42,013 nt of DNA from an uncultured bacterium (GTDB taxonomy: Bacteria; Latescibacterota; UBA2968): NCBI GenBank assembly GCA_964471275.1, contig CAYYGZ010000001.1, forward strand, positions 17,118 through 59,130, read 5' to 3'. Each line of letters starts with the position of its first letter. The stretch's first letter is position 1. A program made the translations under genes and the position numbers. Positions 1 to 42,013 of this stretch are shown piece by piece. The notes under the pieces are model-generated. The model saw nothing but the letters and a program-made list of their open reading frames with translations, had not been told where the DNA came from and made no database searches.

Positions 1-2
1 CG

Positions 3-215
3 AGTGCCGGGAATAGCTCGCCCAGGGTCTGGCTGAAGGTCGGGAATGCGTCAGTTATCGGTGCACGAGATGCACTGCTATCCCGGACGATGCGAGAGAG
101 CGCTGAGCGGCTTCCCGATGTGATTGAACACATGGAGCTGGAAACGGAACCCGATTTCTTCGAGGTTTTTGTTGAAGCGTGTCAGTTTGATCCAATGATG
201 TTCGAGTGGGAGTAA
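3..215 (+). CDS. 3' end of ASKHA/RACo-family reductive activator of corrinoid proteins (partial, runs off window start)
   Basis: Manual translation of the frame starting at nt 3: ...KVGNASVIGARDALLSRTMRESAERLPDVIEHMELETEPDFFEVFVEACQFDPMMFEWE*, TAA at 213-215. The GNAS..GA and ELE.EPDF motifs resemble the RACo C-terminus, and the next gene is a Hcy methyltransferase. Confidence 0.75.
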   Translation, partial: SAGNSSPRVWLKVGNASVIGARDALLSRTMRESAERLPDVIEHMELETEPDFFEVFVEACQFDPMMFEWE

Positions 216-365
216 GAGGCGAGAAGCGAGACTCGAGAAGTAGAGTGGGGTCGACTCCTGCTTTCCCTCTGCCCTCTTACGTTTTCCGCCAATCTTCTTG
301 CGCAGAGGATGCGGGCTGAGGGGTAGAGTCAGGACCTAGTTTGGCAGCCAAACAATGAGGGACAT

Positions 366-1358
366 ATGAAAGCATTCGACGAGCGTCTGAAAGAGGATCG
401 GGCGATCCTGTATGACGGAGGATTCGGGTCGCAGCTGTTTGCCCGAGGTGTTGAGCTGACGAACAGCACGCTGGCGAATGAATCGCATCCAGAAGCGGTT
501 ACGGATATCCATCTGGCCTATATAGCCGCAGGCTCGGAGGCGATCGGGACAAACACGTTTGTGGCGAACGCGCTGCACCTGGAAATGGCGGACAAGGAAG
601 GCGAGGATGCGGATGAGATCGCCCGTCTGGCTGCGCGGAATGCGAGGGTGGCTGCCGAACAGAGCGGCAAGGATGTCTATGTCGGCGGCTCGATGGGCCC
701 GGCTCCGGGAGCGATCGAGGCCGATGCCGGCGACACGACGTTCGGGATTCCGGATGTGAAGGTGCGCGATGCCCACAGGCGGCTGTCAGCCGCTCTGGCA
801 GGCGAGGGCGTCGACTTCTTCATTATCGAGACGCAGTTCTCTGCGAATGAAGTTGCGATCGCGGTGGACGAGGCGCGGAAGCACGGTCTGCCGATTCTGG
901 TCAGCCTTACCTACAAATACACAAAGGATCGGGAATCGGGTGAGATCGTCTACAAGACGGATTGGGGGCACTCTCCCACGTCACTCCTGGACTCACTTGC
1001 GAGTGGTGAGCATTCTGACAACGAGGATCTTATCCCATACGTAAACGGGATGGGTCTGAACTGCGGGGCCGAGACACGGGAAATTGACCATACCGGGATG
1101 CCATATGCGATCGAGGGCACAAAGCAGCTCGCACGAGCGCTGAAGGACAGGGGAATTGACGGGAAGACGCTCATCGCCTACCCCAATGCTGGAATGCCTC
1201 AACTCAACAGGAGCATGGAGACTGTCTACAGCCAGTCTCCCGAGGACATGAGCGGGTATCTCGATGAATTGGTCGGGACAGGCGCGCGCTTTGTCGGAGG
1301 GTGCTGTGGGACAGAACCCGAGCACATCGCTGCTCTCAGGCAGACACTCGATGGCTGA
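366..1358 (+). CDS. Stand-alone homocysteine S-methyltransferase domain protein (split MetH / BHMT-like)
   Basis: N-terminal DGGFGSQL, TNTF, GLNCG, YPNAGMP and the Zn-binding GGCCG motif; 330 aa with no pterin or cobalamin domains; RBS GAGGG upstream. Confidence 0.9.
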   Translation: MKAFDERLKEDRAILYDGGFGSQLFARGVELTNSTLANESHPEAVTDIHLAYIAAGSEAIGTNTFVANALHLEMADKEGEDADEIARLAARNARVAAEQSGKDVYVGGSMGPAPGAIEADAGDTTFGIPDVKVRDAHRRLSAALAGEGVDFFIIETQFSANEVAIAVDEARKHGLPILVSLTYKYTKDRESGEIVYKTDWGHSPTSLLDSLASGEHSDNEDLIPYVNGMGLNCGAETREIDHTGMPYAIEGTKQLARALKDRGIDGKTLIAYPNAGMPQLNRSMETVYSQSPEDMSGYLDELVGTGARFVGGCCGTEPEHIAALRQTLDG

Positions 1359-1599
1359 ATACCAGGTCCTATCCTGGCGGGGCATTCCCGCACAGATTCG
1401 TGTGTTCGACGACGGTCGACCGATATCGCACCTGCTGCCTGAACGTTTCCAGATGGCGATCGATCAGGTTGCGATGGAGGAAGGCCTCGTCAACACGGAC
1501 GCGTATCTCGAGCAGTGGGCGTGGTCGGAGAAGAAGAGCCGTGAAGGCAACGCCCAAGAAGTGGCCGAGGCCGTGATCGACGAGCTGACCCGCACCTGA
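1351..1599 (+). CDS. Small 'virulence factor' domain protein (PF13769-like), methyltransferase-cluster associated
   Basis: ATG at 1351 overlaps the end of the previous gene. MAEYQVLSWRGIPAQIRV...LPERFQMAIDQVAM...DAYLEQW fits the WRxIPAQ / RFxxAID..AM pattern of this family. Confidence 0.75.
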   Translation: MAEYQVLSWRGIPAQIRVFDDGRPISHLLPERFQMAIDQVAMEEGLVNTDAYLEQWAWSEKKSREGNAQEVAEAVIDELTRT

Positions 1600-1609
1600 T
1601 CAGGTCGTG

Positions 1610-1638
1610 TTGCGGATCAAAAAGCCGATGGGTATCAT
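1610..1638 (+). promoter_or_regulatory. Putative sigma-70 promoter for nagA
   Basis: TTGCGG-17nt-TATCAT about 40 nt upstream of the ATG at 1678. Confidence 0.4.
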
Positions 1639-1677
1639 TGGCTGACATCAGGCACAGCAACACGATAGAGGATTCCT

Positions 1678-2847
1678 ATGCAGGTTCGAGGAAGAATAGT
1701 CGGTACAGACAATCCTGTTACAATTTTGCTCGACGGTGATCGGATCCATTCGATCTCAACCAACGGCAGGATAGATGGTGACGTCGGGGGAGATGATGTC
1801 TGGGTCAGCCCAGGTATCTGCGATGTGCAGGTTAACGGCGTCGGTGGTATCAGCTATAAAGCAGAAGATTTGAGCGTTGAACAGGTGATCGAGACGACCG
1901 AGTGGATGTATAAGGTCGGTACGGCCAAGTGGTGTCCAACGGTCACTACTTCGTCCGTCGAGGATGCCTTACAAGGGCTCAGCCTGCTGGCGAGAGCGTG
2001 TGAGGAGTCGGAAAACGCGGCTGCCTCGTTCTGTGGCTTCCACGTCGAGGGACCCTACATCTCCGCAGAAGATGGGCCCCGGGGGGCACACCCGCTCGAG
2101 CATACGCGTGATCCGGACTGGGACGAGTTTCAGCGGTATCAGGACGTCGCTGGCGGCAAGATTGCCATCTTTACGCTGGCACCGGAACGCGAAGGTGCTT
2201 TGGCCTTCATCGAGAAGGTTGCAGCTACCGGCGTGATCGTCTCGATCGGTCACTCAGGGGCAACACCCGAGCGGATCGCTGACGCTGTCTCTGCCGGCGC
2301 CCGGATGTCTACGCATCTCGGGAACGGGGCACACGCGATGATTCCCCGGCATCCCAACTACATCTGGGAGCAGCTGGCCTCCGACGTTCTCTGGGCTGGT
2401 ATCATCCCCGATTCTCACCACCTCCCGCCCGCCGTCCTCAAGTGTTTCTATCGGTCCAAACAGCGAGACAGGATCTGCATCGTCAGTGATATCGCTTCCG
2501 TCGCCGGGCTCCCACCAGGTGTGTACGGGAACACGGTCGGTGGAGGTGGTGTTGAGCTTGCCGAGAACGGTCGACTGAGTCTGGCTGGCACACCTTATCT
2601 GGCTGGCGCGGCACTCTTCCTGGACACGGGTATCGCCAATATGGTAGCCCATACCGACGCGAGTCTTCCCGATGCCATTCAGATGGCAACCGCGAATCCG
2701 GCGAGCTTGCTTAGGCTGACCGATTGTGCCGGATCCGTGTCGGAGGGGAAAGAAGCGACGCTGTCCCTGTTCCGGTGGCAGAAAGGAGATCGGAAACTTG
2801 AGACTGTCGCGACTGTCGTAGCTGGAAGAATCGTCTATCAGGCCTGA
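1678..2847 (+). CDS. nagA: N-acetylglucosamine-6-phosphate deacetylase (amidohydrolase)
   Basis: PG.CD.QVNG, PTVTT, GFHVEGPYIS..GPRGAH, TLAPE, SIGHS, THLGN and ATANPA motifs. Confidence 0.85.
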   Translation: MQVRGRIVGTDNPVTILLDGDRIHSISTNGRIDGDVGGDDVWVSPGICDVQVNGVGGISYKAEDLSVEQVIETTEWMYKVGTAKWCPTVTTSSVEDALQGLSLLARACEESENAAASFCGFHVEGPYISAEDGPRGAHPLEHTRDPDWDEFQRYQDVAGGKIAIFTLAPEREGALAFIEKVAATGVIVSIGHSGATPERIADAVSAGARMSTHLGNGAHAMIPRHPNYIWEQLASDVLWAGIIPDSHHLPPAVLKCFYRSKQRDRICIVSDIASVAGLPPGVYGNTVGGGGVELAENGRLSLAGTPYLAGAALFLDTGIANMVAHTDASLPDAIQMATANPASLLRLTDCAGSVSEGKEATLSLFRWQKGDRKLETVATVVAGRIVYQA

Positions 2848-3045
2848 TGCGCGTTTGCGAACGAGCAGGGCTTCTGTGTAGCCATCCTGTTTCTGCTTCC
2901 CCCCGAATCACCTGAACGTACGTACCCGCGTGCGGCGGCGATCCTCCCGATCGGCGTCGAGATCACGGAAGCTCCTGTGACGCGAGTCGCCATCGTCTTC
3001 CCACCCCGCCCTTCTGTTCACTTTCACGATTTCCGTTTGGACGGT

Positions 3046-5223
3046 ATGGCTGACGGTCTAGAAAAGCTCCGCGGTACGATCGAGCGGATTACCTACCAGA
3101 GTGCGGATTCCGGGTTTACGGTCGCCAAGCTGCGCCCGGCGGGATCGGGCACCCAGGGGTTGATTACCGTTGTGGGTCAGACGCTGGCTCTGAATGCGGG
3201 GGAGAGTGTCGTGATGGACGGGGAGTGGTCCAACCACGGCCAGTATGGCCGGCAATTCAAGATCACCAACTACCAGACCGAGTATCCATCGACACTTGAT
3301 GGCGTTCGGAAGTATCTCGGGTCCGGGATGATCAAGGGTATCGGACCTGTGATGGCGAAGCGGATCGTGGATCACTTTGGCGAGAAGGCTCTGGACGTGA
3401 TCCGGTCTGAGCCCGGCAAGCTGAAGGAAGTCGAAGGGCTTGGGCCGAAACGCGCCAGGATGATTACGCGGGCGTGGAAGGAGCAGCAGGAGGTCCACAA
3501 CGTGATGCTGTTTCTGCAATCTCATGACGTAGGGACCGGGTATGCGGTAAAGATCTGGAAGCAATATGGCGAGGATGCCGTGGCCCTGATGCAGGAAAAC
3601 CCGTATCGACTTGCCAACGATATATGGGGGATCGGGTTCCTGACCACTGACCGAATCGCACAGAATATGGGTATTGAGCGGGAGTCGGTGGAGCGGATTC
3701 AGGCAGGGATCATGTATGTGCTGACGACTGCATCGAGCGATGATGGGCACGTCTATGTCGGTCGAGACGATCTGCTGGCATCGTGTTCTGATGCTCTGGG
3801 TGTCGATGTCGAGCTTATCGGTCAGGGCATCGATCGGCTTGTCGGATCAGAAGAACTGATCTCTGAAGAGGATCGACTCTTCCTGCCGATGCTGATGCGG
3901 TCCGAACAGGGCATCGCGACGCGTCTCTGCGCGCTCGCACAGATCCAGCGTATCGAGACGGGGGATGTGGAGGCCGAGATCGCCGCGATCGAGCGAAGAG
4001 ACGGCGTTTCATTCGCGACCGGACAACGTGATGCTTTGGTGAAATCGCTCAGTCACAACGTGATGGTATTGACCGGAGGGCCGGGTACGGGGAAGACGAC
4101 GACGGTCAACGGGATGATCAGTCTGTTCGAAGCTCGCAGGAAGCAGGTCGTGCTGGCGGCACCTACAGGACGAGCCGCCAAGCGGATGCAGGAGGCTACG
4201 GGTAAGGAGGCTAGGACCATCCATCGGTTGCTCGAGTATGCCCCTGGAACGGGATTTGTGAGAAATGCCGAGAATCCACTGGAGGGGGACACCATTATTG
4301 TCGATGAGATTTCTATGGTGGACGTTCTTCTGATGAACAGCCTCCTGCGTGCGATCCCGATCAGTTCCACAGTAGTTCTGGTCGGCGATGTGGACCAGCT
4401 GCCCTCGATTGGTCCCGGCAGTATCCTCAAGGATGTGATCGAATCCGAGGTGGTCCCGGTGGTCACGCTCAGTGAGATCTTCCGCCAGGCTCAGACGAGC
4501 CGGATTGTGACAAACGCGCACGGTATCAACTTGGGAGGGATGCCGGATCTGGCGAACGAGCGTGATGGAGACTTCTTCTTCATAGAGGTTGGCGACCCCG
4601 AGGATGTGGCCAGCACGATCAGCGATCTGTGCCGCCAACGGCTTCCGAAGACGTATGGGCTCGATCCTCTGAGAGACATCCAGGTTCTGTCTCCCATGCA
4701 TCGAGGAGAGGCCGGGGCCCAGTCCCTGAACGAGCGATTACAGGACGCCCTGAATCCGACGGGAACGGAGATCATACGCGGGGGGATCCGGTATCGGGAT
4801 GGCGACAAGGTGATGCAGATCCGGAACAACTACGACAAGGATGTTTTTAACGGTGACATCGGCCGTATCGGGCGCATCGACCCGGTTGAACAGGAGGTCC
4901 TGGTTCGGTTTGGGGATCGGGCGGCCGAGTATGAATTTGGCGAACTCGACGAATTGGCCCTGGCCTACGCGATCACGGTGCACAAGAGTCAGGGCTCTGA
5001 GTTCAGGGCTGTTGTCGTGCCGATCACGACACAGCATTTTGTGATGCTTCAGAGGAATCTGATCTATACCGCCATCACCCGCGCAAGAGAGCTTGTTGTG
5101 ATGATCGGAACCCGGAAGGCGATGGGTATTGCCGTGAAGAACAATGCTGTCGCTCTCAGGAACACGACGCTTGTCGGACGACTTCGCGCTCGTGAGAATG
5201 AAACAGAGGAGCTGGCCTCTTGA
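3046..5223 (+). CDS. recD2: ATP-dependent RecD-like helicase RecD2
   Basis: N-terminal HhH region (IKGIGP; NPYRL..IWGIGF), Walker A GGPGTGKTT, APTGRAAKR, DEISM, VGDVDQLPSIGPG, AYAITVHKSQGSE and YTAITRA. The ATG at 3046 is preferred over GTG 2977. Confidence 0.93.
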   Translation: MADGLEKLRGTIERITYQSADSGFTVAKLRPAGSGTQGLITVVGQTLALNAGESVVMDGEWSNHGQYGRQFKITNYQTEYPSTLDGVRKYLGSGMIKGIGPVMAKRIVDHFGEKALDVIRSEPGKLKEVEGLGPKRARMITRAWKEQQEVHNVMLFLQSHDVGTGYAVKIWKQYGEDAVALMQENPYRLANDIWGIGFLTTDRIAQNMGIERESVERIQAGIMYVLTTASSDDGHVYVGRDDLLASCSDALGVDVELIGQGIDRLVGSEELISEEDRLFLPMLMRSEQGIATRLCALAQIQRIETGDVEAEIAAIERRDGVSFATGQRDALVKSLSHNVMVLTGGPGTGKTTTVNGMISLFEARRKQVVLAAPTGRAAKRMQEATGKEARTIHRLLEYAPGTGFVRNAENPLEGDTIIVDEISMVDVLLMNSLLRAIPISSTVVLVGDVDQLPSIGPGSILKDVIESEVVPVVTLSEIFRQAQTSRIVTNAHGINLGGMPDLANERDGDFFFIEVGDPEDVASTISDLCRQRLPKTYGLDPLRDIQVLSPMHRGEAGAQSLNERLQDALNPTGTEIIRGGIRYRDGDKVMQIRNNYDKDVFNGDIGRIGRIDPVEQEVLVRFGDRAAEYEFGELDELALAYAITVHKSQGSEFRAVVVPITTQHFVMLQRNLIYTAITRARELVVMIGTRKAMGIAVKNNAVALRNTTLVGRLRARENETEELAS

Positions 5224-5804
5224 AGACGCTACTGCTCGTCATCTGTGCATCGGCTTCATTTCACCTGCCGATCCCTGGGCAGGTAAGGAGTACGATCAAC
5301 AGGACGTCGCTGTACTCAGATTCCGTTCTGAAGCAGTTGGTGTGGGCATCCCAATTGGCCGCCAATCGCCAGCAGTTGATCCTGAGTCGGAGTGCACTGC
5401 GCGAGAACGAGACGTCGGGGGGGCGGCGACAGTCTACGTTGACTGCCCGGGATCTTGTCCAATTGGAACGCCTCAGCTCCTTTTCCGGTGACCGATTGCG
5501 GGTAATTGAGGAGCTTTCTGAGCACAAGAAGGATCAGGTTTCCCGCATGCAGGCTGATTACATGTCCGGGGTCAGTGGGAGGGCGTCTTCACCCAACCGT
5601 GTGGCTGAAATCGCGGAATCGAACTCCGAGTATCCTCGTCCACAGATTCAGCAGGTGTTGCGGGCCTCTGAGGCGCACGAATGGGTGAGGCAGGTGAAGC
5701 GGCGTGCGGTGGCCACACGGAGCTTTGCAGAGCATCTCAGACAGCGCTCGCTGTCTTCAGACTCCCACAAGCGCACGATCGATCGTCTCTCGCTCGACCA
5801 GTAG
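5220..5804 (+). CDS. Hypothetical protein with possible signal peptide, helical/coiled-coil
   Basis: TTG start overlapping the recD2 stop; MKTLLLVICASAS N-terminus; fills the gap before the next promoter; no recognised motif. Confidence 0.55.
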   Translation: MKTLLLVICASASFHLPIPGQVRSTINRTSLYSDSVLKQLVWASQLAANRQQLILSRSALRENETSGGRRQSTLTARDLVQLERLSSFSGDRLRVIEELSEHKKDQVSRMQADYMSGVSGRASSPNRVAEIAESNSEYPRPQIQQVLRASEAHEWVRQVKRRAVATRSFAEHLRQRSLSSDSHKRTIDRLSLDQ

Positions 5805-5844
5805 TGTTTGGATCTCCCTTCGAAATTCGGGATCGACCTCCAGC

Positions 5845-5874
5845 TTGACAGTGCCCTAGATTTCCCCCTAAACT
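5845..5874 (+). promoter_or_regulatory. Putative sigma-70 promoter for HD-GYP gene
   Basis: TTGACA-18nt-TAAACT upstream of RBS GGGAG and TTG 5911. Confidence 0.5.
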
Positions 5875-5910
5875 GGTTGTCTTTCTTGTCCAACCCTAGG
5901 GAGCACCGTC

Positions 5911-7473
5911 TTGTCTGATGAACTGAAACTGCAGATTCAGAATCTCGTTCGAATCGGTACCGCTCTTTCGAGTGAGCGGAACATCGATGTTCTGCTCGAG
6001 ATGATCGTGGAGGAATCTCGGCGGTTTACGGGAGCCGATGGCGGAACGCTCTATGTCATCAGCGACGATGGGAGCTATCTGGACTGGAAGATCCTGCAGA
6101 ATCAAACGATGGGGACGCGGATGGGCGGAACGAGCGGTATCCCGATCCACTTGCCGCCTGTCCCGCTCACCTTTGAAGGTCAGCCCAACACCAACAACGT
6201 GTGTGCGGCCTGCGTCAACACGGGTAACCCCATAAACATCCTGGATGCTTATGAGGCCGATGGGTACGATTTTTCGGGCACCCGGTCCTACGATGAAACA
6301 AACAACTATCGTTCCAAGTCATTCCTAGTTGTCCCCCTCCGTAATCACGAAAACGATATTATCGGCGTCCTGCAGCTGATCAACGCATCGGCGCCCGGGT
6401 CAGATGGCGTGATCTCGTTCTCTGAGGATTCCCAGGATCTCGTGATCGCCCTGGCGTCCTTGGCCGCGGTTGCGATTACGAACGCTCAACTGATCATCGA
6501 TCTCCGGAAGATGTTCGACGCGTTCATCAAAGCGATAGCGGCGGCAATCGACGAAAAGTCGTCCTACACAGCGGGCCACGTTCGCCGTGTCGCTGATCTG
6601 ACAATGCGGATCGCGGGTGCAATCAACCGATCGAACAAGGAGGAGTGGGCGGAAACGAAATTCTCGGCGGACGAGCTTGACGAGCTGCAGATTGCGGCCT
6701 GGATGCACGATGTCGGGAAGATCACAACGCCGGAGTATGTCGTCGACAAGGCGACAAAACTGGAGACGATTCACGATCGAGTCGAGTTGGTCCAGGCCCG
6801 GTGGGAAATCCTGAAGAGTGACCTCGTTATCGAAGCTCTGAAGCAGCAGCAGCCAGGGGAGGAGATTGATGCCCTGATGGGGTCTCTGGAGGGTGAGTTC
6901 GAGAAACTGGATGCGGAGTTAGACTTCGTTCAGGAGTCCAACCGGGGCGGCGAATTCATGGCCGACGAACAGGTTGCGCGTTTGGCGGCGCTTGCGGACC
7001 GAGTCGTCGAGATCGGTGGTGAATCGCAGCACGTGATCTCCAAGGACGAACTCTACAATCTGTCGATTCGGAAGGGGACGTTGACCGATGAGGAGCGGGC
7101 GGTGATCCAGAATCATGCAGCAATCAGCATCAAGATTCTCTCTCAGCTGCCCTTCTCGAAAACCCTCAAGGGGGTACCCGACTATGCCGGCGGGCACCAC
7201 GAGATGCTGAATGGTGCGGGATACCCGCGGGGACTCACGGCGGATCAGCTCCCCTTGCAGGCTCGCATTCTGGCAGTGGCTGATATTTTCGAAGCCGTCA
7301 CTGCACCGGACAGGCCGTATCGCGACCCGATGCACCTGAATCGAGCGATGGAAATCCTCGGATTTATGGTCAAGGACGGTGAGCTGGATGGCCGGATTGT
7401 CGAGATGTTCGAAACCTCAGGGGTAGCGATGGCGTATGCGGAGAAGGAGTTGCGACCCGATCAATACGAGTAG
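5911..7473 (+). CDS. GAF + HD-GYP cyclic dinucleotide phosphodiesterase
   Basis: GAF domain (ADGGTLY...YRSKSFLVVPL.N...IIGVLQLIN); HD-GYP motifs HDVGKI, HHEMLNGAGYPRG, ADIFEA.TA.DRPYR, with a long helical insertion. Confidence 0.9.
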   Translation: MSDELKLQIQNLVRIGTALSSERNIDVLLEMIVEESRRFTGADGGTLYVISDDGSYLDWKILQNQTMGTRMGGTSGIPIHLPPVPLTFEGQPNTNNVCAACVNTGNPINILDAYEADGYDFSGTRSYDETNNYRSKSFLVVPLRNHENDIIGVLQLINASAPGSDGVISFSEDSQDLVIALASLAAVAITNAQLIIDLRKMFDAFIKAIAAAIDEKSSYTAGHVRRVADLTMRIAGAINRSNKEEWAETKFSADELDELQIAAWMHDVGKITTPEYVVDKATKLETIHDRVELVQARWEILKSDLVIEALKQQQPGEEIDALMGSLEGEFEKLDAELDFVQESNRGGEFMADEQVARLAALADRVVEIGGESQHVISKDELYNLSIRKGTLTDEERAVIQNHAAISIKILSQLPFSKTLKGVPDYAGGHHEMLNGAGYPRGLTADQLPLQARILAVADIFEAVTAPDRPYRDPMHLNRAMEILGFMVKDGELDGRIVEMFETSGVAMAYAEKELRPDQYE

Positions 7474-7503
7474 TTTACTTCCAGTAGGGGAGATGTATCG
7501 AGG

Positions 7504-7534
7504 AGCCTGTCGACCGTCTGTCGGCGGGTTTTTG
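7504..7534 (+). terminator. Probable intrinsic terminator between convergent HD-GYP gene and tsaC
   Basis: GCCTGTCGAC-cgtct-GTCGGCGGGT hairpin (with G-U pairs) followed by a T run. Confidence 0.55.
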
Positions 7535-7538
7535 CGTT

Positions 7539-8150
7539 TCAGGTGAGGATCATGGCCTCGGGGATGGCTCCGTGTCGGATGATCGTGGGATGTTTGCCCA
7601 ACGTGTCGACCAAGGTAGAAGGGAGTGCGTCCGGATCGCAGTGACCTTCGAGGATCAAACCATCTTCCTCTGTGAGCAGACCGGCAGCTTCGCGAGATGC
7701 TGTGGCCGGAGGATGATTGCTTCGGTTGGCACTGGTAGACGTGATGGGGCCGGTTGCCCGCACAAGGTCTGCCGCCGGACCCGGACTTGCCTGTCGCACT
7801 GCGATAGTACCGCTACCCGATGTGATGTAATCTGATAACCCCTCGCGCGCAGGCAGGATCAGCGTGAGCGGGCCCGGCCAGAATCGATCCATCAAATGAA
7901 TCGCCATCCGAGGGATGCCGGAGGCGAGCAGGTTCAGGTCAGCTCGGTCGTGAATCAGGAGCAGGACAGGGCGATCAGGTGAACGACCTTTGATTGCGAA
8001 GACTCTTTGCAGCGCATTGTGGTTGTGTGGATCGACCCCGAGACCATAAACGGTTTCAGTCGGGTAGGCGACGATCCCGCCGTTGCGGATACGGGCCGCT
8101 GCGGCAGCGATGTTGATTGCGGTAGCGGCCAGGATCGGCGCCTGCGACAT
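7539..8150 (-). CDS. tsaC: Threonylcarbamoyl-AMP synthase (TsaC/YrdC/Sua5 family)
   Basis: YPTETVYGLG, IKGR, FWPGPLTLIL, TSTSAN.S and PSTLVD motifs; ATG at 8150 overlaps the upstream stop (TGATG). Confidence 0.93.
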   Translation of the reverse strand: MSQAPILAATAINIAAAAARIRNGGIVAYPTETVYGLGVDPHNHNALQRVFAIKGRSPDRPVLLLIHDRADLNLLASGIPRMAIHLMDRFWPGPLTLILPAREGLSDYITSGSGTIAVRQASPGPAADLVRATGPITSTSANRSNHPPATASREAAGLLTEEDGLILEGHCDPDALPSTLVDTLGKHPTIIRHGAIPEAMILT

Positions 8151-11100
8151 CAACGTCTGACTCCGGTTGGATGGGATCTGTATGCGGGGTTGGAGGAGAT
8201 CGGTCGCCCGAAGGCGTTCGAGAAGTTCAGGAAGTCGGAGAAGCCCACCATCCCGTTGCCATCCAGATCGAAAGCGGGGTTTGATGTTCCGAAGGCTTCC
8301 GCAAAGGGCAGGAAGTCCAGGAAATCGACGCTCCCGTCACCATTGAAATCCGCGGTTCCCGTACCTCCTCCGCCCGGATCGACAGGTGGCGGCTCGGTCG
8401 GGACGGTGGCATCCTGGAACTGCACGGTAAGCCGCAGGACGCGATCATTCTGGGCGTCCGCGATCAACACGGATCCATCCGGCGCAACAGCCAGCCCGCC
8501 CGGTTCGTTCAAGCTGAAGCTCAGCGCATCGCCCTGGTTCCCCGTGCTTCCTCGCTGTCCGCTTCCGGCGACGGTCTGGATGACTCCCGAAGAGAGATCG
8601 ATCACGCGGATCTTGTGGTTCCCGGAATCGGAGACATAGAGTCTGCCGGAAGGGCCATAGACGACATCCTGCGGCGCGTTTAATCGCGCAAGACCGGCAG
8701 GCCCGCCATCTCCCGTTGATCCTGCTGCACCATCTCCCGCAAAGGTTGAGATCAGACCGGTGGTGTCCACTTTGCGGATACGGTGACCGGAGGATTCCGC
8801 AATGTATACGTTCCCATCACCGTCCACAGCGACACCGCTGGGATTTGCCAACGAGGATTCAGTCGCCGGGACTCCGTCTCTGAATGAGTAGAAGTCCAGA
8901 GGATCACCGGCGATCGTCGAGATGATGCCGTTATCAATCAGCCGAACCGCTTCATTGAAATAGTCAATCAGGAACGTCCGCCCGCTCGCATCCGCTGCGA
9001 GTCCACGGGGGCCCGTCAAGTTGGCCTCCGTTGCCGGTCCTCCGTCGCCGCTGAACCCGGCAAAGCCCGTTCCCGCGAAACCGGTTGTGATTCCAGCCGC
9101 CAGATCGATCCGTCTGACACGCTGGCCGTTGGATTCCGACACAATCAGGTCTCCGTTCGGCAACCAGATAATTCCCCGCGGATCACCGATATCGGCGTCG
9201 ACAGCCGGCTCTTCAAAGATGTTGCCGAACCCGGTTGCCCCGGAACCTGCGATCGTTGTGATTGTCGAATCTGCACCCGAGATGACCCTGATCCGGTTAT
9301 TGGCCGTATCAGCGATGTAGACATTTCCCGCATCGTCTGGGGTGACGGCACGCGGCGTGTTCAGCACGGCCTCGGTGGCCAGTCCACCGTCTCCGGAGAA
9401 TCCGCTGCTGCCCGAGCCAGCGATTCGTTCGATGAAGGTGTCAGATGGCTCCAGCGGCGGGATAAGCTCGATGAGAAGACGCTCAGTCGGCAGACCGGTG
9501 ACAACGATCGAAATCGAAACGGTCCCGGGCAGAATACCCGCAGTGAACTGTGAGGAAGCGAATCCATCAGCGATCCGACCTCCAGGCGAGGACAACTGAC
9601 CGCCACCCACGTCGAGCATAAAGCTGATGTCACGGTCACTAACGAGAGAGATATTCCCTTCCAGATCCAGAAGCGAGACGGCGATATCGGTAAAGGCGAT
9701 CCCGTTGGCCACAAGGACGTTTGTGGTCGTTGCGACCCGTATGTCGACCGGGGGAAGGGGATCCTCTTCGACAATGGTGAGAACGTGGTTGACGCCGATA
9801 TCCTCCCGGCTGAGGCGTTGGTATACGCCGCTCGGCCAGCGGATGTTGAGGGTGTCGACGGTCTCCGCCTCGCCGATTCCGAAGGACGCGGATAGGGCAT
9901 CCTGGGAGAGGAATGAGGTACCTCCCGTGATTTCTCGAATGGCTCGCTGGATCCGATTGTAGATGATCTCGATTCGTGTTCCGATCGCGTCCATGCTGCT
10001 TGTCGTTCCGATGGGTGAGACGGTCAGCCAGTTTCCTTCCGCTTCCTGGTTATGGAACAGTTGGTCGGGATCATTCTGGATCGCGACAAACAGATCCATT
10101 CCGCCGTCACCGTCGAAGTCCGCCAACGCTACGCCACGGCTGTCTGCCACCGTGGCCACGCCGAAGGACTCGCCAACCTCGGTAAACTGACTGTTCCCGT
10201 CCACATTCCGGAACATCCGGTTTTTCGAGTCCCGGTTTGTGATGAAGAGGTCGAGGAATCCGTCGTTGTCGAAGTCACCCCATACGGCACCGCGACCATT
10301 CCCGGTATCGCCAACACCCAAGGCGAGAGCGACGTCCATGAATCCCTCCCCTCCCTGGTTCTGGTAGAGTCGATTGGTACCGAAGTAGGGGACATACAGG
10401 TCGAGGTAGCCATCATTGTTGAAGTCACCGACGGCTGCGCCTGTGCTTGCACCGTTGTCCTGAGGAACGAAGGCGAAAGAGCCCGAGTCCTCGAAGGTCC
10501 CGTCACCGTTGTTCCACCAGAGACGATTCGGTCCGCTGTTCGCGACGAAGAGGTCGGGATCCCGGTCGTTGTCGAAATCGGCGAAGACGGGTTGAATGCC
10601 GCTGCTCGAATCCGCGATGCCAAGCTGATCGGCGATCTCTTCGAAGGTACCGTTTCCGAGGTTCCGGTAGAAGACATTGGAGCCGAAATTCGCGACATAA
10701 AGGTCCGGGTCACCATCTCGATCCGTATCCGCCCACGCAGCACCGAATCCGTCGCCGGTATCATCTACTCCTGCCAACGCGCCAACCTCGGAAAATGAGT
10801 TTCCCTCGTTTCGGTAGAGCCGGTTGGGTTGGCCGAAATTCGTTACGTAAAGATCGAGGTCGCCGTCGCCGTCGTAGTCGGCCCACGCGGCGCCGCTTCC
10901 GTCACCCGCATCGTCGACACCCAGCAGGGGGGCCACGTCTGTAAAGGCCGCACCATCGTTACGGTAGAGTCGATTGGGTTGGAGGCTCTTTGCGACGTAG
11001 ATATCGGGGTCGCCGTCCGCGTCGTAGTCTGACCACGCAACCCCAAACGAGGCGCCGGGATCGGCAACCCCCAGGCTGTTGGCCAGATCGACGAAGCCAC

Positions 11101-12880
11101 CGGTCTTCGAAAGGATTCCGGTGGCCGAAAGTGGGATGATGAATTCGGGTTCGTCGGGGTCATTCGACAGAATTGCGAGTTCCGATGTGAAGGATCCACT
11201 ATCTGTCGGATGGAACCGGACGTTGATGTCCTCCCAGGAGCCAGTGGCAACAAAGTTCTGACTCAGCGGCGTGAAGGAGAAGTTCGTGGTGTCCGAGAGT
11301 GTGATGCCCTCGATAAACAGCTGTCCCTGCGTAAGGTTCGATATTCGGAGTCGGCGCTGGCGCGTCTCCCCTGTGAATGTTGGATCGAAAGCCAGTTGGG
11401 CGGGCAATACGTCGATGTCGGGAACAATGCCGGAACCAGAGAGGGGCAGGATCAGCACGGGCTGGAACGGGTCGTTGGTCCGGATCGTCAGGTTTCCGGA
11501 TACCGGGTCCTCACCGATGGGATCGAACCGAATGGCCACCGCACGCTGGAGATTCGGACCGATAGAAATCGGTAGCTCTTCCTCTACGGAGAAAAGTGGA
11601 TTGTCGAACTCGAACGCTGTCAGATCGAGTATCGCATTCCCTCCATTCGCGATCAGCAGGCTTAAGGATGCGCCGAATCCCAGGGACGTCGGCGCGAAGT
11701 TGACCTTGTTACGATCACTCTCATACAGTGGGAATCGGAGATCCGGATTGGTGACCCGGCGGATTACGCTGCTATCGCGGTCTGAATCAAGGATGAGCAG
11801 GTTCCCGTCCAGATCGATCGCGACACGGATCGGGATCCGGAGAGAAGCCCGAAGGGCCAGATCACCGTCACCCCCGTTCCCGAATGAGCCGTTGCCCGCA
11901 ATCGTGACCATGTTGCCGTCGAAATCGACTGCGCGGACCCGGCTGTTCGCGAAATCGGCGATGTAGATTCTACCGTCCGGTGATACGGCGACTCCCGTCG
12001 GGAAGTTCATCTGAGCGTCGGTTGCCGGCCCGCCATCCCCGAAGAATCCACCCTCGCCAAAAATGCCGGCAGGACCTCGACCCGCTACCGTCGTGATTGC
12101 CGTCGCACTGTCGACGGTGCCGATGACGCGGATACGGTGGGCATTGAAGTCAGCGAAGAGCAGACTGAATCCGCTGGTGAAATCCGCAGCCATACCCTCG
12201 ACCGTCATACCTGCATCGGTCGGGATTCCGCCCTCGCCCGAGTAGTCGGGGCGTCCCGTACCGGCGATTACCTGGGTCGAATCCTGATCGAGGAGTATCT
12301 GAAGAATCTGGTTGTTGCCGTTGCCATCTGCGTCCAGGCCGTCTCCGACGAAAATCGTGGTTGAGCCCGCGAGCAATGAGACGATTTCGCCGAACTCAAC
12401 CTCCCCGGTCGGGATGCTGTTCACAAAATCAGGGAATCGGCCTCTCTCACCGGTCCCGGCCACAGTTGCGATGGTGCCTGTCGAAGGGTCGACACATCTC
12501 ACCCTGCGGTTTCCCGTGTCCCCAATGTAGAGCGTGCCGGCGTCGGTCACGGATACTGCGCCAGGTCGGCTCAGCTGTGCGTCTGTAGCTGGACCCCCAT
12601 CGCCAGAGAATCCCTCCTCGCCAGCTCTTCCCGCTACGATTGTTGCAATGCCCGTGAGGGGGTCGATGCGTCGCACGACGTGGTTGTCGGTATCGGCGAC
12701 GTACAGAAACCCGTCGATGTCTACCGTCAGGTCGAGGGCGCGTTTCAGGAGGAGATCGGTCGCCGACACGTTGTCGCCGATGTCGGTTCCCCCGCCGGCA
12801 ATGGTCGAAATCAACGCATCTTGAGCTGCCAGCGGCGACCCGAGAAAGAGGAGCAGAAGTATAGGCCTGAGATTGATCAT
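8150..12880 (-). CDS. Giant secreted modular protein: NHL propeller - 2x Ig-like (ASH/choice-of-anchor-D-like) - FG-GAP/CRTAC1 propeller - ASPIC/UnbV - Ig/invasin-like - NHL propeller - duplicated EF-hand/dockerin-like tail
   Basis: Signal peptide MINLRPILLLLFLGSPLAAQ; repeated GFSGDGGPAT.A.L..P / YIAD..N.RVR (NHL); TNDP/SNDPDEP..IPLSG (Ig-like); seven W.D.D.DGD.DLYV.N...NRLY.N-type repeats; GNWLTV..IGTRIEI..GGTSFLSQ..FGIG..IRWPSG (ASPIC/UnbV); C-terminal DFNGDGSVDFLDF..F...FG / DLDGNGMVGFSDF..F...FG. Confidence 0.9.
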   Translation of the reverse strand: MINLRPILLLLFLGSPLAAQDALISTIAGGGTDIGDNVSATDLLLKRALDLTVDIDGFLYVADTDNHVVRRIDPLTGIATIVAGRAGEEGFSGDGGPATDAQLSRPGAVSVTDAGTLYIGDTGNRRVRCVDPSTGTIATVAGTGERGRFPDFVNSIPTGEVEFGEIVSLLAGSTTIFVGDGLDADGNGNNQILQILLDQDSTQVIAGTGRPDYSGEGGIPTDAGMTVEGMAADFTSGFSLLFADFNAHRIRVIGTVDSATAITTVAGRGPAGIFGEGGFFGDGGPATDAQMNFPTGVAVSPDGRIYIADFANSRVRAVDFDGNMVTIAGNGSFGNGGDGDLALRASLRIPIRVAIDLDGNLLILDSDRDSSVIRRVTNPDLRFPLYESDRNKVNFAPTSLGFGASLSLLIANGGNAILDLTAFEFDNPLFSVEEELPISIGPNLQRAVAIRFDPIGEDPVSGNLTIRTNDPFQPVLILPLSGSGIVPDIDVLPAQLAFDPTFTGETRQRRLRISNLTQGQLFIEGITLSDTTNFSFTPLSQNFVATGSWEDINVRFHPTDSGSFTSELAILSNDPDEPEFIIPLSATGILSKTGGFVDLANSLGVADPGASFGVAWSDYDADGDPDIYVAKSLQPNRLYRNDGAAFTDVAPLLGVDDAGDGSGAAWADYDGDGDLDLYVTNFGQPNRLYRNEGNSFSEVGALAGVDDTGDGFGAAWADTDRDGDPDLYVANFGSNVFYRNLGNGTFEEIADQLGIADSSSGIQPVFADFDNDRDPDLFVANSGPNRLWWNNGDGTFEDSGSFAFVPQDNGASTGAAVGDFNNDGYLDLYVPYFGTNRLYQNQGGEGFMDVALALGVGDTGNGRGAVWGDFDNDGFLDLFITNRDSKNRMFRNVDGNSQFTEVGESFGVATVADSRGVALADFDGDGGMDLFVAIQNDPDQLFHNQEAEGNWLTVSPIGTTSSMDAIGTRIEIIYNRIQRAIREITGGTSFLSQDALSASFGIGEAETVDTLNIRWPSGVYQRLSREDIGVNHVLTIVEEDPLPPVDIRVATTTNVLVANGIAFTDIAVSLLDLEGNISLVSDRDISFMLDVGGGQLSSPGGRIADGFASSQFTAGILPGTVSISIVVTGLPTERLLIELIPPLEPSDTFIERIAGSGSSGFSGDGGLATEAVLNTPRAVTPDDAGNVYIADTANNRIRVISGADSTITTIAGSGATGFGNIFEEPAVDADIGDPRGIIWLPNGDLIVSESNGQRVRRIDLAAGITTGFAGTGFAGFSGDGGPATEANLTGPRGLAADASGRTFLIDYFNEAVRLIDNGIISTIAGDPLDFYSFRDGVPATESSLANPSGVAVDGDGNVYIAESSGHRIRKVDTTGLISTFAGDGAAGSTGDGGPAGLARLNAPQDVVYGPSGRLYVSDSGNHKIRVIDLSSGVIQTVAGSGQRGSTGNQGDALSFSLNEPGGLAVAPDGSVLIADAQNDRVLRLTVQFQDATVPTEPPPVDPGGGGTGTADFNGDGSVDFLDFLPFAEAFGTSNPAFDLDGNGMVGFSDFLNFSNAFGRPISSNPAYRSHPTGVRR
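10040..11100 (-). repeat. Tandem FG-GAP/VCBS-like protein repeats (about 7 copies) within the giant protein
   Basis: Recurring WSDYDADGDPDIYV, WADYDGDGDLDLYV, WADTDRDGDPDLYV, FADFDNDRDPDLFV, VGDFNNDGYLDLYV, WGDFDNDGFLDLFI, LADFDGDGGMDLFV; boundaries approximate. Confidence 0.85.
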
Positions 12881-13128
12881 TGATGAATCGAACGGTCCGA
12901 AGTTCCGGCTCTGAGTGATTGGTGTGGATGGCTAGCGGTTAGCTGGCGCAGAGCGGTTTCCGCCCGTAACCCGTTGCTCGTTTTACGATTGGATGAGGCC
13001 CTTCTGTTATCGATTGGATTCTTCGACTCCCAAACGCCTGAAATCGCCGCGGGTTCCGGGTTTCACCGATCGGCGGTCAGGACGATTTCATCATCGCTTC
13101 TGTCAGGAGGCGACGGTTCGTGGATACG

Positions 13129-14301
13129 TCAGGATCGCCTGAGATCTTGTTTGATCTGTGACCACTTCTGGCTGTTCGACTCATCCAGGTTCGAAACCGC
13201 TTCGAAAACGTATGCAAAGAGTATGCTGATTACGAGACTGAGACCCCCAGCAAGCAGAACCATCAGGGCACGTCGCGGACTGCTGCGCGTGTCTGGGGGG
13301 GCGGCCTTGTCCAGGAGGATTACCTGGGCGAATTCCTTGTCCTCCTCGAGCTTTGATTTTTCGTACTCCTGCCTGACAAACTTGTAGATCGCGTTCTGGA
13401 TCTCGACGTCGCGCATCAGCTGAAGGGCTCGCAATCCGAGATCAGGCACGTCCCGGAAAGGGATGACGATGTCCGGGAGATTGTCGGGTTGCGAGATCCC
13501 CTCGGTACCCATCAGCATGCGATCGACTGCCTGACTGGTCGCATCGATTTCGAGTGCGAACTGTTTGAGCTTCGGATGATCATCTTCCATCATCCGATCA
13601 GCGACTTCCTTCTTGATGATCAATTCCGCAAGTGATGAGACCAGCACACCGGCGGTTTCGATCTGGGCCTTGGCCTGGGTTTCAAGGTCGATGGCCATAT
13701 TGTCAGATTGAAACTCTTTATATGCCAGCTCTGCGGTCGTCATATCTCGGAACGCTTCTGCTTCACGTGTTTCGAAGTACTGGCGCAGACTTCCAGCCTG
13801 CTCACGCTTCCGAGCGCGTAACGCCCGGTCGAGCTCCTCGACGAATGCGTTGGCCTGGTCTGCTGCGGCCTTCGGCGTAGCCGCCTCGTAGGACACCGTA
13901 AGGAATTGCTCGCGGGAGAGGTCTACTTCCAGATGCTCGGCGATTGCCATCAGCAGTTCTTCGCGCGTCTCTGTTTCGTACTCAGCAGCAAGATTGAAGC
14001 GTTGGGCAACCGCCTCCGCAACGCGCTCGCTCTGGAGAACGGGAACGAAGTCGGTTGCCGATATGCCGCTCTCTCCGAGACCGAGGAGGCCAACGGGCAA
14101 GTCATCGGCGAGGCCACCCAAACCCAGCATGTCGCTCCCCTTCTCCGGGGGATACACAACAGCGGTCGAGCGGAATGCTTCTGGCAAAATCATCGCCACG
14201 ATGCTTGTTGCGATCGTAACGACCAGGAACGCTGTGAGGATCAATCTTCGCCACCGCACCAGGATGGCGATGTGGTCGAGTATGCCCGATTCGTTTCGCA
14301 T
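13129..14301 (-). CDS. Polysaccharide chain-length determinant / co-polymerase (Wzz/GumC-like, no kinase domain)
   Basis: N-terminal TM after RWRRLIL, a coiled-coil middle, and VILLDKAAPP..RSSPRR followed by a C-terminal TM; ATG 14301 in a TGATG overlap. Confidence 0.85.
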   Translation of the reverse strand: MRNESGILDHIAILVRWRRLILTAFLVVTIATSIVAMILPEAFRSTAVVYPPEKGSDMLGLGGLADDLPVGLLGLGESGISATDFVPVLQSERVAEAVAQRFNLAAEYETETREELLMAIAEHLEVDLSREQFLTVSYEAATPKAAADQANAFVEELDRALRARKREQAGSLRQYFETREAEAFRDMTTAELAYKEFQSDNMAIDLETQAKAQIETAGVLVSSLAELIIKKEVADRMMEDDHPKLKQFALEIDATSQAVDRMLMGTEGISQPDNLPDIVIPFRDVPDLGLRALQLMRDVEIQNAIYKFVRQEYEKSKLEEDKEFAQVILLDKAAPPDTRSSPRRALMVLLAGGLSLVISILFAYVFEAVSNLDESNSQKWSQIKQDLRRS

Positions 14302-15998
14302 CAATTGTTGTTCTTGATTGAGATGACGACCAGGACCAGCGTAGCGACCTGACCCGCAACGGTGATCAACTCACGGAATGTGCGCCAGGCTTGACCTGCT
14401 GTCTTGGCCGGAACGAAGATGGCATCGCCCGGGGCAATTTCGACCTCGTCTGCCTGGACAGAGTTACCCGTGCTCCCCACGATGACATAGACATCTCTGA
14501 CCCTCGCATTCTCGGCGAACCCGCCAGCCTGTCGGATGTAATCTCCAGCCGTGTAACTCGGGTCGAAGGGGATCGCCGCAGGCGAGACAACGGAGCCGTT
14601 TACGAGGACTGTCGGCAGTAGACGGGGGATGCGAATCAGGTCCTCACCGTTGAGCTCGATGTTCTGGCTGTCCTGGTTCCTGTCGAAGAGACCAACAAAG
14701 TCGACGGGGAGCCGTCCGGGGACCTGTTGTGTCTTCATCGTGATATAGGCGCGATCACCATCCGTCAGTTGGCTTCGTGGCAGATTCAGGAGACGGGCAA
14801 GCTTTACGTCCTCCTCGAGACCGACACCGTATTCGACTCGGCGGATAACGGATGACTGACGGAGGGAGGCGAACTCGGTGAATCCACCGGCCAACTCGAT
14901 CAGTGACTTGAGCTTCAGACCGGGTGTGACCGGGTAGGCGCCAGGAAACCGGACTTCGCCCTCCAGCGTGACACGCGGCTGATCGCCCAGCACGAAGAGC
15001 TTGTCGCTTGCCTGCAGGATCACGTTTGCCGACGGGTCGCCCTCGAGCGCCGCCTGCAGATCGATCGGCAGGCGTTCGACATCGCTGTGAGAAAGCCTGA
15101 GCACCTCGGCAGTTGATCCGGACGCGTCCCCGAGCAGACCACGAGCCAGCCGGACAAGATCGGCTACGCGATCCCCAGGTGCGTGCTCGTAGCTCCCCGG
15201 GCGTCTGACGGCTCCGGAAACAGTGACCGAGTCGCCCTTTACGGGTACGAAGATCTGGTCACCGTCCACAACGAAGGGATTGTACCGAATGTCGCCCGTG
15301 AGATTCCACAGGATGAGATCGGCCTTGCGGATGTTTCCTGGAGCTCCCGTGATCGACGAGGTCCGTATTTCGATATTGCGAAGGGATGCATCGCCCTTGT
15401 TCTCGTCGAGGAAGCCGCCCGCTTTGAGGATCAGTTCGGACACGGGCTCGACACCTTTGACGAGGTAGGCTCCCGGGAACTCGACCTCGCCGATGACGTT
15501 CACAGGGAAGGAGCGTAGATGAGACAGGTTGACCGTGATATCCAGGTGACGAAATCGACTGGCGATGGCAGCATCGATGTCGCGGCGTGCCTGATTGAGG
15601 GTCTTCCCCGCGACGGGTACGGCGCCCACGAACGGCACGACAAGCGTCCCCTCCGCGCCAACCGGCACATTTCGCGCGATGAGCTCCTCATCCGTGTCGA
15701 CGACGATGGAAAACATATCGTGTGGGCCGAGAACGTAGAGACCCGTGCGTATGATCGCGTCGAAGGCGGCCTTGCTGATGGTCCCCAATCCGAGCGGTAG
15801 CTCAGATTGGCCGCCGAGCTCATCACCCCTGCTGGAGAACGTTTCGATAGCGGAGCGAGAAGACTTTCCCTCGGTTTCGCCGGTTCTTTTTCTCTGCGCA
15901 ACTGTCGCTATGGGCTGAGATACGAGTGCGAATATGAGTGTCCAGAGGAGAAGCCTGATGACCGGGGGAAGCGAGTGGTGGTTCCGGATTGTCTTCAT
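14301..15998 (-). CDS. SLBB-repeat polysaccharide export protein (Wza/KpsD-like)
   Basis: YVLGPHD (Poly_export) followed by repeated V.GEV.FPG.Y / LI..AGGF / DGDQIFVP SLBB units and a C-terminal helix. Confidence 0.87.
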   Translation of the reverse strand: MKTIRNHHSLPPVIRLLLWTLIFALVSQPIATVAQRKRTGETEGKSSRSAIETFSSRGDELGGQSELPLGLGTISKAAFDAIIRTGLYVLGPHDMFSIVVDTDEELIARNVPVGAEGTLVVPFVGAVPVAGKTLNQARRDIDAAIASRFRHLDITVNLSHLRSFPVNVIGEVEFPGAYLVKGVEPVSELILKAGGFLDENKGDASLRNIEIRTSSITGAPGNIRKADLILWNLTGDIRYNPFVVDGDQIFVPVKGDSVTVSGAVRRPGSYEHAPGDRVADLVRLARGLLGDASGSTAEVLRLSHSDVERLPIDLQAALEGDPSANVILQASDKLFVLGDQPRVTLEGEVRFPGAYPVTPGLKLKSLIELAGGFTEFASLRQSSVIRRVEYGVGLEEDVKLARLLNLPRSQLTDGDRAYITMKTQQVPGRLPVDFVGLFDRNQDSQNIELNGEDLIRIPRLLPTVLVNGSVVSPAAIPFDPSYTAGDYIRQAGGFAENARVRDVYVIVGSTGNSVQADEVEIAPGDAIFVPAKTAGQAWRTFRELITVAGQVATLVLVVISIKNNN

Positions 15999-16894
15999 TC
16001 GATTACCGTTCCCTCAAGGTCAACCGGCAGTTCGTGGACCGTGGCCGTGATCCCGTTCTGTTCCCAGACCCTCACCATTGCTTCACCCACTGTCGAAGTC
16101 TCTTCCTTCGTGATGGCGAACAGGGAGGGACCCGCGCCGCTGAGTGCCACCCCGAGTGCACCAGCCTCAATAGCCGCCGCTGTCACGGCGTCGTAGTTCG
16201 GGATCAGGGCGGCACGATATGGCTGGTGCATGCGATCCTGCATTGCCGCCCCTACGGCATCGAGATCTCCCTGCAGCATTGCCGCCGTCAAGACGCTCGA
16301 CCGACCCACGTTGAAGGTGGCGTCTCTATGGGAGACCTCATCGGGGAGCGCGTCGCGGGCATCCTGGGTCTTCAGCTGGAAGTCCGGTATGACCACGACT
16401 GTCCGGAGTTCCGGGGGGGGCTCGGCGTGCACGCAAGTTACGTGACCATCGGACATCATCGAGACGGTGAACCCACCATACAGGCACGGTGAAACGTTAT
16501 CGGGATGGCCTTCCATCTCCGTTGCGACGTCCAGCAGTTGTGCTCGTGAGAGCGGATCGTCCAAGAGGCGATTCGCCGCGACCACACCCCCCACGATAGC
16601 GGTCGAACTGCTGCCCAAACCCCGTGCGAGGGGTATCCCTACAGTCATTTCTGCTTCGATGCGCGGCAGTTTCAGATCAAGCCGTTCCGCCAGAGTCTCT
16701 GCGGCCTGGAAGAACAGGTTGGATCCGTCCAACGGGAGTTCCTCGCATCCACAGCCGCACAGACGGATCCGATGTTCCTCGGCGTCGATGGGTCGCACGG
16801 TCACCCGGTTGTAGATCCCGAGCGCAAGACCGAGGGCATCGTATCCAGGACCCAAGTTGGCGGTGGATCCGGGTAGTTTGAGTGAAAACTCCAT
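15995..16894 (-). CDS. thrB: Homoserine kinase
   Basis: Likely start at ATG 16894 (TGATG overlap with hemW): PGSTANLGPGYDALG, IPLARGLGSSSTA, EGHPDN, DRMHQPYR, LSGAGPS. Confidence 0.95.
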   Translation of the reverse strand: MEFSLKLPGSTANLGPGYDALGLALGIYNRVTVRPIDAEEHRIRLCGCGCEELPLDGSNLFFQAAETLAERLDLKLPRIEAEMTVGIPLARGLGSSSTAIVGGVVAANRLLDDPLSRAQLLDVATEMEGHPDNVSPCLYGGFTVSMMSDGHVTCVHAEPPPELRTVVVIPDFQLKTQDARDALPDEVSHRDATFNVGRSSVLTAAMLQGDLDAVGAAMQDRMHQPYRAALIPNYDAVTAAAIEAGALGVALSGAGPSLFAITKEETSTVGEAMVRVWEQNGITATVHELPVDLEGTVIE

Positions 16895-17991
16895 CAGAGG
16901 TTCCGGACTAGTTCTGCGCAGACAAGGTCTGCCACGTGCTTCCCCCGTCGGGTCAGGCGGAGACGTGTCCCGTCTTTCTCGAGCAGATTTTCTGAGAGGA
17001 GTCTCGTCGATGTCTGGTCCTGATCCAGCAAGGAGGGATCGATACCGTCCCGCGTGCGAAGCCCAAGCATGATTCGTTCGATGCGATTGGTTTTGTCCGC
17101 TATCCTCTCGGAACCCTCTTCTGCCGTCTCGCCCCCCTCGATCCTGTCCAGGTATGCGTTCATGTTGCGCACATTCCAGCTGCGCCAATTGCCTGAGTAT
17201 GAGTGCGCAGAAAGGCCGAAACCGGCGTAGGTATCGCCACGCCAGCACGACAGGTTGTGTCGGGATTCGTGACCCGGTTTGGCGAAATTGCTGATTTCGT
17301 ATTGCAGGATTCCGGCCTTTTCGGTGAGTTCCAGCGCAATGTCATACATCGCGGATTGGGTGTTCTCATCCGGCAGAGCGAGCTGTCCGCCGGACTGCTG
17401 TTTTGCGAAGCGTGTACGGGGTTCGATCGTTAGGCCATAGATCGAAATATGATCGGGGCCAAGTGCGATCAGGTCGGTCAGATCGTCTCGCCATTGGGAT
17501 ACAGTCTGACCGGGATTTCCAAAGATCGCGTCTACATTGAGGTTCGCGAAACCGGCTTTCCGGGCTTTCTCGACCGAGCCGCTTGCATCCTTCCCGGTAT
17601 GCGACCGTCCTAGTCCCTTTAGCGTTCCGTCGTCGGTGGACTGAATTCCCAGGCTGAGTCGCGTGACACCTGCGCGATACAGATCGCCAAACTTGTGGCG
17701 ATCGTTCGGGTTTGCTTCGACCGTTATCTCTGCATCCTGTGAGACGTCCTCGATTCTGTGGATTACAGAAAGTATGCGTGCGAGATCGGCTGGCTCTACG
17801 GCGGATGGTGTCCCGCCACCAAAATAAATCGTGTCCAGGCTGTCACCTGTCTCAGTGTGCCGTCGCTCGATTTCGGTGATCAGGGCATCCGTGTATTTGG
17901 GACGAAGGGCATCTCTGCCGACGACAAAGGCGAAGTCGCAGTATGGGCAGGCCGAGGCACAGAAGGGCATGTGAATGTAGAGTCCAGGCAT
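16894..17991 (-). CDS. hemW: Radical SAM heme chaperone HemW (HemN-like)
   Basis: GLYIHMPFCASACPYCDF (CxxxCxxC), IYFGGGTPS, EANP, YEISNFA, SRHN; lepA-neighbour context. Confidence 0.9.
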   Translation of the reverse strand: MPGLYIHMPFCASACPYCDFAFVVGRDALRPKYTDALITEIERRHTETGDSLDTIYFGGGTPSAVEPADLARILSVIHRIEDVSQDAEITVEANPNDRHKFGDLYRAGVTRLSLGIQSTDDGTLKGLGRSHTGKDASGSVEKARKAGFANLNVDAIFGNPGQTVSQWRDDLTDLIALGPDHISIYGLTIEPRTRFAKQQSGGQLALPDENTQSAMYDIALELTEKAGILQYEISNFAKPGHESRHNLSCWRGDTYAGFGLSAHSYSGNWRSWNVRNMNAYLDRIEGGETAEEGSERIADKTNRIERIMLGLRTRDGIDPSLLDQDQTSTRLLSENLLEKDGTRLRLTRRGKHVADLVCAELVRNL

Positions 17992-18701
17992 CAATTGACC
18001 GATTTGGCGATTCGACTCCAGCGGACACGATCCAGGAAGTGGGTCAGGTTGTAAAGAACGATATCCGGCAGGGATGATGCGCCCTTGTATGTGGGTGCGT
18101 CAGGATCGGGGGCCCAGCTGAAGTAGATCAGGCCCGCCCGGGCTACGATCAGGTCCCGTGGGACGAAGCCCCAGAATCGACTGTCGTCGCTGTTATCCCG
18201 ATTGTCACCGACCAGAAAGTAGTGTTCTGGAGGCACGGTTACCGGACCATAGTTATCGCGAACGCCGTTTGTCGACTCTTTTGGCAGTATGCGTGGGTCG
18301 ATGTATTTGGAACGCTCAGGGTCGATGGTGCGCTGTCCGTCGATGTAGAGAACCTTGTCCTTGATCTCGACGGTCTGTCCCGGAAGTGCAACACAGCGCT
18401 TGATGAATTCGCGTTCGGGGTCGTGGGAAAATCTGAAGATTACGACCTCACCGTTTTTCGGAGAATGGTATCCCGGCAGGCGAGTCTCAGTCATCGGGAT
18501 CTTCGCACCATACGCAAGCTTGTTTCCGATCAGGAAATCACCGACCAGTAGCGTGTCTTCCATCGATGCGGCCGGGATCTGGTAGGCCTGAACCGCAAAG
18601 ACCCTCACCGCAACTGTGCCGACAACGAGCAGAACGAGAAAGCGGACAAAGCGTGACGTGTCACTGAGGAAACCGCTGTTTGTCAGTTTTCTCTTGCCCA
18701 T
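17991..18701 (-). CDS. lepB: Signal peptidase I
   Basis: TM then AYQIPAASMEDTLLVGD (catalytic Ser), FIKRC (Lys), GDNRDNSDDSRFWG; likely start ATG 18701 directly after lepA. Confidence 0.93.
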   Translation of the reverse strand: MGKRKLTNSGFLSDTSRFVRFLVLLVVGTVAVRVFAVQAYQIPAASMEDTLLVGDFLIGNKLAYGAKIPMTETRLPGYHSPKNGEVVIFRFSHDPEREFIKRCVALPGQTVEIKDKVLYIDGQRTIDPERSKYIDPRILPKESTNGVRDNYGPVTVPPEHYFLVGDNRDNSDDSRFWGFVPRDLIVARAGLIYFSWAPDPDAPTYKGASSLPDIVLYNLTHFLDRVRWSRIAKSVN

Positions 18702-18708
18702 ACCGTGA

Positions 18709-20511
18709 TCAGGTGTCCATGCTGAGGACGGCCAGGAATGCTTCCTGAGGGATCTCCACGCTCCCAACCTGCTTCATCCGCCTCTTCCCTTCCTTCTGCT
18801 TCTCCAGCAGCTTTCTTTTTCGGGTAACATCCCCGCCGTAGCACTTCGCCGTCACGTTCTTCCTGAACGGGCGGACCGACTCTCTCGCAATAACCTTGCT
18901 GCCGATCGCCGCCTGGACGACCACCTCGAACATCTGCCGGGGGATCAGTTCCTTGAGCTTGGTGCAGAGTGCCCGGCCCCAGGGGTAAGAGTTGTCACGG
19001 TGGACGATCGCCGATAGCGCGTCGACCGGATCTCCGTTGATCAGGATCTCCAACTTTACCAACTTGGATGCGTGGTGAGTTTTGTATTCGTAGTCGAACG
19101 ACGCGTAGCCCCGGGTCACGGACTTCAGGCGATCGTAGAAATCGAGTACGATTTCGGCCAGGGGAAGCTCATATTTGAGTATCACTCGATCTGCGTCAAG
19201 ATACTCGGTGGTGATGTAGGAGCCCCGCTTGTCCTGAGCCAGTTTCATCACATTGCCGAGGAATTCTGATGGAACGAGGATCTGGGCATCCAGAATCGGT
19301 TCAGCGATATCCTCGGTCTTGCCCGGTGGGGGCATATCCGCAGGGTTCTGTACGTTCACCACGTTCCCATCCGTGAGAAGCACTTCATACTCGACATTGG
19401 GGACGGTCGTGATGATCTCCATCTCAAATTCTCGCGCGAGGCGCTCCTGAATGATCTCCATGTGGAGAAGGCCGAGAAAACCACATCTGAATCCAAACCC
19501 AAGGGCAGTCGAGGTTTCGGGCTCGTAGTGCAGGGATGCATCATTCAGGCGGAGTTTTTCAAGCGCTGATCGCAGGTTTTCATATTCGTCGGAATTGACC
19601 GGATACAGACCGGCAAAGACCATCGGCTTGACTTCCTTGTAGCCTGGCAACGGCGTATCGGCCGGATGCTCCTGTCCCGTGACCGTGTCCCCGACGCGCG
19701 CATTCTCCAGTTCCTTGATGCCGGCGATCAGGTAGCCGACTTCCCCGGCTTCGAGCTTGTTGGTCTTCACGCGACCGAGCTTGAGGTGGCCGATTTCTTC
19801 AGCGTCGTATTTCTGATTGGTCGAAAAGAAGTGGATCGGTTGGTTGAGCGTCAGCGTTCCCTCAAACACGCGAATGTAGGCCACGGCTCCTCGATATCGG
19901 TCGAATATCGAATCAAAGACGAGAGCCCGGAGGGGCTTTGCCGCATCTCCCGCGGGAGCGGGAATTCGGTTGATAATAGACTCGAGAACCTCATCGATAC
20001 CGATGCCGTTCTTGGCGCTGATCTTGAGGATGTCCGATTCTTCGACTCCCAGAAGGTCGTGGATCTGCATGACCACACGATCCACTTCCGCGCCAGGGAG
20101 GTCGATCTTGTTGATGACGGGAATGATCTCGAGATCGTGTTCCATGGCCAGAAGCATGTTGGATACGGTTTGCGCCTCGACCCCCTGACCTGCATCGACG
20201 AGAAGCAGGGCCCCCTCGCAGGCCGTCAGGGACCGGGATACTTCGTAGGAAAAGTCGACGTGGCCCGGTGTGTCGATCAGATTGAGCGTGTAGTTGCTTC
20301 CGTCGGGCGCCCTATGCCCCATCCGGACGGCGTGCGATTTGATCGTGATGCCGCGCTCACGCTCCAGATCCATGGAATCGAGCACCTGGTCCTTCATCTG
20401 ATTGTGACCGAGCGTCAGGGTGTGCTCCAGAAGCCGGTCTGCTAGGGTGGATTTCCCGTGATCGATGTGGGCTATGATGCAAAAATTGCGTATGTCGTCT
20501 GGGTGCGCCAT
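18709..20511 (-). CDS. lepA: Elongation factor 4 (LepA)
   Basis: [67 protein letters not shown]. Confidence 0.98.
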
Positions 20512-20576
20512 TTACCGCTCAGGAAGAAGTGCGAATTGAAGCCAAGTTTAGAAAAGTCAACAACGTAGAGCGAAAG

Positions 20577-20605
20577 AATATACAGGTTTGCTCATGAGCC
20601 GTCAA
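20577..20605 (-). promoter_or_regulatory. Putative sigma-70 promoter for the lepA operon
   Basis: On the minus strand TTGACG-17nt-TATATT. Confidence 0.55.
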
Positions 20606-20618
20606 CGATCCCATCGAT

Positions 20619-20648
20619 TTGACTCGGTCTTCGTGAGAACGGTATATT
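20619..20648 (+). promoter_or_regulatory. Putative sigma-70 promoter for menC-like gene (divergent from lepA)
   Basis: TTGACT-18nt-TATATT, then RBS AGGAGG and TTG 20682. Confidence 0.55.
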
Positions 20649-20681
20649 GGATGCCCGCACGTTGATCCAGGAGGGTGTGTT

Positions 20682-21794
20682 TTGAAGATCGAATCTGCAG
20701 AAGTCAGGTATGTGGAATTGCCGCTGATCAGCCCTTGGCGTACAGCCTACGGCGAAGATGCGACGATTCATTCGGTGATCGTCAGGCTGGAGGGGGGAGG
20801 ACACGAGGCGTGGGGGGAAGCAACTCCCTTCTTTGCGCCAACCTATTCCCCGGAGTCTGCGATTTCAGTGTATGAAACGGTGAATCAGTTCCTGCTGCCA
20901 ACGGTCCTGGGTGAGGAGATCGATCTCGCGGCCGAACTGTTGGACCTGATGTCGATATACAAGGGCAATCCGTTTGCGAAGGCAGCCGTAGAGACGGCCT
21001 GGTGGGGGCTGCAGAGCAAGATGCTCGGTGAGCCGCTCTGGAAGGTGCTGGGAGGGGAGTCCGATGCGATCCTCTGTGGGGCCGACTTTGGTGTCCAGGA
21101 CACGATCGACGAGCTGCTCGGCCATATCCAGGGAGCCGTTGATCAGGGCTTTCCGCGGATAAAGCTCAAGGTCAAGCACGGTTGGGATATCGAGATGCTC
21201 GAGGCGGTCAGGTCCACCTTTCCGGAACAGGTAATCCACGTGGACTGTAACTCCGGCTACGATCTGCACCAGGACGAGGGCACGCTGAAGGGCTTCGACC
21301 GATTCGGTCTGGCCATGATCGAGCAACCGCTGCAGGATACGGATCTGATCGAGCACGCAGAACTGCAAAAGATGATCAACACGCCTGTCTGTCTGGATGA
21401 ATCCATCAAGAACCCCAGAGACTTCGCGCTCGCCCTAGGGATCGGGGCCTGCCGTGTGGTCAACGTGAAGCCCGGCCGCGTCGGGGGGCTGTATCACGCA
21501 AAGCAGATACACGATATGGCGAAGAAGGAGGGGATCGAGGCCTGGGTTGGCGGAATGCTCGAGAGCGGAGTCGGTGCCGGTATCTGCGCAGCTTTGGGTA
21601 CCCTGTCCGGATTCACGTATCCCGCAGACCTGTTTCCGTCAACCAAATGGTATGTCGAAGATATCACGGATCACTGGGTTGAACTGGATGACGATTGCAC
21701 AGTGAGACTCGGGTATCGACCCGGCGTGGGGTTCGAGCCCGTAGCTGAGCGGCTGGAAAGGGTAACTCAGAGGAAAGACGCTCATTCAGTCTGA
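20682..21794 (+). CDS. menC: o-succinylbenzoate synthase / N-acylamino acid racemase (enolase superfamily, NSAR/OSBS subfamily)
   Basis: P.YS.E, AKAAVETA.W, RIKLK, HVDCN, IEQPL, CLDESI, NVKPGRVGG, WVGGMLESGVG. Confidence 0.8.
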   Translation: MKIESAEVRYVELPLISPWRTAYGEDATIHSVIVRLEGGGHEAWGEATPFFAPTYSPESAISVYETVNQFLLPTVLGEEIDLAAELLDLMSIYKGNPFAKAAVETAWWGLQSKMLGEPLWKVLGGESDAILCGADFGVQDTIDELLGHIQGAVDQGFPRIKLKVKHGWDIEMLEAVRSTFPEQVIHVDCNSGYDLHQDEGTLKGFDRFGLAMIEQPLQDTDLIEHAELQKMINTPVCLDESIKNPRDFALALGIGACRVVNVKPGRVGGLYHAKQIHDMAKKEGIEAWVGGMLESGVGAGICAALGTLSGFTYPADLFPSTKWYVEDITDHWVELDDDCTVRLGYRPGVGFEPVAERLERVTQRKDAHSV

Positions 21795-21841
21795 GGCAAA
21801 CCGCATCTTGAGCCTGCTACAGCGGGTTGGGTCCGATTGAC

Positions 21842-21866
21842 CCGGGGCACTGCCCCGGATCTTTTC
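21842..21866 (+). terminator. Possible intrinsic terminator after menC-like gene
   Basis: CCGGGGCA-c-TGCCCCGG inverted repeat followed by ATCTTTTC. Confidence 0.45.
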
Positions 21867-21915
21867 TATGTACCTGAGTATTGTTGAGATCTACCACTGC
21901 CATCCCCGGGAGGGA

Positions 21916-22065
21916 ATGATGAGATTTCTGGTCGACGTGGTGGGGAACACAGAAGAGATTCAGAATCTGAAGTCTGGTGGGTTGGTGGTTGCGGCGCTCT
22001 GTGTGCTAATCGTTGTCCTCTTCGTTCTGATGAGCGTGGGCATAGCGATAGAGCCGGGCATCTAG
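21916..22065 (+). CDS. Small putative single-pass membrane protein (49 aa)
   Basis: RBS GGAGGG before ATG 21916; hydrophobic stretch GGLVVAALCVLIVVLFVLMSVGIAI. Confidence 0.45.
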   Translation: MMRFLVDVVGNTEEIQNLKSGGLVVAALCVLIVVLFVLMSVGIAIEPGI

Positions 22066-22116
22066 GATGCCGGGACATCTGTCGAGACGACAACACAAGC
22101 CGATTGGCCGGATCCG

Positions 22117-23106
22117 CTAGAGTCGGATCAACTCACCATCGTTTCTGGCCGATCGCTCTGCAGCAAGACAGGTCGCTGTCACGTTCAGCACGTTCTGCGT
22201 CGAGACGAAATTCTCTTCCCCTTTCTCGAAGGCAGCGATCGCATTCTCTACAAATCCTGCATTGCTGGCTTCGGGCGTATCGGGACTGTAGCGGCCATTC
22301 CTCTCGGAGCAGATCAGCAGTCCGTCCTCGGCGTAGGCTCGCAGATGCGCAGACCCCTCTGTGCCCATGATGATGAAGCGGGTGTCGCCGAAGGAGGGTG
22401 AGTTCTGGGGGGTGAGCCAATCCGCCGTCGCCGTGGCGAGCGCACCGGTTGACAACTGGATCGATGCCTGCACGTGATCCACTTCCAAGCGGGGATGACC
22501 CGTCCATCTCTTGACGGTGGAGAAGGCGTGGACGGCTGTGGCGGTTGAGCCCGAGAGCCAGAGAATCTGGTCAACGCCGTGACCGGCGAGATCGTGGAAG
22601 ACGCCCGCGTATCGAGACGGGTCGAAGTACCAGTCGGGCGTGGTGTCTGCCAGCTTGTGCGGATGCGTTGTGATCAAGCTGACCAGCTCACCGAGTTCGC
22701 CATTTTCGATCGCTTTCCTGAGTGCGACAAACGGTGGATGGCTGCGCGATGTGAAATTCATGGTGAGTTTAATCCCGCTCGCCTCGACCGCTCGCCGGAT
22801 TCGACCGTAGTCGGCGCCGCTTCTGCAGAGCGGCTTGTCCAGGAACGTGTAGACGCCGTGTCTGGCGCACGTTTCGACGAGGTCCGCCTTCTCCTCGTGC
22901 CGCATTCCCTCCGCGACCATGTCAGAGGCGTCGACCAGGGCCTCGAGGCTATCGAACCGAGCCAGTTCGTGTTCATCCGCATACTTGTGGAACAACCCGT
23001 CATCGGGTTCGAAAATCCCGATCACTTCTCCGTTCGATGCACTGATGGCCGAGCGAAACATCCCGCCAATGTGTCCGTAGTGGACCCCCGCAATCCCGAT
23101 TTTCAT
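22117..23106 (-). CDS. Gfo/Idh/MocA family oxidoreductase
   Basis: MKIGIAG..YGH, DKPL, G.LGEL, GVFHDLAGHGVD, GTEG. Confidence 0.85.
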   Translation of the reverse strand: MKIGIAGVHYGHIGGMFRSAISASNGEVIGIFEPDDGLFHKYADEHELARFDSLEALVDASDMVAEGMRHEEKADLVETCARHGVYTFLDKPLCRSGADYGRIRRAVEASGIKLTMNFTSRSHPPFVALRKAIENGELGELVSLITTHPHKLADTTPDWYFDPSRYAGVFHDLAGHGVDQILWLSGSTATAVHAFSTVKRWTGHPRLEVDHVQASIQLSTGALATATADWLTPQNSPSFGDTRFIIMGTEGSAHLRAYAEDGLLICSERNGRYSPDTPEASNAGFVENAIAAFEKGEENFVSTQNVLNVTATCLAAERSARNDGELIRL

Positions 23107-23140
23107 CTCTGTCTTTCCTGTTCTGTGGTGGACGGCTTCG

Positions 23141-24265
23141 CTAGAGTGCGCCGCCCGAGTAGTGTCTGATCCGATCCCAATCGAGGACGATACCGAGCCC
23201 TGGTGCCGTGGGGATCTCGAGAAGGCCTTCGCTGTCGATTACGAAGGGTGTGGTCACGATCTCCTCGATGTATGGAGAAGGTGTGATGTATTCGACCCAG
23301 CGGGCCGTCGGATGTGCCGAGGCAATGTGCAGATCGGTTGCCAATCCGAGGGCTGTGTTCCAACCGTGCGTCACAAGCAGGATGTTGTGATCGAGGGCCA
23401 TCCAGAGGATACGTCGCAGCTCAGAGATTCCCCCCACCTTGGTCACGTCCGGCTGGATGATGTCGAAGGCACCGCGCTCGATGAAAGGGATGAAGCTCTG
23501 ACGTCGTGTCAGCACATCACAGCCAGCGATCGGAACGGGTGAGTGATCACGCAGCCGCACAAACCCGTCGATGTCATCCGGCGGGAGTGGCTCCTCGAAC
23601 CAGACGACGTCGTAGTCTGCGAGCATTTTGGCACGCTCGAGCGCCCACTTGTATCCGTGAGGCCAGAACTGATCGCTGCCCCCAGCATCGACCATCAATT
23701 CCACCTCCGGCCCAACCGTGTCACGAGCGGTCTTGATCAGCTTTTCGTCCATCGCCGCGTCGACACGACCAAAAGGCCCCCAGCCCAGTTTGAGTGCCGT
23801 GAAGCCGCGAGACGTTGCTGCCGTGAGGATGTCGGGGAAGGTCACCGGATCTTCGAACAGCAAAGATCCGTAGGGCTTGATCCGGTCTCGATAGCACCCG
23901 CCGAGCAGTCTTCCGACAGGCTGACCGCAGACTTTGCCGAAGATATCCCACAAGGCAATGTCAATCCCGCTGACCGCGTGGGTGACCGCGCCGCCTCGTC
24001 CCTGCCAGAAGGTCATCTGCAGGAGTTTCTCGGAGACGCGCTCCGGCTCGATCGCCGACTCGCCGATCAGGGCCGGGCGGAGAAGCTCCAGTGCACCCTC
24101 GACAAGCCCGCGGCTCGTGAAGCTGCTGCCAACACCCGTTATGCCTTCATCTGTATCGACGACGACCAGCGTGTGCAGGTTCTCATCGGGGCCCGGTTCA
24201 CGAGACCATCCCGTTTCCGGTGTCTTGCCGAACAGAGGCACTGTTCTGATTTCTGTGATTCTCAC
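23141..24265 (-). CDS. Mandelate racemase/muconate lactonizing enzyme family (probable acid-sugar dehydratase)
   Basis: V.TDEGITG.G, SGIDIALWDIFGK, LMVDAG, WFEEPL, DIIQPDVTKVGG, THGW. Confidence 0.88.
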   Translation of the reverse strand: MRITEIRTVPLFGKTPETGWSREPGPDENLHTLVVVDTDEGITGVGSSFTSRGLVEGALELLRPALIGESAIEPERVSEKLLQMTFWQGRGGAVTHAVSGIDIALWDIFGKVCGQPVGRLLGGCYRDRIKPYGSLLFEDPVTFPDILTAATSRGFTALKLGWGPFGRVDAAMDEKLIKTARDTVGPEVELMVDAGGSDQFWPHGYKWALERAKMLADYDVVWFEEPLPPDDIDGFVRLRDHSPVPIAGCDVLTRRQSFIPFIERGAFDIIQPDVTKVGGISELRRILWMALDHNILLVTHGWNTALGLATDLHIASAHPTARWVEYITPSPYIEEIVTTPFVIDSEGLLEIPTAPGLGIVLDWDRIRHYSGGAL

Positions 24266-24275
24266 TCTGTCTTCC

Positions 24276-25061
24276 TCATATGGATTCCCACATCTCTCTC
24301 AGATAGGACAGGACAGTCTCAGCTTCGTTGTCGAAGTCACCGAATCGGCCCCCGTTGTCTTCTACCGAAATCCGCCCGGTATAGTCGAATTTCTTCAAAG
24401 CGGTAAGATAGCCGTGGTGATCGAAATCCGTGTCGTGCTGGATCAATCCGTCGATGTTGGGCACGGGCAGGTGAACGTGCTTGAGGTCGGCCCGTACCCC
24501 TGCCAGCTCAGTGAGGGGATCACCGTTCGTGTGCATATGGTAGAGGTCCGCGAGCGTTCCGATCTCCTGTCGTTCGCTGGCATCTGAGAGCGCGTGCGCC
24601 TCGGACACGGTGAGGATATAGTTGCAGGCGTCCGAGCAGAGCGGTTCGATCACGATCGTGATCCCGGCGGGACCGGCGATGTCTGCAGCGAGGTTGCAGA
24701 ATGCCAGTAACTGGTCTCTTGCGGTCGACCGATCCCATCCCTCTGGGATCATTCTTGCCCCGCCGCTGCCCAGCACGATGATCTCGGTGCCCAGGCCTGA
24801 GATTCGCGAGATGATCGTGTCGACGTGTTTGCGGAGGGAATCGTTATTCACGTCAGGTCCGATAATCGGGAGCGTTCCCGGAAGGAACACGTTGAGCGCC
24901 TCGACTGTCAGACTTGACGACCGGATGGCATCACGGTAGCGGTCGGCCGCTGGCGGCGGCTCATCGACGCACAGAACTCGAACCGGTGATTCGATGAATT
25001 CGTAACCTGCTGCCTCGATCGTTTCTAGACGTTCCAGGTCACCGCAGCATCCCCATCTCAT
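24276..25061 (-). CDS. Sugar phosphate isomerase/epimerase (xylose-isomerase-like TIM barrel)
   Basis: AGYEFIE, IVLGSGGAR, IVIEPL, LADLYHM, HVHL, ISVE metal-ligand pattern. Confidence 0.85.
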   Translation of the reverse strand: MRWGCCGDLERLETIEAAGYEFIESPVRVLCVDEPPPAADRYRDAIRSSSLTVEALNVFLPGTLPIIGPDVNNDSLRKHVDTIISRISGLGTEIIVLGSGGARMIPEGWDRSTARDQLLAFCNLAADIAGPAGITIVIEPLCSDACNYILTVSEAHALSDASERQEIGTLADLYHMHTNGDPLTELAGVRADLKHVHLPVPNIDGLIQHDTDFDHHGYLTALKKFDYTGRISVEDNGGRFGDFDNEAETVLSYLREMWESI

Positions 25062-26215
25062 GGTTTGTCTTTCTTGAGTTTGAACCGATCTCGAGCCTTC
25101 GTGAATGCTCCGTTCGATGGTTCGCCGTCGATGGCCAGATCAACCAGGGCTCTCCCTGTGACCGGACCCAGCTTGAATCCGTGACCCGAGAAACCGGATC
25201 CGATCACGCAAGCCGGATTGGCCGGATGGTGATCGATGATGAAGTCCTCGTCTCCGGTGTTGGTGTAGTGACACTTCTCCACACTTAGGACCTCGATCAG
25301 CCTGGCTGCAAAGCACTCCCCGGCAAATGCAGTCGAATCCTTGATTTCGGCGGAAGTCGGGTCGACAGGGTCATCAGGATCGTCGTCACGTCCGGATACG
25401 ATGTGCCGGGCCATCTTGATCCCTGGCTGACCGAATTCCGGAAGTCCATAGTAGCTGAAGTCGCTGTCTCCACCGAGATAACCCCACACCGGGCATGCAC
25501 CTAGGCCGTGGGCCTCCGTGGTCGTATCCAGTCGGAGAAACAGAACGGTCTGTCGTGCGACGGTGACGGTGTCCTGCAGCTCGGGAATCAATCGTCTCAC
25601 CCAGGGGCCAGCGGTAACGACCAGCGATTCGGCGGTCAACGTGCTGGAAGCTGTGGCCAATTCGATCGGCGAACAACCGAGGTCGATGCCGGTGACTGAG
25701 GTTTCCTCAATCACGTCGATGTGCTCTGCTGCATAGCCGGCAAGGCCGACGATCGTTTCTTGTGCTGCGACAAGTCCTGCGGTTCGGTCCAGGATGACGC
25801 CCGGTGTATCGCTGAAACGGAATTGAGGGTACTTCCGACGTGCCTCCTCTACGGATGTCTCAACGCAGTCTATACCGACGTTCGTGACCGCCCTTGCATA
25901 ACGCTCGTATTTGCCCCCGGCCGGACCGAAGAAACAACCCTCGGTGGGATACACGAGTTGCGATCCCAGACGCTGTTCCAGCTCCGGCCAAGCTTCCAGG
26001 TGCGCAACCTGCATCAGGTTGACATAGTCCTCATTCACATAAGCGCTGCGTGTGATGCGTGAGTGGCCGTGCGAGCTCCCTCGATCGTGCCCTAGTTTGT
26101 ACTGGTCAATCAGCGCGACGGGACCTATTCCTCGTTGTACCGCGTGAAACGCGGCGCAGAGGCCGTTCACGCCGCCGCCGAGGATGACGAGTCGATAAGG
26201 TTGTGATGAGGTCAT
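25058..26215 (-). CDS. Monomeric sarcosine oxidase / N-methyltryptophan oxidase family flavoprotein
   Basis: Start ATG 26215; ILGGGVNG, GSSHGHSRITR, KCHYTNT (covalent-FAD Cys position), FIIDHHP, GFSGHGFKLGP. Confidence 0.87.
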   Translation of the reverse strand: MTSSQPYRLVILGGGVNGLCAAFHAVQRGIGPVALIDQYKLGHDRGSSHGHSRITRSAYVNEDYVNLMQVAHLEAWPELEQRLGSQLVYPTEGCFFGPAGGKYERYARAVTNVGIDCVETSVEEARRKYPQFRFSDTPGVILDRTAGLVAAQETIVGLAGYAAEHIDVIEETSVTGIDLGCSPIELATASSTLTAESLVVTAGPWVRRLIPELQDTVTVARQTVLFLRLDTTTEAHGLGACPVWGYLGGDSDFSYYGLPEFGQPGIKMARHIVSGRDDDPDDPVDPTSAEIKDSTAFAGECFAARLIEVLSVEKCHYTNTGDEDFIIDHHPANPACVIGSGFSGHGFKLGPVTGRALVDLAIDGEPSNGAFTKARDRFKLKKDKP

Positions 26216-26468
26216 TTGGGCTGGACCAGTGCGGTTGTCCGGTAGACGTCGACGAAATATAGAACCGGGATTCTGATCATACAACTGAAGTTCCCGGTGG
26301 ATCCCGCCATATCTGCGGTCATTCCCGGGTCGAGACCGACAGTTTCATCCACGAGTGAGCGGCAGACTGCCATATTGGCATTGAAGCTGCAGTGCTGTCT
26401 GCCGGCTGTATCACAGGAGAATGATATAAGCCTTTATTAAACCTAAACATAGACTGCATGTCGCAGGA

Positions 26469-26484
26469 AGGCACGCAACTTGCG
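26469..26484 (+). promoter_or_regulatory. Putative sigma-54 (-24/-12) promoter upstream of lon
   Basis: AGGCACGCAACTTGCG = GG-N10-GC with GGCAC and TTGC, about 50 nt upstream of ATG 26536. Confidence 0.6.
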
Positions 26485-26535
26485 AAGTCGACCGGCGTGC
26501 AAAGGTAAAGCGTCGACAACGACAGGAGTACGACT

Positions 26536-29001
26536 ATGGCTTCAGATGGACCCAAACCAGAAGAACCGATTGAGCAGGAAGCCCTCGCAAAACGGTCTTT
26601 TCCGCCCAATCTACCGCTGCTGACATCCTCGGAAGTCGTCATCTATCCCTACATGGCGGCACCTCTGATCATCGAGGATGAGGAGGCGATTCAGACGGTA
26701 GAGGCAGCGCTCAAGACCGGCCACAAGGTGGCTGCCCTGTTTGGGCGGATACCGACCGACACGAAAGAGGAGGCGCCAGTTTCGGTGTCGTCACTCACAG
26801 AGGATGATCTGCACCCCGTTGGATCGGCGATCCAGCTTGTCAGGTCACAACGCACACCTGATGGCCGTTTGCAGCTGCTGGTTCACGGTGTATCCCGTGT
26901 GGGTATCCAGAAGGTGGTGCGCGAGAGTACGCATCCGGAGGTCATTGTTCGTGACCTTGAGGACCTTGTCGAGAGCTCAACTCGATTCGAGGCACTCGAA
27001 CAGAATGTGCTCAGCCATTTCCGCCGTGCGGTCGAGCTTGCTCCCAACGTTCCCAGTGAAATGGCAGAAGCGCTTTCGGCATTGCCCGAGCCGGGGCAGC
27101 GAGTCGACTTTGTGGGTACCCAACTCAACCTGGATTTCGAGGAGCGGCAGGAAATCCTGGGGGAGTTGAACGTCCGCCGTCGGTTCGAGCTGGTTAATGA
27201 GTTTCTCAACCGGGAGGTAGAGATACTCGAACTGCGGCAGAAGATTCAGTCTGAAGCGGCAGGGACACTCCAGGACGAGCAGCGCGAGTATATTCTGAGA
27301 CAGCAACTCAAGGCGATTCAGGACGAGCTGGGTGATGGCGGCGGCTCACAGGAAATCGATGAGCTCAGGGCAAAGGTCGCCGAAGCCGGGCTGTCTGAAG
27401 AGGCCAGAGTGGAAGCCGAGCGCGAGCTTGGTCGTATGGAGACAACTCCCCAGGCTTCACCCGAGTATGGTGTGTCGAGGACATATCTCGACTGGATGGT
27501 GCATCTGCCCTGGGCTCGCACGAGTAAGGATCGCCTCGACGTCCGGGCTGCCCAGAAGAAGCTGGACAAGGATCACTTCGGGTTGGACAAACCAAAGGAT
27601 CGGATTCTCGAGTATCTATCTGTTCGACAGTTGAAGGATGACATGCGAGGACCGATTCTATGCCTAGTCGGTCCCCCCGGTGTCGGGAAGACCTCCTTGG
27701 GTCGATCGATCGCCGAGTCTATGGGACGTGAGTTCATTCGCATGTCACTTGGTGGGATGCGAGACGAATCCGAGATCCGGGGGCATCGACGTACCTATGT
27801 CGGGGCACTTCCCGGTCGCATCATACAGGGCCTGCGCCGAGCAGGAACGAGCAATCCGGTGTTCATGCTCGACGAGATTGATAAACTTGGGTTTGACTTC
27901 CGAGGGGATCCTTCCTCGGCATTGCTCGAGGTGCTGGATCCGGAGCAGAATAGCACATTCACGGATCACTATCTGGATGTCGCCTTCGACCTGTCCAAGG
28001 TGATGTTTGTCGCCACCGCCAACTCCCTGCACACGATCCCATCCGCTCTTCTCGATCGGATGGAGGTTCTGGAACTGTCGGGCTACACGGAAGTGGAGAA
28101 GCTGGAGATTGCTCGAAGATATCTGGTACCGAAGCAGCTCGCAGAACATGGTCTGAATACGAAGAAGCTCTTTATCGACAAGGGAACGCTACGCTCCGTG
28201 ATTGGGGGATACACCAGGGAAGCGGGGCTTAGGAACTTGGAGCGAGAGATCGGAACGATTTCTCGCAAGGCCGCGCGGAAGTTTGCCGAAGGGCGGGTGC
28301 GTCGGATCCGGGTGAAGGAATCAGACCTGCCAGGCTTTCTGGGGCCGGTTCGGTATCGGTACGAAACGGTGGAGGAGTCCAACGAGGTTGGCGTTGTGGC
28401 CGGGCTGGCTTGGACGCCTGTGGGTGGGGATGTGCTTTTTGTGGAAGCCACGAAGATGCCGGGCAAGGGTCGTCTCAAGCTGACGGGACAGGTCGGGGAT
28501 GTCATGAAGGAATCGGTCGAAGCCGCGATGACCTATGTTCGATCGAAGTGGTCCGAGCTTGGTCTGGAGCAGTCTTTCGCCGATGATCAGGATGTCCACA
28601 TTCACGTGCCTGCAGGGGCGATTCCCAAAGACGGCCCATCTGCAGGCGTCACGATGGCGACGGTGCTGACCTCCGTGTTCACTGATCGTCCGGTGCGGAA
28701 GGAGGTCGCGATGACAGGTGAGGTGACGTTGCGTGGTAAGGTTCTGCCGATTGGTGGCGTGAGAGACAAGATCCTCGGCGCGCACCGGGCGGGGATCGAA
28801 ACCGTAATCCTGCCGAAAGACAACCAGAAGGATGTGGAGGATATTCCAGAGAGTGTAAGGAAGAACATCAAACTGGTTTTTGTCGATCACGTCGATCAGG
28901 TGATCGACAAGGCATTGATCAAACCTCGGAGACTCTCACGGGCCGCACGCGCAGGGAGTGCCAAGTCATCTGTCACAGCGACTGCCTCCTCCGTGAACTG
29001 A
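26536..29001 (+). CDS. lon: ATP-dependent Lon protease
   Basis: LON N-domain, Walker A GPPGVGKT, GHRRTYVGALPG, LDEIDK, catalytic PKDGPSAG, TGEVTLRGKVLPIGG; RBS AGGAG. Confidence 0.97.
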   Translation: MASDGPKPEEPIEQEALAKRSFPPNLPLLTSSEVVIYPYMAAPLIIEDEEAIQTVEAALKTGHKVAALFGRIPTDTKEEAPVSVSSLTEDDLHPVGSAIQLVRSQRTPDGRLQLLVHGVSRVGIQKVVRESTHPEVIVRDLEDLVESSTRFEALEQNVLSHFRRAVELAPNVPSEMAEALSALPEPGQRVDFVGTQLNLDFEERQEILGELNVRRRFELVNEFLNREVEILELRQKIQSEAAGTLQDEQREYILRQQLKAIQDELGDGGGSQEIDELRAKVAEAGLSEEARVEAERELGRMETTPQASPEYGVSRTYLDWMVHLPWARTSKDRLDVRAAQKKLDKDHFGLDKPKDRILEYLSVRQLKDDMRGPILCLVGPPGVGKTSLGRSIAESMGREFIRMSLGGMRDESEIRGHRRTYVGALPGRIIQGLRRAGTSNPVFMLDEIDKLGFDFRGDPSSALLEVLDPEQNSTFTDHYLDVAFDLSKVMFVATANSLHTIPSALLDRMEVLELSGYTEVEKLEIARRYLVPKQLAEHGLNTKKLFIDKGTLRSVIGGYTREAGLRNLEREIGTISRKAARKFAEGRVRRIRVKESDLPGFLGPVRYRYETVEESNEVGVVAGLAWTPVGGDVLFVEATKMPGKGRLKLTGQVGDVMKESVEAAMTYVRSKWSELGLEQSFADDQDVHIHVPAGAIPKDGPSAGVTMATVLTSVFTDRPVRKEVAMTGEVTLRGKVLPIGGVRDKILGAHRAGIETVILPKDNQKDVEDIPESVRKNIKLVFVDHVDQVIDKALIKPRRLSRAARAGSAKSSVTATASSVN

Positions 29002-29016
29002 TAGCGAGATGTGATT

Positions 29017-29059
29017 CACAAGAGGCCGCCGATGCAATTATGCGTCGGCGGCCTTTGTG
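29017..29059. terminator. Probable bidirectional terminator between lon and the selenoprotein gene
   Basis: AGGCCGCCGATGCA-atta-TGCGTCGGCGGCCT stem followed by TTGTG; lies between convergent genes. Confidence 0.75.
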
Positions 29060-29065
29060 TGTCTG

Positions 29066-29302
29066 CTAGTTGACTTTCTTCTTCAGGTGCGGCTCGATCT
29101 CTGCGTACTCGGGGAAGCGCTTTTCCTGGAGCTTCGAGTAAACGAGATCCCCGTCGAGGGTCACCTCAAAGCGGCCCCCACCCGATGGGATCAGCGTGAA
29201 TGCTTCAATGTCCTGCTTGAATGCTTTCAGAATTTGGTCCGTCAAACTGACGGCCTGGTCTTCGTAGCCTCACTGTGCGCAGTATTCGATTTCGAGCTTC
29301 AT
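29066..29302 (-). CDS. Rdx family (SelW/SelT/SelH-like) selenoprotein with CxxU motif, UGA read as Sec
   Basis: Minus strand after RBS GGAAGGAGG: MKLEIEYCAQ[TGA 29272-29270]GYEDQAVSLTDQILKAFKQDIEAFTLIPSGGGRFEVTLDGDLVYSKLQEKRFPEYAEIEPHLKKKVN*. Shows the IEYCxxU.Y, LIPS.GG.FEV and YSK...RFP Rdx signature. Confidence 0.92.
29236..29255 (-). promoter_or_regulatory. Bacterial SECIS-like hairpin downstream of the Sec UGA
   Basis: mRNA sense GGCCGUCAGUUUGACGGACC: CCGUCA/UGACGG stem with a small G-containing loop, starting about 14 nt after the UGA. Confidence 0.7.
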
Positions 29303-29631
29303 GCGTATCCTCCTTCCTGCTGGTGTGATGTGGCGCGTCTGTACAATTGCCTGCTCTTATTCGGTAAAGAAGCGGCGATCTGCTCAACGGTCAATGGGGT
29401 ATCCAGTTCTTTCGCTGCATTCAGCCCGTTGAGCCAGAGTTCAGCGTGTTTCTCACCTAAAAGCTCCCGGTCAACCGTTTGTATAAGATCCTCCACAGCT
29501 TGCTCGGTGTCGCCCCCCCGGAGGCGAGTCGTGCCAGCAGGCCAGGTGAATCCTTGCTGTTTCCCATGCGTTGTCCGGAAGCGGAATATGCGCTCGGAGA
29601 TCGAACGCGGCAAGCCGGTGTCGGTATCCAC
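29299..29631 (-). CDS. Hypothetical protein translationally coupled to the selenoprotein
   Basis: 110-aa ORF with GTG start; its TGA overlaps the selenoprotein ATG (ATGA); no recognised motif; start uncertain. Confidence 0.45.
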   Translation of the reverse strand: MDTDTGLPRSISERIFRFRTTHGKQQGFTWPAGTTRLRGGDTEQAVEDLIQTVDRELLGEKHAELWLNGLNAAKELDTPLTVEQIAASLPNKSRQLYRRATSHQQEGGYA

Positions 29632-29648
29632 ATAGAGACCGGCTCTAC

Positions 29649-29677
29649 TTGACGGGGGAATGTCCTCCCGTTAGTAT
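29649..29677 (+). promoter_or_regulatory. Putative sigma-70 promoter for M32 carboxypeptidase
   Basis: TTGACG-17nt-TAGTAT about 50 nt upstream of ATG 29727. Confidence 0.5.
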
Positions 29678-29726
29678 CGTGTTCGGTATTTCATTGCTAC
29701 TGGAAATCATACAAGAGAGTTCAGGA

Positions 29727-31232
29727 ATGGCAAATAACGACTCCTACACCAAACTGCACAATCATATGAAGGAAACGTCTCTTCTGGGTTCGTGCGGAAG
29801 CGTACTCGGTTGGGACGAGCGGACCTACATGCCGCGAGGTGGAAGCAAGCATCGTGGTGATCAGTTGGCCCTCCTAGCAGGCTTGATTCACGATCGCGTG
29901 ACAGACAAGCGTGTCGGACAACTCCTGGATGAGGCAGAGGGGAAGACCGGTGACCTGCTGACTCCGGAATCTGTTAACCTCCGGCACTGGCGACGCGGGT
30001 ATGACCGGGCGACGAAGCTGCCCAAGTCGCTTGTCGAGGAGATCGCGCGTGTGACGACGATGGGACAGCAGGTCTGGGGAGATGCGCGGGAGAAGGACGA
30101 CTATGCAGCCTTCAAACCGACACTCGCCGAAATTATCCGCCTGAAGAAAGAAGAAGCTCGTGCTCTGAGCAATGGCGGAGGGCTCTACGATGCTCTGCTG
30201 GTGGACTACGAGCCCGGCGAGACGACCCACAATCTGAAGCAAGTCTTCAAGGCTCTTCGGGACGATCTGATTCCTCTGGTCGAGGCTATTGCTTCGGCTC
30301 CCCGAAGACCCGACCTTTCGATCCTGCACCGAGACTACTCTGTAGATCGTCAGGAAACATTCGGAAAGATGGCCGCCGAGGCGATCGGTTTCGATTTTGC
30401 CGGGGGACGCCTGGATGTGACAACACATCCCTTCTGCAGCGGGATGGGGCCAGGAGACACACGGATCACGACTCGTTACGACCAAAACGAACTCAATCAA
30501 GCGTTTTTCGGGATTCTGCACGAAGCCGGACACGGTCTGTATGAGCAAGGACTCGATCCGGATCACTGGGGAACCCCGATGGGTGAGTCGGTGTCGCTGG
30601 GGATCCACGAGTCTCAATCACGCACGTGGGAAAACTTCGTCGGAAGGAGCCGGGGTTTCTGGCGTCACTTCTATCCAAAACTCCAGGAAGTTTTCCCTGA
30701 GGTGCTTTCAGATGTGTCGGAGGATGCTTTCGTGTTCGCTGTGAATGATGTGCGGCCTTCGATGATTCGTGTAGAAGCCGACGAGATTACCTATAACCTC
30801 CACATTCTGCTTCGTTTCGAGATGGAAATCGCGATGATCGAGGAGGATCTCTCGGTCGATGATGTTCCCTCACTCTGGAATCAGAAATTCGAACACTTCT
30901 TCGGTTTCGCGCTGGAGAACGATACCGATGGGTGCCTCCAGGATATCCATTGGAGCGGCGGGGGCGTCGGGTATTTCCCGACCTATACGTTGGGGAATCT
31001 GTATGGTGCACAATTCTGCGATACCGCCACCGACGAGTTGGGCGATCTGGATGCCCAATTTGCCGCGGGTGACTTCGGGCCGCTCAAATCGTGGTGCACG
31101 GAGAAGATCTATCGCCAGGGCATGCGCTACCTGCCCAACGAGTTGGTAAAGGAAGTGACTGGTAAGCCCTTGAGTCACGAGCCGCTGGTACGGCATCTGA
31201 GGCTCAAGTACTCTGAGCTCTACGGGCTCTGA
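29727..31232 (+). CDS. Carboxypeptidase M32 (Taq-like)
   Basis: LGWDERTYMP, HPF, D.RITTRY, HEAGH (HExxH), HESQS, IRVEADE, GCLQDIHW, GYFPTYTLG; start ATG 29727 preferred. Confidence 0.95.
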   Translation: MANNDSYTKLHNHMKETSLLGSCGSVLGWDERTYMPRGGSKHRGDQLALLAGLIHDRVTDKRVGQLLDEAEGKTGDLLTPESVNLRHWRRGYDRATKLPKSLVEEIARVTTMGQQVWGDAREKDDYAAFKPTLAEIIRLKKEEARALSNGGGLYDALLVDYEPGETTHNLKQVFKALRDDLIPLVEAIASAPRRPDLSILHRDYSVDRQETFGKMAAEAIGFDFAGGRLDVTTHPFCSGMGPGDTRITTRYDQNELNQAFFGILHEAGHGLYEQGLDPDHWGTPMGESVSLGIHESQSRTWENFVGRSRGFWRHFYPKLQEVFPEVLSDVSEDAFVFAVNDVRPSMIRVEADEITYNLHILLRFEMEIAMIEEDLSVDDVPSLWNQKFEHFFGFALENDTDGCLQDIHWSGGGVGYFPTYTLGNLYGAQFCDTATDELGDLDAQFAAGDFGPLKSWCTEKIYRQGMRYLPNELVKEVTGKPLSHEPLVRHLRLKYSELYGL

Positions 31233-31403
31233 ACCACGCGTGATTCGACAAACACGCTGGGGCCGGCTCGACAGGCTCTTCGCTGCTGGCGGGGAGTGTG
31301 AGTCAAGGATCGGACCTTTCGACACGCCGATACCGCCACTTGTGTTCGGGGCGACAGTCTTTTCGGGTGTCCAATCCGTATTCGGGGATAGATCAGGTCA
31401 GTT

Positions 31404-32342
31404 GTGGACGTGATACTCGATGTCGACCCTGGGGTAGACGATGCACTGGCGATTCTGTTGGCTCTCTCGTCCAGAGAGCTGGACGTCCGGGCGCTCACGG
31501 TTGTGAGTGGTAACGTGCCCCTTGCCTCCGGTGCCGAAAACGCATTACGGATTCTGGCCTTTGCGAATCGATCCGGCATACCGGTCTACTCGGGTGCTGG
31601 CGCCCCTCTGGAACGGCCACCCGTATTCGCTAAGGAGATTCACGGCGAATCAGGGCTGGGAAATGCTGAGCTGGGTCCGTCGGATTGCAATGCTCACCCA
31701 GATGCGGTGGGATACCTTTGCGAGTCACTCGAATCCTGTCCTGGTGAGATCTCGATCTTTGCGGTGGGGCCGCTTACGAACCTTGCTCTGGCAGAGAGAA
31801 GGATCCCCGGAACGCTGGCCAGGGCCCGCGAGATCGTTGTTATGGGGGGGGCTGTGTCAGCATCCGGAAACGCGTCACCTGTGGCAGAATTCAACTTCTT
31901 CGCCGATCCGGACGCTGCACGCGAGGTGATACGGTCGGCGGCGAATGTTACAGTCATTCCTCTCGATGTGACACGTGAGGTGGGCATCAGTGAAGGTGAG
32001 ATTGAATCCGACATACGGCCCGCGAAGCGCCCCAATTGTGTCTTCTTCGAGAAGGTGACGGAAGTTGTCGTCCAGTATGGTAAGTTAAACGGCGGGTATG
32101 CGGGTCTGCATCTACACGACCCGACCGCTGTTGCTTACGGGCTGCAGCCAGACCTGTTCAGTGTTGAGGGAATTTTGGTGGATGTCGAGGTCGCGGGTCA
32201 TCTGACCAGCGGGCAACTGGTGACGGATCGGCGTGTGGGTGTGCGCGCAGGCAAACAAAAAGGGACACGGACTCGTGTCGCGATGGGGGTTGACGCGGGT
32301 GCTGTTCTGGAGCTGTTTCGAGAACGTGTGCTTCGTGCTTAG
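31404..32342 (+). CDS. Inosine/uridine-preferring nucleoside hydrolase
   Basis: DVDPGVDDALA, IHGESGLG, GPLTNLA, MGG, AEFNFFADP, HDP. Confidence 0.93.
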   Translation: MDVILDVDPGVDDALAILLALSSRELDVRALTVVSGNVPLASGAENALRILAFANRSGIPVYSGAGAPLERPPVFAKEIHGESGLGNAELGPSDCNAHPDAVGYLCESLESCPGEISIFAVGPLTNLALAERRIPGTLARAREIVVMGGAVSASGNASPVAEFNFFADPDAAREVIRSAANVTVIPLDVTREVGISEGEIESDIRPAKRPNCVFFEKVTEVVVQYGKLNGGYAGLHLHDPTAVAYGLQPDLFSVEGILVDVEVAGHLTSGQLVTDRRVGVRAGKQKGTRTRVAMGVDAGAVLELFRERVLRA

Positions 32343-32374
32343 CGATTGCAGGTCGGATATCCCGACCGCAATTC

Positions 32375-33331
32375 CTACGGGTCGGCACGCAGTCTCAGGT
32401 AGCTCTCATACCTGAGCCGGGAGATATCCCCCGTATCAACTGCATCTTTGACTGCGCACCCGGGCTCGTGAACGTGCGAACAATCGGAGAATCGGCACTG
32501 GCCAAGGTAGTCGTGGAACTCGCGGAACAGTTCGGGAGCATCCTCTGCGACGATATTCCAGAAGTGGAATTCCTTGACGCCAGGGATGTCTCCCACGAGC
32601 CCGCCTCCATCGAGAGACACGAGTTCCAGATGCGTCGTTGTATGACGACCGTCGCCCATGACGTGGCTGACTTCCCTTGTGCGGAGCTGCAGCCCTGGCT
32701 GCAGCCAATTGAGAAGACTCGATTTACCGACACCTGAGGGGCCGACAAACAGAGTTGTCCCTTCACTGAGAAGTTCGCGAAATTCATCCTGTCCGACGTT
32801 CGTCTCGGTGCTTGTGTAGACGACGCGATAGCCGGCACGCTCGTAGATGGATGTCACTTCGCATATCGGGTCCCGCTCCAGATCCATCTTGTTGATGCAG
32901 ATGGTTGCGGGGAGATCCTGCCACTCTGCGATGGCGAGCATTCGATCGAGCAGGTTCCAGTCCGGTACCGGGTCCATTACGGCGAACACAGTTACAACGC
33001 GATCGATGTTGGCGGCGAGAAGTTGCTCCTTGCGCCCAGATCCCGACGCTTTCCGGGACACTTTGTTCCGGCGTGTGAGAACTTCTCGGATCATGCCCGT
33101 GTAGTCCTCACCCCTGTCGATGACGACGTGATCGCCGATGACAACAGGGTCTGTGACTTTTGTACGACGCACACGCTGAACACGACGGCGACGGGAACCC
33201 GGGCTGGCCTTGGGGTATTCGAGCTGCTTGCGGAGCCGGCTAGAAATGGCACAATCCCACTGCTCTCCTCCGATCACTACGAAATAGTGACCCAGGTGCT
33301 GACGGACGACAATGCCTTCTGTCTCATTCAC
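32375..33331 (-). CDS. rsgA: Ribosome small subunit-dependent GTPase A
   Basis: GTG 33331 after RBS GGAG; VIGD.V, ANID, NKMDL, GPSGVGKSSLLN, GRHTTT, D.PG, C.FSDCSH.HEPGC. Confidence 0.93.
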   Translation of the reverse strand: MNETEGIVVRQHLGHYFVVIGGEQWDCAISSRLRKQLEYPKASPGSRRRRVQRVRRTKVTDPVVIGDHVVIDRGEDYTGMIREVLTRRNKVSRKASGSGRKEQLLAANIDRVVTVFAVMDPVPDWNLLDRMLAIAEWQDLPATICINKMDLERDPICEVTSIYERAGYRVVYTSTETNVGQDEFRELLSEGTTLFVGPSGVGKSSLLNWLQPGLQLRTREVSHVMGDGRHTTTHLELVSLDGGGLVGDIPGVKEFHFWNIVAEDAPELFREFHDYLGQCRFSDCSHVHEPGCAVKDAVDTGDISRLRYESYLRLRADP

Positions 33332-33361
33332 TGTTTCTTCTCCAATGGGATCAGCGCGGCG

Positions 33362-33390
33362 AAAATAGACCGGGCCAGCACGTGTGTCAA
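33362..33390 (-). promoter_or_regulatory. Putative sigma-70 promoter for rsgA
   Basis: Minus strand TTGACA-17nt-TATTTT about 30 nt upstream of the GTG. Confidence 0.5.
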
Positions 33391-33454
33391 GCGAGGCAGC
33401 TGACGGTTTCCGAAAATCGAATGTCCATACCTTTGACCTTACCGGGAGTCCTCT

Positions 33455-34561
33455 GTGCTTAATGAATACCAACATATCCTCGAGCAATGGGGATCGATCG
33501 TGTCTTTGAAGCAATTGGGTGTGGCCTTCCTTTGCGTGCTGGGAGGGCTTGTCGGTCGTCGCATTCTGATCACGGTGCTGGGACGATTTGTCAGCCAGGT
33601 GACGAGTCGGAGCCAGACCGAAGTGGACGATCTGATGGTCAAGGCGCTCGAACGACCGATCGGCTGGGCCATCGTCGTTGTTGGCATCCACCTGGCCGCG
33701 GAGACATTCAGGCCACCCGATCACATAAATGAGTGGTTGGACAAGGGAATGGCCTTCTGCGTGAGTATCCTGCTTGCCTGGCTGCTGCTCCGGATGGTTG
33801 ACGTGCTCACGGGGGTGCTGCATCGGTGGGCCCAGCGAACGGATTCGGCACTCGACGATCAGCTCGTGCCTCTTGTGTCGAAAGCATCCAAAGTTGTGGT
33901 GGGCATTCTGGCCGCTCTGCTGGTACTCCAGAATCTCGGATACTCGGTATCGGGATTGATTGCGGGGCTCGGCGTAGGGGGGCTCGCCGTGGCACTCGCA
34001 GCACAGAAGACACTGGCCGATCTATTCGGGTCCATCATGCTTCTGGTCGATCGGCCGTTCACGATCGGTGATTGGGTCAAGTCACCCGACGGCGCCCTGG
34101 AGGGTGTTGTCGAGGAGATCGGTTTCCGTTCGACGAGGATCCGCACTTTTGAGAAAACCCTGATTCACGTTCCAAACAGTCGACTCGCGGAGTTCATCAT
34201 CGACAATATGGACCGGCGTCCAGCGCGCCGGGTGTGGATATCTGTTGGTTTGACCTACAGCTCCACCTCAAATCAGATGTCCGATGCTGTGGCAGCCATC
34301 CGAACGATACTTACATAACACGAGGGTGTCGACAAGCAATTTTTTCTTGTTCGGTTCACGGATTTCGGGCAAAGCTCACTAGATATCATGGTGTACTATT
34401 TCTCGAAGTCTACCGTCTGGGATGAGTATCTCGCTGTCAGGGAGGATGTGAATCTTCGGATCATGGATTCGCTCGAGCGTCTCGGTCTGGAGATCGCGTT
34501 TCCCACACGGACTGTCCATCTGGCACAGCACGAGATCACGGATGAGCCTGCCGACGGGTGA
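33455..34561 (+). pseudogene. mscS: MscS-family mechanosensitive channel (YnaI-like) interrupted by an in-frame TAA at 34316-34318 (nonsense mutation or sequence error)
   Basis: GLGVGGLAVALAAQKTLADLFG, DRPFTIGDW, GVVEEIGFRSTRIRT, VPNS. The same frame continues after the TAA as HEGVDKQFFLVRFTDFGQSSLDIMVYYF...LEIAFPTRTVHL to TGA 34559-34561. Confidence 0.85.
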
Positions 34562-34579
34562 TTTTAGAGGGCAAAACGT

Positions 34580-34608
34580 TTGACACCTGATTGGCGATCT
34601 TCCATATT
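34580..34608 (+). promoter_or_regulatory. Putative sigma-70 promoter for the UvrB/C-motif to envelope gene operon
   Basis: TTGACA-17nt-CATATT. Confidence 0.5.
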
Positions 34609-34706
34609 TCTGGAGGATGAGCACGTGATCGGTGGATGCCTGTGTCCTGGAGGATGGGGCTCATATGGGGTGGTGGCGTGAGAGCCGGCTACACGGAGAA
34701 AGGCAA

Positions 34707-35459
34707 ATGGAAGACATCTTGAAGATCCTGAACAACTGGGAATTCAACGCGGAAGATATTTGCGCGCGGAAGATTGTTGGTCAGGATGGTCGCGAGAAAT
34801 TGCAGGTCAGGGTGGATCTCGGGATGCTACAGATGAATCTCGATGGTCGTCCCGACGGGACACGTCCACACGGTCACGAATCGCTGCTCCAGCACTTTGA
34901 GAAGAAAATCCGGAAGCACGAAGCGAAGTCCGAGAACTCCTTCGAACTGACAGATGACGATCGCGATCGTCTCGATCAGGAGAGCCTCCAGTACTATCAT
35001 CGCTATGTCTGTCTGCTGCGACTTGGCGATTACGATCGTGTCATCACCGATACGAGCCATAATCTTGCGATTTTTGACCTGGTCAACGAGCATTCGTCCA
35101 GTGATGAGCAGAAGCTGCTGTTCGAGCAGTATCGCCCGTATGTCACCATGATCAACACGCAGGCCCACGGGGAGCTCAGGCTGCTCGAGGAGGACTATGA
35201 GGGCGCTCTCGAAATCGTTGATTGTGGCGTGCGTCAGATCGAGACGATGCTGGAAGCCTTCGATGAATTCGAGTCTCCCGAAGACAGCGAAGAGATATAC
35301 GCGCTTCAGACATGGCGAGATGAGATCAAGCGAAATCGCCCGATTACGCTTAAACAGCGTCTTGCACAGCAGCTTCAAGAGGCCATTGCCGAAGAGAAAT
35401 ACGAACGGGCTGCGACCCTGCGTGATCGGCTGGAAGGTCTCGAGAAGAAGCGGTTCTAG
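34707..35459 (+). CDS. UvrB/UvrC-motif-containing protein of unknown function
   Basis: ATG 34707 after GGAG/AAGG; R.I.G.DGR.KLQ.R.DLG.LQM..DGRPDG.RPHG, QYYHRY, QYRPY; C-terminal L.EAI.EE.YERAA.LRD UVR motif. Confidence 0.8.
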   Translation: MEDILKILNNWEFNAEDICARKIVGQDGREKLQVRVDLGMLQMNLDGRPDGTRPHGHESLLQHFEKKIRKHEAKSENSFELTDDDRDRLDQESLQYYHRYVCLLRLGDYDRVITDTSHNLAIFDLVNEHSSSDEQKLLFEQYRPYVTMINTQAHGELRLLEEDYEGALEIVDCGVRQIETMLEAFDEFESPEDSEEIYALQTWRDEIKRNRPITLKQRLAQQLQEAIAEEKYERAATLRDRLEGLEKKRF

Positions 35460-35465
35460 CGCCCG

Positions 35466-36434
35466 GTGTCCGAACCAACGGACGGATGCGTTTCGGTAGC
35501 GATTGCCAACTGGAATGGTGGCGGTCACATCACTCGGTGTCTCCGGTCACTCTACAGTCAAAGCCGCCTTCCCGATGAGGTCGTCGTTGTGGACAACGGA
35601 TCCACGGACGGCTCTCCCTCTCTGATACGTCGGTCATTCCCGCAAGTTCGACTTCTCACGCGTCCTCGCAACGAAGGTTTCTGCGCAGGCTACAACCGCG
35701 CGATCAACGCCACGCGTCACTCCTTTGTTCTGATTCTCAACAGCGATGTGTTCCTGGAAGCCAACTACTTGGAACGAGCCCAGCTGGCCGCCCAGGAGGA
35801 TTCACGGATCGGATGGGTGACGGGGCCTGTGACGCGGACAGATTCGGAAGGTTTCGATTTCCAGGGCCGGTATCTTCTCAAGAGGCTGGCCCTCGTCAAC
35901 AGCACCGATCCGAGCGACAGAGAGGAAGTCTTTGCGGGGAGCGGGGCAGCGATCTTCTGCAGGAGAGCCATGTTGGCCGATGTGGCCTGTGAAGGTGAGA
36001 TCTATGACGAATCATTCTTCGCCTACATGGAGGATCTCGATCTCGCGTGGCGAATGCAGCTGCAGGGCTGGCGGTGTGTGTATCGAAGTCAGCTCGTGTG
36101 CCGTCACATTGGGAGTGCCTCTCAGGGGCGGCGTGTCCGTGTCGTTGACAAGTCAGAACTGTTTTTGAGGCACATCGTCAAGAACCGGTATCTGTCCCTG
36201 GCGAAGAATGCGACGCCCGGGCTTCTGATTCGGTTTCTGCCCGCCTTCCTGCTTGGCGAGTTGATACTCTGGGCGCTGATCGCTCTTCGCGCCCCGAGAA
36301 AACTGAGTGCTATCCCACGGGCTCTGTCAGAAGTTGGCGCCGCGATGACCTCAACACTTGGAAAGCGAAGGCATATCATGCGCCGCCGCGTCGAGACTGA
36401 CAGCCGGATACTTTCGCTTACCCGGGGAGTGTAG
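35466..36434 (+). CDS. Glycosyltransferase family 2 (WbbL/rhamnosyltransferase-like)
   Basis: ANWNG, VVDNGSTDGS, NEGFCAGYN, LNSDV, FFAYMEDLDLAWR. Confidence 0.9.
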   Translation: MSEPTDGCVSVAIANWNGGGHITRCLRSLYSQSRLPDEVVVVDNGSTDGSPSLIRRSFPQVRLLTRPRNEGFCAGYNRAINATRHSFVLILNSDVFLEANYLERAQLAAQEDSRIGWVTGPVTRTDSEGFDFQGRYLLKRLALVNSTDPSDREEVFAGSGAAIFCRRAMLADVACEGEIYDESFFAYMEDLDLAWRMQLQGWRCVYRSQLVCRHIGSASQGRRVRVVDKSELFLRHIVKNRYLSLAKNATPGLLIRFLPAFLLGELILWALIALRAPRKLSAIPRALSEVGAAMTSTLGKRRHIMRRRVETDSRILSLTRGV

Positions 36435-36439
36435 GCTGC

Positions 36440-37279
36440 ATGGTAGGCGTAATGGGTGGCACCCGCTTTATCGGCCGGTTCCTGATTGATGCCCTGGTGG
36501 ATTCGGGTGAGTCGGTGATGTGGCTGATCAGAGATCCGGCCAGGGCGTCGGGCCTTGTGTCGAAGGACGTGGAGCTGGTCCGCTTCGATCTCGAACAGAT
36601 CCTGGAGCATCTTTCCGAACTGGATTGTGTGATCAGTGCCGCCCCGATTCGGATGGCCGAACGTGTGCTCGAGGTCTGTCGTGTCGGTGGTATCCGGCGA
36701 GCTGTCTTTCTGAGCTCTGCCTGGCGATATTCCCTGTATGCCACAGAGCAGGTTGAAGCCGTGATACGTGGCGAAACGCTCGTCATGGATTCAGATCTCG
36801 TTTGGGCAATTCTCCGACCGGCAATGATCAACGGCCCGGGCGACCGGAATGTTTCAGTCATACGCGAGCAGATTCTCCAACGATCCGTCTTGCCAGTTAT
36901 CGGGTCGGGTGAGCCTCTCGGTCAACCCGTCCACGTCGAGGACGTAGCCTTTGTGATCTCCGCAACACTGCCTCGTGAGGGCACGCACAGGACGTGCTAC
37001 GATCTGGGTGGCCCCGAAGCGATGACCTGCTCCCAGATGATCGATGAGATCGCATCCTGCGTGGGGAAGCACCCCCTGAAATTGTATGTGCCGATGTTTG
37101 TCGCAGCTACGGTTGCCTGGGTGATGGAGAAATTTGTTCGGGATACCAAAGTGACCCGAGACCGTGTCAGACGGATGCGCGAAGATCGTCACCTTGATGT
37201 TCAGGAAGCCACCAACCAGCAGGCCTACTATCCACGTGATTTCACGGATGGCCTCAGAGATTCGGGGATACGGAGATGA
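36440..37279 (+). CDS. NAD(P)-binding atypical SDR / epimerase-like protein
   Basis: GGTRFIG, VFLSS, ILRPAMINGPGD, QPVHVEDVA, YDLGGPE. Confidence 0.75.
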   Translation: MVGVMGGTRFIGRFLIDALVDSGESVMWLIRDPARASGLVSKDVELVRFDLEQILEHLSELDCVISAAPIRMAERVLEVCRVGGIRRAVFLSSAWRYSLYATEQVEAVIRGETLVMDSDLVWAILRPAMINGPGDRNVSVIREQILQRSVLPVIGSGEPLGQPVHVEDVAFVISATLPREGTHRTCYDLGGPEAMTCSQMIDEIASCVGKHPLKLYVPMFVAATVAWVMEKFVRDTKVTRDRVRRMREDRHLDVQEATNQQAYYPRDFTDGLRDSGIRR

Positions 37280-38277
37280 CCGTGCTTCCTCCGCTTGTCG
37301 CGCTGGTTGTGGGGCTTGCTGTCACTCGAGGTCTGGTCTGGCTGGCACCGAAACTGAGTCTGGTCGATATACCGAATGAGCGGAGTCTTCACTCCCGGCC
37401 TCGACCTACGGTCGGAGGGCTGGGCGTGCTGGCCGGGGTCTTCGCGGCGGTCTCATTCAGTTCCCTCATGCTGGGGATTGCCCAACCACTTGCTTCGTTC
37501 CGGCTCTGTCTTGCTGGTGGCTGTCTGCTCATCCTGATAGGTGACGAGAAAGTAGCGATGAGCTGGGTGACAAAGCTGGGCATTCAGGTCGCTGCGACAA
37601 TCGTCCTGGTATGGGGCATGGTTCCTGTCGTTACGCTGCCTTTCGGTCTGGTCGAGGGACTTGCAGCGATCATCTTCGCTGCGCTTGTTCTTGTCTACAC
37701 GCAGAATATCTACAATTTCATGGATGGTCTCGATGGCTTGAGTGGGCTGACGGCGTGTGTGAGTGGGGGCATGCTCTATGCACTCTACCTTCCTGTCTAT
37801 TCCGAACTGAGTGTTCTCTGCTTGTCAATTGGGACCGCAGCCTTCGGATTTGTCGTTTGGAATCTACCACCTGCTCGAATCTTTATGGGAGATGTCGGGT
37901 CACATTTTCTCGGGCTTGCGTTCGCCTGGACGGCCCTGTCGGGAGAAGCCTACGGGGTTCCTTTCTACATCGGCATCCTGCCGCTTGGTGCATTCCTGTT
38001 CGACGCCACTTACACGATCATCAGAAGACTGGGGCGCGCGGAAAATGTGACGCGGGCGCATCGGTTTCATCTCTATCAGCGTCTGCACCGGTCCGGTTCA
38101 TCGGCCCTTGCTGTCGATGGCGTGTATGTTGTCTGGACCGTCCTGTTCGGCGCAACCGCCATATCTCTGAGCACGGGATCCCACGCTATGATCCTGGTTC
38201 CTATGGTTGTCATCCTTTCCGTTGCGATCACGGTTGTGACCGAGATCCGCTGGACCCGTAAGGGCGAGAGCACCTGA
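37276..38277 (+). CDS. Polyprenyl-phosphate N-acetylhexosamine-1-phosphate transferase (WecA/WbpL, MraY-like)
   Basis: D.PNERSLH..P.PT.GG, NIYNFMDGLDGL, WN.PPARIFMGDVGS, HRFHLYQRL; many TM segments. Confidence 0.87.
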   Translation: MTVLPPLVALVVGLAVTRGLVWLAPKLSLVDIPNERSLHSRPRPTVGGLGVLAGVFAAVSFSSLMLGIAQPLASFRLCLAGGCLLILIGDEKVAMSWVTKLGIQVAATIVLVWGMVPVVTLPFGLVEGLAAIIFAALVLVYTQNIYNFMDGLDGLSGLTACVSGGMLYALYLPVYSELSVLCLSIGTAAFGFVVWNLPPARIFMGDVGSHFLGLAFAWTALSGEAYGVPFYIGILPLGAFLFDATYTIIRRLGRAENVTRAHRFHLYQRLHRSGSSALAVDGVYVVWTVLFGATAISLSTGSHAMILVPMVVILSVAITVVTEIRWTRKGEST

Positions 38278-38282
38278 TACCT

Positions 38283-39536
38283 GTGAGTCTCCCATTCCCA
38301 TACGCGATCGCTCACCGACATCTCAAGGCGTTTCGCTCGAGTTCGCGCCTGACCGTTTCGGCGTCGGTGGGTATTGCCGGTATCGCGATCGGAGTTGCGG
38401 CGTTGATCGTTGCTATTTCAGTAATGAATGGGTATGCGACCGTGGTCAAGGAACGACTGCTCGGTGTGAACGCTCACGTCACCGTGCGGAAGGCCTATAG
38501 CGAGCCATTTGTCGAGTCCGGCACCCTGTCGGCCCACCTCTCCGCAGTTCCTGGTGTAGAGAGCGCATCCCGGTTCGCGCAAGCGGAAGGATTCCTGCTC
38601 CGGAAGGGCGGGGATGGTCGGCTGCGTCGATCTGGTTGTATCGCGCGAGGTGTGATGCCGCAAGGGGTCGAGGCGACAACGATACTCTCTGAGCGGATCA
38701 TTTCGGGAGAACTCGTGCTGGAAGAGCAGGAGGCCGGTGTCTACGGTGCCGTGATCGGCAAACATCTTGCCGACCAACTCGCGGTCAAGACAGGAGACGA
38801 GATCCACCTCAGCCTGCTGCCGCGTGAGCTCCTGATGGGAGGGCTGCCACCCCTCAGGAGATACGTCGTTTCGGGCATCTTCTCGACGGGCTATTACGAG
38901 TTCGACAAGAACCTGGTTCTGATTCCACTTCGGGCACTCCAGCGTGACCTGGGGTGGCGGGAGATGGTCACCGGTATCCGTCTCAAGCTGGATGATCCCT
39001 TTGCCGTCGACGAGGTTGGCGTAGCACTGACAGCTGTTCTCGATGAGAGCCACCCAGGGCTGTTTACGTCCTCGTGGATATATGAACACGGCAATCTGTA
39101 TGTTTGGATACGGATGCAGACGTGGTTCAGCGGAATCGCACTCAGCTTGATCGTGATTGTAGCCGCATTCAATGTGATCAGCCTGATGATGATGTCGGTA
39201 ATCGAGCGAAGAGCAGAGATAGGGATTTTGAAAGCGATGGGAACATCGGCGAAGCAGATTGGGCGGGTGTTCACGGTCGAGGGTTTGACGATTGGTCTTG
39301 CTGGCGTGCTGCTGGGCGATTCGATCGCCTTTGCGCTGTGCTGGCTCCAGGGCAGGTTTGAGCTGATACGTCTCCGAGGAGAGGTCTACCTGATCAACTC
39401 GTTGCCTGTGGAGATGTCTGCTATCGATTTTACAGCGGTATCGATCGGAGCGATCGCGCTCTGCTACCTCTTTACGCGGCTGCCGGCTCGTGATGCCGGT
39501 GCTCAGGATCCCGCGGAAGCGATCCGTGCGGTATGA
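38283..39536 (+). CDS. LolC/LolE-family ABC transporter permease
   Basis: [63 protein letters not shown]. Confidence 0.87.
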   Translation: MSLPFPYAIAHRHLKAFRSSSRLTVSASVGIAGIAIGVAALIVAISVMNGYATVVKERLLGVNAHVTVRKAYSEPFVESGTLSAHLSAVPGVESASRFAQAEGFLLRKGGDGRLRRSGCIARGVMPQGVEATTILSERIISGELVLEEQEAGVYGAVIGKHLADQLAVKTGDEIHLSLLPRELLMGGLPPLRRYVVSGIFSTGYYEFDKNLVLIPLRALQRDLGWREMVTGIRLKLDDPFAVDEVGVALTAVLDESHPGLFTSSWIYEHGNLYVWIRMQTWFSGIALSLIVIVAAFNVISLMMMSVIERRAEIGILKAMGTSAKQIGRVFTVEGLTIGLAGVLLGDSIAFALCWLQGRFELIRLRGEVYLINSLPVEMSAIDFTAVSIGAIALCYLFTRLPARDAGAQDPAEAIRAV

Positions 39537-40780
39537 ATGTGGAACTCTACATCGCGAAGCGCCACGTCCGTGCCATTCGCAGCAAACGACGGGTATCGGT
39601 TACATCCGGGATTGCCAGTCTGGGTATCGGTCTGGGCGTAGCCTCGCTGATCGTGGTCCTGTCCGTGATGAACGGTTTCTCGGGGTTGCTCTGGGAGCGT
39701 CTGCTCTCGCTTAACCCGCACATTACGATAGAGGCGAGGTCCGGTCTCGGTCTGAAGATGGGCGAGGTCGATCCTGATTCGATCACTCAGATCGACGGCG
39801 TCGTGGCTGTCGGCGGGTATGTGCAGATACAGGGCTACGTGTTCCGACGGGTCCCCGGAGGAGGGTCGAACCAGACCGGTGTGTCGGTTCTCGGGATCGA
39901 GCCGGAAGCACTTGCCTCAACAAGCGCAATCAGCGACTACATGTGGACACCGGGCGGTGTCGATCTTTCCGTCCAGGACACCACTAGCCGGTTTGCCCAA
40001 TACGGCGTTGTTCTCGGCACCTACCTGGCGGACAAACTCGGTGCGGTGCAGGGATCCACAATACGCGTCGGTTTTCCCCCATCGGAGATCAGCACAGGAA
40101 GAACGCCGCCGATGCGTCGGTATGTGGTGACCGGTATCTTCAACACGGGATACGCCGAATTCGATGCTGGTGTGGCTCTGGTTTCGTTGAGTGCCGCCCA
40201 GCGTGATCTCAGGATGGCCAACGTTGTTGACGGGTATCGAGTTCGCGTCGATGATCCCTTGCGGGCAGACGAAATCGCTGAAGAGTTGTCCTCACGTTTT
40301 CCTGGTCTTCGAATCATATCGTGGATGGAGCAGCACGCGAATCTTTATGCGTCGATTCAACTGGAGAAGTGGTCGTTCTATCTGGGTTTATGCCTGATTG
40401 TCGTGATCGCCGGTTTCAACATCGTGAGCATTCTCTCGATGACCGTTTCAGAAAGAAGACGGGATATCGGCATTCTGAAGGCGATGGGGCTCAGCGAGGG
40501 ACGTATCGCCAGGGTGTTCTCGATCACGGGAGTACGAATCGGGCTTTCCGGGATTGCTCTCGGTACAATAACGGGCGTGGGTGCCTGTCTAATCCAGATG
40601 ATCTTTGCGCCATTGAAGCTGCCTGGAAACGTGTTTATCGTGAACGCGTTACCGGTGGAGCTACGGTTCTGGGATCTGTTTGTGATAACGGGTGTCGCCG
40701 TCCTGTTTTGCTACATATTTGCTCTGATTCCTGCACGGGATGCCGCGAGGCTTCGTCCGGCGGATGCGATTCGCAGATGA
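39533..40780 (+). CDS. LolC/LolE-family ABC transporter permease (second copy)
   Basis: [76 protein letters not shown]. Confidence 0.88.
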
Positions 40781-40799
40781 CCTACAGAAGGAGATCGTC

Positions 40800-41909
40800 G
40801 TGAATGTGCCAGTTCGAGTCGGTGTGGTTGGGTGCGGTACGATTAGTGCCGCCTATTTCCGGGGACTCAAACCCTACGGTATCGTGGATGTTGTGGCCTG
40901 TGCCGATCTTGTGGTCGATCGCGCCAGAGAAAAGGCCGCCGAATTCGGAATAGCCAAAGCGTGTTCAGTCGACGAGCTGATGGCCGATCCCGACATCGAT
41001 CTGGTCATCAATCTGACGATTCCCAAGGCCCATTTCGAAGTCAACGCTGCTGCGATTGCGGCGGGCAAGAGCACACACTGCGAGAAGCCGCTCGCCGTTA
41101 CGCGCGAGGATGGTGTGAAGACGCTGGCGCTGGCACGCGAGAGAGGCGTCCGTGTTGGGTGCGCCCCGGACACCTTTCTCGGTGGTGGGATCCAAACCTG
41201 CCGGAAGCTGATCGACGATGGCTGGATCGGCGAGCCGGTTGCGGCTACCGCGTTTATGGTCGGCCACGGCCACGAGAGCTGGCATCCCGCTCCCGATTTC
41301 TATTATCACGCGGGTGGGGGACCGATGTTCGACATGGGCCCCTACTACATAACGGCGCTTGTGAATCTGCTGGGCCCCGTGAGCAGGGCCTCAGGCTCTA
41401 CGAAGACGACATATGCTGAACGGATCATTACACGCGAGGGTGATCGATTTGGCGAACGTATCCCTGTCGAAACGACTACACATCTCGCCGGCACGCTGGA
41501 TTTCGCGAGTGGGCCGATTGTCACGATTATCATGAGTTTCGATGTCTGGTCTCACAACCTGCCTCGTATCGAGATCTACGGGTCGGAAGGTTCTCTCAGC
41601 GTACCCGATCCCAACCGTTTTGGTGGTCCAGTCCTGGTTCGTCGAGCCGGCGATGACGAGTGGTCGGAAGTACCGCTCACGCACAGTGACAAGGTGTCAC
41701 GTGGGATCGGCGCAGCGGATCTGGCCTATGGGTTGGTCCACGGCCGAGCCCATCGTGTCAACGGTGATCTCGCCTGTCACGTACTCGACGTGATGGCCGC
41801 CTTTGACGACTCATCGACGACGGAGTCACACATTTCGCTCACAACAACGTGCGATCGTCCGGATCCGCTTCCGCTGGGTTTGCTCCCGGGCACACTGGAC
41901 GAAGCCTAA
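40800..41909 (+). CDS. Gfo/Idh/MocA family oxidoreductase
   Basis: GTG 40800 after RBS AAGGAG; [46 protein letters not shown]. Confidence 0.9.
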
Positions 41910-42013
41910 GTGCGAGACACGACCATCCGAACCGGGCCAACGTATCTGCTGCGCTGTGCGTTGGCCTGTTTCTGTTTTTTCTCCAGCGTACAGGCCGTCG
42001 ATCGTCTGAACGT

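Follow-up and report, generated by a model that had tools for sequence, protein, structure and literature searches.

The window analysed here, a stretch of 42,013 nucleotides of genomic DNA from an uncultured bacterium, carries on its minus strand a short Rdx/SelW-like gene (29066..29302) with 78 codons, including a UGA at codon 11, and a TAG stop (29068-29066). A Shine-Dalgarno sequence (GGAAGGAGG; 29309..29317, minus strand) lies 6 nt 5' of the ATG start codon (29302-29300); these signals and the stop were read directly from the DNA. Translation with TGA as U gave the frame MKLEIEYCAQ, TGA and then 67 sense codons (GYEDQAVSLTDQILKAFKQDIEAFTLIPSGGGRFEVTLDGDLVYSKLQEKRFPEYAEIEPHLKKKVN), which carry the motifs LIPSGGGRFEV, YSK and RFP. 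The redox motif of the read-through product is C8-A-Q-U11, with its first residue encoded by TGC (29279..29281, minus strand) and its last position by the in-frame UGA (29270..29272, minus strand). The original prediction had described a strong ribosome binding site, the ATG at 29302 with MKLEIEYCAQ, a TGA at the second redox residue and 67 further codons with the three family motifs, and all of them were found on the minus strand where it had placed them. AGGAGG-type sites comparable to that of the window precede the start codon in 30 orthologs.

The gene lies between a convergent gene for Lon protease (26536-29001, plus strand) and a divergent gene for an M32 carboxypeptidase (29571-31232, plus strand), beyond which an inosine-uridine nucleoside hydrolase is encoded (31404-32342, plus strand). 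A GC-rich hairpin, not assigned to a strand, separates the convergent Rdx and lon genes (29017..29059). Its folding energy is -33.5 kcal/mol (z -7.8), and none of 200 shuffled sequences was equally stable. A canonical T-run or U-tract is absent from the hairpin on either strand, which is why a consensus terminator scan of positions 28900-29700 did not list it. We regard it as a probable shared, bidirectional terminator for Rdx and lon; the terminator that had been predicted behind the gene corresponds to the TAG stop followed by this strong hairpin. The consensus scan of the same positions revealed no sigma-70-like promoter 5' of the Rdx gene; the null result of the promoter and terminator scan is uninformative for an uncultured lineage, whose promoter types may differ. 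ARAGORN detected no tRNA in the whole window, and the tRNA-Sec of the genome is located on another contig.

Family assignment was based on HMM searches with the read-through product, in which U was replaced by C. The product matched PF10262 (Rdx) with 80.2 bits (E 1.3e-22; cut-off 22.6) over model positions 1-70 of 74 and residues 2-71, an E value that places the match far above chance, and TIGR02174 (CXXU_selWTH) with 67.4 bits (cut-off 34.2) over positions 1-68 of 74. The proposed identity as an Rdx/SelW-like protein was thus borne out. The best NCBIfam match was NF041051 (SelTWH_Campy), the equivalog model of the Campylobacter-type SelT/SelW/SelH proteins, with a score of 83.8 bits that covers model positions 2-68 (of 70); as its curated threshold is 88 bits, the product falls outside the equivalog and is assigned at the subfamily level (TIGR02174) only. 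A six-frame search of the genome recovered the same locus at 72 bits.

A sequence search of the PDB gave seven matches, comprising six bacterial Rdx-family structures (E 1.3e-11 to 1e-05), part of them deposited under the name SelW-related protein, and human C17orf37. In the printed alignments the UGA stands opposite the second Cys of the CxxC motif of 2fa8 and 2p0g, and neither C8 nor position 11 varies among the 51 aligned sequences. An AlphaFold2 model built with these 51 sequences (mean pLDDT 97.2) displayed a strand at residues 2-8, a helix at 14-31, strands at 34-40, 45-49 and 52-56 and a helix at 66-77. The predicted fold is thioredoxin-like with the order beta1-alpha1-beta2-beta3-beta4-alpha2, and the CxxU motif is placed between beta1 and alpha1, with strand 2-8 on one side of it and helix 14-31 on the other. 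The top six Foldseek matches in the PDB were 2obk, 2fa8 (Agrobacterium Atu0228), 2p0g (Vibrio cholerae), 2oka, 3dex and 2ojl (TMq 0.88-0.91, rmsd 1.1-1.4 A, 74-77 columns). The window protein shares its predicted fold and the place of the redox motif with all six; it differs from 2fa8 and 2p0g in having CxxU instead of CxxC, and the solved bacterial SelW-related chains are, with 103-108 aa as deposited, about 25 residues longer. Lower ranks were taken by mouse SelW (2npb; TMq 0.73), MIEN1 (2ljk; 0.71) and thioredoxins (about 0.6). Mouse SelW and MIEN1 have the common Rdx superfamily fold with CxxU or CxxC between beta1 and alpha1, but only 21-29% identity to the window protein over the structural alignment. 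Eukaryotic SelW depends on a 3'-UTR SECIS with SBP2 and eEFSec, in contrast to a hairpin within the reading frame that SelB recognises. By family and fold the window gene is SelW-like, which does not imply that it is an ortholog sharing the partners of SelW.

We then compared the UGA codon across related genomes. A six-frame search with the product, covering the window's own genome and 40 relatives from two families of one order, revealed a match in 40 of the 41 genomes, and each best match contained one TGA. Thirty ortholog loci, the window's own included, were fetched and gave a gap-free alignment with 61-90% identity, in which U occupies the same column in every sequence. In a sample of 168 genomes of the phylum an Rdx match was found in 126; every match at E 1e-17 or better contains a TGA, and the only stop-free matches were one fragment and four distant paralogs with 29-32% identity. 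A search of named public genomes returned 32 loci, among them 30 true relatives, all with CxxU and TGA (30/30). Besides Latescibacterota, these relatives represent at least eight other phyla, and their labels include Gemmatimonadota, Acidimicrobiia and other Actinomycetes, Anaerolineales, Armatimonadota, Limnocylindrales, Planctomycetota/Phycisphaerales, Neomarinimicrobiota and SAR324. The two other loci (L083 and L084, Bacteroidetes and Flavobacteriaceae records) were dropped as spurious: a single peptide pattern accounts for their match, which is limited to residues 19-75, and an N-terminus with CxxU or CxxC is missing from both.

Contigs assembled from RNA libraries matched the gene with 0 differences in four runs from two studies (X1 and X4 from one sample, X2 and X6 from the second study). 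All four contigs cross positions 29270-29272 and carry the same TGA, which removes an assembly error as explanation. The X2 contig spans 29061-29321, approximately from the ribosome binding site to the stop and thus the whole gene, and the X1 and X4 contigs reach 29395, which would fit a transcript that is short and monocistronic. The 3' end of lon and most of the M32 gene had no such contigs, from which we drew no conclusion. The contigs are no proof of transcription, because DNA can occur in such libraries, and they bear on the sequence and its presence, not on Sec insertion. The runs are labelled hydrothermal vent and marine, labels that we did not take as a habitat.

A lone in-frame stop is a common artefact where a short gene lies in a fragmented MAG (here 369 contigs), and Cys forms of the Rdx family exist, as the CxxC structures 2fa8 and 2p0g illustrate. 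The TGA might be suspected to have arisen by nonsense mutation of a CxxC gene, or to reflect faulty sequencing or assembly, which would make the locus a pseudogene or artefact. However, the identical column of TGA codons in 30/30 orthologs and 30/30 relatives, the purifying selection on both sides of the TGA, the agreement of the RNA-library contigs and the complete Sec machinery of the genome (see below) all speak against it. The original prediction had named a genome without Sec machinery and close homologs with TGC or TGT throughout as the findings that would contradict it, and the alignment of homologs gave the opposite. We consider this explanation effectively refuted and its probability negligible.

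Among the named records, five of the six closest are labelled Candidatus Latescibacterota or Latescibacteria. The closest named relative (L053), whose product is 88-90% identical, bears the submitter label 'Gemmatimonadetes bacterium', probably a mislabel by the submitter. A second CxxU Rdx paralog, with 55-58% identity in the alignment of 51 sequences, was detected at three loci (L058:3001-3369, L060:3001-3339 and L061:3001-3339), and second hits also appeared in six-frame searches of family f2 genomes. The paralog occurs in genomes labelled Latescibacterota and in one labelled Gemmatimonadota, and it is extended at the C-terminus by 35-45 residues, in which an S-C-C motif is conserved and the tail is basic.

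Under table 11, the sole ORF listed in this frame is one of 59 aa that begins with a TTG (29066..29245). Exactly this truncated product is found in public protein collections, where it is encoded on five contigs (NCBI and ENA), has no name and belongs to a cluster of three members. No full-length counterpart carrying C at position 11 was present in the public protein collection in a look-up that is unable to reveal a U-bearing record. The statement of the original prediction that the gene had been missed by the ORF caller therefore needs refining: the full gene was indeed not called, but its frame was, in an N-terminally truncated form without CxxU, since callers list only the 59-aa TTG ORF. 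The listing and the public records would suit a product that truly starts at the TTG (codon 20, 29245), with the ten codons upstream forming an untranslated leader. Such a product, however, would be without beta1 and without any part of the CxxU/CxxC motif, of which Cys8 and residue 11 are the same in 51/51 sequences, and the Pfam match spans residues 2-71. The strong ribosome binding site precedes the ATG at 29302 and not the TTG, and the TTG is replaced by ATG or CTG in other orthologs, although only because residue 20 is a Leu or Met inside helix alpha1. Moreover, codons 5, 7 and 8 vary only synonymously among the 30 orthologs (ATC/ATT 16/14, TAC/TAT 13/17 and TGC/TGT 21/9), which argues that the ten-codon leader is translated in frame. 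We therefore give a start at the TTG hardly any credence. With the start at ATG 29302, public gene calls comprise only a fragment of 59 residues that lacks the active site, and their annotation needs correction; the same truncation probably affects orthologs across the remaining phylum sample.

Downstream of the UGA we identified a candidate bacterial SECIS hairpin within the coding region, based on folding and on pairing in the orthologs (GGCCGUCA-GUU-UGACGGaCC; 29236..29255, minus strand, 22 nt past the UGA). Its core is a 6-bp stem, in which 29253-29248 pair with 29244-29239, closed by an apical loop GUU (29247-29245). Folding of the single sequence gave a z-score of only -1.34, with 22 of 200 shuffles equally stable, so thermodynamics alone lend the hairpin no support. 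The orthologs were more informative. The core CCGUC/GACGG is invariant and in identical register in 30/30 orthologs, and the apical loop begins with G in all of them (GUU, GUA, GUC or GGGAU). In 24 distinct ortholog rows, all 144 cells of the 6-bp stem can pair, against 12-47% in a control in which the partner strand was slid by 1-3 columns. The two variable stem pairs changed to wobble pairs only (one UA-to-UG and eight AU-to-GU changes), and no pair was changed on both sides in the 24 distinct rows. As the stem hardly varies, a shuffle control was uninformative (500/500 shuffles reached the observed value). Third-position entropy is zero in only six of 74 codon columns, namely the UGA, codon 6 and codons 17, 18, 20 and 21, and the latter four form the stem arms. 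Val18 is encoded by GTC in 30/30 orthologs and Thr21 by ACG in 29/30, whereas 4-8 codons occur in the columns of other Val and Thr residues. In view of the lack of double changes, the RNA structure is supported by conservation and the freezing of synonymous sites and not by covariation; part of the conservation occurs at the protein level, because the stem overlaps the conserved residues V-S/G-L/M-T-D. Judged from the alignment, the synonymous sites appear to give the SECIS candidate stronger support than the pairing and covariation test. A scan of the whole window at the Rfam gathering thresholds revealed no family match, and Rfam may hold no fitting model of a bacterial SECIS.

The genome of the window (4.63 Mb, 369 contigs, 91.85% complete) encodes the machinery for selenocysteine insertion. 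The selA gene (562.9 bits) and a full-length selB (358 bits) are adjacent on contig C121 and score above the curated cut-offs. About 380 nt downstream of selB lies a tRNA-Sec, which was detected with 65.7 bits by Rfam and as tRNA-SeC with the anticodon tca (UCA) by ARAGORN. The selD gene was also found above its cut-off (357.3 bits) and contains a single in-frame TGA. Use of selenocysteine by this organism had been predicted from the window only, and with selA, selB, selD and tRNA-Sec(UCA) all the genes expected for it are present.

UGA reassignment occurs in some uncultured bacterial lineages. UGA11 might accordingly be read as Trp, Cys or Gly, either after such a lineage-wide change of the code or by near-cognate suppression. 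TGA is, however, the commonest stop in this genome, closing 618 of the 1340 open frames that have 400 or more codons, and both flanking genes, lon and M32, end in TGA, so UGA is not reassigned here. The UGA of the Rdx gene also coincides exactly with the redox Cys position and is followed by the conserved SECIS-type hairpin. Finally, the gene tracks selA across the phylum. A search for selA in the same 168 genomes gave 131 matches above the cut-off, and co-occurrence was tallied by hand: 123 genomes have both selA and Rdx, 34 have neither and 11 are discordant. The tally carries no statistic, because related genomes are not independent. We regard a reading of UGA11 as any other amino acid than selenocysteine as very improbable.

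The discordant cases comprise three genomes with Rdx and no selA (G020, G082 and G094, all MAGs of 430-820 contigs and 80-91% completeness) and eight with selA and no Rdx (G009, G048, G051, G055, G119, G123, G151 and G162). Six families showed no match to either query. Searches with the window product revealed no Cys-form Rdx ortholog in selA-negative genomes. Two of the selA-positive genomes without a match to this query are nearly complete (G009, 98% complete, and G048, 99% complete, with 2 contigs each), which may mean that some Sec users within this phylum have lost the SelW-like gene.

Taken together, we consider it highly probable that 29302..29066 on the minus strand functions as a monocistronic gene and encodes a SelW-like selenoprotein of 78 residues, whose UGA11 is decoded via SelB and the SECIS hairpin. 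According to this model, the ribosome would start at ATG 29302, and SelB-GTP with Sec-tRNA(Sec, UCA) would be recruited at the UGA of codon 11 by the hairpin at 29255-29236, with selenocysteine being inserted in place of termination. Cys8 and Sec11 would then most likely cycle between the selenol/thiol and the selenenylsulfide form, and the product would most likely act as a small thiol-dependent oxidoreductase.

SelW-like proteins with a CxxU motif have been catalogued since 2004-05, and the Sargasso Sea and GOS selenoproteome papers (PMC1088965, PMC2398784, PMC1794560) also place the family in the cultured bacteria Geobacter sulfurreducens and Desulfotalea psychrophila. Symbiobacterium thermophilum is a further cultured host. 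No selenoprotein family is more abundant in marine metagenomes (PMC2398784, PMC1088965), and in the GOS data, where it also ranks first, 427 Sec stand against 56 Cys forms (PMC2398784). The bacterial SECIS is described as a stem-loop immediately 3' of the UGA with a small, G-containing apical loop (PMC1088965). The family, its CxxU motif, the type of SECIS and the preference for Sec over Cys have all been published (PMC1088965, PMC1794560, PMC2398784, PMC13188914). The window gene agrees with the catalogued bacterial members in family (by HMM), CxxU motif and length (about 75-80 residues), in a SECIS hairpin with G in a small apical loop after the UGA, and in the dominance of the Sec form with few or no Cys orthologs in Sec users. 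Nothing categorical differs; the host lineage is apparently Latescibacterota. We regard the product of the gene as a real SelW-like/Rdx selenoprotein and a further member of a well-catalogued family, and as no new kind of system. A full-text search found no literature on selenoproteins of Latescibacterota, although the supplementary tables of selenoproteome papers may list such genomes. The deep and clean set of orthologs could serve partner prediction for bacterial SelW-like proteins.

The co-occurrence data raise the question of whether the SelW-like protein is a core, Sec-obligate selenoprotein of the phylum. The gene is present in 123 of the 131 selA-positive genomes, this query did not reveal it in any of the 34 genomes in which a selA match was missing as well, and no conversion to Cys was found. 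If the protein were Sec-obligate, Cys could not perform its chemistry, and the gene might help to keep the Sec trait alive in the lineage. We consider a core and obligate role improbable. Eight of the selA-positive genomes gave no match to this query, including two with 98-99% completeness, so the gene is not indispensable for Sec users.

Synteny was counted over the 30 ortholog loci (L022-L051, the window's own included) with flanks of 1.5 kb. The M32 gene adjoins Rdx in 17 and Lon in nine of these loci, and neither adjoins it in the 25 loci L058-L082, which represent a Latescibacterota paralog and other phyla. We rejected synteny as a functional clue: the adjacency of M32 and Lon is to be read as inherited gene order and not as an operon, since both neighbours are oriented divergently or convergently to Rdx and the arrangement is mostly absent from the largest genus. 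On the improbable reading as a core selenoprotein, the partly conserved place, back-to-back with M32 and tail-to-tail with Lon, could point to redox-linked protein quality control.

Several further candidate selenoprotein genes were observed in the genome of the window. The selD gene (G000:C135:3664-4587, minus strand, corresponding to L011) is itself a selenoprotein gene, with U in the context ...KTCGUAAKISP (TGA at L011 2395-2397), a position that we take to be that of the catalytic Cys17 of E. coli SelD. As an internal control for the SECIS candidate, its UGA was examined as well: 17 nt downstream lies a 7-bp hairpin whose apical loop reads GGUC, an architecture as in the Rdx hairpin. A peroxiredoxin/BCP-like gene (G000:C89:10661-11029, plus strand; PF00578, 116.7 bits) contains an in-frame TGA in ...FYPRASTGGUTAQ, at the T-x-x-U position of Prx selenoproteins. 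Together with the SelW-like protein and with candidate FdhA-like and thioredoxin-like members, SelD and this Prx candidate would mark the lineage, apparently Latescibacterota, as one that uses selenium consistently and has a selenoproteome of several members, which bears on trace-element ecology. The FdhA-like gene encodes a molybdopterin oxidoreductase (G000:C100:5163-5897, minus strand; below the TIGR01553 cut-off) with a TGA in ...NCSRAUHAPTV and a hairpin that starts 11 nt past the UGA, and it is a candidate for a Sec-containing formate dehydrogenase. The thioredoxin-like ORF (G000:C68:3500-3652, minus strand) has an apparent signal peptide, a TGA immediately 5' of its CxxC motif (...FHGDUCGSCKK) and a hairpin after the UGA; it may encode a secreted selenoprotein with an unusual U-C-x-x-C arrangement.
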